DNA from: Planctomycetota bacterium
GTDB lineage: Bacteria; Planctomycetota; UBA1135; UBA2386
Length of the DNA: 64,000 nucleotides
Assembly: GCA_965223545.1 (NCBI GenBank)
Contig: OZ245006.1
Location: 3,136,001-3,200,000, forward strand
Reading direction: 5' to 3'
The translations under genes were made by a program, and so were the position numbers. Position 1 is the first letter of the stretch; every line of letters begins with the position of its first letter. This document shows, one piece after another, positions 1 through 64,000 of the stretch. The notes below the pieces were generated by a model, which was not told the origin of the DNA, did no database searches, and was given only the letters and a program-made list of their open reading frames with translations.

Positions 1-4
1 CGAC

Positions 5-1429
5 GTGACGGAGGTCGTCTGGGTCCGCGCCGACGGCTTCGCGATGTGGCGCGGCCCGGCGCCGTTGTCCGCAGAAGAGATCGTGGTCGAGCTGCAGCCC
101 GGCGGCGACGTCGCCGGCGTGCTGCGCGGACCCGACGGCGCGCCGTGCGCAGGCGTCGACGTCACCATGTTGGCGCACGAGGCCGAAGGCGCACACGGCC
201 TGCCCCGCTGGGCGCGGCACGCACAGCAGACGGACGCCGAGGGACGGTTTCGATTGCGGGCAGTGCCAGCCGGCACGCGACGCATCCACGCACGCGGCAG
301 CGGGTGGCAGGCGGCTACCGCGACCCTGCAGATCACCGCCGGAGCAACGGTGCGCTGGGAGCCGCGGCTGGATCCCGCCCTGAGCCTGCGCGGCCGCGTG
401 CGCGACACCGGCGGCGCACCGCTCATTGGCTGCGTGATACGCGCCACCGCGCCCGGCGACGGAGCGTCCGTGTCGACCGAGTCGGACTCCGAGGGTCGCT
501 TCGCCTTTCCCGACTGCGATGACCGACGGTTCGAGCTCGCCGTGTTCGAGCCCGGTGCACCACCGACCTTCGCGATCGCCCGCGCCGAGGCCAGCCCGGG
601 CGCAGAGGTGGAGATCCGCGTGCCGGACTCGAGCCGCGCGACGGCCTCGCTGACCGGTCGACTGTTCACCGCCGGCACGCCGGTTCCCTCGGCCGCGGTT
701 TGCGTGTTGCCCGAGCCGTTCGCCAGCACGCACGAGACGCGCGCCGCCGGGGGAACCGGTCGTTTCGAGATCGCCAACTTGCCGCCCGGGCTCTACCGGG
801 TCATCGTCCGCCTTCCCGAAGAGCCGGTGCAGTGGCTCGGCGAGCACCGGCTGGCGCCCGGTCAGCGCCTCGATCTCGGACCGGTCGAGCTGCACCGCCC
901 CGGCCGGATCGGGTTGCGGGTCACCGAGTACGGCGGCACAGCGCCGAAGGAGTGCTCGTACCGGCTGCGGCCGGCGGACGGCGGCCAGGGGTTCTCCGGC
1001 CGGCTCGAGCTGGGGGAAGGCACCTCGCCACCACTGCCGCCGGGCGAGTGGGAGCTCGAGGTCTGGGGGCCGACCGTCCCACTGACCCGGCGCGTGGTCT
1101 CGGTGCAGGCGCGAAGCACCACGCATTCTGCTGTGGAAGCCGCCGCGGGCGCGCGCTGCACCTTCGAGGTCGCCTTCGTAGCGGGTGGCGAGCCGCTATT
1201 CGGCGAGGTGGTCTGGACGCGAGCCGACGGCAGCGAGCTGCGCAGAGACCATGTCTACCGGAAGAGCGCATCGCCGCTGCGTCTGGTGCGCGCATTCGCG
1301 GCAGGGACCTATTCCGTGACGGTGGACGCCGGCGAGCACGGGCGGGCGCACGCCGACTTCGCGGTCGGTGCCGATCTCACGGCACGCACCATCGCCATCG
1401 CGCTGGCGCCGGCTCGCCAAACCCGCTGA
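5..1429 (+). CDS. Carboxypeptidase-regulatory-like (transthyretin/prealbumin-fold) repeat protein, probably 5'-truncated by the window
   Basis: Repeated 'GxVxxxxGxP..G..V ... TDxxGRF ... xPxGxY' beta-sandwich units; the frame is open at the window edge. Confidence 0.75.
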   Translation: MTEVVWVRADGFAMWRGPAPLSAEEIVVELQPGGDVAGVLRGPDGAPCAGVDVTMLAHEAEGAHGLPRWARHAQQTDAEGRFRLRAVPAGTRRIHARGSGWQAATATLQITAGATVRWEPRLDPALSLRGRVRDTGGAPLIGCVIRATAPGDGASVSTESDSEGRFAFPDCDDRRFELAVFEPGAPPTFAIARAEASPGAEVEIRVPDSSRATASLTGRLFTAGTPVPSAAVCVLPEPFASTHETRAAGGTGRFEIANLPPGLYRVIVRLPEEPVQWLGEHRLAPGQRLDLGPVELHRPGRIGLRVTEYGGTAPKECSYRLRPADGGQGFSGRLELGEGTSPPLPPGEWELEVWGPTVPLTRRVVSVQARSTTHSAVEAAAGARCTFEVAFVAGGEPLFGEVVWTRADGSELRRDHVYRKSASPLRLVRAFAAGTYSVTVDAGEHGRAHADFAVGADLTARTIAIALAPARQTR

Positions 1430-1491
1430 CCGGCGGCGCACCCGCCCTTGCCGGTTGCCGGCGCCCGCACCGGTGCGCATGCTGAGCGCCG

Positions 1492-2613
1492 ATGCGCACT
1501 CGCCCGACTCTGGCCGCGCTCGCCGCGCTCACCGCGATCCTGGCCCTGTGCGCGGGCGCCGGCTACTGGGTGGGCCGCGCGACGGTGCTGGGCCCACTGC
1601 GCGCCGCGTGCGACGCGATCGACCGCGGGCGCTCGCTCGCGGAGGTCATTCCCGCCGACCAGCGCGACGCCGTGGCGGGCGCCTACCTCGAGGACGAGCA
1701 GGCCGAGACCGCGCTGCACCACTACTCCTGGTCACCGCCGCAGGTGCCCGCACCCTTCGTCGGCCACGTGCCGGCACCGGGCGCCAGCCACAACGCGGTG
1801 ATCAACCACTTCGGCTGCCGCGACGATCGACCGATCGCCGTGCCCAAGCCCCGCGGCCGGCGCCGCGTGTTCCTGACCGGTGGCTCGACCGCCTACGGGT
1901 CCGGTGCCGCCAGTCAGGAGCGCACCATCGGCGCCCTGCTGCAAGCGATGCTGAACGACGGCGATGGCCCGACCACCGAGGTGTTCACCTTCGCCAACCC
2001 GGGGTGGGCATCCACCCACGAGCGCGTCGCCATCGAGAACCGATTGTCCGAGCTGCAGCCGGACGCGGTGGTGTCGTTGTCGGGCGCCAACGACGCGCGG
2101 TGGGCCGAGCTCGGCCGCAACACTCTCTGGCTGCGGGGCTACGGCGACGAGGGCTTTTTCGCGATCCTCAACACCGTGCGCGCGCAGCTCGGACGCCCCC
2201 CTCTGCCCGACGCCCAGGGGCTCGAACCACCCCGGCCGCCGCCGGCGGTGGTCGCGGCGCGCTTGGCCAAGAACGCGCGGCTGGCCCACCTCGCCCTCTC
2301 CATCGCCGGCGCCGAGTACGTGTTCTGCCTGCAGCCGTCGTTGCACGTCACGGGCAAGCGCGTCAGCGCGCGCGAACGGCAGTACCTGAGCGATCCCGAC
2401 ACCACGCGCTACGCCGCCGACTGCTACGCCGCGTTCCGCACAGCCCTCGGCGAGATCCGCGACCCCGCGTTCGAGTTCCTCGATCTCAGCGGCCTGTTCG
2501 ACGGCGCCGGCGCAGAGCACGAGATCTTCCTCGACTCCTGCCACTTCGGCAGTCGCGGCAACCGCGCCATCGCGGCGGCGATCCACGACGCGCTGCGCGC
2601 GCGCTGGGGGTGA
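1492..2613 (+). CDS. SGNH/GDSL-hydrolase-like protein with N-terminal membrane anchor
   Basis: Hydrophobic N-terminus; GGSTAYG (block I), GAND (block III), DSCH (DxxH block V). Confidence 0.75.
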   Translation: MRTRPTLAALAALTAILALCAGAGYWVGRATVLGPLRAACDAIDRGRSLAEVIPADQRDAVAGAYLEDEQAETALHHYSWSPPQVPAPFVGHVPAPGASHNAVINHFGCRDDRPIAVPKPRGRRRVFLTGGSTAYGSGAASQERTIGALLQAMLNDGDGPTTEVFTFANPGWASTHERVAIENRLSELQPDAVVSLSGANDARWAELGRNTLWLRGYGDEGFFAILNTVRAQLGRPPLPDAQGLEPPRPPPAVVAARLAKNARLAHLALSIAGAEYVFCLQPSLHVTGKRVSARERQYLSDPDTTRYAADCYAAFRTALGEIRDPAFEFLDLSGLFDGAGAEHEIFLDSCHFGSRGNRAIAAAIHDALRARWG

Positions 2614-2669
2614 TCCCGCAGCGCCGGCCCTGTTGCTGGCTGCCGCCCCGATGGCGTACGCTTCGGGTG

Positions 2670-5510
2670 ATGGCGCGCGTTCACGGCCCGATCCTGGCGA
2701 TTCTCTGCGCGGGCACCGTCACGGCTCAAGAGGCGGACCAAGCCGCGGGGCACTGGGCCTTCGCGCCGCCCCAACGGCCGGTGCCACCGGCAACCGCTGC
2801 GCCCGACTGGGGGCCACACCCGATCGACGCATTCGTCCTCGAGCGCCTGCGGACCGAGCAGCTCACGCCCTCGCCGCGCGCGGATCGCGCGACGCTGGCG
2901 CGACGACTGTCGCTGGCCCTGACCGGTCTGCCACCGCAGCCGGAGCAGGTCGACGCGCTGGTCGATGACGCCGCTTCTACGCGTGCGGCGGTCGAAAGCT
3001 ACGTCGACCGCCTGCTCGCGTCGGAACGCTACGGCGAGCACATGGCCCGCTGGTGGCTCGACCTGGCACGCTACGCCGACACCGACGGCTACCACATCGA
3101 CGGCCACCGCGACATGACGGTCTGGCGCGATTGGGTGATCGACGCGTTCAACCGCGACCAGCCGTTCGATCGCTTCGCGGTAGAGCAGCTCGCCGGCGAC
3201 CTGCTGCCGCAGCGCACGATCCCACAGTGGATCGCGACCGGCTTCAACCGCAACCACATGACCAACATCGAAGGCGGCGCGGACCCCGAGGAGTACTCGG
3301 TTCGCTACGTCGTCGACCGCGTCAACACCACGGCCACGGTGTTCTTGGGGTTGACGGTCAAGTGCGCGGAGTGCCACGACCACAAGTCCGACCCGATCAG
3401 CCAAGAGGAGTACTACCGGCTCTACGCCCTGTTCAACAACGTGCCGGAGTCCGGGCTCGACGGCTACTACGGCAACGCCGCGCCCTTCATTCCGGTGCCC
3501 GACGCAGCGCAGACCGCGCAGCTCGGCGAAATCCACCGACGGATGGCCGAACAGCAGCAGGCGCTGCTCGCGATCGAAGACGAGCTGAACGAGGAGCAGC
3601 GGGCATGGCAAGCCGACGTGGCGTCGCGGCCCATCGACTCCGAGGTCCGCGAGGGCCTCTTGTTGCACCTGCCGCTCGAGGGCGACGTCTCGGCGAACGT
3701 GCGTGGCGCCGACGAGGTGCGGCCGCTGCCCGGAGCGTTGGGCAACGCGGTCCGCCTACCCGGCAACGGCACTCACCTCGAGTATGCCGAGCACATCGAT
3801 GCGGTCGATTTCGAGCGCGATCGCGCGTTCTCGATCGCCGCCTGGGTCCGGCCCACCAGCGGCGGCGCGGTCGTCAGCCGGATGACGGACGGGATGGGCG
3901 GCCGGGGCTTCGAGCTCGGCGCGACCAACCGTCGCCTGGCGTTGGTGCTCGCCCACCGTGCGCCGCACGACATGCTTCGCGTCGAGGCGACCACCCCGCT
4001 GCGGCTGGATGAGTGGGTCCACATCTGCGGCACGTACGACGGCTCCGGTCGCGCCAGTGGCCTCCGCCTCTACGTCGACGGGCGTCCCGCTGCCACGACC
4101 GTCGCGGCCGACGCCCTCACCGGCACGATCCGCAACCGCCAACCCCTGCGCATCGGCCGCCGCGAGACCGAGCTGCCGTACTCCGGGTGGATCGACGACG
4201 TGCGCGTCTACGACGGAGCACTCGCCGCCGAGGCGGTTGCGCGGCTGGCGATGCAGCGCGTGGCTGCCGCGCTCTCGGTACCAGCCGGCGAACGGTCGGA
4301 ACGGGACGCGACGGTCCTGCGCGACTACTTTCGCCGCTACGTTTCGCCGACGTCGCGGGCGATCGCGGCACACCTGACCGCCCTCAAGGCCGAGCAGGAC
4401 GCGCTGATGGCGGAGGTGTCGACCTGCATGGTGATGGCGGAGCTGCCCGAGCCCCGGCCGAGCCACGTCCTGCTGCGCGGCGACTACCGCAGTCCCGGCA
4501 AACGCGTCACCCCCGGGGTGCCGGCCGTGCTGCCGCCGCTGCCGGCGGGCGCCAGCGCCGACCGGCTGACGTTCGCGCGATGGTTGGTGCAAGACGACCA
4601 CCCGCTGACCGCCAGGGTGTTGGTCAACCGGCTCTGGCAGTGGATGTTCGGCCGCGGCCTGGTGAGCACCAGCGGTGACTTCGGCGTGCTGGGCGCGCGG
4701 CCGAGCCACCCCCAGCTGCTCGACTGGCTGGCCACCGAGATGGTGCGCTCGGGCTGGAGCGTCAAGCGCATGCTGCGGCTGGTCGCCACGTCGGCGACGT
4801 TTACCCAGACCGGTCTCGTCACCGACGAGCTGCTGCGGCGCGACCCGGACAATGCGCTGTTGGCGCGCAGCCCACGACCGAGGCTCGGCGCCGAAGCGAT
4901 CCGCGACAACGCGCTGGCGATCGCCGGCCTTCTCGATGCTCGCATCGGGGGGGCCAGCGTGAGGCCGTTTCAACCACCCGGTCTCTGGGAGGAAGTCGCG
5001 TTCGGCGGCAACTACCCGAGCCAGACCTACGAGCAGAGCGCGGGCGCCGATCTGTATCGCCGCGGCCTCTACGTCTACTGGAAGCGCTCGGCGCCGTACG
5101 CCTCGTTTCGCGTCTTCGACGCACCGACGCGCGAGCTGTGCGAGACCGAGCGACCGGTGACGAACACCCCGCTGCAGGCGTTGACGCTGCTCAACGATCC
5201 GGTCTACACCGAGTGCGCGCGCGGCCTGGCGGCGCGGCTCTGGGCCGCGGATGGCGACGACCGGGCGCGCCTCCGCCACGGCCTGCGGCTCTGCGTCGCC
5301 CGCCAGCCGAGGCCGGGCGAGATCGACGCACTGCAAGCCCTGCTGGATGCCGAGCGCCAGCGTTTCGCGCAGCACACCGCGGCGGCGACCGAGCTGCTCA
5401 GCACGGGCGCGCTGGCGCTGCCACCGCAAGCCCCCGCCCCCGAGCTGGCGGCCTGGACCACGGTCGGCAGTGCCCTCCTCAACCTCAGCGAGACCATCAC
5501 GCGCCCTTGA
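2670..5510 (+). CDS. Planctomycete DUF1549/DUF1553 (PSCyt2/PSD1) protein with inserted LamG-like domain
   Basis: HWAF, 'WLDLARYADTDG', CAECHDHK, LamG-like segment (W.H...TYDG...LYVDG...IDDVRVY), 'NRLWQ..FGRGLV', 'PSHPQLLDWLA', 'TPLQALTLLN'. Start moved from 1368 to ATG 2670 (signal peptide; TACGCT 7 nt upstream). Confidence 0.9.
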   Translation: MARVHGPILAILCAGTVTAQEADQAAGHWAFAPPQRPVPPATAAPDWGPHPIDAFVLERLRTEQLTPSPRADRATLARRLSLALTGLPPQPEQVDALVDDAASTRAAVESYVDRLLASERYGEHMARWWLDLARYADTDGYHIDGHRDMTVWRDWVIDAFNRDQPFDRFAVEQLAGDLLPQRTIPQWIATGFNRNHMTNIEGGADPEEYSVRYVVDRVNTTATVFLGLTVKCAECHDHKSDPISQEEYYRLYALFNNVPESGLDGYYGNAAPFIPVPDAAQTAQLGEIHRRMAEQQQALLAIEDELNEEQRAWQADVASRPIDSEVREGLLLHLPLEGDVSANVRGADEVRPLPGALGNAVRLPGNGTHLEYAEHIDAVDFERDRAFSIAAWVRPTSGGAVVSRMTDGMGGRGFELGATNRRLALVLAHRAPHDMLRVEATTPLRLDEWVHICGTYDGSGRASGLRLYVDGRPAATTVAADALTGTIRNRQPLRIGRRETELPYSGWIDDVRVYDGALAAEAVARLAMQRVAAALSVPAGERSERDATVLRDYFRRYVSPTSRAIAAHLTALKAEQDALMAEVSTCMVMAELPEPRPSHVLLRGDYRSPGKRVTPGVPAVLPPLPAGASADRLTFARWLVQDDHPLTARVLVNRLWQWMFGRGLVSTSGDFGVLGARPSHPQLLDWLATEMVRSGWSVKRMLRLVATSATFTQTGLVTDELLRRDPDNALLARSPRPRLGAEAIRDNALAIAGLLDARIGGASVRPFQPPGLWEEVAFGGNYPSQTYEQSAGADLYRRGLYVYWKRSAPYASFRVFDAPTRELCETERPVTNTPLQALTLLNDPVYTECARGLAARLWAADGDDRARLRHGLRLCVARQPRPGEIDALQALLDAERQRFAQHTAAATELLSTGALALPPQAPAPELAAWTTVGSALLNLSETITRP

Positions 5511-5514
5511 GGTC

Positions 5515-6924
5515 ATGAGCAACCGGCGGACAGATGAACACGGCTCGCGGCGCGCGTTCCTGCGCAACGTCGGTGCCGGCCTCGGTGCGACCGTCCTGGG
5601 ACGCCACGCGCGCGCGATCGGCGCCGGCGACCGTCGACCCCACCACCACCCGCGCGCCAAGCGGGTCATCTTCTTGTTCATGGCCGGTGGCCCATCGCAG
5701 ATGGATCTGCTGGACCCCAAGCCCGAGCTGGCGCGGCGCACCGGCGCACCGATGCCGGACAGCCTGGTTGCCGGCGAGCGGGTCGCGCAACTGCGCGGGC
5801 GCAAGCTCATCATCGTCGGCTCGCGCTACCGCTTCGCGCCGCATGGACAGTGCGGCACCGAGGTCTCGGAGCTCCTGCCGCACACCGGCAGCATCGTCGA
5901 CAAGATCGCCGTCGTGCGGTCGCTGCACACCGAGGCGATCAACCACGACCCCGGCATGACGATGATGCAGACCGGCTTCCAGCAGCCGGGCCGGCCGTGC
6001 ATGGGCGCGTGGGTGACGCACGGATTGGGACCGCTCAACCCCGATCTGCCACCGTTCGTGGTGATGATCTCGGGTGCCGCCAGCGGCGCACAACCGCTGT
6101 ACTCGCGGCTGTGGAGCGCCGGCTTCTTGCCCGGACACCTACAGGGCGTGCAGCTCCGCTCCGGTGAAGAACCGGTGCTGTTCTTGTCCAACCCGCAAGG
6201 AGTCGACCGCACCGCCCGGCGGCGGCTGCTCGACACTGTGCGACGCCTCAACGAGATCGAGCACGCGCACACCAACGATCCCGCCGTGGCGACTCGCATG
6301 CGGGCGTACGAGCTGGCGTATCGCATGCAAGCGAGCATGCCCGAGGTCACCGATCTCGGCAGCGAACCCGATCACGTGCTCGATCTGTACGGCGCGCGCC
6401 CCGGCGCGCCATCGTTCGCCACCAACTGCCTCTTGGCACGGCGCATGGTCGAGCGCGGCGTGCGCTTCGTGCAGCTCTACCACCGCGGCTGGGATCACCA
6501 CGAGAACCTGCCGCCACGGCTCGAGCAAAAGTGCGCGGAGACCGATCGCGCCGCGGCCGCGCTCGTCGTCGACCTCGAGCGGCGCGGACTGCTCGACGAC
6601 ACGCTGGTCATCTGGGGCGGCGAGTTCGGCCGCAGCCCGATGAACCAGGGCAGCATGCTCGATGGCAACTACGGCCGCGATCACCACGCCAAGTCGTTCT
6701 CGATGTGGCTCGCCGGCGGCGGCATCAAGCCAGGCATCGTCTGGGGCGCCACCGACGACCTCGGCTACGACGTGGTCGAGGGCGGCATGCACATCAACGA
6801 CCTGCACGCCACGATTCTCCACTGCCTGGGGCTGCAGCATCGGCAGCTGACCCACTTCCACGAAGGACGGGACTTCCGCCTGACCGACGTCGGCGGCAAG
6901 GTGATCCACGGCCTCCTGGCCTGA
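5515..6924 (+). CDS. DUF1501 family protein (Tat-like signal)
   Basis: SRRAFL twin-arginine-like signal, 'AKRVIFLFMAGGPSQ.D..DPKP', 'LLARRMVERGVRFVQ', 'GEFGR', 'GRDH', 'FRLTDV'; usual partner of DUF1553. Confidence 0.92.
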   Translation: MSNRRTDEHGSRRAFLRNVGAGLGATVLGRHARAIGAGDRRPHHHPRAKRVIFLFMAGGPSQMDLLDPKPELARRTGAPMPDSLVAGERVAQLRGRKLIIVGSRYRFAPHGQCGTEVSELLPHTGSIVDKIAVVRSLHTEAINHDPGMTMMQTGFQQPGRPCMGAWVTHGLGPLNPDLPPFVVMISGAASGAQPLYSRLWSAGFLPGHLQGVQLRSGEEPVLFLSNPQGVDRTARRRLLDTVRRLNEIEHAHTNDPAVATRMRAYELAYRMQASMPEVTDLGSEPDHVLDLYGARPGAPSFATNCLLARRMVERGVRFVQLYHRGWDHHENLPPRLEQKCAETDRAAAALVVDLERRGLLDDTLVIWGGEFGRSPMNQGSMLDGNYGRDHHAKSFSMWLAGGGIKPGIVWGATDDLGYDVVEGGMHINDLHATILHCLGLQHRQLTHFHEGRDFRLTDVGGKVIHGLLA

Positions 6925-6968
6925 GGACCGCGCCGCTGAGGGAACGCGGCGCTGAGCGCACGAGACGG

Positions 6969-7937
6969 TCAGCGGCGCAGGTCGGCGACCGCGCGCCGCG
7001 CGCGCCACCACCGCTTCAACTGCTTCACCAACCGACGCGGCAGTCCGGTCAGGGGGCGGTCACTGTAGTAGCTGCGCTGCAAACGGGCGATCGTGTCCTC
7101 GAACTGCTTCTCGCGGTCGTACAGGTAGCGCAGCTGCCCATCGCGCCTTGCGACCGCGGCCCGGATCTGCATCGCATCGTCTTCGGACAGCACGCAGCCG
7201 GCCTTCAGGTGGTCGGGCAAGGGTCGCGGCACGTAGACCGTGGAGTGCCGCGGCGCAGTCTGATCCTGCGGTCGGCTGCGCGTGTAGTAGTAGACCGCCA
7301 GCGACTTCCGGGTGACCTCACCGTGCTCGGCCGGCGGCGACACCGCTCGAAACCCGTGCCAGGACGCCTCCGTCGTCTCGAACAGCACGCAGCGGTTTGC
7401 CCGCGGGAGGATGCTCTGTACGCGGTTGCCGGCGGGATCCCACGGATCCGAGTGCAGCTCCAGCTCCCCACCCCAACTGGACTCCCAGACCTCGTGCAAG
7501 AACACGATCAGGTTGAGCCGTCGGTGCCAGCCGAACTCCGGGTGGAAGTTGAAGTCGACGTGCGGATCCAGCTCCTGGCCGGCGCGGTTCTCGTGCGTGC
7601 CGCCGCCGAAGTAGAAGGGGTCGTAGAGGAGGTCGGGGACTTCAGTGATGTCGCTGATCAGCCGGCGGAACTCCGCCGACTGCAGCATGCGATCGACGCT
7701 GCGGTAGGGCTCGCCCAGTCGGGTCAGATCCTCTCGCGTGGCTTTGCCGCCCAAGTCGCCGTGCTCGTTGACGGCGCAGCCGGAGGCGAACGGCGGAAAC
7801 TGCTCGCGCAACGCCTCGAGGACCGCGGGCAAGAAGAAGTCGTCGACGACCACGTGCCGGAACGGCACCGCCGCGGCGAAGCGGACCGCCGCAGCGGCGC
7901 GGTTGTCCGACACGGCGGGTGACAGGAGCTCAAGCAC
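6969..7937 (-). CDS. 2OG-Fe(II) oxygenase
   Basis: 'PFRHVVVDDF', HVD facial-triad motif (DPHVDFN), 'RRLNLIVFL', SWHG, 'RKSLAVYYY'. GTG start overlaps the upstream stop. Confidence 0.85.
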   Translation of the reverse strand: MLELLSPAVSDNRAAAAVRFAAAVPFRHVVVDDFFLPAVLEALREQFPPFASGCAVNEHGDLGGKATREDLTRLGEPYRSVDRMLQSAEFRRLISDITEVPDLLYDPFYFGGGTHENRAGQELDPHVDFNFHPEFGWHRRLNLIVFLHEVWESSWGGELELHSDPWDPAGNRVQSILPRANRCVLFETTEASWHGFRAVSPPAEHGEVTRKSLAVYYYTRSRPQDQTAPRHSTVYVPRPLPDHLKAGCVLSEDDAMQIRAAVARRDGQLRYLYDREKQFEDTIARLQRSYYSDRPLTGLPRRLVKQLKRWWRARRAVADLRR

Positions 7938-10599
7938 TGCTGGCCCTCGCGCGCCGCCCGCCCAGCCAATACGCGATGAGCAGGCCGACGGCCCCGAGAC
8001 CGGCCAGCCATCCGACCCACGCACCCCGGTCGGCGCTGGCCGCGGCGTCACGCACCTCGCCAACCGCGCGGAGGCCCGCCGGCATCGGCATGTCTGCCGA
8101 CGCGGGGGCCACTGGCGCCCGGATACGCTCGGCATCGGCGAACACCTGCGTCTTGCCCCACGCCCCGCTCGGCGGCCGCGCGTAGTCGATCTCGGCCGCA
8201 TCCAACGAGATCCAGCAGTCGCTGGCGACATCCCGCTTCGCACCCGAAACCCGAATCGTCAGGTCGTGGTAGCCGTACTCCAAGTCCGCAGCCTCGAACA
8301 ACAGGGCCTGCAGTTCTTCGCTCTCGGCGTAGGCATCGATCTCGGCAACCGTCCGCCCGTCGACGCGGACTTCGGCGAGGCCGTGATCGGGACCGCGTAC
8401 GCCGAACAGGCGCACGCCGGTGCCGGTAAACGGCAACGTGCGTTCGGCCCCGGCCTGCCGCGACACGTGGACGCCGTAGTTGAAGTGGCGCGCCGTGGGC
8501 CGCATTCCCCAGTCACCCCGACTGATCCACGGATCCCGCACGTCGTCGTAGAACTCGATGCGCGTCACCAACGTCCAAGACGTACCGCGGTCGGTCGATC
8601 GATAGATCCCGTCGAACGTCGCCGCGAACATGGTTTCGTCCTGAGCGAAGCCCGGCGACACGGCGAAGCTGAAGCTGCTGTCGATCGGCGATCCCGGCGC
8701 CAACAGGCGCGCGAACGTCCTACCCCGATCGAACGACACGAAGAAACCTCCAGCGAGAGTACTCAGACAGATCGTACCGTCGGCGCCGAAGCTCGGCGAG
8801 ATCCTCATCGTCGACGGTGCGTGTCCATCCAGACCGGTCGCCGACCGCCAGGTCTCGCCCCGGTCGGTCGAGTACAGGAAGCCGCCGTGCCGCGCGATGG
8901 TGTAGACCTCGCCGGACTCGGCGAAGTCCGGCGCGCAGGCGACTTGCAAGATCTTCGTCCAGCCCTCCTCGAAGCCGCTGCCGTCGAGCAGGGGCCCGCT
9001 CCACGTGCGTCCTCCGTCCGTCGACCGCGACAGCGTTCCCCCGCCGACGAAGAGAGTCCGGTCGGTCGTCCAAGCCGGCGACAACGCCAGGGAACGCTGC
9101 CAGTCGGTCACCGGGGGCCGGCCGGTCCAGGTCATGCCCGCGTCCTCGGACTGATAGATGCCTCCCGCCGAGACGGCGACCACGGTCCGGTCGGAAACGA
9201 AGTCCGGGGAGTACGCGATGTCTCTCACCTCGTACGGACGATAAGCCGACTCCGCGGAATGTGGCTGTAGGTCGATCGTGGTCCAGCTCCGACCGCCGTC
9301 GGTCGACCTCCTGATCCCCCACGCCACCCCACACATCACCATCTGGTCGGCTCCGAACTCGGGCGACGGCCGCACGCAGTAGGTGCTGAGTCCATCGAAG
9401 TTGGACGTCCGCACCTGCCAGCTCTCACCGCGGTCCTCCGAGACCAGGAGAGAGGTCCCGTAGGTCGTAGCGAAGACCACGCCATCCTGCACGAACCGCG
9501 GTGACACTTCGACGGCGCGGCCAATGCGGGTCGGATTGAGGTTGGCCTCGGTCCAGTGCTCGCCACCGTCCCGCGAGAAGAAGAGCCCCTCGAAGGTGCC
9601 ACAGAACACCGTCGCATCCGACTGGTACTGCGGCGACAGCACGACCGACGTGTAGTGGTTGTCGGTCTGGTGCGTCTTGGCGACGGCGAGCCCGGTCTGC
9701 GTCCAGCTCTCACCCCCATCCGGCGAACGAAACACCCCGGCGTCCCTCGTCGCCGCGAACAGCTCGGTGCAGCGCGGATACGTGGCGGCGACGGCGACTG
9801 CGTTGACGTCGGAGTCGTCGATCCCGGTGACCGGCGCATAGTGAAACCCGCTGCTCGTCGAGCGCAAGACGCCGGCGCCGTGCGTCGCGACCCAAACGTG
9901 GTGGTTTGCGCGCCAACCCTTGGCCACCGCGATGTCTTGCGGCACGCCCGCGAGCAGCCTGACCCGCCAGGTCTCGCCACCATCACTGCTGTAGTGGACG
10001 CGGGCATCGCTGGTGCCGACGACGACGACCCCGTCGGCGGCGAAGCCGGCCGATACCGCGATGCAGGTCACTTCTCCTTTGCCAGCCAAGCTCAGTCTTC
10101 GCATCGACTCGCCGCCGGAGTCGGAGCGCCACAGCGCAGCGCGGCCGGCGCAGAACAACGTCTGCGCGCCGTCGGCGCCAACCGGAGCCAGCGCCAACTC
10201 GGTGAGGTACTCATCCGACAGCGGCGATTCCCAAGTCGCGCCCGCGTCGCGCGTGCGCTGCAGCCCGGCACCACCAACCACGGCGTAGCCCGTGCTGCTG
10301 CGCCGCCAATCCGAGGCCGGCACGAACTTCCAGGTCGTGCCGCCGCGCAAGCCAGCGCGCCGGTTCTGCCAGGAGTAACCGCCATTGTCGCTGACCAAGA
10401 ACAGGTTCATCGAACCCGACGACGACACGAACACCGTGCCGCTGGTCGCGAAGTTCGGCGCCAGCGCAACGTCGGTCACCACGTCGTGCGGATGGTGCAG
10501 GGCAAGCGCACCCGGCGTCACCTCGCCGCGGCCCCCGATGGTCCCGCCGGCCGCAACGACGGCCGCCAGCAATCCCAGCCGTGCGCGAGCAATTGCCAT
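7930..10599 (-). CDS. Secreted BNR/Asp-box beta-propeller protein with C-terminal jelly-roll domain and C-terminal membrane anchor
   Basis: More than ten SxDxGxTW Asp-boxes, recurring 'SPxFxxDxTxF' motif, 'FTGTGVRLFG..GPDHG.AEVRVDG' CBM-like domain, terminal hydrophobic helix followed by RR. Confidence 0.85.
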   Translation of the reverse strand: MAIARARLGLLAAVVAAGGTIGGRGEVTPGALALHHPHDVVTDVALAPNFATSGTVFVSSSGSMNLFLVSDNGGYSWQNRRAGLRGGTTWKFVPASDWRRSSTGYAVVGGAGLQRTRDAGATWESPLSDEYLTELALAPVGADGAQTLFCAGRAALWRSDSGGESMRRLSLAGKGEVTCIAVSAGFAADGVVVVGTSDARVHYSSDGGETWRVRLLAGVPQDIAVAKGWRANHHVWVATHGAGVLRSTSSGFHYAPVTGIDDSDVNAVAVAATYPRCTELFAATRDAGVFRSPDGGESWTQTGLAVAKTHQTDNHYTSVVLSPQYQSDATVFCGTFEGLFFSRDGGEHWTEANLNPTRIGRAVEVSPRFVQDGVVFATTYGTSLLVSEDRGESWQVRTSNFDGLSTYCVRPSPEFGADQMVMCGVAWGIRRSTDGGRSWTTIDLQPHSAESAYRPYEVRDIAYSPDFVSDRTVVAVSAGGIYQSEDAGMTWTGRPPVTDWQRSLALSPAWTTDRTLFVGGGTLSRSTDGGRTWSGPLLDGSGFEEGWTKILQVACAPDFAESGEVYTIARHGGFLYSTDRGETWRSATGLDGHAPSTMRISPSFGADGTICLSTLAGGFFVSFDRGRTFARLLAPGSPIDSSFSFAVSPGFAQDETMFAATFDGIYRSTDRGTSWTLVTRIEFYDDVRDPWISRGDWGMRPTARHFNYGVHVSRQAGAERTLPFTGTGVRLFGVRGPDHGLAEVRVDGRTVAEIDAYAESEELQALLFEAADLEYGYHDLTIRVSGAKRDVASDCWISLDAAEIDYARPPSGAWGKTQVFADAERIRAPVAPASADMPMPAGLRAVGEVRDAAASADRGAWVGWLAGLGAVGLLIAYWLGGRRARASSA

Positions 10600-10636
10600 C
10601 GGCATGACGATAGTCGGCCGCGGCGCAGCGACAACC

Positions 10637-12577
10637 TCAGCGAGATCCCACCACGACCCACGTCCACCGCAGCTGGCTCGTCACCTCCGTGCCGAAGTGG
10701 AGACTCACCAGCTCCTCGACCCTCGCCACCATGGCATCCGATGGTGGCTGGCGGGCGCCCAGCTCGACGACAACCCGCCGCTCGGCGGACTCGCGCTCGA
10801 CGCGGATGTCGAGGCGCCGCACGTCGCCTTCGCCCAGCTCGGCCACGACCCGATCCACGGCCTCGACGAACTCCCGGGGTGCGGCGGTGGGGCGATACTG
10901 GCGCGGCAACAACGCCAACCACACCCCCAGCACCAAGAGTGCGACCAACAGGACACGGCCGACCGAACGCGTCCATCGCGACCCCTCCTTGGGGTAGCGC
11001 AGTCCCACCGCCCAGAAGCTGACCACCGAGGCCACCACGATGGCGACCATGTTGGCGGCGAACAACAACACTGCGCCGCTGGCGAGCTCGATCTCGCCCA
11101 TTGCCGCAGCCAGGCCAGCGGTGGCGATCGGCGGCACCAGTGCCGCGGCGATGGCGACCCCCGGTAGCGCGGCGAGCAGGCCGGGGCGGGAGGACGCATA
11201 GGCCGCAGCCAACCCCGACGCGAACGCGACCAGCAGATCGAGGACGTCGGGCCAGTCCCGCGCCACCATCTCGCCAGTCGGCGCCTCGCCCGCCAACCCG
11301 ATCGATCCCAACCCCCAACCGATGGCGAAGGCGGTGACGAAGCCGAGGATCACCGAGCGCAGCGCGAGCCGAGTCAGCACCGGATTGCCCTGCGCGATGC
11401 CGATGGCGGCACCGAGCAACGGCGTCATCAGCGGTGCAACCAGCATCGCGCCGATCACCACGGCGGCGGAATCGGCCAACAGCCCCATCGATGCGATCGC
11501 GGTGGACAGGCTCATCAGCGCGATGAAATCGAAGTCCCAGTGCGAGTTGGACTGCACTCGCTCGACCAAGGAGCGGCGCTGGTCTCGTTCCACCTGCGGC
11601 ACGATGCGCTCCAGCCACGCCGCCAGCCGCTGCTGCGTGCGACGGACGAGCGGCACCGACCGGCGCACCAGGATCACGGTCGGCTCCGGCGCGGCGCGCA
11701 GCAGCTGCATGCCGACGGAGCGCCGCATCGAACCTCCCAGGCCGACGGCCTTCGAGCTGCCGAGCAGGATCGCCGCCGCCGGCTCTTCGCTGTCGGCGCG
11801 GGCGATTCCCGCGTGGGGTCTGGCCTCGACCACCGCCCGCACCGTCATCTCGCTCACCTCATCCGGCAGCCACCGCTTGACGATCCGCGTCGCGATCCGC
11901 CGGCCGACGGCCTCGGCGTCGGGCCCGATGTCGGGTTCGACCCACAGCGCCGTCACCGATCGCTTCTCGGCCCGCGCCAGGTCGCGCGCGAGCTGCAGTG
12001 CCGCACCGCAGTGCTCCCCGTAGCCGACGGCGACCAGCAAGCCCTGCGACGCGGCCTCTTCGCGGCGCCCGGGGCGGATCAGCATCACCTCGCAAGTCAC
12101 GGACCCGAGGATCTGGCGGCGGCGCTCGCTCGACTCGGCCGCCTCGCCCTCGACCTGCTCTTGGACGGCGACCAAGGCGCGCGGCTTCGACTCTGCAATG
12201 CGCACGCGCAGCTCTTCGACGTCCTGACCAGGCAGGCACCAGAGGCTCACCCGGAGCGGACCGCGCCCCACCTCGGCACCATCGGATTCCTCGTCGTCCT
12301 CGGCGTGCGGCTGCCAGCTGCCCTCTCCCAGGATCTTCGTCAGCACTCCGCGCACGTGCACGCCGACGCGGGCATCCGCGTCGTCCCCGGCGACCGCGGC
12401 GTCGAGGTCGACCCGCCGCGAGGTTCCGTTGGCGCGGCTCGGACGGGCGACCATCAGCACCAGGTGGTCGCCGCGCGCGGCGGCGATCCGCGCCGCCCAG
12501 GGCACCGTCAGCGACAGCTGTTCGTCGGAATCGAGGTAGGCGGCGATCGTCATCCAGCGGCATCGATCATGACGCAA
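10637..12577 (-). CDS. DUF389 membrane protein with N-terminal universal-stress-protein-like domains
   Basis: 'IASMGLLADSAAVVIGAMLVAPLMTP', 'LPGVAIAAALVPP' DUF389 motifs; Usp-like N-terminal half. Start uncertain (may be 12553). Confidence 0.85.
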   Translation of the reverse strand: MRHDRCRWMTIAAYLDSDEQLSLTVPWAARIAAARGDHLVLMVARPSRANGTSRRVDLDAAVAGDDADARVGVHVRGVLTKILGEGSWQPHAEDDEESDGAEVGRGPLRVSLWCLPGQDVEELRVRIAESKPRALVAVQEQVEGEAAESSERRRQILGSVTCEVMLIRPGRREEAASQGLLVAVGYGEHCGAALQLARDLARAEKRSVTALWVEPDIGPDAEAVGRRIATRIVKRWLPDEVSEMTVRAVVEARPHAGIARADSEEPAAAILLGSSKAVGLGGSMRRSVGMQLLRAAPEPTVILVRRSVPLVRRTQQRLAAWLERIVPQVERDQRRSLVERVQSNSHWDFDFIALMSLSTAIASMGLLADSAAVVIGAMLVAPLMTPLLGAAIGIAQGNPVLTRLALRSVILGFVTAFAIGWGLGSIGLAGEAPTGEMVARDWPDVLDLLVAFASGLAAAYASSRPGLLAALPGVAIAAALVPPIATAGLAAAMGEIELASGAVLLFAANMVAIVVASVVSFWAVGLRYPKEGSRWTRSVGRVLLVALLVLGVWLALLPRQYRPTAAPREFVEAVDRVVAELGEGDVRRLDIRVERESAERRVVVELGARQPPSDAMVARVEELVSLHFGTEVTSQLRWTWVVVGSR

Positions 12578-12619
12578 CCGACGACGGATCGGAAATGCGG
12601 AGGCGACGCTCCCGCGGGA

Positions 12620-12650
12620 AGCGAGAAAATCGAGCCGGACTCGGTACGTT
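12620..12650 (+). promoter_or_regulatory. Promoter-region motif, copy 1 (shared with 52362-52392)
   Basis: AGCGAGAAAATCGAGCCGGACTC (23 nt identical in both copies), then TACGTT -10-like hexamer 7 nt before the in-frame GTG at 12658. Confidence 0.6.
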
Positions 12651-12657
12651 CCGGGGG

Positions 12658-13461
12658 GTGACTCGGATGGGTTTCGCAGCGCCTGCGCGTGTCTTGATGC
12701 GCTGGGTCCCGCGGAGCTTCGCGCGGTGTCTGCGCGAGGGGAGCGCGGCGATCGACGTCGGGCGGGCGCGCAGCCAGTGGCACGGCTACGTCGAGCTGCT
12801 GAGCCAGTTGGGTGTTCCCATCGACGCGACCTCGGCCGACGAGGCTCTACCGGACTGCTGCTTCGTCGAAGACAACGCCGTGCTGGGCAACGCGGTCGCG
12901 GTGCTCACCAACAGCGCGACCGAGCAGCGCCGCGGCGAGACGGCCAAGATCGGACGCCTGCTCGAGGCCGACTACGAGGTCCGCGAGCTGACCGGCTCCG
13001 CCGTATTCTTGGACGGAGGAGACGTGCTCCGAGTCGGGCGGCAGCTGTTCGTCGGGCGCTCGGCGCGCACCAACGACGCTGGCATCGCTGCGCTGCGGGA
13101 GTGCCTCGCTGACGACGACCTCGAGGTCACGGCAGTGGACGTGGTGCGCGGTCTACACCTGAAGTCCAGCGTCACGCTGCTGGATCCAGGCCGGGTCCTC
13201 TGCGTTGCCGACGCGGTGGACACCGAACCCCTGCGGCGCGCGGGCCTCGAGTGCGTCGCGGCTGTGGAGCGTCACGGCGCGAACGTGCTGGCGCTGGGCC
13301 GATCGGTGGTGGTCTCGGCCGCGGCACCACGAACCGCGCAGCTGGTGCGCGACCTCGGCTTCCAGGCCTTCGAGCTGCCACTCTCGGAGTTCCACTCCGG
13401 CGACGGCGGCCTGACGTGCCTGTCGCTGCGCATCCCACCGCTCGGCTGTTGGTGCGTTTGA
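12658..13461 (+). CDS. Dimethylarginine dimethylaminohydrolase / amidinotransferase family
   Basis: 'PDCCFVED', 'RRGE', 'LDGGDVL', 'GRSARTN', HLKS, 'DGGLTCLS' with the catalytic Cys. Start is GTG 12658 or ATG 12667. Confidence 0.9.
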   Translation: MTRMGFAAPARVLMRWVPRSFARCLREGSAAIDVGRARSQWHGYVELLSQLGVPIDATSADEALPDCCFVEDNAVLGNAVAVLTNSATEQRRGETAKIGRLLEADYEVRELTGSAVFLDGGDVLRVGRQLFVGRSARTNDAGIAALRECLADDDLEVTAVDVVRGLHLKSSVTLLDPGRVLCVADAVDTEPLRRAGLECVAAVERHGANVLALGRSVVVSAAAPRTAQLVRDLGFQAFELPLSEFHSGDGGLTCLSLRIPPLGCWCV

Positions 13462-13479
13462 TCTCGCTCGCAGCGATTC

Positions 13480-14601
13480 CTACCAGGGAAACGACAAGCT
13501 GGCCGCGGTCTGCCACTGCAGCGGCACTCGATAGGCCCGGTAGGTGACCGGCCCGGTCCAGGACCACGCGATCTGCCCGCCGCGGGTCACTTCGAAGGCG
13601 CGGCCGGCGTTGGAGGCGGTGATCAACGTGTTGCCGTTCGGCAGGCGCTGCGTCGACCCCATGAACATCGTGAAGAAGCGCTGCCGGGGCGTGTCACCGT
13701 AGCTCCACACCACCTGCTGACTGGGTGGATCGATCTCGAGCGCACGCGAGTGCTCTCGAAACGGGAGCCGCGGCGCGCCAGCCAACCCACCGTTGTCGAG
13801 CAACAGGATGTTGCCGGCACCCTGGTAGTCCTCCGGGATCATGCGCGCATGGTGCTGGCCGATCGTCCGGTTGTACAGCTGCCACACGAGGTTACCGGTC
13901 GGCTTGTCGATGATCGCCACCAGGTTCAGCTCGCGATAGCTGATCAGCAGATTGCCGGGCGCGAATCTCGGGTCCGTCGCCGCCCACCGGTTCTTCGGCA
14001 GCACGGCGACCGAGTTCAAGTGGAACAGCGTGGCGACCCCGCTCGGTGGCAAGAGCGAGCTCCAGCCGGCAGGAGTCACCGGCATCTGCGCGGCGTGCGC
14101 CGCCGAGGACCACTCCCAGACGACAGACCCGCCTCGATCCACCTCGACGATGAACTCGTCCCAGATCGGCATCGCCACGACGCTCTGGCTCGTGTCCAGC
14201 TGGCGCGCGATGTAGATCGTGTTGCCGTTGCGCATGCGCGCGTAGTCGTGGTGCACGACCCGGCCGACCGCGGAGGGATCGTGCGACCACAAGACGTTGC
14301 CCTGCCAGTCGAGCTCGATCAGCCGTCGCTGTGGATTGCCTGAATTGTCGATCGACGCCAGCACCCGCCCGCCGGGCAGCGGCTTGGCCATGCCGACGAA
14401 GTTCCAGCCGGCGACCGGTGAACGCCATGAATGCACGACGCGGCCCTGCAGGTCGATCGCGTCGAGCCGCGCGCTGCCCTGCACCGAGATCGACAGGTGC
14501 AAGCCGGGCCACGGAGACGGGTTGAGGGAACCTGCGACCTGCGCTGGCACCGCAGCCAGCAGCAGCAGAACGGGCGCCAACGCGCCAACCCGGGTAGGCA
14601 T
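13480..14601 (-). CDS. Arylsulfotransferase (ASST)-like secreted beta-propeller
   Basis: Signal peptide; HHD, 'FHLNSV', 'GQHHAR', 'LLDNG', 'QRLPNGNTLIT', YRAYR. Confidence 0.85.
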   Translation of the reverse strand: MPTRVGALAPVLLLLAAVPAQVAGSLNPSPWPGLHLSISVQGSARLDAIDLQGRVVHSWRSPVAGWNFVGMAKPLPGGRVLASIDNSGNPQRRLIELDWQGNVLWSHDPSAVGRVVHHDYARMRNGNTIYIARQLDTSQSVVAMPIWDEFIVEVDRGGSVVWEWSSAAHAAQMPVTPAGWSSLLPPSGVATLFHLNSVAVLPKNRWAATDPRFAPGNLLISYRELNLVAIIDKPTGNLVWQLYNRTIGQHHARMIPEDYQGAGNILLLDNGGLAGAPRLPFREHSRALEIDPPSQQVVWSYGDTPRQRFFTMFMGSTQRLPNGNTLITASNAGRAFEVTRGGQIAWSWTGPVTYRAYRVPLQWQTAASLSFPW

Positions 14602-14669
14602 CGTTGGCGACCGTACGCACTGACATCGCCCGGCGTCAAACCCCGGGCGGGAAGACCTCCCGAACAACG

Positions 14670-16475
14670 TCAGTCGGCGGCGGAGAGCGGGGCCGTATCC
14701 GGGACCCGGCAAGGCAGCCGCATCGCGAACACCGATCCCCCCCCTTCGCGCTGTTCTGCCCACAGCTCACCGCCGTGCAACGCGACGAGCTCTCGTGAGA
14801 TCGCGAGCCCCAGGCCGGTGCCACCGGCGCCGGTGTCGGTCTTGCTCGACTGTGCAAACCGGTCGAAGACGTGCTCCAGCTCGCCGTCGGGAATACCGAC
14901 GCCACGGTCGAGAACGCGCACGGTCACCGACTCGCCGTCTGTCGTCGCTTCGATCTCCACCACCGCACCATCGGGAGAGAACTTCAACGCGTTGCCGAGC
15001 AAGTTGCGCACGACTTGCAGAATGCGGGCTTCGTCGACGTGTGCGTGCATGAGCTCGGGGGCGCGCAGCTCGAGGCTCTGCCCCCTGGCCTCGGCCGCGG
15101 CCGCCATCTCGCGCGTCGCCACTCCCAGCACCGCGGACAGATCGACGTCGCCAGGCTCGATGGCGGTCTTGCCGGCGTCGAGCCGCGAGAGATCGAGCAG
15201 TGCATTGAGCAGATGCATCAATCGGTCCGCCGATTCGTGGATCTGTGCAAAGTACGCGACCAGCTTGGCCCGCTCGGCCGAGTCGCCACGCCGCACGCCG
15301 AACGTCGAGAAGCTCAAGATCGCATGCATCGGCGTGCGGAGCTCGTGTGACATGTTGGCCAAGAACTCGCTCTTGGCGGCATTGTCGGCCTGGGCACGAT
15401 CGCGTGCCTGCCGCATCTCTTCGATGCGGCGGGCGCCCTTCTCCATCTCGACCAACCGGGCCTGATGGGCGACGTCGTCGAGCAGCTCGTAGATCCTGCC
15501 CGCCATTCGGTTGAACGAAGAGGCCAGGGTCTGCATCTCGTGGGCCCCGGAGACGTGGGCGTCGATCTCCAGGTTGCCCTCCGCCAGCTCGCTCGCCGCC
15601 TCGGTCAAATCACGCAACGGCGTCACGATGCGCGTTGCGACGTATCGCGCGACGAGCAAGGAGACGAGGGCCGCGAGGGCCGCGCCCGCCGCGATCAACC
15701 AGAGCAGGTCCTCGTGCAGGGCGGCAGCTCCGACCGACGAGCGCACCAGCACGATGCGCAAGTCTCCGGACATGTCTGCCCAGCCCGCGACACAGGGCTC
15801 GGCGCCGACCCGCAAGGGCACCGGCTCCCCTGCTGGGCGATGCAGCACCTCGTCCGCCAGCACCTTCGCGACATCCCGCCATTCTTGCTCGACGCTCGAC
15901 TCTTTGACGCCGTGCGGGGTCACCAGGAAGGCATCCGCGCCGGTGACGCCGGCGACCTGCTCGAGATACTCCTCGCCGATGGCCTCGCCGAGAACGACGT
16001 GGCCGATGACCATGTTGCCGATCGTGACCTCGCCGCGCGCCACCGTGTAGCACACGCCGCTCAGGTCGATCACGTTGGCGACGGCGGCATAAGGCCAACC
16101 CGGCGACAGCTCTCGCCGGCTGGAACCGATCACCGTATCGTCCGCGTCGAGCAAGAGACAGATGTCCGCGTCGACCAGCGCCGCCGCATCTCGGGCGGCA
16201 AAGCTCGCGGTCTCGTCGTCCAGCCCCTCGATGTTGAGAGTCGCCCGCAGTCGCGGCATCGAGGCGACCGATGTCACCGCGCGGGCCAGTGACGCCGACG
16301 TCAGCTCCTCGAACTTGGCAAAGTTGCGCAGGCTGATCGCGAGTTGGTCGCGAAGGCTGCGCTGCAAGAAGCCGTCGGTCAGCGACAGGGCCCCGCCGAC
16401 GCCGATCAGGATCAGTCCCGCGGCCAATCCCCACGTCGTGACCAGCAGCTGTCCCCGGACCGTGCGCAGCACCAT
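14670..16475 (-). CDS. Membrane sensor histidine kinase (periplasmic sensor, HAMP, HisKA, HATPase)
   Basis: Two TM segments, HAMP, 'FLANMSHELRTP', N-box 'NLLGNALKF', 'DRGVGI', 'GGTGLGL'. Confidence 0.95.
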   Translation of the reverse strand: MVLRTVRGQLLVTTWGLAAGLILIGVGGALSLTDGFLQRSLRDQLAISLRNFAKFEELTSASLARAVTSVASMPRLRATLNIEGLDDETASFAARDAAALVDADICLLLDADDTVIGSSRRELSPGWPYAAVANVIDLSGVCYTVARGEVTIGNMVIGHVVLGEAIGEEYLEQVAGVTGADAFLVTPHGVKESSVEQEWRDVAKVLADEVLHRPAGEPVPLRVGAEPCVAGWADMSGDLRIVLVRSSVGAAALHEDLLWLIAAGAALAALVSLLVARYVATRIVTPLRDLTEAASELAEGNLEIDAHVSGAHEMQTLASSFNRMAGRIYELLDDVAHQARLVEMEKGARRIEEMRQARDRAQADNAAKSEFLANMSHELRTPMHAILSFSTFGVRRGDSAERAKLVAYFAQIHESADRLMHLLNALLDLSRLDAGKTAIEPGDVDLSAVLGVATREMAAAAEARGQSLELRAPELMHAHVDEARILQVVRNLLGNALKFSPDGAVVEIEATTDGESVTVRVLDRGVGIPDGELEHVFDRFAQSSKTDTGAGGTGLGLAISRELVALHGGELWAEQREGGGSVFAMRLPCRVPDTAPLSAAD

Positions 16476-16539
16476 CAGCTCAGCGCGGCCGGGACCGCCT
16501 CGAGGTTGTCGTAAGTCGGAAGCTCATGGCCTCGAAGAC

Positions 16540-17559
16540 TCAGTACTTCGACCGGTACGGCCGCCCGAACTTGTTCAGGTGCGACGCTTCCTGGCGCGTT
16601 TCCAAGAGCTCCATGTCCAGCCGCGCGGCGGGTTCGACACCGAGCTCCACGTCGTACACCGCGACCGCGCCCAGTGGCGACCAAGTGCGCAGCTTGCACG
16701 GATCGGCGGGCACTCCACTCAAGACGTAGAACCCGTCGGCGTCGGTCACCGCGAACACCGAGTTCTGCAGCACGAGGACGGAGCTCGACATGTCGGCGTG
16801 CAGATTGCAGAACACACGCACCAAGCCGGTCTCCTCGAACAAGACCTGCCGGGAACGGCCACCGCCGTAGACGCCCAAGTCGAACGGTTTCGCCTTCGAC
16901 AACGAGAACACGTTGTGGAACACGCGATCGTTGTTCGGGAACCCCACCGTAGTGCCGACGACAACCGGCAAGACCGTTGGCGAGAAGCGCATCTGCGCCT
17001 GGGTCACCACCGGCATCTCGACTTCGAAGTCGGGCCACGCCGGCTCCGGCGCTTGGTCGACGAACACCACGACATCCGCCGAGGATGCGCGAGGTTCACC
17101 GCCACGGTCGATGAGACGCACGACTCCCCAAGCGGTGCGGCCGATGGCCGGGTAGCCGGACAAGTCCTCGAGTGGCCTGGTCTTGACGTGGCAGGCGATG
17201 CAAGCCCGGCGCAACGCCCGGGCCGCGCTGCCCGCCGCCGGCAGCTCACCGCGCTCGAGCGCGGTCTCGGCCTGGGTAGACAACCCCGCCAGCATCGCTG
17301 CATAGCGATGCCGCAGGTCTTCGTTCTGGTGGGCGCCCGGGACATCGCTGCCGGCCAGCCGATGCGCAAGCGCTCGCAGCCGTTGCGATGCGTCCCGGGC
17401 AACCCCGACGCGCTGCTTCTCGAGCCCTGCCTCCATGCGACGCAGCTCTTGCGCCAGGTCTTTCATCACGACCCGGACCGGCTCGACGACGGTCTCCGCC
17501 GCTTCCGCAGCGCCTCCCTGGACCGCGGCGAGCAGAATGACGATGGCGATCGAACTCAT
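16540..17559 (-). CDS. Periplasmic fusion: helical cytochrome c domain + cupredoxin-like ('methylamine utilization protein'-like) domain
   Basis: Signal peptide; helical region ending in CIACH; then 'FPNND..FHNVFS' and 'FCNLHADM' (H...C-x2-H-x2-M type-1-copper-like ligand set). Confidence 0.8.
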   Translation of the reverse strand: MSSIAIVILLAAVQGGAAEAAETVVEPVRVVMKDLAQELRRMEAGLEKQRVGVARDASQRLRALAHRLAGSDVPGAHQNEDLRHRYAAMLAGLSTQAETALERGELPAAGSAARALRRACIACHVKTRPLEDLSGYPAIGRTAWGVVRLIDRGGEPRASSADVVVFVDQAPEPAWPDFEVEMPVVTQAQMRFSPTVLPVVVGTTVGFPNNDRVFHNVFSLSKAKPFDLGVYGGGRSRQVLFEETGLVRVFCNLHADMSSSVLVLQNSVFAVTDADGFYVLSGVPADPCKLRTWSPLGAVAVYDVELGVEPAARLDMELLETRQEASHLNKFGRPYRSKY

Positions 17560-17564
17560 CGAGA

Positions 17565-18824
17565 TCAGAACCGCAGCGCCAACTCGGCGCCGAAGTAGAA
17601 GCGACTCTCCCCGTTCGCCGAGAACGGCGAGGCATCGATCAACCAAAACCGGTCGCGCCCGACCTCGAGCTTTACCGTGGTCATGGCGTTGGGCCGGTAG
17701 CCAACGCCGGCCGCGATGCGCTGCAGGCGCTTGGCGTCGTAGCCGAACGCGCTGTTGCCGCCCGCGATGATCTTGCCGTCCATGTGGTACCCCTTGGTGT
17801 CCGAGTAGGTGCCGAACTCACTGATCCGCGCCCCGACGTAGGCGCGCTCAGTCAGATCGACCTGCCCCTCGAACATGCCCCACATGAGGTCGCGATCGAA
17901 CCCGGGCGTGTCGTCGGACTGATGGGCTTGACCAAACGAGGCGGACACCTGCGCCGCTTCGCCGACCTGGAGGATCGCGTTCACTTCGTAGAGCGCAGCG
18001 TCGACGCGCGCACTCGGGCTGGTGCCCGCGGCCGACGGCCGGCCAGCGCCGATCGGCTGGAAGTGGCTGCCGCCGAACTCGAATGCGCTCTTCCCCGCCA
18101 ACCCGTTGACCATGCCGCTGGCGCTGACGTACAGCGCATCGGTCACGTCGGTGGACAGCTTGACGTTGAACGCCTTCGAGCTGCCGTCTTCTTCGCTGCG
18201 CTCGTCATTGCCGTCGGTCACCGAGAAGATCCAGTTGACGCCGCGCGCGGTCCCGTACAGCAAGAGCCCCTCATCGAAGCCATAGGGGTACGCCGCGCTC
18301 TGCGTGATCAACGGGTTGTCGATGGCGTCCTGCCACAGGTACTCCTCGCCGAACGGAATGTCGATGCGCCCGACCTTGATGCCAAGCGCGCCGTCGCCCC
18401 ACCGGTCGCTCAGGACGTTGGTGAAGTGCGCGTAGACCTCGCCGGTGCGCACGAACAAGGAGTCGTCCTTGCCCAGCCGATTGGTCTGCACCTCGACGAA
18501 GAAACCGACGTCACTCCACACCTCGGCTTCGACGAACAGCGATGCCTCCTTGACCATGAAGCCGCCCTCGGGCCGCGTGCCGGCGTTGCCGGTGTCCAAG
18601 AACGCAACGGCTCCGAACCCCGACAGGTGGAAGTTCTCGAACCACTGCCGCCCGAGCCGCGCCGCTCCTTCCTGCGAGGGGCCGGCCTGCTGGATACTGC
18701 CGAGCGAATCCTCGCTCAGATCCACCGCCAATCCATCGCTCTGTGCCGATGCAGGTACCGACAGCGAGGCCCCGACCAACACCGACGCCACCGCCCACCA
18801 CGGGCGAACCAAGACTCCGGCCAA
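17565..18824 (-). CDS. Outer-membrane beta-barrel (porin-like)
   Basis: AAGGAG before TTG 18824; signal peptide; amphipathic strands; 'KVGRIDIPFG'; C-terminal Phe (ELALRF). Confidence 0.8.
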   Translation of the reverse strand: MAGVLVRPWWAVASVLVGASLSVPASAQSDGLAVDLSEDSLGSIQQAGPSQEGAARLGRQWFENFHLSGFGAVAFLDTGNAGTRPEGGFMVKEASLFVEAEVWSDVGFFVEVQTNRLGKDDSLFVRTGEVYAHFTNVLSDRWGDGALGIKVGRIDIPFGEEYLWQDAIDNPLITQSAAYPYGFDEGLLLYGTARGVNWIFSVTDGNDERSEEDGSSKAFNVKLSTDVTDALYVSASGMVNGLAGKSAFEFGGSHFQPIGAGRPSAAGTSPSARVDAALYEVNAILQVGEAAQVSASFGQAHQSDDTPGFDRDLMWGMFEGQVDLTERAYVGARISEFGTYSDTKGYHMDGKIIAGGNSAFGYDAKRLQRIAAGVGYRPNAMTTVKLEVGRDRFWLIDASPFSANGESRFYFGAELALRF

Positions 18825-19015
18825 TGTCTCTCTCCTTGCCTGCTGCCGAGCAGCACACCGGTAGGGCGTGCCCGTAAAGCCTCTCGACCTCCCGCACCAC
18901 GGGGCTTTAGCGCGGCAGGCAGCCGATCCTGAGAGCACTTTCTTGGCTCCTTTCCGGAGCCGCCGCCGAAAAAGTATGGCCGGCGCCGGCGCCACCCCGC
19001 GCATCCAGTGGAGCC

Positions 19016-19783
19016 ATGAAGAAGCTCGCCATTCTCGTGTACGGCGTCGTCGGCTACGCCGTGTTCTTCAGCACGTTCCTGTACCTGATCGGCTTCGTCG
19101 CCGGCGCGGTGGTACCGCGCACCATCGACTCGGGCCCGCTCGCGACCACGCCACTCGACTGGATCCTCAACATCGGCTTTTTGGTGCTGTTCGGCGTGCA
19201 GCACACGATCATGGCGCGGCACCGGTTCAAGGCCTGGTGGACCCGGATCATCCCGGCGGCCGCCGAGCGCACGACGTTCGTGTTGGTCACCTGCGCCATC
19301 CTCGGTCTCATGTTCTGGCAGTGGCGCGCGCTCCCCGGCGTCGTCTGGAGCGTGCAGACCGAGTGGCTCCGCTACGCCATCTACGCGGCCGCGGCAGCGG
19401 GCTGGGCCATCGTGCTGGTCGCCAGCTTCCAGATCGATCACTTCGAACTGTTCGGGCTGCGTCAGACCTGGCTCGCATTCCGCGGCCGCGAAGATGCTCC
19501 ACCGCAGTTCCAGACGCGCGGCTTCTACCGCATCGTGCGACACCCGCTGATGCTCGGCTTCTTGCTGGCGATGTGGAGCGCTCCGGACATGAGCGTCGGC
19601 CACTTGCTGTTCGCCGGGGTCATGTCGCTCTACATCCTCGTGGGCGTGACGATCGAGGAGCGCAGCCTGCTCGCCGTGCACCCGACCGAGTACGCGACCT
19701 ACCGCAGCACGACGCGCAGTCTGATCCCACTGCCCATGCCACGGCGCAGTTCCCCGCGCACACCGGCCGCGCTGCCACAGTGA
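19016..19783 (+). CDS. mddA: Methanethiol S-methyltransferase-like (ICMT/NnrU-type membrane methyltransferase)
   Basis: 'YG...Y..FF.TFLY.IGF', 'QH..MAR..FK.WW', 'ERTTFVL', 'HFELFGLRQ', 'VRHPLMLGF', 'EER.L'. Confidence 0.8.
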   Translation: MKKLAILVYGVVGYAVFFSTFLYLIGFVAGAVVPRTIDSGPLATTPLDWILNIGFLVLFGVQHTIMARHRFKAWWTRIIPAAAERTTFVLVTCAILGLMFWQWRALPGVVWSVQTEWLRYAIYAAAAAGWAIVLVASFQIDHFELFGLRQTWLAFRGREDAPPQFQTRGFYRIVRHPLMLGFLLAMWSAPDMSVGHLLFAGVMSLYILVGVTIEERSLLAVHPTEYATYRSTTRSLIPLPMPRRSSPRTPAALPQ

Positions 19784-19878
19784 GCGCCGCCGGCCCGGCC
19801 GCGTGGAGGGGCGGCCGAGGCCAGCCTGAGCAAAGGACGTGCTCTTGTGGTAGCCTGGGGGGTCGCCCCCGAGGTGCC

Positions 19879-20368
19879 TATGCAAGAAAGAGCAGGAATC
19901 GTCGCCCGCGACATGATGGCGCCGGATCTCAAGACCGCCAAGGCGACGCACCGGGTGCGGGACGCAGTCCGCACCATGCTCAAGTTCGGCATCTCCGGCA
20001 TGCCCGTGGTCGACGACGACCAACGCTTGATCGGCATGCTGACGCAGCGAGACTGCATCCGCGCCTTGATCCGCGCCGTCGAGGAGGGCTTGCCGGGGTC
20101 GATCGTCGAAGACGTCATGACCAAGGGGGACCTGCTGACAGTGACCCCCGACACCCACCTGCTCGGCATCGCGCACCTGTTCTTGACCAATCCGATCCGC
20201 TTCTTGCCGGTGATCGAGAACGACCGACTGATCGGCCAGGTCACCCGTCGCGATCTGCTGCGCTCGGTCCTCGGCGTGTTCGACAAGGCGCCGGACCGAG
20301 AGACCGCGGTGCTCTACTTGAGCGCGGTCGAATCGTCACACACCCACGTGATCCGCGCGCCGCGCTGA
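19879..20368 (+). CDS. CBS-pair protein
   Basis: Two CBS domains (ISGMPVVD..GMLTQRD; FLPV..GQVTRRD). Confidence 0.85.
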
Positions 20369-23300
20369 TCAGTTCCAGCTGATCCGCAACACCGGCGCGG
20401 CCACGGGGTTGCCCTCGTAGGCCTCGGCCGTGCGCTCGCCGGTCCCCGAGAAGATCAGCATCACGTGCTGTCCGGCGTTCCACCCCGGGCGATCGATCAC
20501 CTCCTGGAGCACGGCGGCCAGGTCGGGAGTCTGCTGCTCGCTACCCGCCGCGCCCACGACACTCCAGGGCGCTGGCGCCCAGCTGGCGGACTGGGCCGTC
20601 GTAACCCGGGTCGCGAGCTGGGCCATCCCCACCGACTGGGCGTCGTCCTCGGCGGCGGCGTGGATCAGGATCTGCGCGGGGCCGGTGTCGATCTCGTCCA
20701 CCGTGAACTGCACGGTCGCGTCCTGCAGAACGGCTCCGGCCGGCACGTCGACCGAGAAGCGCAGACCGACGAGCTGCGGCAGCGTACCGTCCACTCCCAG
20801 CTCGAGATCGCTGCTGTTGTAGTAGATCGACCGCGCACCGATGCGCTGCTCTGCGTCCTCGGCACCGTTGGTGATCTGCACGCTGACCGCGCCCGGACCC
20901 GACGTCGTGGTCACCGTCACATCGTCGGACACGGTGTAGCCGCGATCGCTCACCGTCAGCCGCAGCAGATGCACGCCATCGGAATCGAACGTCACCGCGG
21001 TCTGCGGATCGCTCGGATCGATGAACGACGCGCTCCCGGGTCCGCTGATGTGTGCCCAACCGACCGTTGCCGCCACCGTCGCGCCTGCGATCGTGCCAAC
21101 GAGCGGCACCGGCACCATCGTGTTTGCCGTCTGGTCCGGGCCCGCGTCCACCGTCGGCGGCTGATCGGCGATCAAGTACCCGACCGTCAACAGCGGCGCC
21201 TGGCTGGGGTTTCCATCGAACGCCTCGGCGGTGCGCGTGCCGGTGCCCTCGATCAAGAAGAGGATGTGGTTGCCGGGCTGCCACCCCGGCCGATCGACGA
21301 TCTCCTGCACGACCGCACTGAGATCCGGCGTGCGCTGGTCCGGCGTCGCGAACCCGATCTTGCCCCAGTACGCCGGCGACCACGGCACCGAGGCCGACGT
21401 CCGCGCGCGCGCACTCAGGTTCTGGGCCTTGCCGGTGATGACCGCGGCATCGTCGGTGGCCTCGGCGTAGATGTGCACGTCGCACGCGCCGGACTTCAGC
21501 TCATCCGTCGTGAACTGCAGCCGCGCGTCCTCGATCGCCGCTCCCGCGGGCACGTCCAACGTGAACCGCAAGCCCAAGAGCTGGGTGCGGCTGCCATCGA
21601 CGCACAGCTCCAGATCGGAGCTGCCGAGGCTGACGTCCGGTGTCCCCAAGTGCTCCTCGGCATCGTCGGCGCTCGCCGCGATGCGTTGTACGGCCAGTCC
21701 GCTCGGGATCGGCCCCGCCGCCACCGTGTGCCCGCCGAGTTGGACCTCCGCCAGACTGAGCGGATCGGTCCCCGCGAGCTGCACGCGCAGATAGCGCCCC
21801 GCCGCTTGCAGGTCGACGAACTCCTCACGCCCCGCGCTGCCGGGGAAGTGGCCCGACACCACGCCCGGCTGGGCGAGGGCGGCGCCCAGCGACGCGGATG
21901 CGAACGGCGATGGGGACAGCAGCACGTGGAAGTCCGAGAGCCGGCTCGAACAGCAGTCGGTGCGGTTCCACAGCCTCGCCCGGTCGATCGCGAAGGCGGT
22001 GCCGAGGTCGACCTCCCAGTACGGCTCGAGCTCGGTCGCCGTGTGGGTCACCGAGGCGTTGGCAAAGACCCCGTCGATGTTGCCGTCGACCGCCAGGTCG
22101 GCCGGCGCCGAATAGGCGGTCGATGACTGCGCCACACTTCCCGACACGGCCGACGGATCCATCCCCGCGATCCATGCACGCACCAACGCAACCGCGCCGG
22201 CATCGATGACGGCGCGCCCCAATGGCGGCATCGCGCAGCAGCCACTCCGGCTGTTGATCCGCTGATACAAGATCGACCGCCCCAGATCACCGGGTACCAC
22301 GACCCGAGCGCCGGCGATGCCCAAATCGTCCGACACCGCTCCGTCGACCACACCTTGGAACGGCAACGCTCGGCTCGCGCGCAGGTCCAGGCTGTTGCGA
22401 CCAGAGCCCGCCCGGTGGCACTGGGCGCAGTTGGCATCGAGATACGAGCGCACGCGATCCTCCAGCGCGGCGTTCGAGTCGTCGACCGGAGTGTTGCGCG
22501 GAAGGTCCGCGATCTCCGGCTCGGCGATCGGCGGCGAGAAGAAGCCGAGCGCGTTGAGAGTGCGCAGCTGGTTGTCGGTGACGCCGGACGGGTAGGAGAA
22601 CGCGCGGTTGAGCTGCCGGGTGTTGATCCCGGCGACGAAGCCGGCCTGTGGGTTGTGGCATTGCTGGCAGTCGGCCCGACTCGGGTAGTAGTAGGACACC
22701 GGCTGGCCATCGATGACGACGTTCTCCTGCAGGCTCGTCAGCAGCAGGTCTGCGTCGGTGCCCGCCGCGTTCCACTTGTAGGTGACGCCATACCAAGCGT
22801 CCTGACCGTGGACCAACAGCCGCGTCTCCAACCGCCGGCGGTCCGGCGTCTCGAAGTGCTTGACCATGACCGTCCCGACCGGGAACCCGAAGGGATCTTC
22901 CTCATGGAAGGTGATCTGCTCGGCAGAGTTGTCGGGCGTGCCGTCGTTGGGGATCGCCAGCCACCGCTGCTTGACCAGACCATCGCTCCAGAGCTCGGTA
23001 TTGACCTCGTACGGGATCAGCCCGGCGGCGGGCACCAGGCCCGTGACGTCGCTGAACGCTCCGGTCTGCGACAGCAGCGCAGGGGCCTCGGGATAACCGC
23101 CGCCCTGGCGGTCGAGCAGGTAGATCGGCACATCCGCGCCGAGGCCGCAGGCGTAGACCTCGCCGGCGTGGTCTTGACCGAAGGTCGCCAGGTCACCGGG
23201 CCCGAACTGCAGCAGCGTTTGCTTGATCGCCGTCTGTCCGCCGGGATCCAGCGTGAGCGCCCAGACGTTGTCGCGGCTGTAGTCGCCACAGATGTACTGA

Positions 23301-24451
23301 CCGACCAGCCCCGGGTGCAGGCGCCCGCGATAGACGTAGCCGCCGATGATCGCCCGCGCCTCGGTGCGATCGAAGTCGATCACCGGTGGTTGATCGGTAC
23401 CGATCAAAGGGCTGGGCTTCGCGTATCGGAACGGGACCGTGCCCTCCATGTACGGCCACTGGTAGTTCATGCCCCGCCGAATGAGGTTGACCTCTTCCTT
23501 CGTCCCTTGGCCGATCTCCGCTTCCCAGATGTTGCCAGTCGCGGAGTCGATCGTCATGCGGTGCGGGTTGCGGTGCCCGATGGACCAGAACTCCTCGAAC
23601 ACGGCGCCGCCGCCGTCCAAGAACGGGTTGTCGCTCGGGATGAAGTAGCCGTTGCCGCTGGTCTCGTCGCTGTTGCCGGCGTGCACCCCCATGCGCCGGC
23701 GTGGAGGATGACTGACCGTTCCGCCGCGCTGATCGACATCGATGCGAATGACGCCGCCTTCGAAGTTGTCGCTGATGTCCTGCGCCGTCGTGTAGCGGAA
23801 CTGGTCGCCGATCGACAGGTACAAGAAGCCGTCATCGCCGAACAGCAACCCACCGCCGCGGTGTGAGCCGTTGTACAGCCGTACGTTGAACAGCACCTGC
23901 TCGGAGTTGGGATCGGCGACGCTCGAGCCGTCCGGTTTCGTGAACCGCGACAGCCGCAGGTAGCAGTTGAAGAACCCGCTGGTCGACGCGGTCGGGTAGC
24001 TCGCGCCAGGCGCCCGCGCGGTGTAGTACACGAAGAACGAGCCGCGGTTCGGCGAGCTGGCATCGCCCCAGTCCGGATGGAACGCGTGTCCGAGGAAGCC
24101 GCCGTCCCACACCACCGCGGTGCGGTCTTTGATGTCGAGAAACAGCTGCTTGACGGTGGCCAACCGGTTGTTGTCGAAGCGCTCGATGATCCCGTCCCGC
24201 GAGCCGACGAACAGCTGGTTCGTGCCGGGCTCGGGCGTGAACGTCAGCGGGTCGCGGAACCGGAGGTTGGGAAACGCGTCGGTCCACGCCAACGGGCCCG
24301 AGGCCGACCCCGGAGTGCCCGCTGGCATCCTCCCGTTGAGGAAGACGCCGATCGGCTGCGCTGAGGTCATCCCGTAGGGTTGCGCCGCGGCTGGCACCGC
24401 GACGACGGAGAGCACCGCCAAGGCGGCGGCGACGAGGGCGAAGTGGGGCAT
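20369..24451 (-). CDS. Secreted modular protein: GSDH/PQQ-type beta-propeller, diheme cytochrome c, F-type lectin, two DNRLRE-like domains flanking a PKD-like domain
   Basis: 'H.GG.L.FG.DG.LY..GD', 'GHRNPHR', 'GGYVYRG'; CQQCH and CAQCH plus MPP; 'HT..ELEPYWEVDLG..RTDCCSSR'; duplicated 'DAE..SSDLEL..GLRF..QFT.DE..TPDL..QE..DRPGW'. Confidence 0.85.
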   Translation of the reverse strand: MPHFALVAAALAVLSVVAVPAAAQPYGMTSAQPIGVFLNGRMPAGTPGSASGPLAWTDAFPNLRFRDPLTFTPEPGTNQLFVGSRDGIIERFDNNRLATVKQLFLDIKDRTAVVWDGGFLGHAFHPDWGDASSPNRGSFFVYYTARAPGASYPTASTSGFFNCYLRLSRFTKPDGSSVADPNSEQVLFNVRLYNGSHRGGGLLFGDDGFLYLSIGDQFRYTTAQDISDNFEGGVIRIDVDQRGGTVSHPPRRRMGVHAGNSDETSGNGYFIPSDNPFLDGGGAVFEEFWSIGHRNPHRMTIDSATGNIWEAEIGQGTKEEVNLIRRGMNYQWPYMEGTVPFRYAKPSPLIGTDQPPVIDFDRTEARAIIGGYVYRGRLHPGLVGQYICGDYSRDNVWALTLDPGGQTAIKQTLLQFGPGDLATFGQDHAGEVYACGLGADVPIYLLDRQGGGYPEAPALLSQTGAFSDVTGLVPAAGLIPYEVNTELWSDGLVKQRWLAIPNDGTPDNSAEQITFHEEDPFGFPVGTVMVKHFETPDRRRLETRLLVHGQDAWYGVTYKWNAAGTDADLLLTSLQENVVIDGQPVSYYYPSRADCQQCHNPQAGFVAGINTRQLNRAFSYPSGVTDNQLRTLNALGFFSPPIAEPEIADLPRNTPVDDSNAALEDRVRSYLDANCAQCHRAGSGRNSLDLRASRALPFQGVVDGAVSDDLGIAGARVVVPGDLGRSILYQRINSRSGCCAMPPLGRAVIDAGAVALVRAWIAGMDPSAVSGSVAQSSTAYSAPADLAVDGNIDGVFANASVTHTATELEPYWEVDLGTAFAIDRARLWNRTDCCSSRLSDFHVLLSPSPFASASLGAALAQPGVVSGHFPGSAGREEFVDLQAAGRYLRVQLAGTDPLSLAEVQLGGHTVAAGPIPSGLAVQRIAASADDAEEHLGTPDVSLGSSDLELCVDGSRTQLLGLRFTLDVPAGAAIEDARLQFTTDELKSGACDVHIYAEATDDAAVITGKAQNLSARARTSASVPWSPAYWGKIGFATPDQRTPDLSAVVQEIVDRPGWQPGNHILFLIEGTGTRTAEAFDGNPSQAPLLTVGYLIADQPPTVDAGPDQTANTMVPVPLVGTIAGATVAATVGWAHISGPGSASFIDPSDPQTAVTFDSDGVHLLRLTVSDRGYTVSDDVTVTTTSGPGAVSVQITNGAEDAEQRIGARSIYYNSSDLELGVDGTLPQLVGLRFSVDVPAGAVLQDATVQFTVDEIDTGPAQILIHAAAEDDAQSVGMAQLATRVTTAQSASWAPAPWSVVGAAGSEQQTPDLAAVLQEVIDRPGWNAGQHVMLIFSGTGERTAEAYEGNPVAAPVLRISWN

Positions 24452-24573
24452 ACGGCAAACCAGGCGGGAGCGAGCCGCATCCGAGTCTGACCATCGCGCG
24501 TGTCCTGTCAACGACGCCGGCGCGGAGCCGCTGCAGTGGCAGCGGCCAGGCCGCCGATACCATCGGCATCACG

Positions 24574-25629
24574 ATGCCTGCACCAAACTCGCTTTCCAAC
24601 CATTTGATCTGGGCCGCGGCTCTGCTTTGTCCACCGGCAGCCGCCCAACCCGCGATCGAAGTGTTCGTCCTCGCCGGCCAATCCAACATGGAGGGCAAGG
24701 CACAGAACCGACTGCTCGAAGCACAAGCTGCCGCGGAACCGACTGCCGAACTGCTGGCGCCCTACCGCAAAGGCAACGCGTGGGCCATCCGCGACGACGT
24801 GTTCGTGGTGTTCGGCGACCGCGCCGGCAAGCTCACCATCGGCTACGGCTCGCCCGGCCGCACGGGCGTCGAGTTGGCATTCGGCACCGCGCTCGGGGAT
24901 CACTTCGACGCACCGGTGCTGCTGGTGAAGACCGCCTGGGGCGGCCATTCGCTCGCCCGCCAGTTCCGGCCGCCGTCCGCCGGCATGCCGGACGCCGAAC
25001 GGCTGCAGGAAGAGCTGGAACGCGCGATCGAGCGCACCGAGAAGCGCAACCGAGACCGCGACCGCGACGATCCCCTACCCACGCTCGCCGAGATCGCCGG
25101 CGCATACGGCAGCTCGTACCGCGCGATGATCGCCGAAGTACAGCGAGTGCTGGCCGAACCGGAGTCTGTGCATCCCTCCTTGGCCGGCCGAGAGACCTCC
25201 CTGGCCGGCTTCGTCTGGTTCCAAGGTTGGAACGACCAGTACGACAACGCACACGCGAGCTACGACGCCAACCTGCGCCACCTGATCGGCGACGTGCGGC
25301 GAGACCTCGACGCTCCCGGCTTGCCGATCGTGATCGCCGCGATGGGACAGAACGGATCGACGCCAGCCACCGGCACGATGCGCGCCATCCAGCGCGCCCA
25401 GCTCGCCATGAACGACGTACCCGAGTTCAAAGGCACGGTCCGCGCCCTGGCCACCGACGCCCTCGTCGACCACGCCGCCGAGGCACTCTATCCCGAGTGG
25501 AAGCAGCGCCGCGAGGAGTGGGACCGCACCGGCTCCGACCATCCGTACCACTACTACGGCAGCGCGGTGTGGTTCTGTCGGATCGGAAATGCGATGGCCA
25601 CCGCGATGCTCGACCTGATCGAAGAGTAG
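24574..25629 (+). CDS. Sialate O-acetylesterase (SASA) family esterase
   Basis: Signal peptide; LAGQSNM, 'KTAWGG.SL', WFQGWND, HPYHY. Confidence 0.88.
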   Translation: MPAPNSLSNHLIWAAALLCPPAAAQPAIEVFVLAGQSNMEGKAQNRLLEAQAAAEPTAELLAPYRKGNAWAIRDDVFVVFGDRAGKLTIGYGSPGRTGVELAFGTALGDHFDAPVLLVKTAWGGHSLARQFRPPSAGMPDAERLQEELERAIERTEKRNRDRDRDDPLPTLAEIAGAYGSSYRAMIAEVQRVLAEPESVHPSLAGRETSLAGFVWFQGWNDQYDNAHASYDANLRHLIGDVRRDLDAPGLPIVIAAMGQNGSTPATGTMRAIQRAQLAMNDVPEFKGTVRALATDALVDHAAEALYPEWKQRREEWDRTGSDHPYHYYGSAVWFCRIGNAMATAMLDLIEE

Positions 25630-25657
25630 CAGCGCGATGGTCCCGGCCGCTCTAGTA

Positions 25658-27412
25658 CTAGGTCAGCCGCCGCGGAGGCTTGCGCTCGCCGATGAAGCGC
25701 ACCGCTTCGTGCGCCCATCGCGGCGCGGCCTGCTCCTGCGGAGGACTCGCCAGAAAGCGCACGACCGCGAGCACCGGTAGATCTCGATCCCCGGCCTCGG
25801 GCACCGCGGCGCGCGCCTCGAACGCGGCCACGGTGAGCTTGATCGCATGCGCGACGAAGATCGCCCGAGTGCCCGGCGCTGCCAACACGAGCGCGCGCAG
25901 CGCGTGGTCGAGCGGGGTCGCCCCGCCGGCGGTCAGCACCGCGGCGGCGCGCGTCACTGCCGCGGCGGCATCGCGGGCCTCGATCGCGGCGACCACCGCG
26001 TCGGGCGTGGATGCGTCGCCGGGCACCACGGACCAGGGCGCACGCTGGTCGGCGGGCGCGTCCAACGGCCTGCAGCGCTGCACGAAGTGGGCCGCGAAGT
26101 ACAGCGACCGCAAGGCGGTCGGCCGCGGGTCCCGTTGCAGCGCGATGCGCACGGCGTGCGCGTAGGTGAACGCGTGGGTGACGTCGAGCCATCCCTCCTG
26201 CACGGTGGGATCGCGATCGATTTCGACATCGAAGCGCAGCATGCGTTCCGCGGCCGCCGAAACGATGGCGTCGGAGACCGCGACCGGGTCGCCGCCGGCG
26301 CGCAGCGCGCTGGAGATCGCGGCCGCGGCCTCGCGGGCCCGGCCTTCGAGCAGCGCGTGCCGCAGTGCTTCGCGATCCGCCGCCGCCAGCGCTCCGGCTT
26401 GGCTCCGCCACGTCGGCCAGTCGCCGGCGACCGTGTCGATGTGCTCAGCCACGGCGCGCATCGGCGGCAGCGTGTCCTCCCGCGTGCCGGTCACGATCTT
26501 GAACAGGAGGGCCGGTAGCACCGCCGGCGCCCAGCGCCATCCGACCTGCGCGAGCAGGTCGAAGGCCTTTGTCGTGTAGATCATGCTGTGGCCGAAGTCG
26601 AGCAGGTGGTCGCTGCACAGCGCCAAGAACCAAGCCTGCACGTCGACTGCCGGCGCCCCGCCCGCGAGGGCAGTCCGCAGCAGCGCCTCGGCACCGGCGG
26701 CATCCTCGTCCTCGACCCACTGGCGCAGGACGCCCTCGATCGCATCCGCCTTCGCCGCTGGTGCGGCTTCTCGCGGGTCGGGCGTCGGCCGCGGTGCGCG
26801 CCGTGCGTTGGACTCGGTGGCACAGGCCAGACCGTAGACGATGGCCAAGAGCCGCGACTCCACTCCGAGCTCGGGAGCTCCGACCCAGCCCAACAAGTCT
26901 GCACACACTGCCAGGGCATGCCCGCTGCCGTACTCACCGCGCTCCGCGTCGAAGCGCACCGCCGCCAGCAGGAGGTCGCTCGGGTCGACGCCGGCGGTCA
27001 GCAGCCGCATGCCATCCCGCGCCATGCGCGCCTTGTCGTCTTCGATCATGGCGGCGGCCAAGCTCCCCCACGTGCGCTCGACGTCGGCGTCGCCAGCACG
27101 CGCCACCTGCACCTCGATGCGCCCGGCGCGCACGCGCACGTCGTAGCGCTCGACGTCCTCGTCACCTTGCACGCAGCGGCCGGTGCGAAGATCGAACTTG
27201 TAGTTGTGCCACGCACAAGTCAGGACGCAGTCCCGCACCCGCCCCTGCAGCAGCGGATAGCCCTCGTGCGGACACAGGTTGTCGACCGCGTAGAGCTGCG
27301 CATCGTCGACCCGAAACACCGCGATCTGGCGCCCCTCGTGCCGCACCAACTCCGCACTTCCCACCGGCACGTCGGCCTCGGCAGCGACGTCCACCCATCG
27401 AGTCGGTTCCAT
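25658..27412 (-). CDS. Rieske [2Fe-2S] ferredoxin fused to a duplicated His-containing helical domain
   Basis: CPHEG...CAWH Rieske motifs; helical repeats carrying 'GSGH', 'DFGHSMIY', 'WLDVTHAFTYAHA', 'AHAIK'. Confidence 0.8.
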   Translation of the reverse strand: MEPTRWVDVAAEADVPVGSAELVRHEGRQIAVFRVDDAQLYAVDNLCPHEGYPLLQGRVRDCVLTCAWHNYKFDLRTGRCVQGDEDVERYDVRVRAGRIEVQVARAGDADVERTWGSLAAAMIEDDKARMARDGMRLLTAGVDPSDLLLAAVRFDAERGEYGSGHALAVCADLLGWVGAPELGVESRLLAIVYGLACATESNARRAPRPTPDPREAAPAAKADAIEGVLRQWVEDEDAAGAEALLRTALAGGAPAVDVQAWFLALCSDHLLDFGHSMIYTTKAFDLLAQVGWRWAPAVLPALLFKIVTGTREDTLPPMRAVAEHIDTVAGDWPTWRSQAGALAAADREALRHALLEGRAREAAAAISSALRAGGDPVAVSDAIVSAAAERMLRFDVEIDRDPTVQEGWLDVTHAFTYAHAVRIALQRDPRPTALRSLYFAAHFVQRCRPLDAPADQRAPWSVVPGDASTPDAVVAAIEARDAAAAVTRAAAVLTAGGATPLDHALRALVLAAPGTRAIFVAHAIKLTVAAFEARAAVPEAGDRDLPVLAVVRFLASPPQEQAAPRWAHEAVRFIGERKPPRRLT

Positions 27413-27439
27413 ATTTAGAAACTCATCACTTTTTCAATC

Positions 27440-27465
27440 ATTACGCAAGACTTTACTTGCATAAT
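27440..27465. promoter_or_regulatory. Inverted-repeat operator in the divergent Rieske/regulator promoter
   Basis: ATTACGCAAG-N6-CTTGCATAAT (10-bp arms, one mismatch) in an AT-rich intergenic patch. Confidence 0.65.
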
Positions 27466-27490
27466 TATCCGTCGGCGGTAGCCTGCCGAG

Positions 27491-28156
27491 ATGCGCCCCT
27501 CTGCAGGAGCCGACAGCCGGGACAGGATCCTGTTCCACCTCAAGACCAAGGGGCCGCAGAGCGCCTCGCGACTGGCCGAGCGCCTCGACATCTCCGCCGT
27601 GGCCGCCCGCCAGCACCTGCACCGGCTGCGGGACGAGGGGCTGGTGGCGGCGCGCGACGAGCGGCGCGGCGTCGGCCGGCCGACGTCGGTCTGGCACCTG
27701 ACGAGCGCCGCCGACGGGCGCTTTCCCGACAACCACGCCGACCTGACGGTGGAGATCCTCGCGGCGGCGGAGGCGGCGTTCGGCACCGAGGGGGTCCAGC
27801 GGCTGATCACGGCGCGCACGAAAGCCCAGCACGACCGCTACCGGGACGCGCTGCCGGCGACGACCGCGCCGCTGCGCCAGCGCGTCGCGGCCCTCGCCAA
27901 GCTGCGCGATGCCGAGGGCTACATGGCCAGCGCCGTGCGCCAGCGCGACGGCAGCGTCTTGCTGGTCGAGAACCACTGCCCGATCTGCGCCGCGGCCCGC
28001 GCCTGCACCGGTCTGTGTGCCGAAGAGCTCGCGCTGTTCCAGGCGGTGGTCGGCGAGGGCGTGGCGGTCGATCGCGTCGAGCACAAACTCGAGGGGGCGC
28101 GCCGGTGCGCGTATCGTTTCCGCCCCGAACCTCGATCGACCAGCCCGAAGCCGTGA
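27491..28156 (+). CDS. SufR-like ArsR/HTH metalloregulator with Cys-rich C-terminus
   Basis: HTH 'ISAVAARQHL', 'GVGRP', C-terminal 'ENHCPICAAARAC..LCAEEL...RRCAY'. Confidence 0.85.
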   Translation: MRPSAGADSRDRILFHLKTKGPQSASRLAERLDISAVAARQHLHRLRDEGLVAARDERRGVGRPTSVWHLTSAADGRFPDNHADLTVEILAAAEAAFGTEGVQRLITARTKAQHDRYRDALPATTAPLRQRVAALAKLRDAEGYMASAVRQRDGSVLLVENHCPICAAARACTGLCAEELALFQAVVGEGVAVDRVEHKLEGARRCAYRFRPEPRSTSPKP

Positions 28157-28569
28157 CCGAAGCTCCTCGCGAATCCGCACCGTCGCCCAGCGGTGATCTG
28201 CTCTTGCGCACGTCGGCGATGCCGGCCGACACCAACTCGAACGGGGACATCTTCGGCGGGTGGATCCTCTCGCAAATGGACATCGCCGGCGGGATCCTCG
28301 CCAAGGAAGCGTGCCGCGGCCGGTGTGTGACCGTGGCGATCGAGGGCATGAAGTTCCTCGCCCCGGTCAAGGTCGGCGATGTGATCTGTTGCTACGGCCG
28401 GCTCACGGCAGTCGGCACGACCTCGATGTCCATCGACCTCGAGGTCTGGGTCAAGCCGATTCTGCGCGAGACCGAGCGCGACCGCGCTCGATTCAAGGTG
28501 ACCGAGGCCCGGTTCGTCTACGTCGCGATCGACGCTGACGGCAACAAGCGCCCCGTCCCCAAGGACTGA
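28153..28569 (+). CDS. yciA: Acyl-CoA thioesterase (hotdog fold)
   Basis: 'AMPADTNSNGDIFGGWILSQMDIAG', 'VTEARFVYVAID'; GTG start overlaps the upstream stop. Confidence 0.92.
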   Translation: MTEAPRESAPSPSGDLLLRTSAMPADTNSNGDIFGGWILSQMDIAGGILAKEACRGRCVTVAIEGMKFLAPVKVGDVICCYGRLTAVGTTSMSIDLEVWVKPILRETERDRARFKVTEARFVYVAIDADGNKRPVPKD

Positions 28570-28574
28570 CCCGA

Positions 28575-30299
28575 ATGCGGACCCGGAACACGCTCCTCGC
28601 CGGCCTCGGCTTGTCGCTCGCCCACGCGCTGCTGCCGGCGCAAGACCCGGTGGCGGCCGATGGGCGCGGCGCACCGCTGCACGACTGGCTGACGCGGATG
28701 GCCGCCTTCGGCATGCACGGCGCCGTGCTCGTCATCGAGGACGATGAGGTCGTCCTGCGCGGTGGCTACGGGATCGCCGATCGGGCAACGGGCCGACCGA
28801 TCACGGCGCGGACCCGGTTCGACATCGGTTCGCTGGCCAAGCAGTTCACCGCGGTCGCGGCGCTGGCACTGGTCGATCGCGGCGAGCTCGGCCTGCACGA
28901 ACCGCTGGCGGACATCCTCGGCGAAGTCCCCGCCGACAAGGCCGAGATCACCCCGCACCAGCTGATGGCGCATCTCTCCGGACTGCCCTATCAGGCGGCC
29001 GGCGCGCTCCTCGACCATCCGCTGGCATTCGACCCGGGAACGGCGCACGCCTACTCCAACGTCGGCTACGCGGTGCTGCGCCGCGTGGTCGAGGAGCGCG
29101 CGGGCGCACCGCTGGAGCAAGTCCTGGCGCCGCTGTTCGCGCGCGCCGGGGTCGAGCAGATCGCGGTCACCGGCCGGCCGCAGCAGTGGGACGATCTCGC
29201 CCACGCCTACCTCGACGGCCGCGATCTCGGCACGCCGGCGACGATCGCGATCGACGACGCCCTGCGCGGTGCCGGCGGGTTCTCCTGCACCATCGATGAG
29301 CTCCATCGCTGGGTCCGCGCCCTGGCGAACGGCGAGCTGATCGATGCCGGATTGGTCGAACGGATGTGGACCGACCACGCGTTTCCCGACGAACCCTACC
29401 GCGGCTACGGCTGCGGCTTCGACGTGCTGACCACGATGCGCGGCTCGCGGGTGATCCGGCATCGAGGTGACTTCTCCGGCTTCAGCGCCGAGCTGCGCTA
29501 CTACCCCGACGAGAACCGGTTCATCGTCTACCTCGGCAACGTGTTCACTCGCGGCCAGTCGATGCGCGAAGCGGTCGTCCAACGGATCGCCCTCTTGTTG
29601 ACCGACGGCGACGTCCCGTGGCCACCGGAAAGCACGGCCGTGGCCCCCGGGGAGGCTGCCGCACTGCAGGGTCGCTACGTGACCGGTGACGGCGTCTCGT
29701 TCTCCGTCGAGCACGACGGCGATGCTCTACTGCTCGCAGCCGACCACGCCGACGGCCTCGCCTTCTTGTTCGGCGGGGGCGGCGACGACGACCGGGCCCT
29801 GGCGGCAACGTGCGCGGAGCGGACCAGCGAGTTGATCACCGCGCTTGGCAACGACGATCGCGCCGCGGCGCGGCCGCTGGTCGATCCGGCCTGGGTGTGG
29901 CCCGGCAGCTACGCGTCCCTGCGGCGCGTGCTGGCCGGATCCGCGCAGCGCGCGGCGGTGGTCGGCACCGCCGTCGACGATGCCGGCCGCGGACAAGCGC
30001 GCACGGTCGTCTCGCTCGGCACCGAGCTCGCGGAGCTGACCTGGAATCGCCGCGGCGTCATCGCCTGCCAACGCCTGGCGGCGTTTCCCGCCAGACGGCT
30101 GCGCCGCACGCGGGACGGGCACTTCGCCGCGTTCGACGTGTTCACTGGCGACCGGCTCGACGTCACCTTCACCGCGGCCACAACGCCCGGCGGGCGGTCG
30201 ACGATGCGCATGCAACACGCCGGCCGCGAGCTCGTCGCCCGCTCCGCCGTCACGCCGGCAGTGGGGTCGCGGTCGGGCGCGCACCGACCCGGTAGCTGA
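28575..30299 (+). CDS. Serine hydrolase (beta-lactamase class C-like) with C-terminal extension
   Basis: SLAK (SxxK), YSN, HRG; signal peptide. Confidence 0.88.
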
Positions 30300-31455
30300 G
30301 CTCGGCCGGGTGAGCGATGCGCCAGTGCACGGCATCGGCCACCTTCCCTGCCGCCAAGGTGCCGTGGCTCGCCGACATGCCGAGCGCCGCGGCGGCGTGC
30401 CGGGTCACCCCGGCCAACGCTTCCTCGGGAGTCAGACGAAACAGCGTACACGCCAAGCTCAAGCTCACGAGGATCGACTCGACCGGTGACGAGCCGGGGT
30501 TGCAGTCGGTGGCGATCGCGATCGGCACACCGGCGCGGCGCAGCTCGTCGATCGGCGGCAGTTTGGTCTCGCGCAGCACGTAGAACGCGCCCGGCAACAG
30601 CACGGCGACGGTGCCCGCAGCAGCCATCGCGGCGACCCCGGCGGCATCGGTCCACTCGAGGTGATCGGCCGACAGCGCGCCGTACTCGGCGGCGAGCGCC
30701 GCGCCGCCGAGGTTGGACAGCTGGTCGGCGTGCAGCTTCACGGGCAACTCCAGCTCCGCGGCCGCGTCGAACACGCGGCGCACTTGGCCAGGGGAGAATG
30801 CGATGCCTTCGCAGTAGGCATCGACGGCATCGACCAGCCCCGCCCGCGCGAGCTCCGGCATCACGGTCCGACAAACGAACTCGATGTAGTCGTCACTGCG
30901 GCCCGCGAACTCGGGCGGCAGGGCGTGCGCACCGAGGTAGGTGGTGCGCACTTGCATGCCGATGCGTTCGCCGAGCGCACGCGCCACCTGCAGCTGCCGC
31001 AGCTCGGTGTCGAGGTCGAGCCCGTAGCCCGATTTGATTTCGACCACCCGCACGCCCTCGGCCCTCATGGTCGCCAGGCGTCGTGCTGCCGCGTCGGCCA
31101 GCTCTTCGGCGGCCGCGGCCCGCGTGGCGCGGACCGTGGACGCGATGCCACCCCCCTGCCGCGCGATCTCCTCGTAGCTGACACCGCCGAGCCGCGCCTC
31201 GAACTCGCGCACGCGATCGCCTCCATACACCACGTGCGTGTGGCAGTCGATCAAGCCGGGGGTCAGCCAGCCACCGCCGAGGTCGTGCACCGCGCGCGCC
31301 AACCGCGCCGGCTCGCCCGGCAGCTCCGACCGGCGGCCGACCCAATCGATGACCCCACCGGTCGCGGCCATCGCCCCGTCCTCGACGGCACCGTACGGCA
31401 CCCCGCCGGGCGACATCGTCGCCAGATCGGCACCGAGCCACAATGCATCCCACAT
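30250..31455 (-). CDS. hutI: Imidazolonepropionase
   Basis: 'PGLIDCHTH', 'GGGI.STVRATR', [12 protein letters not shown], 'KLHADQL', SADHLE, '[10 protein letters not shown]'. Confidence 0.95.
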
Positions 31456-31501
31456 GAGGCGGAGGGTAGCACGGACCCGGCACTCCGCCGACACTGCGTG
31501 G

Positions 31502-32416
31502 ATGCTCGACGGTGCAAGTCGCTCCTTCGCCACCTTGCTCGTGCTCGCCGCCGGCGCTGACCCGGCGGCCGGGCAAGGCGTGCTCGACGTGCTCGACGGG
31601 GAGACCCTGTACGACGGGGGCTCGCTCGTGTCCTTGGGTTTCGAGCTCGACCGCGGCGAGGTGCTGCGCCGTGGAACACGGCGCGCCCCGGACCCGCTGG
31701 CCCGCCAGCAGACCGCGATGCGGACCACCCTGGCGTATCAGTACGGCGCGCGCCACGATCTGCAGCTCGGCGTCGCCCTGAGCGTCGTCGACCTCGAGCG
31801 CCGCGGCGCCGGACTGCGGCAAAGTGCCGACGGCCTCGGTGACGTCGAGCTGCTGACGAAGTGGCGGTTCTACCGTTGGGACGCGCACGCGGTGGCGCTG
31901 AACGTCGCGCTCGTGGCCCAGGTCTCGGTGCCCACCGGAAAGGACGACGTCCGCGACTCCACCGGCACGCGGCTCGAGCCGGAGCTGCAGCCCGGCTCGG
32001 GTGGAATCGATCCGGCGCTCGGCATCGCCGCGACGCACGAGCCGGGGCGCTGGCGGTTCAACCTCGCGACCTGGTACCGCGTGCACACCGACTCGGACGA
32101 CGACGGGTTCCGGCGGGGCGACCGCTGGATCGTCGAGGCGGCTGCCGGCAACCGCTTCTGGCTCGAGCCATACCCCGGCCCGTTCATGCGGCTGGATGTC
32201 GCCTTGCGCTACTACCACGAAGACCACGACCGGTTCCGGGGGGCCCTGCCCAACACCGGCGGCGAGCGCGCCACGACCACGGTCAACCTCGCCTTCCGGC
32301 CGCAGCCGGCGCTCGACTTCCAGGTCGCCGTCGAGGTGCCCCTGTGGCAACGCCTGGCGGGCACCCAGCTCGGCGAAGATTGGGCGCTCGACCTGACCTT
32401 CGGCTACCGATTCTGA
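31502..32416 (+). CDS. Outer-membrane beta-barrel 'transporter' (Phenol_MetA_deg-like)
   Basis: Signal peptide; '[13 protein letters not shown]', 'VPTG', 'LQPGSG', 'PNTGG', C-terminal GYRF. Confidence 0.82.
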
Positions 32417-32480
32417 GGCGCGCCCGATTCGACCGCGCCCGGGGTTGCTTTTTGTCCCGAGTCCTGCACATCTGGGCTGC

Positions 32481-33014
32481 ATGAAGTCGCCGAGCATCCC
32501 GATCGCCGTCCTCTTGCTCGCCGGGGCCTGCGCCGCTCCGGGTCAGCCGATCTCCGCGCAGCCGGACGACTTCGCGTTCGTCGAGGTCCAGCTCCGCGGT
32601 TGAACTTGAAACGAGGAGCTTCTGGGTCTGCAGAAGCTCTTCGAGGGCCTGTACGGTCCCACCCCGCAGATTGACCTCGACCTGCAGATCGCGCGCGCGC
32701 GGGTGCCCACTCCGATCGAGCTGGACTTCACCGCGCTCGCCGACGGCGTCGTGCGCAACAACGTCGGCGTCGACGGCATCCGCCTTTGGGCTCGCGGTCG
32801 ACTCGAGGCGGATCACTTCGTGTTCGACGCCACCGGCCAACGGCTGCCACTGGCCGCACCTGCGCCAGGGGCCCGCGGCCCGTGGTTCGAGTTTGCGGTG
32901 ACCCACTTCGAATCGACACGATCGCCTCGCTTGCAGTGGCTAGCGGATTCGCACACCGCCGGTGCACCGGCGATGGCGCCACGATCCGAAGGTCCCAGCA
33001 CGGCGCCTCGCTGA
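32481..33014 (+). CDS. Putative selenoprotein: exported HMA-like lipoprotein with U41-T42-U43 (177 aa if both TGA are read through)
   Basis: ATG 32481 gives MKSPSIPIAVLLLAGAC...VEVQLRG; TGA 32601, ACT, TGA 32607; the frame continues NEELLGLQKLF... into the track ORF 32703-33014 (same frame); SECIS-like hairpin right after. Confidence 0.75.
32612..32643 (+). promoter_or_regulatory. Bacterial SECIS-like hairpin
   Basis: Stem CGAGGAGCTTCTG / CAGAAGCTCTTCG (13 bp, one G-U pair), loop GGTCTG; the stem begins 2 nt after the second TGA. Confidence 0.75.
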
Positions 33015-33093
33015 GCGCGACTGGAAAGACGGGGGCGCACGGCGCATTCTGCACTGCGAATGCACTGTTCGTTTTTGCGAAAGACAAACTGAG

Positions 33094-33681
33094 ATGAAGA
33101 TTTCCGAGCTGATGTCCCAACCGGTCGTGTTCTGCCGACCGGAGGATTCGCTGGCGCGCGCCGCCGAACTCATGTGGAACCACGACCTCGGCTGGCTGCC
33201 GGTGGCCAACGCCGGCGGATCGTTGGTCGGGGTCGTCACCGACCGCGACGTTTGCATGGCCGCATGGCTGCGGGATCGCCGGCTGCACGAGCTGCAGGTG
33301 GGCGGCGTGATGAGTCAGGCCGTGACCACCTGCAACACCGAGGACACGGTCGAGGCCGCCCACGAGATGCTGCGGCGCGAGCGCCTGCACCGCCTGCCGG
33401 TGATCGACGGCGAGGGCAACCTCACCGGAGTCGTCACCATCAACGACCTCGCGCACCACGGCGCCGCGGGACCGGTGCACGATACGCTCTGCTCCGTGAG
33501 CCAACCGCGCAACGCCCCGGAACGCACCGTGCCACTGCCGAGCCCGGCGTCCAAACCAGCCGTGAAGCGCGCCAAGAGCACCACGAGCGCGAGTTCCACC
33601 AAGCAGACCAAGGCCAAGACCGCGAAGCCGACGCGTTCCACCGCAAAGACGACAAGCCGTCGTGCGGCGAAGAAGAAGTGA
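33094..33681 (+). CDS. CBS-pair protein with basic K/T/S/A-rich C-terminal tail
   Basis: 'GVVTDRD', 'HRLPVID..GVVTINDL'; tail KPAVKRAKSTT...RRAAKKK. Confidence 0.85.
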   Translation: MKISELMSQPVVFCRPEDSLARAAELMWNHDLGWLPVANAGGSLVGVVTDRDVCMAAWLRDRRLHELQVGGVMSQAVTTCNTEDTVEAAHEMLRRERLHRLPVIDGEGNLTGVVTINDLAHHGAAGPVHDTLCSVSQPRNAPERTVPLPSPASKPAVKRAKSTTSASSTKQTKAKTAKPTRSTAKTTSRRAAKKK

Positions 33682-33825
33682 CCTCGGCGCTCCAGGTCTA
33701 GGGGAGCCCCCGAGATCGCGGGCGGGGATCCCCGCCAGAACCGCCCGCCGCGGGGTTGCCGGTCGACTCCACGGCCCCATTTGGTAGGTTGCGGGGCTGC
33801 CTCAAGAGCCGCAGGACCCTCACCG

Positions 33826-36339
33826 ATGACCCGACGATCCCGCCCGCGCAAGGGAAGCGCCAAGCGCTCGCGCCAGCGCAAGACCGAAGCCGATCAAGGC
33901 GCCGCCGCGCCGCAGCCCGACGAGCTCGAGCCCATTGACGAGCTCGAGCCCATCGAGGAGCTCGAGCCCATCGAAGAGCTCGAATCGCTGCCGCTCCTCG
34001 AAGAGGAGGACGAGCCCGCCGCCCGCCCGCTGTCGGACGACGGGCCGGTGCAAGTGCGCCACGAAGTGCTCGAGGGCAATGCCGACTACGACGCGCGATT
34101 GGCGATCACCGTCGCCGCAATGGACAAGAGCGACGTTTGTGATGCGCTGACCAAGCCGCTGCGCAAGGCGGTGCGTCGGCTGGGGTCCGCGCTTCGGTGG
34201 CAGCGCGTGCTGGTCGAGTTCGACGGCGACGCGCTGATCCCCGGTGCCGCCAAGGACGTGGTGCGCGACGCGTTGGAGCCCGCGAGCCCGCTCTTGATCG
34301 CGGTGCAGCGCGGCTATCCGGACGAGATCGTGCTGCAGGGGACCTTGCCGCAGTGCACCCTGCGCATCGAGCCCGTCGGTGGTGACCAGAAGCGGCTGCG
34401 CGTCGATGTCGACAACCGCGATCTCGAGCCCGAAGACCTGGGAATCGTGATGCGGTCCGAGCTGGAGCAACTGCAGCGCCGCGCCACCGACACCGCGTTC
34501 GAGTTCGGGTTCTCGGGCCCGCTCCCGCTCGACGAGCTGCGCGGTTCACTGCGCGACGCGCTGGCCGAGGCCGGGGCATCGCGCGTCGCGATCGACGAAG
34601 GCGAGCGCGAAGACCTGTTGCACGATCAGGAGCTCGCGGCGCGCATCGTCGTCCAAGACAGCGCCAGTAGCGACGCCGACGTCGTCGTCGCGATGGAACC
34701 GTTCGACAACGAAGAGCGCACTCTGCAGGCCCTTCAGCTCGTGCTCCCCCGCCGAGCGACCCAGCTGACGAGCCGCCGGGTCCGCGTGCAGGTCGCGCGC
34801 CGGTCGCCCTCCCCCACCGAGCTGCTCGAGCTGAGTGGCCAGGCGGCGGCGATGCAGATGACCCGGCTCGAGGTGGTGCCGCCGGACGGCGTCGGTGACG
34901 TCGTCTGGCCACCCGCTCTGCAGGTATCCCGTCAGGGTGACGCCATGACCGTGGCCATCGCGGGCGCCGACCGCGACCGCGACGCGCGCTTCCTCGCGCT
35001 GGCGCGCGAGATCCAGCCGCTGGCGGCCGAGGTTCGCGGCCGCGCACTGACGCTCGACTGGCCGGCGGACGACGTCATCGACGATGCGGTCGAAGCGTGC
35101 GTCCGCGATCACGTGGTGCCCCTGGCCCCCGCCAGCGTCGCGTGCACGATCGCGGGAGCAGCCCGAGAGCCACTGTGGCCGCTGCCGCTGAAGCTGGAGG
35201 CGCGCGACGGCGGCGTCGAGCTCACCGTCGACACCGACGCTGGCAAGCCGGCGGAGCTGGTCCGCGCCGCCGAACGGCGGCTGCCGGCGCTGGCCGACCG
35301 AGTGCGCGACGCCGCCGTCACCATCGCGGTTCGGGGCGAGGCCAGCCCATCGCGCACTCTGCGCCGGACGCTGGTCGACGCGCTGGAACAAGCCGGGGCG
35401 CAGCGTCTGGCAATCTCCGACCACGGCACGACCGATGTGCTCCTGCCGCCGCTGTTGACCATCAAGGACAGCGGCGACGGGGTGCTCGACGCCCTCGTGC
35501 AGCGCGCCGATCGCACGGCCGAGCAGATCGCCAACGCGTTGCAACGCGAGCTCGAGCCGCACGGCAATCCGCGCCAGCTCACCGTCCGGCTGCCCGCCGC
35601 CGATCACGACGAGGCGTTGACGCAAGCCCTGATCGAGTTCGGCGTCGGCCGCATCGCGTTGGCGGGAGACCCCGCGGTGCAGATCCACCCCCCGTTGTTC
35701 GGCGCAGTCGAGCGCGGCGACGGTGTGTTGCAGATCAGCGCCAACCCGACGACCCACGACGAGGGCCTGCAGAGCCAGGTGGAGCGCGAGCTGCGGTCGA
35801 TCCTCGAAAGCGGGACGCTGCACGACTTCGACGTGACGGTGCGTTGGCCCGGCGTGCAGAAGCCGCTCGAAGGCGCCCCACTCCAGTTGTTCGATCAGCT
35901 CGTCGCCGCCGGCCCCGCCACCGTCCGAGTGCAGAGTGGCGACGGCGACCCGGTCGCGCTCTACCCCAAGCCGGTGCGCATCCCGGTGGTCGACCTGGGC
36001 GCCCGCCCCGGAGCGACCCCGCCGATGCTCATGCTGGGTGTCGAGTGGACGGACGATGCAGAAGAGATCGCCGAAACCGCGCAGGCGCTGACGGCGCGGG
36101 GCGAGGCGCTCGCCGGCCACCGCGTGCTGGTCGCCTTCCAGCGAGCCGGCGCCGACCGCGCCGGACCTGCGGACCACCCGCTGGTCACCGCGACCCGCGA
36201 GGCGCTGGCGCCGAGGGTCGCCGCGCTGCTGCAGTTCCAGCCGGCGAGCCGGCGCGCGCCGGCCCACTTCGAGGTGCTGCACTCGGCGATCGAGGGCCTC
36301 GCCGTCGGGACCAAGATGCGGGACCCGCGCAAGACGTAG
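33826..36339 (+). CDS. Hypothetical cytoplasmic protein with about 8 tandem ~90-aa alpha/beta repeats
   Basis: Long ORF with typical GC3 codon usage; recurring unit ending 'AL..AG..R+.+...D++.PP+'; no signal peptide or TM segment. Confidence 0.8.
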   Translation: MTRRSRPRKGSAKRSRQRKTEADQGAAAPQPDELEPIDELEPIEELEPIEELESLPLLEEEDEPAARPLSDDGPVQVRHEVLEGNADYDARLAITVAAMDKSDVCDALTKPLRKAVRRLGSALRWQRVLVEFDGDALIPGAAKDVVRDALEPASPLLIAVQRGYPDEIVLQGTLPQCTLRIEPVGGDQKRLRVDVDNRDLEPEDLGIVMRSELEQLQRRATDTAFEFGFSGPLPLDELRGSLRDALAEAGASRVAIDEGEREDLLHDQELAARIVVQDSASSDADVVVAMEPFDNEERTLQALQLVLPRRATQLTSRRVRVQVARRSPSPTELLELSGQAAAMQMTRLEVVPPDGVGDVVWPPALQVSRQGDAMTVAIAGADRDRDARFLALAREIQPLAAEVRGRALTLDWPADDVIDDAVEACVRDHVVPLAPASVACTIAGAAREPLWPLPLKLEARDGGVELTVDTDAGKPAELVRAAERRLPALADRVRDAAVTIAVRGEASPSRTLRRTLVDALEQAGAQRLAISDHGTTDVLLPPLLTIKDSGDGVLDALVQRADRTAEQIANALQRELEPHGNPRQLTVRLPAADHDEALTQALIEFGVGRIALAGDPAVQIHPPLFGAVERGDGVLQISANPTTHDEGLQSQVERELRSILESGTLHDFDVTVRWPGVQKPLEGAPLQLFDQLVAAGPATVRVQSGDGDPVALYPKPVRIPVVDLGARPGATPPMLMLGVEWTDDAEEIAETAQALTARGEALAGHRVLVAFQRAGADRAGPADHPLVTATREALAPRVAALLQFQPASRRAPAHFEVLHSAIEGLAVGTKMRDPRKT
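33919..33984 (+). repeat. 18-bp coding tandem repeat (about 3.7 copies) encoding (D/E)ELEPI
   Basis: GACGAGCTCGAGCCCATT / GACGAGCTCGAGCCCATC / GAGGAGCTCGAGCCCATC / GAAGAGCTCGAA. Confidence 0.9.
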
Positions 36340-36379
36340 CGGCGGCTGACTCTTGCCGGCGGCTCGACCGCGACCGAGG

Positions 36380-37939
36380 ATGGGCGCCGAACGCCCCGAT
36401 CGATCCGCCGTGCACTTCGAAAGCCTCATCGACATCGAGTGGCAGCTCCACTCGGACGCTACGACGGCGGACGCCGCGGCGGTGGCCGAGCGGGATGCGG
36501 CGTTGCGCGGGCCGGTGTTGGCCGCCCTCGGGGAGAACGCGGCGGGCGCCCGCGCGAAGCTCGGTGAGGTCGGCTTCCGCCAACGGCTGGCCCGGACCTG
36601 GCTCGACGAGCTGCCCCGCAACCAGGCAGACCGCGGCCCAGGAGCTCGCATCACCCGCGGCTACGACACGCTCGGCTGGCTGCTCCCGCTCGCCGGGGTG
36701 ATCGCCGGCGCCGGGGCAGCGCGGGCGTTCACTGCCTACGACGGCCGCACCCCGGTCAACGTCTTGGCATTCATCGGCTTCTTCGTCGGCCTCCAACTGT
36801 TGCTCCTCCTGGGCGTCGTCTGGTTGGTCTTGGCTCCGCGCCGGGCGGGCCGTGGCGCGGTCGGCGCCCTGTTGGGCCGACTGGCCCAGGGACGCTGGCT
36901 GGATCGACTCTTGGCCAGCAGTGATCGCTCGGCCATCGAAGCGATGCTGACCCTGCGCGGCACGCGCGCGACGGTTGCCGATGCCGAACGATGGCGCTTG
37001 TTCGGCTTGGCACAGCGCTTCGGCGTGGCGTTCAACGCCGGCGCCATCGCCACCTGCCTCTACCTGGTGACGTTCTCCGACCTCGCCTTCTGCTGGAGCA
37101 CGACGCTCGACGTCGACGCCGACACCGTGCATCGGATCGCACAGGGGCTCACGCTGCCCTGGGCCGCGTTTGCCGAGGCCGCAGTGCCCAGCAGGGAGAT
37201 CGTGGAGAGCAGTCAATGGGTACGCCTGCATGGCGGTTTCGCCAACCAGCAGTCGCTGGCCGAAGCGGCCCGCCTGTCGACGCGATGGTGGCAGTTCTTG
37301 GTGGCTTCGGTCGTCGCGTACGGATTGCTACCACGACTGCTGACCTGGGGATGGGCAGCGTGGAGCCACGCGCGCGTGCTGCGCCGGGCACCCTGTGATC
37401 ACGCCGGCTATCAACAGCTGTTCGACCGGTTGCTGCCGGCCAACGTCCACTGGCGCGGGCCGGCACCGGAGTCCGTCGGCTCGCAGGCCCCGGCGGCCGC
37501 CGCCGAAAGAACTCTCCCGCCCCGCAGCGGCGAGCAGGCGACGCTCGTGCTCTGGGGCCGACTGGCGCAGCACGAGGCGGCGGTCCGCCGCGCGATCGAG
37601 AGACGGCAGGCCTTGGCCGGACCAGCTCTGCGCGCCGGCGGCATCGCTCCAGAGCCCGACACCGAGGTCGCGGCCAGCCTCGCCAGCGGCAGTCAAGCCC
37701 GCGTCGTGGTCGCCTTCGAGGCGGGCATGCAACCAACCCGCGAGGTCCTCGGCTTCTTGGCCGAGGTCCGTCGGCACTTGCCAGCCGGTCACCCACTCCT
37801 GGTGTGCCTGTTGGCCGAGACCGAGGCCGGTGGCACGTTCGACGACGCCGAAGCGCAGGAGCTCGCGATCTGGGAACGCTCGCTGGCAACCCGCGGCGAC
37901 GAGTACCTGTGGCTACAACCCACGGCGGAGCCGGCGTGA
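36380..37939 (+). CDS. DUF2868 membrane protein
   Basis: 'YDG.TPVNV', 'FSDLAFCWSTTL', 'WWQFL...YGLLPR'; overlaps the DUF3482 GTPase start. Confidence 0.82.
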   Translation: MGAERPDRSAVHFESLIDIEWQLHSDATTADAAAVAERDAALRGPVLAALGENAAGARAKLGEVGFRQRLARTWLDELPRNQADRGPGARITRGYDTLGWLLPLAGVIAGAGAARAFTAYDGRTPVNVLAFIGFFVGLQLLLLLGVVWLVLAPRRAGRGAVGALLGRLAQGRWLDRLLASSDRSAIEAMLTLRGTRATVADAERWRLFGLAQRFGVAFNAGAIATCLYLVTFSDLAFCWSTTLDVDADTVHRIAQGLTLPWAAFAEAAVPSREIVESSQWVRLHGGFANQQSLAEAARLSTRWWQFLVASVVAYGLLPRLLTWGWAAWSHARVLRRAPCDHAGYQQLFDRLLPANVHWRGPAPESVGSQAPAAAAERTLPPRSGEQATLVLWGRLAQHEAAVRRAIERRQALAGPALRAGGIAPEPDTEVAASLASGSQARVVVAFEAGMQPTREVLGFLAEVRRHLPAGHPLLVCLLAETEAGGTFDDAEAQELAIWERSLATRGDEYLWLQPTAEPA

Positions 37940-39411
37940 CGCTCGAGCCAGGGCAGCAGGCCGGTGGCGAGCCGGTGTTCGCGGTCGTCGGCAACGTCAA
38001 CCAAGGCAAGTCGTCGGTGGTCGCGACCCTGATCGAGGACCCCGCGGTGCCCATCGCGGCACACCCGGGGACCACCACGCGCTCCGGCAGCTACGAGTGC
38101 ACCCTCGCGGGTCGGGTGGTGTTTCGCCTGGTCGACACGCCGGGATTTCAGGACGCCCGGCGGGCGCTGGCATGGATGACCGAGCGCTGTGCTTCGGTGG
38201 CGGACCGCGCCGCGACCGTGGCGGCCTTCGTCCGCGAGCACCGCGACGATCTGTCGTTCCGCGACGAGATCGAGCTGCTGACCCCGATCTTGTCCGGCTG
38301 CGGCGTGCTGTACGTGGTCGACGCATCGGCGCGCTTCCAACCGTCCAACGAGGCCGAGATGGAGATCCTGCGCTGGACCGGCCAACCCGGCATGGCGCTG
38401 ATCAACCACACCCGCGAGCGCGACTTCGCGGCGGAGTGGCGCCCGATCCTGGAGCAGTTCTTCAACTTGGTGCGCGAGTTCGACGCCCACGCGGCGACGT
38501 TCGCCGAGCGCGTCGGCCTGCTGCAGGGGCTGCGCGAGCTGCGCGCCGAATGGCGCACGCCGCTCGACCGCGCGCTCGAGGCGATGCGGGCGGAATGGCA
38601 GCAGCGCACGCGCAGCGCCGCCGCGATCGTCGGCCAGCTGATGCGCGATGCCCTCGGCCACGTCGAGCGCTGCCCGCTACGGATGGGAGCCGACGAGGAG
38701 GCGCCGCGCCAGCAGCTGGAGACCGCGTATCACGAGCGGCTGCGCAAGCTCGAACGCGACGCGCGCGCCGCGATCGAGACGCTGTACCGGCACCCGCGCC
38801 TGGCCCGGGTCGAAGAGGACCTGGACGTCCTCGGCGCCGACCTGTTCAGCGAGGCCAGCTGGCAGCTGTTCGGCCTGTCACGCACGCAGCTGGCGAAGTA
38901 CGGCGCCGCCTGGGGCGCGGTCGCCGGCGGGGCGATCGACCTGATGGTCGGCGGTCTGAGCTTCTTCGCAGGCGCCGGGCTCGGGGCCGGCGTCGGCGCG
39001 CTGACGGGTTGGTTCGGCAGCACCGAGGTGGCCAAGATCTGCAGCAACCAGAGCAAGCTCGCGCAGACGCTGTTCCCAGGCGAGACCGGCCGTTACCTCA
39101 TCATGGGGCCGGCGACCGGCCCGCGCTTCGCGTGGGTGCTGCTCGACCGAGCCCTCCTGCACGTGACCGCCGTGCGCGCGCGCGCCCACGCGCGGGGTGA
39201 CGACCTCGACCTGCGGCGGATGCCCGGTGGCGACGCGGCTCCCGGCATGGTGCAGGACCTGCCGCCAGCGCTCCGCACGGCCATCGACCGCGCGCTGCGC
39301 GCGTTCCTCGGCGAAGCACTGGCACGCCAACCGACGTCGCGCGTCCGCGAGCAGCTCGACACCGCCCTGGCAGACGCGATCGAGCACGCGAGTGGGGCCG
39401 GTCACAAGTAG
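37936..39411 (+). CDS. P-loop GTPase with DUF3482
   Basis: G1 GNVNQGKSS, G2 PGTT, G3 DTPG, 'EMEILRW', Gly-rich hydrophobic segment. Confidence 0.88.
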   Translation: MTLEPGQQAGGEPVFAVVGNVNQGKSSVVATLIEDPAVPIAAHPGTTTRSGSYECTLAGRVVFRLVDTPGFQDARRALAWMTERCASVADRAATVAAFVREHRDDLSFRDEIELLTPILSGCGVLYVVDASARFQPSNEAEMEILRWTGQPGMALINHTRERDFAAEWRPILEQFFNLVREFDAHAATFAERVGLLQGLRELRAEWRTPLDRALEAMRAEWQQRTRSAAAIVGQLMRDALGHVERCPLRMGADEEAPRQQLETAYHERLRKLERDARAAIETLYRHPRLARVEEDLDVLGADLFSEASWQLFGLSRTQLAKYGAAWGAVAGGAIDLMVGGLSFFAGAGLGAGVGALTGWFGSTEVAKICSNQSKLAQTLFPGETGRYLIMGPATGPRFAWVLLDRALLHVTAVRARAHARGDDLDLRRMPGGDAAPGMVQDLPPALRTAIDRALRAFLGEALARQPTSRVREQLDTALADAIEHASGAGHK

Positions 39412-40601
39412 CTGAGCCACACCGAGCGGTGGCGCCGCTTGTAGTCCGCGTACCAGCGACACAGCGGGTACAGCGCGACGACGGCGGCGATCCACGCGGC
39501 GTACACCACCCACAAGGGCTTGCCGTACCACTCCGGCAACGGCTGACCGCTGAACAACAAGGTGAGGCCTTGCTGGATCGCGGAATAGGGCTCGCCGTGC
39601 ATGGCCCAGTACATCACGCGCGCGGCGGTGTGGATGAGCAGCAGGTGGAACACGTAGTAGAACAGCGGCACCCGGCCGAACGTCGTCAGCCATCCGAGCA
39701 CCCTGCCCACAGGCCGGTCGAACGCGGCCAACACCAACAGGGATGGTCCGAGCGTCATCAAGACGTAGGCCAGCGACGGCGGGTACTTCTGGCAGTTGAT
39801 GAACGCCATGACCGTGCCCAGCGCATCCTCTCGCGCGGCGAACGGTACCGGGTCGCCGTAGTCGGTCGAGAGCCGCAGCGCGACGAACGCAGCGATCGCA
39901 CCAAGGCCCAGCAGGGCAAAGGTGCGGCGACGGCGCGGCGGCGGCAGCTCGCACACCGCGCTGGCGCCGTACCCCAGCGCCATCACGCCCAGCCACGGCA
40001 GCACCGGGTAGATCACCATCACCAGCGGGGCGCCGTCCCACGGAGTGAACGGTCCTCCTCCTGGGCCCATCGACCCTTCCTGCAGTAATGCCCACCACCA
40101 GCCGTTCGCGCCGAAGTCTGCCGAGGACCAGGAGTCGGTAGCATTGTGGCCAGCGACCAACAGTGCGCCGATCGCGGCGACCCACGGCCGCGGCAGGTAC
40201 ACCAAAGCCGCCATCAACACCATCGCGGCACCGATCGCGGCAATCACCTGCACGAAGAACACGATCGGAGTCAGCGTGTGGTTCCACGCGAACGTGACCA
40301 CGGTGAACTCCAGCACGATGAGCCACAATCCCCGCGTCCAGAGGAAGCGCGACATCGCGGAGACCCCGGCACGACGCCCGTACAACGCCGCCCCGAGCCC
40401 GGCCAACAGCACGAACACCGGGGCGCAGAAGTGCGTGATCCAGCGGGTGAAGAACAGCGCCGGCGTCGTCGTCTGCAGGTTGACGGGGTCCACCGCGAAG
40501 TTGCCGAAGTAGTCCCGCGTGTGATCGAGAGCCATCAGCACCATGACCAGCCCGCGGGTCGCGTCGATCGCCGGAATGCGCGTGCTCGAAGCCTGGTTCA
40601 T
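39402..40601 (-). CDS. DUF1624 (HGSNAT-like) membrane acyltransferase family
   Basis: 'ID..RG..MV.MALDH.RD', 'TRWITHFCAP.F', KYPPSL, 'GRVPLFYY..HL'. Confidence 0.88.
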   Translation of the reverse strand: MNQASSTRIPAIDATRGLVMVLMALDHTRDYFGNFAVDPVNLQTTTPALFFTRWITHFCAPVFVLLAGLGAALYGRRAGVSAMSRFLWTRGLWLIVLEFTVVTFAWNHTLTPIVFFVQVIAAIGAAMVLMAALVYLPRPWVAAIGALLVAGHNATDSWSSADFGANGWWWALLQEGSMGPGGGPFTPWDGAPLVMVIYPVLPWLGVMALGYGASAVCELPPPRRRRTFALLGLGAIAAFVALRLSTDYGDPVPFAAREDALGTVMAFINCQKYPPSLAYVLMTLGPSLLVLAAFDRPVGRVLGWLTTFGRVPLFYYVFHLLLIHTAARVMYWAMHGEPYSAIQQGLTLLFSGQPLPEWYGKPLWVVYAAWIAAVVALYPLCRWYADYKRRHRSVWLSYL

Positions 40602-40776
40602 GCGTTCCTCGCCTGCCCGCCGTCAGGGCAGTGCGACCGATCGTCGCCCCGCGCCCCGGCCACCGCCACCGGCGACCTCGATCGCCGACGGGTTGGCGCC
40701 CGGATTCCGCGACGCGGCCTTGGCAACACGCCCTGAGTGGGGAGACTCTCCTCAATCTCGACCCTGAGAACGCGAC

Positions 40777-41367
40777 ATGGATTCGGAATCTCCGCCCCGC
40801 CCGTCGTCACCTCCGCTCGCGGCCGGCCCCCTGAAGATCGTGCGCGCGAAGCTGCACGGCCTTCGGGTGACCGACGCCGACCTCAACTACCACGGCTCGA
40901 TCACGCTCGACCCCGACCAGTGCGACCTGGCCGGGATCTACCCGATGGAGTTCGTCGACATCTGGAACAAGTCCTCCGGTGCGCGGCTGTCGACCTACGT
41001 GATCCACGGCGACCCGGGCTCCAAGTGCTGCGTCCTCAACGGAGCCGCCGCCCGCACGAGCCAGCGCGGCGACGAGCTCATCGTCTGCGCTTCCCAGCAG
41101 ATCGACGTCTTCGAGCTCTACAACGTCAAGCCGCGCATCCTGACGTTCATGCCGGACAACACCGTCGACCAAGTGCTGCAGTACGAGGTCTTCAAGAGCG
41201 AGGCGCGCGCGTTCGACTTCCGCATCGTCGATGTGGACACCGAGCGCTTCGACGAGTGCCACACCTATCCCAACGTCGACGTCGCCGCGATCCGGCGCGA
41301 TCTCGAGCGCCGCGGCTGGGCGGCCGCGGAGATCGACAGCTTCTGCGATCAGTACTTGGCGCTATGA
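40777..41367 (+). CDS. panD: Aspartate 1-decarboxylase (pyruvoyl) with C-terminal extension
   Basis: AKLH, LNYHG|SITLD self-cleavage site, TY, LNGAAAR. Confidence 0.9.
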   Translation: MDSESPPRPSSPPLAAGPLKIVRAKLHGLRVTDADLNYHGSITLDPDQCDLAGIYPMEFVDIWNKSSGARLSTYVIHGDPGSKCCVLNGAAARTSQRGDELIVCASQQIDVFELYNVKPRILTFMPDNTVDQVLQYEVFKSEARAFDFRIVDVDTERFDECHTYPNVDVAAIRRDLERRGWAAAEIDSFCDQYLAL

Positions 41368-42401
41368 CAAAGACCGCGGCCACCGGCTCCTGGCTGCAGA
41401 CCGCGGCGTACCTGATCATCGTGATCGCCGGCCTGCGGGTCGCCGCGCCGCTGGTCCTGCCAATCCTCGTGGCGGCGATCCTCGCGATCGCGCTGCAATG
41501 GCCGTTGCGCGCGCTGACCCGACGGGGCGTGCCCATGGGGCTCGCGATGACCGGCGTCGGCGGTCTGCTGGTGGTGGTTTCCACCGTGCTCACGCAGCCC
41601 GTGGTCCGCTCGATCTCCCAGTTCCGGCAGAACGCCCCGGCCTACTTGGAGCGGCTCAAGGCCAAGATCGAACCGTTGGTGACGTGGGCCGAGAGCACCC
41701 TCGGCACGGCACCCGAGCCAGACCTGCTGCTGCAACCCGACTCCGTCATGCGCGCGGTGACGGCGACCGCCGAAGGCGCGGTCAACCTGCTGTCCAGCAT
41801 GTTCGTCATCGCGCTCATCACGGTCTTCATGTTGTTCGAGGCGCAGAGCCTGCCAGCCAAGCTGGCGCGGGCGATCGACCCCGAAAAGCGCGCCGCCCTC
41901 GGCGAAGTCGTCGACCGCGTCAATCAATATCTGTCGCTGAAGACCGCGGTGAGCGTGGTGACCGGGGTCTGTGCCGGCGTTCTCACCGCCGCGCTCGGTG
42001 TCGACTTTCCAATCCTCTGGGGCGTGCTGGCATTCGTCTGCAACTACGTCCCGACGATCGGCTCGGTAGTCGCCGCGTTGCCACCGGTCGCGCTCGCCGT
42101 GGTGCAGGGCGACTCCTGGACGCTGCCGCTGCTCACCGCAACGGGCTATCTGCTGATCAACGTCGTGATCGGCAACGTCCTCGAACCGCGGCTGATGGGC
42201 CGCCGCATGGGACTGTCGACCCTCGTGGTCTTTCTGTCCCTGCTGTTCTGGGGCTGGGTCCTGGGACCGATCGGCATGCTGCTGTCGATCCCTCTGACGA
42301 TGACGACGAAGATCGCACTCGAGCACAGCACGCGCTACTCGGTCATCGCGGTGCTGCTCGGCCCGCCACCGCCGGATACGGATCCGGCGGCGCGCAGCTG
42401 A
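41364..42401 (+). CDS. AI-2E family transporter
   Basis: 'NYVPTIGS', 'GNVLEPRLMG..MGLS', 'FWGWVLGPIGMLLSIP'. Confidence 0.92.
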   Translation: MTKTAATGSWLQTAAYLIIVIAGLRVAAPLVLPILVAAILAIALQWPLRALTRRGVPMGLAMTGVGGLLVVVSTVLTQPVVRSISQFRQNAPAYLERLKAKIEPLVTWAESTLGTAPEPDLLLQPDSVMRAVTATAEGAVNLLSSMFVIALITVFMLFEAQSLPAKLARAIDPEKRAALGEVVDRVNQYLSLKTAVSVVTGVCAGVLTAALGVDFPILWGVLAFVCNYVPTIGSVVAALPPVALAVVQGDSWTLPLLTATGYLLINVVIGNVLEPRLMGRRMGLSTLVVFLSLLFWGWVLGPIGMLLSIPLTMTTKIALEHSTRYSVIAVLLGPPPPDTDPAARS

Positions 42402-42416
42402 GTTGCGGGCGACGGA

Positions 42417-43394
42417 TCAGTCGCCGGTCTTGCCGATCTCGGGCTTGCGCAGGCCCAAGTCGGCGAGCTGACGCTCGCGCTCGACCACGCGCTGCTTCTG
42501 CCGCTGCAGATCGCTGAGCTGCCGCACCAGCTTGACCGTGCGCGGCGCGCTGGGCCCGGCCGCGACCAACGCCCGATCCAGCTGTTCCTGCAGGTCGCGC
42601 TCCTTGGCGTCCAGCGTGTCGAACTCATCGAGCAACCGCATCAGCTTGCCGATGGAGGCATTCGCGCTGCGCTCGTACTCGCGGCGCAGGATGTCGTTCA
42701 TCGCCTTCCACAGCTTGGTCTGCGCCTGCCGGCCACTGAACGTCAAGCGCTTCCCCTCGTCGGCGGTGACCAACATCATGTCCTCGTCCCCGGCGAAGAG
42801 GTTGTGGAAGGGGTGGCCCGGCTCCGCCGCGTGCGGCGGCAGCTTGATGCAGTGGAACCAGCGGGTCAGCAACAGCATGCGCTCGTTGGCCCGCACCTGA
42901 TGGCCGAGCAGCGCCTTGTTGGTCCCCACACAGTTGCCGCACTCGCGCAACACCAGCAACGGCCGCGGGTCGTCGCCGCGCAGGCGAACCAGCACCTCCT
43001 CATAGGTGAGCACCTGATCAGTCTCGCGCGGCACGGGATAGTCCCAGCGGACGCGCAGGCGCTCCCGGCTGGTGTCGCCCCGGGTGAACGTCATCACCAC
43101 ACCCCGCGGCAGTGCCGACCCACCGGTCAACGGCCCGCTGCTGCCGCCGGCATTGGGCGTCGTCGGTGCCGGCGACGTCGGCGATGCCGGGCCAGGCGAG
43201 GACGGCGAGCTCGGCCCAGGGGTCGACGGCCCACTCGGTGTGAACGTGCCCGGCCCGCGCGGCGGCTTCGGCTGCGGGCTGAACGCGTTGGGCGGAGGCG
43301 CCGGCGGACCGTGCGGGACGGCGGCGGCCCACGGCGCCGCGAGCATGGCGGCTGCGGCTCCGAGGACCGTCGCTGTGATGGTCTGACTCTTCAT
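42417..43394 (-). CDS. Secreted hypothetical protein: Pro-rich linker, thioredoxin-like CxxC domain, coiled-coil tail
   Basis: Signal peptide; P/S/T/G-rich linker; 'RPLLVLRECGNC'; C-terminal heptads. Confidence 0.7.
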   Translation of the reverse strand: MKSQTITATVLGAAAAMLAAPWAAAVPHGPPAPPPNAFSPQPKPPRGPGTFTPSGPSTPGPSSPSSPGPASPTSPAPTTPNAGGSSGPLTGGSALPRGVVMTFTRGDTSRERLRVRWDYPVPRETDQVLTYEEVLVRLRGDDPRPLLVLRECGNCVGTNKALLGHQVRANERMLLLTRWFHCIKLPPHAAEPGHPFHNLFAGDEDMMLVTADEGKRLTFSGRQAQTKLWKAMNDILRREYERSANASIGKLMRLLDEFDTLDAKERDLQEQLDRALVAAGPSAPRTVKLVRQLSDLQRQKQRVVERERQLADLGLRKPEIGKTGD

Positions 43395-43537
43395 CTGCTT
43401 CCTCTTGTGTTCCTCTTGATCGTGCAATTCTCAGGCGGACGGGCGAGGTCCGCGCTGCTGATAAGGACTTCGCCGGAGAGCGTCCCACTGAGCAGGGTCG
43501 GGGAGGATTTCCCTGCTCGGCTCCGTGAGCGGACCGC

Positions 43538-44665
43538 TCAGCGCTGGAAGATCGGGAGGTACTGATACGGAATCTGCAGCACCAGGGTGGCGACCGCTGT
43601 GGAGAACGACTCGCCGGGCCCCGCGGTGCACGGCCACGCGCCCGAGCTCTCCTGCATGTCGAGGAGCTGGCGCCGGGTCGCGGTGAAGTAGCTGCGCCAC
43701 GCGCTGCCGCCGGCGATGTAGAACGCCTGCGTCGCGTAGTAGTGGCCGTAGTAGAAGAAGTAGTGCCCGGCGTAGTAGCTGTTGAACTGCGCCAGGTTAG
43801 TCAGCATGAAGTCGATGCCGCGGCGGATGATCTCGTCGTCGTAGATGCCCGCGGCGAACAGCGTGGTGACGCCCGCCGCGGTCAACGCGAACGACGTCCT
43901 ACTGCGGCTCTGCAGCTGGTAGCGGAACGCGCCGCCGTCCTCCATCATGTGGCTCAGCCGGTAGCCGCCGCGGTAGTGGCGGCGACCACGTCCGCTGCCC
44001 TCCACCGCGCTGAGGCGCACGTAGAGCTCGGCGTCCTTGATGGTCCGAAACGGCACGCTGATCCCGACGTTGCGCGCCGACCGCAACGCGATCACCTGAC
44101 ACACCGTGATCGACATGTCGGATTCGTTCGAGAACGGCCGGTAGCGCCACCCGCCCTCCGAGTTCTGCGAATCGACGATCAGGTTGACGCTCTTCTGCAA
44201 CGCGGCGCGCACCGCGGCGCGCGGCGTCATCCCGTAGATCTCCGCCAAGAACAGGGTGGCGAACGCGTGGCTGTACATGCGCGAGTCGCCGTCGGTGATG
44301 TAGCCGTCGTCCCGCACACAGCCGACGATGTAGTCGAGACCGCGCTCGAGGAGGTCACCGTACTGCCCTCGACCCGGAACGTGCCCACCGGCCAAGAAGC
44401 TCATCAGCGCCAGCGAGGTCACGCCGACGTGCGGCGCGCGCGGCAACGTCACGTGGTAGTTCGCCCGCAGCTTGAAGCCGATGTCCTGCGCCCAGAAGCC
44501 GTCGGCGTGCTGGCGCGCAGCGAGCCATTCGTGGCCGCGCTCGACGGCGGCCTGCAGCTCGGGCGTCAACGCCCAATCCGTTTGCCCGACCTCGCCCTGT
44601 CGCTGTGCGGCCGCGACCACACAGAAGACCGGGGCGATCACCCATCCGCCGATCGACCGTCTCAT
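43538..44665 (-). CDS. Prenyltransferase/squalene-oxidase-repeat (alpha/alpha barrel) protein
   Basis: 'WLAARQ.ADG.W', 'MYSHAFATL.LAE', 'Q..EGGWRY', 'DMS.TVCQ', 'YGHYYA'. Confidence 0.88.
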   Translation of the reverse strand: MRRSIGGWVIAPVFCVVAAAQRQGEVGQTDWALTPELQAAVERGHEWLAARQHADGFWAQDIGFKLRANYHVTLPRAPHVGVTSLALMSFLAGGHVPGRGQYGDLLERGLDYIVGCVRDDGYITDGDSRMYSHAFATLFLAEIYGMTPRAAVRAALQKSVNLIVDSQNSEGGWRYRPFSNESDMSITVCQVIALRSARNVGISVPFRTIKDAELYVRLSAVEGSGRGRRHYRGGYRLSHMMEDGGAFRYQLQSRSRTSFALTAAGVTTLFAAGIYDDEIIRRGIDFMLTNLAQFNSYYAGHYFFYYGHYYATQAFYIAGGSAWRSYFTATRRQLLDMQESSGAWPCTAGPGESFSTAVATLVLQIPYQYLPIFQR

Positions 44666-44884
44666 GAGTCCCAACATAACCCGACGTGCCGACCCGGCGG
44701 CCGGGTCCGCCGCGGACGCCCATGTGCGGGTCCGGTCCTGTCTCGCTGGCCTGAACATTCCGTTTCACCTCCCGAGAGATCAACTCACCTGGTACGAGGT
44801 TTGCACTGCTCTGCTGAAGTCGGCAGCAGCCGAGCCCCCCACTGGCTTCTGTCGTCGTAGCGGACGCTCGATCTACGAACGAAG

Positions 44885-45088
44885 ATGCTGGTCTACGGAA
44901 CACTCCTGGCAATTCCCCTCTGGGCAGCCCTGCTGTCTGCGGTCGCTGTCGTGGCCCGCTGGACGGGTTGTGAGGAGCTCGCGGCCCCGTTGGCGGCCGT
45001 CTCGGTGGGGTTGATCGCGACGGCTCTTGCCGCCGTCCCAGCAGCCTGGGCCACCCGGTGGCTCGTGCGCCATCGCCAGCACAGCTGA
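44885..45088 (+). CDS. Possible small two-TM protein
   Basis: 67-aa ORF with two hydrophobic segments; no recognisable family. Confidence 0.35.
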   Translation: MLVYGTLLAIPLWAALLSAVAVVARWTGCEELAAPLAAVSVGLIATALAAVPAAWATRWLVRHRQHS

Positions 45089-45107
45089 CGAAGTTCCGCC
45101 GACACCG

Positions 45108-45743
45108 TCAACGATCCGACGGCGGCGTGCCGCCGCCTGGCGGGGAGAGCACCTCGACGCGCGCGCGGCTGCGGTCGATCAACGCAGCAATCAGCGACGC
45201 GCATTGGTCGTCGGGGACCCGCACCGCGGCGGACACCACCTCGCCGTACTCGGCATCGGACAGGCGCAGGTTCCGACTGGCCAGCACGGCTTCCACCCCG
45301 CGCGTGCAGTCGAACGGGAACCGGATCAGAATCTCTACAACCTCATTTTTGATAGAGACTTCTGCCCGATCGAGCACCTGCCCCGCGGCACCGCCGTAGG
45401 CGCGGATCAGCCCGCCGACCCCCAGCTTGGTGCCGCCGAACCACCGGCTGACCACGACCACCACGTCGCTCAGGTCGTGGCCCTCGATCTGCGCCAGAAT
45501 CGGCCTTCCCGCCGAGCCTCCCGGCTCGCCGTCATCGGCGCAGCGAAACGAGCGCCCGCCGAGTCCCAGGCGGTAGGCCCAGCAATGGTGGGTGGCGTTC
45601 CGGTGCGCGGCGCGGACCCGCTCGAGCCATGCCAAGGCCTCGGCCTCGCTACACACCGGTGCCGCCGACGCGACGAACCGCGAACCCTTGACCTTGGGCG
45701 GCTCGTGTTGGACGGGCCCGCCGATCGAGCGGAACGCCGGCAT
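45108..45743 (-). CDS. yigZ: YigZ/IMPACT family protein
   Basis: KGSRF, ATHHCWAY, DDGEPGGSAG, 'R.FGGTKLG.GGLIRAY'. Confidence 0.93.
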   Translation of the reverse strand: MPAFRSIGGPVQHEPPKVKGSRFVASAAPVCSEAEALAWLERVRAAHRNATHHCWAYRLGLGGRSFRCADDGEPGGSAGRPILAQIEGHDLSDVVVVVSRWFGGTKLGVGGLIRAYGGAAGQVLDRAEVSIKNEVVEILIRFPFDCTRGVEAVLASRNLRLSDAEYGEVVSAAVRVPDDQCASLIAALIDRSRARVEVLSPPGGGTPPSDR

Positions 45744-45796
45744 GGAGCCACCATAGTTGCCCGCCAGCGCCGCAACATAGTTGAGTATATACTGAA

Positions 45797-46129
45797 ATGA
45801 TGATCGGTGCCCTGCAGACTCCCCGCCGCCGCGAGCTCTTGCGGTTGGTGTGGCAGAGCGAGCGGAGCGCCGGCGAGCTCCACTCCGCCATGCCCGAAGT
45901 GTCGTTCGGCGCGATCTCCCAGCACTTGCGCGTGCTGCGCGAGGCCGGCCTGGTCGAAGTCCGCCGCGACGGGCGCCGCCGGTTGTACCGCGCCAGACCC
46001 GAGGCGCTGGGGCCCCTGCGCCAGTGGCTGCTCGCCAGCTGGGACGACGCCCTCTATCGGCTCAAGCTCGCCGCCGAGCTCGAGCACGCGCGCCGGGGTC
46101 CGCGACCCACACACCCTGACCCTCGATGA
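45797..46129 (+). CDS. ArsR/SmtB family regulator
   Basis: 'RR.LL.L', 'SQHLRVLREAGLV', 'RRLY'; palindromes CAACATAGTTG and AGTATATACT just upstream. Confidence 0.9.
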   Translation: MMIGALQTPRRRELLRLVWQSERSAGELHSAMPEVSFGAISQHLRVLREAGLVEVRRDGRRRLYRARPEALGPLRQWLLASWDDALYRLKLAAELEHARRGPRPTHPDPR

Positions 46130-46914
46130 GTTTCGACATGACCGACCTCCCCCACTCGCTCGAACGCCGCATCCACATCCGCGCACCGCGCGCGGTCGTG
46201 TTCCGCTTCCTCACCGAGACCACCGGGTTCGCGCGCTGGTGGGGCGAGGGCTCCAGCATCGACGCGCGACCCGGCGGCGCCGTGCGCATCCACTATCCCA
46301 ACGGCGTCATCGCCGGAGGCGAGGTCCGCGAAGTCGTCGATGGCGAGCGGCTGGTGTTCACCTACGGCTACGAGAGCGGCACCCCGCTGCCACTCGGGAG
46401 CACTCGAGTCACCATCGAGCTGCACGACGATGCGCCCGGGACGACGCTGTGTCTGCGCCACGAGCTCGGCGACGCCGCGCTGCGCGATGCACACCTGCCC
46501 GGCTGGAGCTATCAGCTGGCGGTGTTCGCCAACTTGGTGGCCGACGAGCAGCACGCCCGCGCGGACCGCGAGGTCGATCGCTTCTTTGCCAGCTGGTCGA
46601 TCCCCGACGACGAGACCCGACGGAAAGAGCTGCAGCGCACGGTCACCGACGACCTGTGCTACCGCGACCGCCACGGCCTCGCCGCGAGCCGGAGCGAGTT
46701 CGAAGCGCACGTCGCCGCGGTCCAACAGCACGTTGGCCGAGCGACCGTGCGGCGCGCGGGCGACGTGCACCACTGCCAGGGTCGCGTGTTGGCGCGCTGG
46801 GAGGCGGTGGACTCGGACGGCGCGCCCTTCGCGAGCGGCACCAACGTGTTCGAGCTGGCCGCCGACGGTCGGATTCGCGACGTCGTGGCGTTCTGGGACG
46901 CCCCGAATCGCTGA
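46126..46914 (+). CDS. SRPBCC (AHSA1-like) domain fused to SnoaL-like domain
   Basis: 'I.APR..VF..LT....F.RWW ... H..GW'; second domain 'FFASW...D...R...VTDD..Y.D'. Confidence 0.85.
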   Translation: MSFDMTDLPHSLERRIHIRAPRAVVFRFLTETTGFARWWGEGSSIDARPGGAVRIHYPNGVIAGGEVREVVDGERLVFTYGYESGTPLPLGSTRVTIELHDDAPGTTLCLRHELGDAALRDAHLPGWSYQLAVFANLVADEQHARADREVDRFFASWSIPDDETRRKELQRTVTDDLCYRDRHGLAASRSEFEAHVAAVQQHVGRATVRRAGDVHHCQGRVLARWEAVDSDGAPFASGTNVFELAADGRIRDVVAFWDAPNR

Positions 46915-46926
46915 CGCCCGCCGCCG

Positions 46927-47274
46927 TCAGGTGAGCAGGCTCGGCCGCAGCTCGCAGATCGCGCCAGAGACGAACGCGGCCGCGCGCTGCAGCGCGCGCT
47001 GGCGCGGCGCGTCATCGCCGTGCGCCTCCATCAGCTCGACCAAGTTGGTGCGCAACGTTCCGATCTTGCCCGACAGCTCGTCCGACGAGTCGGCGGACAA
47101 GGTCACCGCCAGCCGGAGCTGCTTCAGCGCGTCCGCTGCGGTGTCCACCAGATCCGGGTCGAGGCCCAGCTGCTTGGCCAGCGCGGCGACTTCCTGGTGC
47201 AAGGCGACCAGGGCGTCGCGCAACTCGCTACCGCTCATCGAGACCTGCCGCGTCGCTTGCTCCTGATCCACCAT
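46927..47274 (-). CDS. Hypothetical helical protein
   Basis: 115-aa ORF with typical codon usage; GGAGG upstream. Confidence 0.6.
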   Translation of the reverse strand: MVDQEQATRQVSMSGSELRDALVALHQEVAALAKQLGLDPDLVDTAADALKQLRLAVTLSADSSDELSGKIGTLRTNLVELMEAHGDDAPRQRALQRAAAFVSGAICELRPSLLT

Positions 47275-47314
47275 GTCTGCGGTGATCGACCTCCGACGGG
47301 TTAGAACTTGAGCC

Positions 47315-48703
47315 GTGCATCCCCTCCCAACGTGTGTCGCGATGCTCTACATCGCCGCCGTCCACGGCGCACCCTCGGCGACCGCGGCAGTGGCGCAGAC
47401 GCGGCCCAACGTCGTCGTGCTGCTGGTCGATGACATGGGCTACGCCGACCTCGGCTGCTACGGGCACGAAGTCCACCGCACTCCGCACATCGACGCCCTG
47501 GCGGCCGACGGGGTGCGCTTCACCAACGCCTACGCCAACGCACCCAACTGCGCGCCGTCGCGCGCCAGCCTGCTGACCGGTCAGTATCCGCCGCGGCACG
47601 GGATCTACACGGTGGGATCTCCGGCGCGCGGCCGCGCCGCCGACCGGCGGCTGGTGCCACCGCCCAATCGAACGGCGCTCCGGGACGAAGAACGGACCCT
47701 GGCGGAGGGCCTCGCCGGCCGCGGCTACCGCACGGCGTGCATCGGCAAATGGCACCTCGGCGCAGACCCGGCGAGCCAGGGCTTCGAGCACTGTGTCGCC
47801 GGCAACGAGGCCGGTCATCCGCGCAGCTACTTCAGTGGTTACGACAACCCCGATCTCCCCGATGGGCCCGAGGGCGAGTATCTGACCGATCGCCTCACCG
47901 ACGAAGCGGTCGCCTTCATCGACAGCACCGCGAGAGAGCCGTTCTTCCTGCTGCTGTCGTACTTCGCGGTGCACACGCCGGTGCAGGGCCGCGCCGATCT
48001 CGTCGCGTCCTATCGAGAGCGCTACCGCGGCCGCGGGGCCAACGGCCTGCGGCGCCGCGCGGAGTACGCGGCGATGGTGGGCGCGGTCGACGAGAGCGTT
48101 GGCCGTGTGCTCGACGCGTTGCGGCGGCACGAGATCGCGGATCGGACGATCGTCGTCCTGCTGTCCGACAACGGCGGGCACGGTGGGTTCACCACGATGG
48201 CACCGCTGCGGGGCTCCAAGGGCATGCTCTACGAGGGCGGCATCCGCGTGCCCATGATCGCGCGCTGGCCCGGCGTCACGCGCGCCGGCCTTGTCGAGGA
48301 CACGCCCGTGATGGCGCTCGACTGGACGGCGACGCTGTCGGCGGCGGCCGGTGTGCCAGCCGACGCCGACCGCCCCCTCGACGGCGTCGATCTGCGCGGC
48401 CTGCTGACCGGCGAGGCGGCGCTGCAACCGCGCGCGCTCCACTGGCACTTCCCGGCCTACCTGGAGGCCTACTCGGCGCGCGGGGGCCCGTGGCGCACGA
48501 CCCCTGCGGCCGCAGTGCGCATCGGTCGCTTCAAGGCCATCGAGTTCTTCGAGGACCAGCGGCTCGAGCTGTACGATCTGCGCGACGATCCCGGCGAGAC
48601 CCGCGATCTCGCGGCGTCTTCGCCGGAGCGCGCGGCCGCAATGCGGACCACGCTCGAGGAGTGGCGTGCGGCCACCGGGGCGGCGATGCCCACCAGCCAC
48701 TGA
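47315..48703 (+). CDS. Type I (formylglycine) sulfatase
   Basis: DD motif, CAPSRASLLTG, GKWHLG, SDNGG, 'KG.LYEGG.RVP', ELYDL..DPGE. Confidence 0.95.
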   Translation: MHPLPTCVAMLYIAAVHGAPSATAAVAQTRPNVVVLLVDDMGYADLGCYGHEVHRTPHIDALAADGVRFTNAYANAPNCAPSRASLLTGQYPPRHGIYTVGSPARGRAADRRLVPPPNRTALRDEERTLAEGLAGRGYRTACIGKWHLGADPASQGFEHCVAGNEAGHPRSYFSGYDNPDLPDGPEGEYLTDRLTDEAVAFIDSTAREPFFLLLSYFAVHTPVQGRADLVASYRERYRGRGANGLRRRAEYAAMVGAVDESVGRVLDALRRHEIADRTIVVLLSDNGGHGGFTTMAPLRGSKGMLYEGGIRVPMIARWPGVTRAGLVEDTPVMALDWTATLSAAAGVPADADRPLDGVDLRGLLTGEAALQPRALHWHFPAYLEAYSARGGPWRTTPAAAVRIGRFKAIEFFEDQRLELYDLRDDPGETRDLAASSPERAAAMRTTLEEWRAATGAAMPTSH

Positions 48704-48745
48704 CGGGGCATCGCGCGGGCACGCGCGGAACGGCACAATGACGAC

Positions 48746-50428
48746 GTGCCCTTCAAAGGCTTCGTCGAAGCGGCGTCGCTCGTAGCCCTCCCCCTGCTGG
48801 CAGCCTGCGCCACCTGCCAAGACCATCCGCTGTTTGCCCTGCGCGCAGACGGCCACTCCAGGATTCCGCGCGCGCACGCCGAAGCGATCGACGCCGCGCT
48901 GCGCTGGCTGGTCGATCACCAGGCGCGCAGCCCCGACGATCCGCGCCGGGATGGCCGCTTTGAAGCCGGCAGGTTCGAGCGGTGCTGCCCTCCCGACGAC
49001 CCGTGCGCCGGCGCGGGCAGTGTGACCTACGACGTCGGTACCAGTGCACTGGCGCTGCTCGCGCTCATGGCAGGCCCGTCCGGTCAACCCGGCGGGGCAC
49101 ACTACGGCGCCATCGAACGCGGACTTGGCTGGCTGGTGCGAGAGCAGCGCGACGACGGCGTCTTCAGCACCGATGCGGCCCACGATTTCATCTACGGCCA
49201 AGTGATCGCCACGCTCGCCCTCTGCGAAGCGCACGGTCTCTACGGCGGCGATCGTTGGGGCACCGCCGCGCGACGCGCCGTCGGCGACCTGGCCCAGCGC
49301 CGGCATCCGTACGGTGGGTGGCGGTATCAACGCAACGAGGACGGCGACACTTCCGTGACCACGTGGTGCGCGCAGACGCTCGCGGTGGCGCACGCGGTGG
49401 GTCTCGTCGACGACCGCGCTGCGCTGGGACCGGTCAGCAGCTTCTACGACCGGGTGACGAGCCTGGTCACCGGTCGGGCCGGATACACGGATGCGGGACA
49501 ACCATCGGCTCGGACCAGTCCCGACCACCAAACGCAGTTCCCACCCGATCTGGGCGAAGCGCTGACCGCAGCCGCCCTGTACGGGCGCACTTGGCTGGAC
49601 GATCGCATCCTGCACTTGTCCGTCTACGAGCGCGCGTTCGAGGCCATCGAGGCCTCGCCGCCGCGCGGGCAGCCCGGCGGCGCGGTCGATTTTTACTACT
49701 GGTACTACGGGTGCTACGCGCTCGCGTCGTGCGACCGCGGAGACGAATGGCGCGAGACCCTGGCTGATCTACTCCTGCGCCAGCAGCGCGACGACGCGCA
49801 CGCCGCAGGGTCGTGGGATCCGGTGGGCGCCTGGGGCGAGAGCGGTGGGCGGATCTACACGACCGCGATGGCCGCGCTGATCCTGCAGGCGCCGTTTCGC
49901 TACCATCGACCCAACCCGGTCGCGGCGCTGGCGGCGGAGAGTGGCGCCACCGACCTCGGGGGCATGGAACGGCATCTCGCGGGCGGGCGGGTGGATCGAT
50001 TCGCGGCGGCGCGGGAGCGCATGGAAGAACGCGAGGACCTCGATGCCGCGACCCGAGAGGCACTGCCAGAGCTGATCGCCATCCAGCAGCGCGCGGAGGC
50101 CGCGGGCCAGCGCGCGCTGCGCTGGCTGACCGACACGCGGCACTACGTCGACGCCAAAGAGGGCCTCGAGGAGCTGGCGGACGACTTCGGCGATCTCGCG
50201 CCGGGGGCGGAGGCACGGCAGGTGCTGGCCGCGTGGCGGCGTGATCCGCGCGTGCGCAGCGAAGTGCGGGCGATCGAGGACTTCCGCGCGCTGCAAGCAC
50301 GCTTCTCCGGCAGAAAGGCGACGGCGAGTGCTGTTGCCAAGGCGATGGAAGCGTTCCTGCGCAAGCACCAGGGCACGGACGCCGCCCGCGACGCCGAAGA
50401 CTGGCGGCGTGGCCTTTCACTCCGGTAG
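48746..50428 (+). CDS. Prenyltransferase/squalene-oxidase-repeat protein with helical C-terminal extension
   Basis: 'ALRWLVDHQ', 'GGWRY', 'DTSVT.W', 'DFYYWYYG', 'GGRIYTTAM..L'. Confidence 0.82.
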   Translation: MPFKGFVEAASLVALPLLAACATCQDHPLFALRADGHSRIPRAHAEAIDAALRWLVDHQARSPDDPRRDGRFEAGRFERCCPPDDPCAGAGSVTYDVGTSALALLALMAGPSGQPGGAHYGAIERGLGWLVREQRDDGVFSTDAAHDFIYGQVIATLALCEAHGLYGGDRWGTAARRAVGDLAQRRHPYGGWRYQRNEDGDTSVTTWCAQTLAVAHAVGLVDDRAALGPVSSFYDRVTSLVTGRAGYTDAGQPSARTSPDHQTQFPPDLGEALTAAALYGRTWLDDRILHLSVYERAFEAIEASPPRGQPGGAVDFYYWYYGCYALASCDRGDEWRETLADLLLRQQRDDAHAAGSWDPVGAWGESGGRIYTTAMAALILQAPFRYHRPNPVAALAAESGATDLGGMERHLAGGRVDRFAAARERMEEREDLDAATREALPELIAIQQRAEAAGQRALRWLTDTRHYVDAKEGLEELADDFGDLAPGAEARQVLAAWRRDPRVRSEVRAIEDFRALQARFSGRKATASAVAKAMEAFLRKHQGTDAARDAEDWRRGLSLR

Positions 50429-51322
50429 CGAGGCAGCGCGCACGGTGCGCACCAACGCGAGCGCTGCGGCGGCCGCCCGGCTCGCGCTCCGTCCGGGGGC
50501 GCGGATCACCGAGAGCGTCCGGCTCAGCTCCAGGTCGTCGATGTCGCGCGCGATCAGCCGGCCGGCGCTCACCTCCTCGCGCACGGTGAGGCGAGACAGC
50601 ACGCTGACGCCGTGGCCAGCGGCGACGAAGGCCTTGACCGCATCCGTCCCCTCCAGCTCCATCGCGGGTTGCAGCTGCATGCCTTTGGCGGCGAACGCCC
50701 CTTCGACGACTGCTCGGGTTCCCGAGCCCTCCTCGCGCGCCAGATAGAGCTCCTGGCAGAACGCGGCGGCGGTGAGCGGTGCGCCGCGCGCCCAATCGTG
50801 CCCAGGTGCGGCGACTGCCACCAACCGGTCGCGGGCGAACTCGCGCGCGCGCACCGCCGGATCGCGCTGCGGTCCCTCGATCAGGCCGAAGTCGAGCGAG
50901 CCGTCGAGCACCCGCGCCTCGATCTCGGCCGTATTGCCGATCGCGACGTGCACCGCGATCGCCGGGTGCGCCCGGCGCAGCCGGCGCAGCAGGTCGGGGA
51001 CCAGGTAGACGCCGATGGTCGAGCTGGCGCCGAGGGCGAGCTGGCCTTCGCGCAACTCGCGATGCGCGGCCAGCGCGTCCAGTAGCCGCGCGTGCAGCGC
51101 TTCGATGCGCTGGGTGTACTCGAACAGCAACCGACCGGTCGCGGTGGGTTGCATGCCCCGCGGCAGGCGGTCGAAGAGCGGTTCGCCGACGGCTCGCTCG
51201 AGGGCGGCAACCTGCTTGGACACGGCCGGCTGCGAGATGTGCAGACGCTGCGCCGCCGTGCCGACACGGCCGGCGGCAGCGACGGCATCGAAGACGGCGA
51301 GGTGGTGGCGGTTGAGGTGCAC
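50417..51322 (-). CDS. LysR family regulator (YeiE/CysL-like)
   Basis: HTH 'AAQRLHISQPAVSKQ', 'GASSTIGVY', 'REEGSGTR'; start trimmed to GTG 51322. Confidence 0.92.
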   Translation of the reverse strand: MHLNRHHLAVFDAVAAAGRVGTAAQRLHISQPAVSKQVAALERAVGEPLFDRLPRGMQPTATGRLLFEYTQRIEALHARLLDALAAHRELREGQLALGASSTIGVYLVPDLLRRLRRAHPAIAVHVAIGNTAEIEARVLDGSLDFGLIEGPQRDPAVRAREFARDRLVAVAAPGHDWARGAPLTAAAFCQELYLAREEGSGTRAVVEGAFAAKGMQLQPAMELEGTDAVKAFVAAGHGVSVLSRLTVREEVSAGRLIARDIDDLELSRTLSVIRAPGRSASRAAAAALALVRTVRAASLPE

Positions 51323-51331
51323 GGAGCCAAT

Positions 51332-51346
51332 ATAACTGTTGGTTAT
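51332..51346. promoter_or_regulatory. LysR recognition box
   Basis: ATAAC-N5-GTTAT perfect dyad containing T-N11-A, lying between the divergent LysR and exporter genes. Confidence 0.75.
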
Positions 51347-51412
51347 CTCAGATGTTCCCTGTTGGTCTTTGTGGAATGCCACGGCACCGCCGATGCTCCC
51401 TCGACGTTCGCC

Positions 51413-52336
51413 ATGTGCCACTTCGCAAGCTCCACGATCCTCGCCGGAACCATCTTCTGTGCCGTGCTTTGTGTCAGCCCCGCCGCGGCCCTCGGGCTCG
51501 GGGCCGCGGCGGCCTGGGGCTGTTCGGCACAGAGCGGACCGGGCTTCGCGCGGCTGCGCCAGCTCCTGCTCCAGGCGGGCGTCGTCGGCCTGGGGCTGGC
51601 CGTCGACCTCGGCGAGCTGGCCAGCGTCGGCGCGCACGGGCTCCTGGTGGCCGCCGGGGGAATCGCGCTCACCCTCGTGTCCGCCCGATGGCTGGCGCGC
51701 CGGCTGGGTGTCGACCCCGTCGCCGGCCTGCTGATCGGCTGCGGCACCGCGATCTGCGGCGGCTCCGCAATCGCTGCGGTCAGCGCCGCGGTCCGCGCCC
51801 GTCACGACGCGATCGGCACCGCCCTGGCGGTGGTCTTTCTGTGGAACGCCGTCGCACTGCTCGTGTTTCCGTGGTGCGGCACCCGGCTCGAGCTCGATCC
51901 CGACGCGTTCGGCCGATGGGCCGGTCTCGCGATCCACGACGTGTCTTCGGTCGTCGGCGCCGCGATGGCCTACTCCGAGGATGCGCTGCCCACCGCGACC
52001 ACGACCAAGCTGTCGCGCACCCTGTGGATTCTGCCGCTGACGCTGGTCGCGGCCGGCATCGTCCGGCGGCGCAGCCCGGACGCCAAACAGTCCAGAGTCG
52101 CGGTGCCCTGGTTCATCGTGCTGTTCGTCCTGGCCTCCGCCGTGCGGACGGCCAACCCGGAGCTCGCGGCGATCGACGGCGACATCATCGCCGCGGCGAA
52201 GGCCGTGCTGACCGGGGCGTTGTTCCTGGTCGGCGCCGGCCTCGACCGCCGGTGTCTGCGGCAGATGGGCTTTCGGCCCCTGCTGCTGGGCGCCGCACTG
52301 TGGCTGGTGGTGGGCGTGAGCTCGTTGTTGGTGTGA
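51413..52336 (+). CDS. YeiH-family putative sulfate exporter
   Basis: 'GTAICGGSAIAAV', 'AIHDVSSVVGA', 'TKLSRTLWI', 'VPWFI..F'; start uncertain (51371 or 51413). Confidence 0.9.
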   Translation: MCHFASSTILAGTIFCAVLCVSPAAALGLGAAAAWGCSAQSGPGFARLRQLLLQAGVVGLGLAVDLGELASVGAHGLLVAAGGIALTLVSARWLARRLGVDPVAGLLIGCGTAICGGSAIAAVSAAVRARHDAIGTALAVVFLWNAVALLVFPWCGTRLELDPDAFGRWAGLAIHDVSSVVGAAMAYSEDALPTATTTKLSRTLWILPLTLVAAGIVRRRSPDAKQSRVAVPWFIVLFVLASAVRTANPELAAIDGDIIAAAKAVLTGALFLVGAGLDRRCLRQMGFRPLLLGAALWLVVGVSSLLV

Positions 52337-52361
52337 GCGCGGGCGGCGGATTGCGGCGCGG

Positions 52362-52392
52362 AGCGAGAAAATCGAGCCGGACTCCGTACTTT
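52362..52392 (+). promoter_or_regulatory. Promoter-region motif, copy 2
   Basis: Same 23-mer as at 12620, then TACTTT 6 nt before ATG 52399. Confidence 0.6.
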
Positions 52393-52398
52393 CGCGGG

Positions 52399-53511
52399 AT
52401 GCGGATTCTGCTGGTGGCTCTGTTCTTGTCGGGGGCATTGGGGGCGCAGCGGGGAGGCGCCGAGCCGGCCGACACCGACAACGTCAAGCGCTTCGCCCTG
52501 CAGTCGCGCTTGTTGACCGAATTCTGGGGGCGGGCGCAGGAGATGCGTGCGGGCGTCGTGCTGCCTCCCGACCACCGCACAGACGAGCGTCTGCCCGTGT
52601 GCTACTCGATCCACGGCTTCGGCGGCTCGCACCGCTCCGCGTGGCGCGTCGGGCCGCGGCTGGTCGAGGCGATGGCTACGTCCGACTACCCGCGCATGCT
52701 GTACGTATTCCTCGACGCGAGCTGTCCGCTCGGCCACCACGTGTTCGCCGACTCGGTGAACAACGGACCCGTGGGCCGCGCGCTGATCGAGGAGCTGATT
52801 CCGGCCCTCGAAGCCGAGTACGGGGGGTGGGGCGCAGCCGAGGGTCGCTTCTTGACCGGTCACTCGAGCGGCGGCTGGAGCAGCCTGTGGCTGCAGGTCA
52901 CGTACCCCGATCAGTTCGGCGGCGTGTGGTCCACGGCGCCGGACTCCGTCGACTTCCGCGATTTCACCGGCATCGACGTGTACCGGTTCGACAACGCCTA
53001 CCAGACGCCGGACGGCGAGACGATCCAGCTGGTGCGGCGCGACGGCGAGTGGGTGATGTCGCTGAAGGAGTTCGCCCAGCGCGAAGTGCAGCGCCGGGCG
53101 TACGGCGGCCAGTTTGCCAGCTTCGACGCGGTCTTCAGCCCGCGCGGCGAGGACGGGCGCCCGCTGCCGATGTTCGACCGCGACACGGGGGCGATCGACG
53201 CAGACGTCGCCCTGGCCTGGCAGAAGTACGACATCACCAAGGTGGTGCAGCGCGACTGGTCCCGCCTGCAGTCGGCGCTCGCCGGCAAGGTGCGCGTCTA
53301 CATGGGGACGCTGGACACGTTCCGGCTCGAAGGGGCTCTGTATCTGTTCGACGCGGCGACGCGTGAGCTCGGCGCCGACTTCGAGATCGTGTTCGCCGAG
53401 GGCCGCGACCACGGCTCTGTGCTGCGCAGCCATGAGCTGTGGCCGAACGGCTTGATCGAGCACATCCACCGACAGATGCACGAGCGCTTCGCGCAGGTTC
53501 GCCCGCGTTGA
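52399..53511 (+). CDS. Secreted alpha/beta-hydrolase (putative esterase family)
   Basis: Signal peptide; 'HGFGG', 'DSVNNGP', GHSSGG nucleophile elbow, 'GRDH'. Confidence 0.88.
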   Translation: MRILLVALFLSGALGAQRGGAEPADTDNVKRFALQSRLLTEFWGRAQEMRAGVVLPPDHRTDERLPVCYSIHGFGGSHRSAWRVGPRLVEAMATSDYPRMLYVFLDASCPLGHHVFADSVNNGPVGRALIEELIPALEAEYGGWGAAEGRFLTGHSSGGWSSLWLQVTYPDQFGGVWSTAPDSVDFRDFTGIDVYRFDNAYQTPDGETIQLVRRDGEWVMSLKEFAQREVQRRAYGGQFASFDAVFSPRGEDGRPLPMFDRDTGAIDADVALAWQKYDITKVVQRDWSRLQSALAGKVRVYMGTLDTFRLEGALYLFDAATRELGADFEIVFAEGRDHGSVLRSHELWPNGLIEHIHRQMHERFAQVRPR

Positions 53512-55076
53512 CACCCCACGCCGCCTCGGTCGGTGTGCGCTGGTGGCCGGCGGCGTTGATCGCGGGCAGTGCGCTCCTCGCGATCGCGGTGCTCCAGCTC
53601 GGTGAGACGGACAACCAGCAGCGCGCCAACGTGCACAGCCTGGGCGTGGCCGCGCTTGCCGGAGCGTTGTTGTTGGTCTGGTTCGCGCTGTTCTCGCGCT
53701 GCTCGCGTCGCCTCCGGCTGCGATCCCTGGCCGGGCTGGCGGCCACAGGGGTCATCGCCTTCGCATCGCTGCGGGTGCGCGGCGTGACCGGCGACCTGCT
53801 GCCGATCTTCGAGTGGCGCTGGTCCACCCCCGCCGACGCACCGAATCCTCCGCCCCAAGCCGCCGTCACGGACGCGGAACGCACCGCCGAGATCGCCGGC
53901 CTGGCCGACTTTCCACAGTTCCTCGGCCCGGCGCGCAACGGTGTCCTGGGCGGCCCACGACTGGCGCGCGACTGGGCCGCGCAACCGCCCGAGCTTCTGT
54001 GGAGGCGCGCGACGGGCGCGGGCTGGTCGGGCTTCGCGGTCGCTCGCCACCGCGCGATCACCCAGGAGCAGGACGGCGACCACGAGGCCGTGGTCTGCTA
54101 CGACATCGGCACCGGCACCGAGCTCTGGCGCCACCGGCACCGCGCCCACTTCGCGTCGGCGGTGGGCGGCGACGGCCCCCGCGCCACCCCCACCATCGAT
54201 GTCGACCGGGTCTTTGCGCAGGGCGCGACCGGCGTGCTGCGCTGCCTCGCACTCGACACCGGCGCGCTGCTGTGGTCGCGCGATGTCGTCGCCGAGCACG
54301 GCGGCACCGTGCCCGAGTGGGGAGTCTCCGCCTCGCCGCTGGTATTGGCGGAGGCCGCTCCCGCGCACAGTCGCGTGTTCACGGCAGCCGGCGGACCGCA
54401 GCGATCCCTGGTGGCCCTGGCAGCCGACACGGGCGCGACGCTGTTCGGCGGCGGCGGCGATCCGGCACACTACTCCTCGCCGGTGCTCGCCCACCTCGCC
54501 GGACGAAGCCAGATCCTGCTGTTCAACGCCGAGGCCGTCGCCGCGCACGACCCCGGCGACGGCCGCGTGTTGTGGCGGTTCCCGTGGCGCCCCGGACACC
54601 CGCACGTCAGCCAACCGGTGCCAGTGGGCAACGACCGGGTGCTGGTGTCCAGCGGCTACGGCACCGGTGCCGCGCTGCTCCGCGTCACGCGCCGCGCTGA
54701 CGGCCTGGCCGTCGAACCCGTGTGGAAGAGCCGGGCGATGAAGGCGAAGTTCACCAACCTGATCGTCATCGACGATCACGTCTACGGACTGGACGACGGA
54801 ATTCTGGCCTGCGTCGCGCTGTCCAACGGCAAACGCGTCTGGAAGCGAGGTCGCTACGGGCACGGCCAAGTGCTGCGCGTCGGCGATCTGTTGCTGATCA
54901 ACACCGAGTACGGCGACGTCGTCCTCGTCGATCCGTCCACCGAGGGGCTGGTCGAACTCGGCCACTTCTCGGCCCTCGAGGGAAAGACCTGGAACCCCCC
55001 CGCGCTCGCCGGCACCCTGCTCCTGGTGCGCAGCGACACCGAAACCGCTTGCTATCGCCTCCCCACCGAACCGTGA
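53508..55076 (+). CDS. PQQ-binding-like (BamB-type) beta-propeller membrane protein
   Basis: N-terminal TMs; 'FPQFLGP.RNG', 'GPRATP', repeated 'D..TG..LW', 'YSSP', 'TWNPP'. Confidence 0.88.
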   Translation: MTPHAASVGVRWWPAALIAGSALLAIAVLQLGETDNQQRANVHSLGVAALAGALLLVWFALFSRCSRRLRLRSLAGLAATGVIAFASLRVRGVTGDLLPIFEWRWSTPADAPNPPPQAAVTDAERTAEIAGLADFPQFLGPARNGVLGGPRLARDWAAQPPELLWRRATGAGWSGFAVARHRAITQEQDGDHEAVVCYDIGTGTELWRHRHRAHFASAVGGDGPRATPTIDVDRVFAQGATGVLRCLALDTGALLWSRDVVAEHGGTVPEWGVSASPLVLAEAAPAHSRVFTAAGGPQRSLVALAADTGATLFGGGGDPAHYSSPVLAHLAGRSQILLFNAEAVAAHDPGDGRVLWRFPWRPGHPHVSQPVPVGNDRVLVSSGYGTGAALLRVTRRADGLAVEPVWKSRAMKAKFTNLIVIDDHVYGLDDGILACVALSNGKRVWKRGRYGHGQVLRVGDLLLINTEYGDVVLVDPSTEGLVELGHFSALEGKTWNPPALAGTLLLVRSDTETACYRLPTEP

Positions 55077-55678
55077 TACTGCTGTACGACCACCCCGAAT
55101 CGGGCAACTGCTACAAGGTCCGCCTCCTGCTGGCGCAGTTGGGCATTCCGTTCGAGACGCAGACGGTCTCGGTCACCGGCGACCGCGATGCGCAGCGCGG
55201 CGAGACGTTCTTCGCACGCAACCCCATCGGCAAGATCCCGACGGTCGTCTTGGACGATGGCACCGTGCTCGCCGAGTCCACGGCGATTCTGTGGTACTTC
55301 GCCGAAGGCACGCCGCTGCTGCCAGCCGACCGGCTCGGCCGAGCGCGCGTACTGCAGTGGATGGCGTTCGAGCAGAACAATCACGAGCCGAACATCGCGA
55401 CGGCGCGCCACGCGGTCTCGCTGTCGGACGAGCAACCCGGTGAGGCGCAGCTCGCCGCGTGGCGTGCCGGGGGCAACCGCGCGCTGCGGGTCATGGAGCG
55501 CCACCTGCAGGGCAACGACTGGTTTGCCGCCGGCACCTACGGAATCGCCGACATCGCGCTGTACGCATACACGCACGTCGCCGAAGAGGGCCCGTTCGAG
55601 CTGGCCCCGTATCCCTCGGTGCAAGCCTGGCTGCAGCGGGTCGCCGACCGGCCCGGCCACGTCCCCCTCCGGCCGTGA
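55073..55678 (+). CDS. Glutathione S-transferase family protein
   Basis: SGNCYKVRL, 'NP.GKIP', 'ESTAIL', 'IADIALYAYTH'. Confidence 0.92.
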   Translation: MILLYDHPESGNCYKVRLLLAQLGIPFETQTVSVTGDRDAQRGETFFARNPIGKIPTVVLDDGTVLAESTAILWYFAEGTPLLPADRLGRARVLQWMAFEQNNHEPNIATARHAVSLSDEQPGEAQLAAWRAGGNRALRVMERHLQGNDWFAAGTYGIADIALYAYTHVAEEGPFELAPYPSVQAWLQRVADRPGHVPLRP

Positions 55679-55680
55679 CG

Positions 55681-58017
55681 TCAGCGCTCGTCGGTGGCGA
55701 CCCGGCACGAGCGACTGCCCAGCCACACGCCGACCATTTCGCCGAGGCCCTTGCGGCCGATCGGCTTGGCCAAGAAGTCGTCCATCCCGACGTCCATGCA
55801 CCGGCGTCGATCCTGCTCGGTGCTGCTCGCAGTCACCGCCACGATCGGCAACTCCGCGCTCGGCCCCGCCATGTTGCGAATGCGGCGCGTCGCCTCGAGC
55901 CCATCCATCTCGGGCATGTGGCAGTCCATAAAGACCAAGCCATAGTCGCAACCATCGCGGGTGAGCAGATCGAGCGCTTCGCCGCCGTGATTGGCAACGT
56001 CGGCATCGCAGCCGAGGGTGCGCAGCATCGCGACGATCACCTTTTGGTTGACCTTGTTGTCTTCGACCACGAGGACTCGGCCGCTCTTGGCCAGCGGCGT
56101 CAGCTGCGCGGCAGTCGCGGCTCCCTGCAGGGACATCGGACGCAGCAGGCCGTCGAGCTCGGCCGCCGCCAGCGGCGTTGCGAGGTCTTCCATGGCGACC
56201 CCGGACATGCGCACCGGGCGCTGCCCCAGCGGCTGCAGGCCGATGACCCGCGGTGGAGTGCGCCCCAGGGCAGCGACGAACTCCTCCTGCACCGCGCGGT
56301 CGCTCGCCATCACTGCCGACGCGTCGACGAACACGACATCCGCCCAGGCTGCCCGAACGAGCGTGCACGCCTCCGCCAGCCCCGCGAACGGCCGCACCCG
56401 CACACCCCACGAGGACAGCTGCCGACAGAGCGCCGCCCGCTGCACCGGGTGCGGCACGATGACCGCTGCGCTGTCGACGTCGAGCCCGTCCCAGGACCTG
56501 CGGACCTTGGTGTCTTTCGGCGGCGGCAGCTCGAGCGGCAAAGACAAGCGGAACTCGCTGCCCCGACCCACCTCGCTGTCGACGCGAATCTCGCCTCCCA
56601 TCAAACCGACGATCTGATGCGACACGGCGAGCCCCAACCCGGCGCCGCCGTAGCGGCGGGTCGTCGACCCATCGGCTTGCTGGAACGATGAGAACAACGC
56701 TTGGATCTCACGCTCCCCGATGCCGATGCCGGAATCGACGACGCGAATCTCGACGGCCACGTGCCGCTCATCATCGATCTGGTGGTCGACGGTGATCACG
56801 ACTTGGCCTCGCTCGGTGAACTTGACCGCGTTGCTGAGGATGTTCAGCAGCACCTGACGCAGGCGCGACGCGTCGGCCAGGAGAGCCGTGGGCAGATCCG
56901 GATCGATATCGACGGCCACGGCCACGCCCTTCTCGTGCGCGTCCCACGCCACCAGGCGTGCTGATTCCTCGACCAGCGCGCGGACGTCGGTCGGCTCGCT
57001 CTGCAGCTGCAGGCTGCCATTCTCCAGCCTGGACACGTCCAGGACGTTGCCCAGCAGGTCCAGCAGGCTCGCCGCCGAGTTGTGCACCATGCCCACCATC
57101 GTGCGCTGCTCGGAGCTCAGGCTCGTGTCCCCCAGCAGCTCGGACATGCCGAGGATCCCGTTCATCGGCGTGCGGATCTCATGGCTCATGTTGGCCATGA
57201 ACTCGCTCTTCAAGCGGTCCACTTCCCGCAGCCGGTGGTTCTGCTCGCGGATCGCCACGTAGGACGCCCGCAAGTTGTCACGCATCCGATCGAGCGACTC
57301 CGCCAAACGCACGAACTCGATCGAGTCCCCGGCGAACACGGCCTGCTCGAGGTCACCGGACCCCAATCGCGACGCGTGGGCCTCCAGCCGATGGAGCGGC
57401 CGCGAGACCAGAGCACGGAGTGACAGAATCAACACCAGGGCCAAGACGAAGAACGTCAGCGCCGCCTGCCAGATCACGCGCCGCTGGCTGGCGGACACCG
57501 GCCCGTCGACGACGCTGGTGGACAGGCCGAGGACGACCTCGCCAAGCGGGTAGTGATCCTCCGGAAACGAGTCCAGGGAGTGCTGACAGCCCTCACCGTT
57601 GTCGAGGCACACGACGCTGCGGTACTCGGCGACGCCGGCTCCGCCCCCCGGCTGCTGGCCCGCTTGAGCCACCACCGTGGCGTCATCCCGCAGGATGCGG
57701 ACGTAGCGCACGTCGTCGGCTCCACCGACGAGACTGTTGACGTTGCTCTGCAGCACGGGGTAGTCCCGCGAAAGCAGCGCCTCGCGGCACGAGAGCGCCG
57801 CGGTGCGCGCGATCCTCCGCCCCTGCTGGTCGAGCAGGTCGGCCATCGAGCGGCGCTGCGACTCGACGTTGTAGTAGCCGCTGGCGACCAGGAGCAACGC
57901 GAGCACGGCGACGATGCCGGCGCCGACGCGCATCGCGATGCTGTGTCGACGCGCCCGTCGCAGCAGAGCTTCGCGCAACCCGCCGAACATCACCGACTCA
58001 CCACCGGCCCCCGACAC
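55681..58017 (-). CDS. Hybrid sensor histidine kinase (HAMP, HisKA, HATPase, degenerate receiver, receiver)
   Basis: '[15 protein letters not shown]', '[10 protein letters not shown]', '[11 protein letters not shown]', 'VEDN.VNQ', 'FMDCHMP.MDG', KP. Confidence 0.95.
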
Positions 58018-58032
58018 CGCTGCGCATGGCCG

Positions 58033-58929
58033 CTATCGTCCCCGCGGCGGGGTGGACGCGGTATCGCCGACCGCGAAGCGCTGTGCTCCCTGCATCCCGC
58101 GCCGCACGAGCGCGTAGTCCTCATCGGTCGCAACGGCAAAGCCCGAGACCTTGAGGGCCTTCAGGGCAGCCCGCGACTTGAGCGCCAGCAAGGCACTCTG
58201 CAGGGCCTTGTGGTGATCCGCCGGCAACCCGGCGCGCGCCACCCACGGCTTGGTGACGTTGTCGAATCGGTGCAGCACGCGGAGCGGCTGCTTGGCCTTG
58301 TTGAGCTTGGCGAACGTGCCTTCCTTGAGCGATCCGGCGTCGAAGTCGCCGAACTCGACAGCGCGGAACACCTTGTCGTGCCGCCCCAGATAGGCGCTCT
58401 TGCCGAGGTCGTTCTGGAACAGGTCCGCCTTCTGCAGCTCGTCCTGCACCAGGTAGCGGCCGATGGTCGAGTTCTCGTCGCCGAAGGCGAACGAGCGACC
58501 CCGCAGGTCGGCGACCGACTGGATCGGGCTGTCCGCCCGCACGACGATCATGCCTTGAAAGCGCTTCTTCCCACCCACGGTCTCCATCGCGACCAGCGAA
58601 ACCCGCGGGTTGCGGCGCTTGGCCAAGATGTAGGACGCCGGCCCGAAGCGCGCGAAGTCGACTTCGCCCTTCACCAGCGCATCCAGCCCCTGCTCGTACG
58701 AGCTGAAGATGCGGAGCTCGATGTCGGCCGGCCGTTCCAGGACCGCCGCCACCTCGTTCTCGAGCGCCTCGATGACTGGCCGGAACTTGCCGTACATCGC
58801 GCTCGGCTTGTCCGAGGTGTAGACCCCGAAGCTCAGCTGAACAACTCGCTGCTGGGCGTGGACGCCGCCCACCAAGAGGCCGGCGACGATCCCCAACGCG
58901 CCGACCGATCTGGTCACCATCGAATTCAT
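58033..58929 (-). CDS. PhnD/SsuA-type periplasmic substrate-binding protein
   Basis: Signal peptide; 'SYEQ..D.L..GEVDFA..GPASY', 'DL.GRSFAFGD.NST.G', 'H', 'D.DY..VR'. Confidence 0.88.
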   Translation of the reverse strand: MNSMVTRSVGALGIVAGLLVGGVHAQQRVVQLSFGVYTSDKPSAMYGKFRPVIEALENEVAAVLERPADIELRIFSSYEQGLDALVKGEVDFARFGPASYILAKRRNPRVSLVAMETVGGKKRFQGMIVVRADSPIQSVADLRGRSFAFGDENSTIGRYLVQDELQKADLFQNDLGKSAYLGRHDKVFRAVEFGDFDAGSLKEGTFAKLNKAKQPLRVLHRFDNVTKPWVARAGLPADHHKALQSALLALKSRAALKALKVSGFAVATDEDYALVRRGMQGAQRFAVGDTASTPPRGR

Positions 58930-59134
58930 AGCAGTACTCTCCTCGCTCGATCTGCTATCGACCCCCCCGTGCACAGCCTTGATGGAAGCGCCTCAGGATC
59001 GGACAGGTGCCCTCCCATCAGAGTGCGCGACGCGAGACTGCGGCGCGACCGCGAGCATCACACGTCGCGACTGGGGACGCCGAAACGCAGGTGCGATCGG
59101 TCGTTCTACATCGCCGCCGCGCTCCGACCGGTCT

Positions 59135-60397
59135 TCAGAACAGCCCGGTCATCAGCGGATTGGAGAGCCGAGCTCCCGCCGCCCCGGCGGTCCCCCCCTG
59201 GATGGCGAGCACCGCACCCGCAGCCGACGGAAAGTTCGGCACCGGGACGGCGATCGTCAGGTGTCGGGTCACACCGACGACACCGACCGGAACGGTGAAC
59301 GCCGAAGAGGGGTCGAGCCAGAACGAACCGAAGGGTGTCGACACCGGCGCGACGGCCGGGGCCGCGATCACCAGCGCGGCGGAAGCCCCCACCTGATCGA
59401 ACAAATCCAGCAACGCCGTTCCACCCGGCGGCGCCCCGAGCCCGGTGAGGGATGGCTGCGAGCGGACGATGACGCCCGCCGGACCGCCGATCGCGGCGGC
59501 ACCCCCTGCGGGGAGCAATACGACCTCTGGCGTCAATATCATCCTGCCGCTCTGCGCCAACAGAGCCACCGTGCCCGCCGGCGGCTGCGGGCCGAGGCCT
59601 GCGGCGAAGACGGTGTTGGCATCGCCGACGAGAACGAGCTCACCGCCGACCTGCGAGACCGCCGGCAGTGGGGGCAAGACCGTCGACGACACCGGGTCGA
59701 TGAAGCCGTCGCCACCACTGGCGAGACAGCGGGAGAGGTAGACGTTGCCCGAACGGACGACGACGCCTTCGCCGCCGGGCAAGAGCTGGCCGAGCACATT
59801 CGCACTGCCGGCGCTTCCGTCGAGCTGTCCGGACGCGATCGTCACCTCACTGTTGTCAACGTCGACCGCCGGCCAACCGCCAGCCACGGCACACGCCGTG
59901 ATCGAGACCATGGAGGATTGGTCGATGTCGATCCCACCCGCGCCGACCACTCCAGCCGGAAGGGTCCACGTGCTCGCCTGCAGCGTGACCCGCTCGATAT
60001 GCACGAACCCGCCGTTCTGCTGAATCCGCAACAACGGTCCGGGGTTGTTGGGGCGGTCATCGATCATCGTCACCCCGCACAGGCTCAGCCGCCTGCCGGT
60101 CGGAACGCCGGCGATGCGCAGAGGCCCTTGCACGATCGTCGAGGTCGCGCCCAGGATCGTCACCCCCTGCGACAAGGTGGTCACCGGTTGGCCCACTGGT
60201 GACGACCGATACGTGCCATTGCGCACGACAATGGTGTCACCGTGGGTCGCCACTGCAAAAGCGGGCGGCAGGTCCTTGAAGTGGAAACCCGGACCGCCGA
60301 TAGCATCGACGATCCACCGGCTCTGTCCGCTGATCACACAGCACAGCAGCTGGACTGCCAGCGCGCCGATCATCGGTCCTCGAGGCATGGTTCGCAT
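59135..60397 (-). CDS. Secreted hypothetical protein (beta-helix-like N-terminus, Ig-like C-terminal domain)
   Basis: Signal peptide; 'VD..GG....DL..A...A..GDTIVVR.GTY'; Gly-rich beta repeats; C-terminal '...P.P......G....Q......LSN'. Confidence 0.7.
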   Translation of the reverse strand: MRTMPRGPMIGALAVQLLCCVISGQSRWIVDAIGGPGFHFKDLPPAFAVATHGDTIVVRNGTYRSSPVGQPVTTLSQGVTILGATSTIVQGPLRIAGVPTGRRLSLCGVTMIDDRPNNPGPLLRIQQNGGFVHIERVTLQASTWTLPAGVVGAGGIDIDQSSMVSITACAVAGGWPAVDVDNSEVTIASGQLDGSAGSANVLGQLLPGGEGVVVRSGNVYLSRCLASGGDGFIDPVSSTVLPPLPAVSQVGGELVLVGDANTVFAAGLGPQPPAGTVALLAQSGRMILTPEVVLLPAGGAAAIGGPAGVIVRSQPSLTGLGAPPGGTALLDLFDQVGASAALVIAAPAVAPVSTPFGSFWLDPSSAFTVPVGVVGVTRHLTIAVPVPNFPSAAGAVLAIQGGTAGAAGARLSNPLMTGLF

Positions 60398-60496
60398 TTG
60401 CGCCCGAACGAGTCAGCCCGGATTAGACGAGGCCGATCCCGCCGGCACAACCCCTGGACGACGCCGCGCCCGGCGCGCCGCCGCGCGGGGCATGCA

Positions 60497-61336
60497 TCAT
60501 CGGGAGTTCACGTAGCCGACGCCGGGACGGTACTCCTGGGTCGCCAGCACCGCGCCTTGGTCCGAACGCACCTCGATGCGATCGATGAGACCGTCTTGGT
60601 CCGCGTCGATCATCGCCGCGCGTTCCGCACCCCGCAGCTCGACGAGCTCGTCCATGATCCCGTTCTGATCGCGATCGAACCAATGGGCCGCCTCGGCCCC
60701 GGATAGCGCGTAGGCCGTGAACCGCTCGTAGATGCCGTTCTCATCCTCGTCGAACGCGGTGAACCGCAGATTGCCCTGCCGGTCGTGGCTGTGCTGGCGC
60801 TCGATGATTCCGTCGCGGTCGACGTCGACCATCTCGTACGCAATCGCTCCATTGTGGGTCCACTCGCTCAACGAGCCGGTCTCGACGCTCCGCGTCTCCC
60901 AGAGCGGAAATCGCGTCGCGTGCGCCAGCGCAGTTTCCGACTTGGCCCACAGCGTCGCGAACACCAGCGCGACCCCGGCCAACGCCAGAGTCCACCCCCA
61001 CGGTCGCACCCCCCCACGCTCCGACGCGGATGCTCCCGCGGTCGCGGCTTCCTCTGCAGCCAAGGGCTCGTCGCCCAACTCGGCCGCCAGCTGCTCGCCG
61101 CTGCGCTTGGCCGCCGCCAGCGCCGCTTCGGCGTCGGCGACGCGGTCCGCGGGCACGCGCACCGAGACCCCTTGCTGGTTCATCAGGCGTTGGCTGACCG
61201 CGAACTCGTCGGCGAGCATGCCACCCCCGGGTACCAAGACCGGGATCTCCGCATCCTGCAGGACGGCGGCGATCACCTTGGCTTCGAAGGGCGTACGCGC
61301 CTGACGGAACTCGACGAACGACTCAGGTGATGCCAT
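60497..61336 (-). CDS. DUF2007-like N-terminal domain, single TM, DxDxDG-type repeats
   Basis: 'EA.VI.AVL.DAEIP ... V.V...R...A'; TM; DVDRDG, DEDENG, DRDQNG, DADQDG. Confidence 0.75.
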   Translation of the reverse strand: MASPESFVEFRQARTPFEAKVIAAVLQDAEIPVLVPGGGMLADEFAVSQRLMNQQGVSVRVPADRVADAEAALAAAKRSGEQLAAELGDEPLAAEEAATAGASASERGGVRPWGWTLALAGVALVFATLWAKSETALAHATRFPLWETRSVETGSLSEWTHNGAIAYEMVDVDRDGIIERQHSHDRQGNLRFTAFDEDENGIYERFTAYALSGAEAAHWFDRDQNGIMDELVELRGAERAAMIDADQDGLIDRIEVRSDQGAVLATQEYRPGVGYVNSR

Positions 61337-61360
61337 GGATGGAAACCCTGGAAAACGCCT

Positions 61361-62488
61361 TCATGAGACCAAGTCGGGATAGTACTCGCCCGCCGGGAAC
61401 GCCATGCCATCGACGCGCCCGCGACACCACTGCAAGACTCGGCTTCGAACCTCGTCGGGGACATCCTTGTGGCGGTCGGCCTTGCCACTGACGAACAGCT
61501 CCGCGTCGGTCTGCAGCACGTGGGGTGGATGCATCTCGAATGCCTCTCCGTGCTCCTTCATGTAAGCGAAACCGCACTTCTCCACAACCGCAGAGCGCTC
61601 TTCCGGGTCGAGGGGGGCCATCTGCAGGAACTCGGCCACCGAGTCGACCACCGCCCCGAGATCCGCCTTCATCGACTCGAAGCTGACGAACAGCACGTTG
61701 TCGTTCTCCGCGGCGGCCTGCCACCATCCCTCGACATGGGTCGGCCAGGTGCCCCACCACATCTTGTCTTCCGACCGGAACCAGTCCTCCACCACATCGA
61801 GCCGGGGGGCAAACGCTCCGATGTTGGTGCGGATGAAGTCCACGCAGCTGGCGAAGCAAGAAACCGGGTGGCGCACGACGTAGACGTACTTGGCCGCCGG
61901 CGAGTACGGACATGCCGATCGCGGCAGGTGGGTCTTGATCACGACCGACGGACGCTCGCTGCCGATCTTGGGCGCGGCGGTGATCGGCACGCTCTTGTTG
62001 GCCTCCACCCACGGCGACACCGAATACAGCGTCGCGCCGCGCTCGACGAGGTCACCCCGGCCGCGCAACAACACTTCGTAGACCACGTGCTGCATCCAAG
62101 TCGTGCCGCACTTCATCTGGGTCACGACGAACACATCGTGCGCCGCGGGCTGGTACCGCATGGCCGCAGAGAAGCTCTCCGCCGAGCAGGTTCCCTTCGG
62201 CCCGGCAACCCCGTCGACCGAGAAGCTGGCCTGATCGAACGTAAAGTTGTCGCGGCGGCTCATCCATCGCAGGACGGGATAGAGCATCACCGCATGCCGG
62301 CGGAGCTTGGCCTTGAACGCCGCCCGTTCCGCGGGCGGCGCGCCGTAGTAGGCGAGCCCTTGCGTTTCTTGCTCGGTCCACGCCATCACGGTGCTGAGGT
62401 GGATGACCTGCACGAGGTAGAGCAGAAACAGCACACCGAGCACGCCGAGGGCAACCCAGAGCACATTCCAGAGATCGAAAGCGAGCAT
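61361..62488 (-). CDS. PAPS-dependent sulfotransferase with N-terminal TM
   Basis: 5'-PSB-like 'TQMKCGTTW', IKTHL, 3'-PB 'YVVRHP..CF.S', 'FE.MKAD'. Confidence 0.88.
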   Translation of the reverse strand: MLAFDLWNVLWVALGVLGVLFLLYLVQVIHLSTVMAWTEQETQGLAYYGAPPAERAAFKAKLRRHAVMLYPVLRWMSRRDNFTFDQASFSVDGVAGPKGTCSAESFSAAMRYQPAAHDVFVVTQMKCGTTWMQHVVYEVLLRGRGDLVERGATLYSVSPWVEANKSVPITAAPKIGSERPSVVIKTHLPRSACPYSPAAKYVYVVRHPVSCFASCVDFIRTNIGAFAPRLDVVEDWFRSEDKMWWGTWPTHVEGWWQAAAENDNVLFVSFESMKADLGAVVDSVAEFLQMAPLDPEERSAVVEKCGFAYMKEHGEAFEMHPPHVLQTDAELFVSGKADRHKDVPDEVRSRVLQWCRGRVDGMAFPAGEYYPDLVS

Positions 62489-62637
62489 CGAATCGGCAGT
62501 CCACCGGCAAGGCCGAGCCCCGGCCGCCAGGCGCGGCACCATACCGAGTTCGACGGCTCTGGGCACCCGCGTCCCGGATTCGCCGAGCGCGGGCAATCAG
62601 CAGTGTGGCGCCGTCGCCACCGACTACAGTCTCGACG

Positions 62638-63459
62638 ATGGGCAAGCGACCGCCGCAGATCGTCAAGAGCACCGGCGAAGTCGAGCCGTTCCGGCAGAGC
62701 AAGCTCACGGCCTCGCTGCGCCGTGCCGGGGCCAGCCCGGCCGACGTGCGGCGCGTGGTCGCGGCGTTGCGCGACACGATCCGCGACGGGACCACGACCA
62801 AGGAGCTGTACCGGCGCGCGCACACCCTCCTCCGCCGCGGCGGGCAGGCGACGGCGGCCCGCTACAGCCTACAGCGCGCGATCCAGGTCATGGGACCGGG
62901 CGGCTATCCGTTCGAGTTGCTCGTCGGTGCTCTCTGGCGCGAGGAAGGCTATGCCGTCGACATCGGCACCCATCTACAGGGGCGGTACGTGCGGCACGAA
63001 ATCGACCTGCTCGCCACGCGTGGCAAACACCGCGACCTGGCCGAGTGCAAGTTTCGCAACGCCGCGGACGGCAAGGTCGACGTCAAGGTGGCGATGTACG
63101 TCTACGGCCGCGCCACCGACCTGGCACCTCCGCCGCGCCTGCAGCAGAGGTTCTGGTTGATCACCAATGGCCGCTTCACCAGCGACGCGCTGGCGTTCGG
63201 CGAGGGGATGGGGCTGCGCATGCTGAGCTGGGACCACCCTCGAGACGATGGACTGCGGGAGCGGATCGACCGCGCCGGACTGCACCCGATCACCGCACTC
63301 ACCGCGTTGCGGCAGCGCGACAAGCAGTGGTTGCTGGATCGCGGCGTGGTCCTGTGTCGAGAGCTCTGCGAGCAACCCGCCCTCCTGCGCAAGCTCGACT
63401 TGAGCCCGAGCGCGCTGCGCCGCACGCGCGCGGAAGCCGAGCAGCTGGCAGGCCGCTGA
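62638..63459 (+). CDS. ATP-cone domain + Mrr-like PD-(D/E)XK restriction-endonuclease domain protein
   Basis: 'IVKSTGEVEPF..SKL..SL', 'GP.GYPFE', 'HEIDLLA...ECKF', 'ITN.RFTSDA', 'GLHPIT.LT.L'. Confidence 0.85.
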   Translation: MGKRPPQIVKSTGEVEPFRQSKLTASLRRAGASPADVRRVVAALRDTIRDGTTTKELYRRAHTLLRRGGQATAARYSLQRAIQVMGPGGYPFELLVGALWREEGYAVDIGTHLQGRYVRHEIDLLATRGKHRDLAECKFRNAADGKVDVKVAMYVYGRATDLAPPPRLQQRFWLITNGRFTSDALAFGEGMGLRMLSWDHPRDDGLRERIDRAGLHPITALTALRQRDKQWLLDRGVVLCRELCEQPALLRKLDLSPSALRRTRAEAEQLAGR

Positions 63460-63534
63460 AAAAGTCGTTCGCCCCGCCACCCGGCGCCTCGAAGCACCTT
63501 CTCAACCGCCCACTTGCCGGGGAGACCGACGCTG

Positions 63535-64000
63535 TCACACTCCCCAACCGCCGCTGACTTGCAGATTGGCGCCATTGACGTAGCGCGCGCCATCCGAGAG
63601 CAAGTACTCGACCGCGGCCACCGCATCGTCGACGGCGCCGACGTAGCCGGCGGGGATCATCTTCACCATCCGCTGGAGCTCCTCTTGTGGCGCCCCACCG
63701 GAGTCGAGAAACCCAGGCGAGACGACGTTGGCGGTAATGCCGTGCGCCGCCAGAGACTTCGCCAGCGAACGAGTCAAGATCACCACTCCGGCCTTGGCGA
63801 TGTAGTGCGCGGTCACGTGAGTCTGCGCCGCCATCTTGTCGGCGTTGGCCATGGCGAACGTGACGATGCGGCCGAAGCCGCGCTCGATCATGCCGGGGGC
63901 CACTCGTTGCGCCAGGTAGAAGACCGGGTGGAGGTTGTGGTCGAACATCTCGTGCCAACCCTCGACACTCTCCTCCAACAGCGGCACGCGGTGGTAGGGA
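63535..64000 (-). CDS. SDR family oxidoreductase (C-terminal part; runs off the window)
   Basis: YIAK (YxxxK), 'GITANVVSPG', 'YVNGANLQVSGG'. Confidence 0.9.
   Translation of the reverse strand, partial: PYHRVPLLEESVEGWHEMFDHNLHPVFYLAQRVAPGMIERGFGRIVTFAMANADKMAAQTHVTAHYIAKAGVVILTRSLAKSLAAHGITANVVSPGFLDSGGAPQEELQRMVKMIPAGYVGAVDDAVAAVEYLLSDGARYVNGANLQVSGGWGV

What the first reader, a model, noticed from the sequence alone, without database searches (positions are those of the whole stretch)
32481..33014. Hidden double-selenocysteine (U-x-U) HMA-like lipoprotein missed by ORF calling
Seen in sequence: ATG 32481 opens MKSPSIPIAVLLLAGA-C (signal peptide with lipobox-like Cys17) and runs to ...FVEVQLRG. 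Next come TGA-ACT-TGA (32601-32609), and the same frame stays open to 33014. The track reports only the 3' part (32703-33014). Established knowledge: HMA/MerP-type domains carry GMTCxxC after their first beta strand, and bacteria decode in-frame UGA as Sec when a SECIS follows directly. Inference: G-U-T-U-N-E-E-L-L-G-L-Q-K aligns without gaps to an HMA-type pattern recalled from memory, G-M-T-C-P-F-C-A-Y-G-L-E-K. Both the Met and the first Cys would then be Sec, and the second Cys is replaced by Glu. There is no Cys after Cys17, so the site would rely on selenium alone. I know of no described exported U-x-U HMA-like selenoprotein, but novelty is unchecked.
Basis: partly seen in the sequence, partly recalled or inferred. 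Interest (0 to 1): 0.93.

Follow-up and report, generated by a model that had tools for sequence, protein, structure and literature searches.

The report
Double-selenium metal-binding lipoprotein beside membrane pore
Two apparent stop codons in this gene most likely encode selenium-containing amino acids in an overlooked metal-binding lipoprotein, which planctomycete bacteria keep next to an outer-membrane pore.

Summary
- 32481-33014 encodes a 177-aa lipoprotein with U41-T-U43. The genome has selA, selB, selD and tRNA-Sec.
- TGA-x-TGA is kept in dozens of Planctomycetota genomes. Cys relatives (CxC, CxS, CxxCxxC) lack the RNA signals.
- Residues 31-103 fold as an HMA domain. U41 sits in the Met column and U43 in the first-Cys column of GMxCxxC; the second Cys is lost.
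- Relatives carry UxxU, UxUxxU (3 Sec) and UxUUxU (4 Sec).

1. Two tandem SECIS-like hairpins follow the UGAs. Both are far more stable than synonymous recoding predicts.
2. A COG4313/SphA-type barrel gene lies upstream in 52 of 53 named loci, twice behind a CmtR-like metal sensor.

Best reading: a membrane-anchored soft-metal chaperone serving that barrel (0.55). A redox/diselenide role is the main rival. No family model matches the window protein; the nearest known family is the UxxU HMA selenoprotein NF041115. A UxU is in print for a rhodanese. Sec insertion, metal binding and barrel contact are not shown experimentally.

The parts
31502..32416 (+). COG4313/SphA-type (PF13557) outer-membrane beta-barrel gene, conserved upstream partner; start codon inferred
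   Evidence: Pfam E 2e-10; model pLDDT 97; Foldseek FapF 5o67 E 4e-12 and Pput2725 4rl8 E 5e-12, TM 0.74; synteny
32481..33014 (+). Full gene of the U-x-U selenolipoprotein, 177 aa, ending in a true TGA stop
   Evidence: homologs 25, 68
32481..32531 (+). Lipoprotein signal peptide, lipobox-like LAGA-C17
   Evidence: sequence; a Cys in this region in 63 of 63 distinct UxU members examined; invariant in 19 of 19; no signal-peptide predictor was run
32571..32789 (+). HMA (ferredoxin-like) domain, residues 31-103
   Evidence: AF2 secondary structure; Ccc2a 1fvq Z 6.6, rmsd 2.1, 71 aligned; Foldseek top hits are all HMA
32601..32603 (+). UGA = Sec41, in the Met column of GMxCxxC
   Evidence: alignments
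32607..32609 (+). UGA = Sec43, in the first-Cys column of GMxCxxC
   Evidence: alignments
32612..32643 (+). SECIS-like hairpin 1: 13 bp, loop GGUCUG at 32625-30, 21 nt after UGA41 and 15 nt after UGA43
32645..32659 (+). SECIS-like hairpin 2: 5 bp here, loop UGUAC with conserved G-[G/U] at 32651-52, 40 nt after UGA43
32790..32951 (+). Second, all-beta domain (about residues 104-157), function unknown; carries an extra CxxC in 17 of 63 relatives
   Evidence: not folded or searched on its own

Best explanation
A two-gene outer-membrane module. The mRNA is recoded at UGA41 and UGA43 by SelB bound to two tandem in-frame hairpins (strongly supported by genomics, not shown by experiment). The product is exported and lipid-anchored at Cys17 (inferred). 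Its HMA domain presents two selenolates, possibly with Asn44 and Asp/Glu45, as a very high-affinity site for a soft metal ion or organometal such as Cu(I), Ag(I), Hg(II) or Cd(II) (inferred from fold and neighbours). It captures or hands over that cargo at the co-encoded COG4313 barrel (inferred from gene order only).
For: Sec machinery is complete. selA is found in 24 of 24 same-family genomes and 33 of 34 hit genomes; the one without it holds a Cys-only homolog. Hairpin 1 averages -16.7 against -8.9 +/- 0.44 kcal/mol for synonymous recodings, hairpin 2 -11.5 against -5.5 +/- 0.37, and a control window -1.9 against -1.9 (48 sequences). The hairpins are weak or absent in 4 of 4 Cys-only genes. 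HMA fold and register. UxxU and CxxU relatives pass the Pfam HMA cut-off (4 of 17 scanned). The barrel lies upstream in 52 of 53 named loci and 38 of 39 HMM-found UxU loci; the exception in each count is a locus cut by its contig end. A CmtR-like ArsR gene precedes the barrel in 2 genomes.
Against: The canonical second Cys is lost, so the site is not the textbook CxxC. In the CxS forms (P0009-11, P0019) only the Met-column thiol remains, which looks more like a single redox nucleophile. The barrel has no conserved Cys, His or Met (81, 119), and characterised COG4313 channels are proposed to carry hydrophobic molecules (PMC4493636). Apart from the 2 ArsR cases, no metal gene recurred near the operon (flanks only 1.5-4.5 kb). 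Fold scores are modest (Foldseek E >= 0.011; Z 6.6). Hairpin 2 lies 40 nt from UGA43, outside the 16-37 nt consensus, and one UxU member (L047) lacks it in register.
Confidence: 0.55

Rival explanations
1. A true double selenoprotein, but a redox factor: U41/U43 cycle between selenol and diselenide (or selenenylsulfide) and reduce or activate a substrate entering through the barrel, such as a sulfur, selenium or organometal compound.
For: CxC and CxS homologs resemble redox motifs, with the Met-column residue kept longest. Most selenoproteins are thought to be redox proteins (PMC13188914). The UxU known from print is in a sulfurtransferase. An extra CxxC occurs in 17 of 63 members.
Against: The fold is HMA, not thioredoxin-like. 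No reductase or electron carrier recurs nearby. A CmtR-like sensor is present in 2 loci.
Confidence: 0.27
2. A structural or gating partner of the barrel, or a selenium store. Sec loading (2-4 residues) makes the amount of full-length protein, and so pore function, depend on selenium supply.
For: The Sec number varies from 1 to 4 at the same loop (68, 73). Closely spaced UGAs should make synthesis strongly Se-dependent (inference). Two homologs lack Cys and Sec at the loop (P0022, P0061).
Against: Strict conservation of two specific Sec positions and their replacement by Cys suggest chemistry at these atoms.
Confidence: 0.13
3. The TGAs are Trp codons, true stops of a split or pseudogene, or assembly errors.
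For: One database protein reads W-T-W (P0002). Most database homologs begin after the TGAs.
Against: TGA ends this gene and the barrel gene. tRNA-Trp has a CCA anticodon and a separate tRNA-Sec exists. TGA is kept in 64 distinct stretches and aligns to TGC Cys codons. Near relatives of P0002 (L161, L163) have TGA. Contigs agree with the window.
Confidence: 0.03

Closest known systems
NCBIfam NF041115 UxxU metal-binding (seleno)protein (HMA-like, 'putative mercuric reductase'; Table 1 of PMC13188914)
   Same: HMA fold with two Sec in the metal loop. Distant UxxU relatives of this family hit the model below its cut-off (24-32 bits for four of them, cut-off 95).
   Different: The window protein does not hit it at E <= 1. 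The motif is UxU: Met column plus first Cys, second Cys lost. It has an extra beta domain and a fixed COG4313 barrel partner.
HMA domain PF00403 / MerP, CopZ, Atx1 metallochaperones
   Same: Same fold and register of the GMxCxxC loop (70, 71, 84); exported like MerP.
   Different: Met is replaced by Sec and the second Cys by Glu/Lys. Lipoprotein. No Pfam hit for 19 core members. No MerT or P-type ATPase recurred next to it.
MerT/CopZ fusion selenoprotein NF045683 and putative mercuric transport selenoprotein (PF02411)
   Same: Sec in heavy-metal transport components; weak hits from UxxU relatives.
   Different: Those are inner-membrane transporters. This is a lipoprotein paired with an outer-membrane barrel.
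Rhodanese-related sulfurtransferase with UxU (Olavius symbionts; PMC1976440, passage seen)
   Same: A bacterial UxU motif that arose by gain of a second Sec.
   Different: Unrelated fold, reported there as a variant form. Here UxU defines a family across dozens of genomes.
COG4313 channels (Pput2725, SphA, TcpY) and FapF
   Same: The upstream gene has this barrel fold and a conserved Asp and Pro-Thr-Gly like those described for COG4313 (matched by eye).
   Different: I found no report of a metal-binding or selenoprotein partner (search 117, listing only; passages in 120).

Membership tests
Bacterial selenoprotein | selA, selB, selC, selD in the genome | tested here: met
   all three protein families over their cut-offs
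Bacterial selenoprotein | In-frame UGA conserved, with homology on both sides | tested here: met
Bacterial selenoprotein | Cys-containing homologs at the UGA columns | tested here: met
   CxC (P0029, L182, L183) and CxS (P0009-11, P0019); they are a minority
Bacterial selenoprotein | bSECIS: stem, G in the first two loop positions, 16-37 nt from UGA (model in PMC13188914) | tested here: met
   Hairpin 1 meets it for UGA41 (21 nt). For UGA43 the spacings are 15 nt (hairpin 1) and 40 nt (hairpin 2), both just outside
Bacterial selenoprotein | Sec actually incorporated | not testable with these tools
   needs 75Se labelling or mass spectrometry
HMA domain (PF00403) | beta-alpha-beta-beta-alpha-beta fold | tested here: met
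   on a model with Cys in place of Sec
HMA domain (PF00403) | Pfam score over 24.8 bits | tested here: not met
   no hit for the window protein or 18 close members; met by 4 distant relatives
HMA domain (PF00403) | MxCxxC loop with two Cys/Sec three apart | tested here: not met
   U-T-U-N-E-E
HMA domain (PF00403) | Binds soft metal ions | not testable with these tools
   needs an assay
NF041115 UxxU metal-binding selenoprotein | HMM score over 95 bits and UxxU motif | tested here: not met
COG4313/PF13557 barrel (upstream gene) | Pfam score over cut-off and matching barrel fold | tested here: met
   41.5 bits against 22 (11)
Bacterial lipoprotein | Hydrophobic signal peptide ending in a lipobox Cys | tested here: met
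   by sequence and conservation; lipidation not shown

The most novel reading that the evidence does not exclude
An undescribed outer-membrane metal-capture system of Planctomycetota. A COG4313 barrel works with a selenium-tipped HMA lipoprotein in which Sec has replaced the loop Met. A tandem double SECIS lets the ribosome decode two, three or four UGAs within six codons, including adjacent UGA-UGA, with hairpin 2 acting beyond the accepted distance.
Probability: 0.4. Interest if true: 0.9.

Novelty: new variant of a known kind. Interest (0 to 1): 0.8.

Why it matters
- It adds a selenoprotein family that standard gene calling truncates. The motif is absent from the 119-family table of a 2026 review, and no NCBIfam or Pfam model tested matches the core members.
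- It puts Sec in the Met column of a classic metal loop.
- It gives a natural series (CxxC-type, CxxU, UxxU, UxU, UxUxxU, UxUUxU) on one scaffold; the 4-Sec form exceeds the 2-3 Sec given as the maximum in that table.
- The tandem hairpins make an open question directly testable with a reporter: how bacteria, whose SECIS must follow each UGA, decode several UGAs a few bases apart.
- The fixed barrel partner suggests a metal-related role for a COG4313 channel, a family so far tied to hydrophobic cargo.

Tried and rejected
Family and database searches
- Pfam and NCBIfam scans of the window protein and 18 homologs: no meaningful hit.
- PDB sequence search with the core alignment: only chance hits. 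The HMA hits come from a profile that includes UxxU relatives.
- Alignment-based locus scans of genome contigs could not run for lack of a conserved stretch; a DNA pattern was used instead.
- Metagenome scan for the CxS forms: 95 pattern matches, none confirmed, so their gene context is unknown.
- Cluster look-up could not be made, so the source DNA and taxa of P0002 and P0009-11 are unknown.
- ESM Atlas has no result for the window protein itself. The Cys homolog P0009 gave only leads under 0.9, including an HMA cluster at 0.80 (63).

Expression, signals and phylogeny
- No RNA holder listed; this says nothing about expression.
- Promoter scan: none. Two terminator-like sites against 0.8 +/- 1.2 in shuffles: not significant.
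- The tree of 44 proteins is mostly unresolved (7 of 41 branches starred), so no order of motif evolution is claimed.
- No complex prediction was run, so barrel contact is open.
- The downstream CBS gene and upstream HutI-like gene did not recur in related loci and are not part of the module.

Literature
- Searches found no description of this family.
- Not held, so not seen: Haft & Tolstoy 2025 (91), Deng et al. 2026 (95), Liu et al. 1998 (99). Deng et al. report further candidate selenoproteins from MAGs and could contain it.
- The BSepDB supplement was cut when stored, and the passages seen were a genome list. bioRxiv supplements are closed.
- Earlier scan notes: nothing.

Full report
1. 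Observation. The frame from ATG 32481 reads a signal peptide with Cys17, then G40-TGA-ACT-TGA-N44, and stays open to a TGA stop at 33012-14, giving 177 aa. ORF calling reports only 32703-33014. Contigs from two runs of one study match the whole stretch without differences; two other runs cover only parts.

2. Machinery. The genome (8.1 Mb, 91% complete) has tRNA-Sec(UCA), SelA, SelB and SelD, itself with an in-frame TGA. TGA also serves as an ordinary stop for this gene and its upstream neighbour, so the organism does not read TGA as Trp generally.

3. Family. A profile of the post-TGA part hit 12 of 41 related genomes, the window's included. All 12 read U-T-U-N behind a lipoprotein-like N-terminus. 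In a phylum sample, 35 of 401 genomes gave 38 matches: 28 UxU-type (one with a third Sec, U-T-U-N-D-U), 2 U-V-U-U-E-U, 4 UxxU, 1 CxxU, 1 U-L-S-H and 2 Cys-only CxxCxxC. In a class sample, 64 of 301 genomes matched. Of its 66 matches, 61 hold 2-3 TGA; the other 5 are partial or weak matches that I did not examine. A DNA-pattern scan of named genomes gave 111 matches. Of these, 76 are members (53 of 80 by HMM; 23 of 31 by reading the translation) and 35 are chance. Member titles are mostly Planctomycetota or its subgroups; several say only 'bacterium' and one says Glaciecola, perhaps mis-binned. These samples overlap and kin are not independent. selA was found in 24 of 24 same-family genomes and in 33 of 34 phylum hits; the exception carries a Cys-only homolog, though the other Cys-only genome does have selA. 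Protein databases mostly hold fragments that start after the TGAs. Full-length ones read C-T-S, C-S-C (1, plus two loci with TGC codons), no Cys (2) or W-T-W (1, P0002). Close relatives of P0002 have TGA, so I infer a gene-calling artefact.

4. RNA signals. A 13-bp hairpin starts 2 nt after UGA43 (z -2.0 to -2.9 over four windows). In 12 genomes, 88% of its cells pair and 5 of 13 pairs change on both sides (relatedness inflates this). A second hairpin follows directly. I tested both in 48 sequences under 90% identity (from 64 distinct), against 300 synonymous recodings. Hairpin 1 averages -16.7 against -8.9 +/- 0.44 kcal/mol, hairpin 2 -11.5 against -5.5 +/- 0.37, and a control window -1.9 against -1.9. 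The loop G-[G/U] of hairpin 2 is present in 47 of 48 against 44% expected, and Arg57 is CGG in 18 of 18 against 74 of 376 downstream. This matches the loop rule of the bacterial SECIS model (PMC13188914). Both hairpins occur in the UxxU, 3-Sec and 4-Sec relatives, are weak or absent in four Cys-only genes, and hairpin 2 is missing in register in one UxU member. Spacing to the loop is 21 nt (UGA41 to hairpin 1), 15 nt (UGA43 to hairpin 1) and 40 nt (UGA43 to hairpin 2). In UxxU forms hairpin 2 lies about 31 nt from the second UGA. Inference: hairpin 1 serves the first UGA and hairpin 2, kept under selection although codon 46 is no longer UGA, serves the second. One SECIS serving both is not excluded. 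A UxxU gene elsewhere in this genome also shows tandem hairpins, so the arrangement may be general for two-Sec HMA genes.

5. Fold. AlphaFold2 with Cys for Sec (79 sequences, pLDDT 87.8) gives beta-alpha-beta-beta-alpha-beta followed by four more strands. Foldseek's top hits are all HMA domains (CCS, Atx1, PacS, CopZ, MerP), but only at E >= 0.011. VIA-align ranks Ccc2a first (Z 6.6, rmsd 2.1, 71 aligned), with other ferredoxin-like folds close behind. Sequence continuity settles it: UxxU and CxxU relatives pass the HMA cut-off and align without gaps in the loop. The profile aligns G-C-T-C-N-D-K to G-M-T-C-Q-S-C of ATP7B (that profile includes the UxxU relatives). So U41 is in the Met column, U43 in the first-Cys column, and the second Cys is lost. 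The C-terminal beta domain was not searched on its own.

6. Context. The upstream gene is a PF13557 barrel whose model (pLDDT 97) matches FapF and the COG4313 channel Pput2725. It lies upstream on the same strand in 52 of 53 named member loci and 38 of 39 HMM-found UxU loci; the exception in each count is cut by a contig end, and two loci have a 0.4-0.9 kb gap. It is also beside 4 of the 5 UxxU/CxxU matches and both 4-Sec genes. Cys-only relatives sit beside a different barrel-like gene where the context is visible. No other gene recurs widely. Two genomes have an ArsR gene before the barrel whose best solved match is Rv1994c and which hits the CmtR model below its cut-off; one of them has a barrel-UxxU pair directly before it. 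The barrel has no conserved Cys, His or Met.

7. Mechanism. Strongly supported by genomics: recoding of both UGAs, HMA fold, barrel pairing. Inferred: lipidation, soft-metal binding through two selenolates (established HMA chemistry, recalled), and hand-over at the barrel (0.55). Rivals are a diselenide or single-selenol redox role (0.27), a structural or selenium-sensing role (0.13) and non-Sec readings (0.03). The CxS forms, and the proposal that COG4313 channels carry hydrophobic molecules (PMC4493636, passages), weigh against simple ion uptake. An organometal cargo would reconcile them, but this is speculation.

8. Comparison and novelty. The 2026 review table of 119 prokaryotic families (PMC13188914; parts 1-4 of 10 read plus passages) lists UxxU HMA-like NF041115, MerT-type and P-ATPase selenoproteins, no UxU, and at most 3 Sec. 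NCBIfam 20.0 has no model for the core members. A UxU was reported for a rhodanese form (PMC1976440, passages). deep-Sep (term search, no occurrences), BSepDB (passages) and Haft & Gwadz (passages) showed no mention of this family. Haft & Tolstoy 2025 and Deng et al. 2026 could not be read, so novelty is likely but not certain. It works like an HMA metallochaperone but is not a member of PF00403 or NF041115 by their tests: a new variant of a known kind.

9. Verdict. Interest 0.8.

Noticed in passing
G000:C1 about 6555050-6557300 (L181:4554-6779): A second HMA selenolipoprotein in this genome (I-T-U-M-G-U, UxxU; NF041115 54 bits, below cut-off). It follows a MerR-family regulator and faces a MerTP-like gene and a CopZ N-terminal-like gene; it also has tandem hairpins.
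   Followed up: partly
L053, L058 (G188, G352) and L040 (G285): Four-Sec (U-V-U-U-E-U, with adjacent UGA-UGA) and three-Sec (U-T-U-N-D-U) versions, with both hairpins and selA in the genome.
   Followed up: partly
L062:1652-4900 (G071): Tandem array: barrel, UxxU HMA lipoprotein, CmtR-like ArsR, barrel, UxU lipoprotein.
   Followed up: partly
L031, L033, L037, L038 and 13 others: An extra CxxC inserted in a hairpin of the second domain in 17 of 63 UxU members.
   Followed up: no
L050:4113-4577 (G380): Paralog with a single Sec (P-U-L-S-H) and several extra Cys, without the barrel in the fetched stretch.
   Followed up: no
window 32430-32457: Terminator-like hairpin plus T run between the barrel and lipoprotein genes; not above chance in the scan and conservation not checked.
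   Followed up: no
window 33094-33681: CBS-pair protein with a Lys/Ala/Thr-rich tail; not conserved beside the module.
   Followed up: partly
window 40777-41367: ORF resembling aspartate decarboxylase PanD with a C-terminal extension (seen; label from recall, not searched).
   Followed up: no
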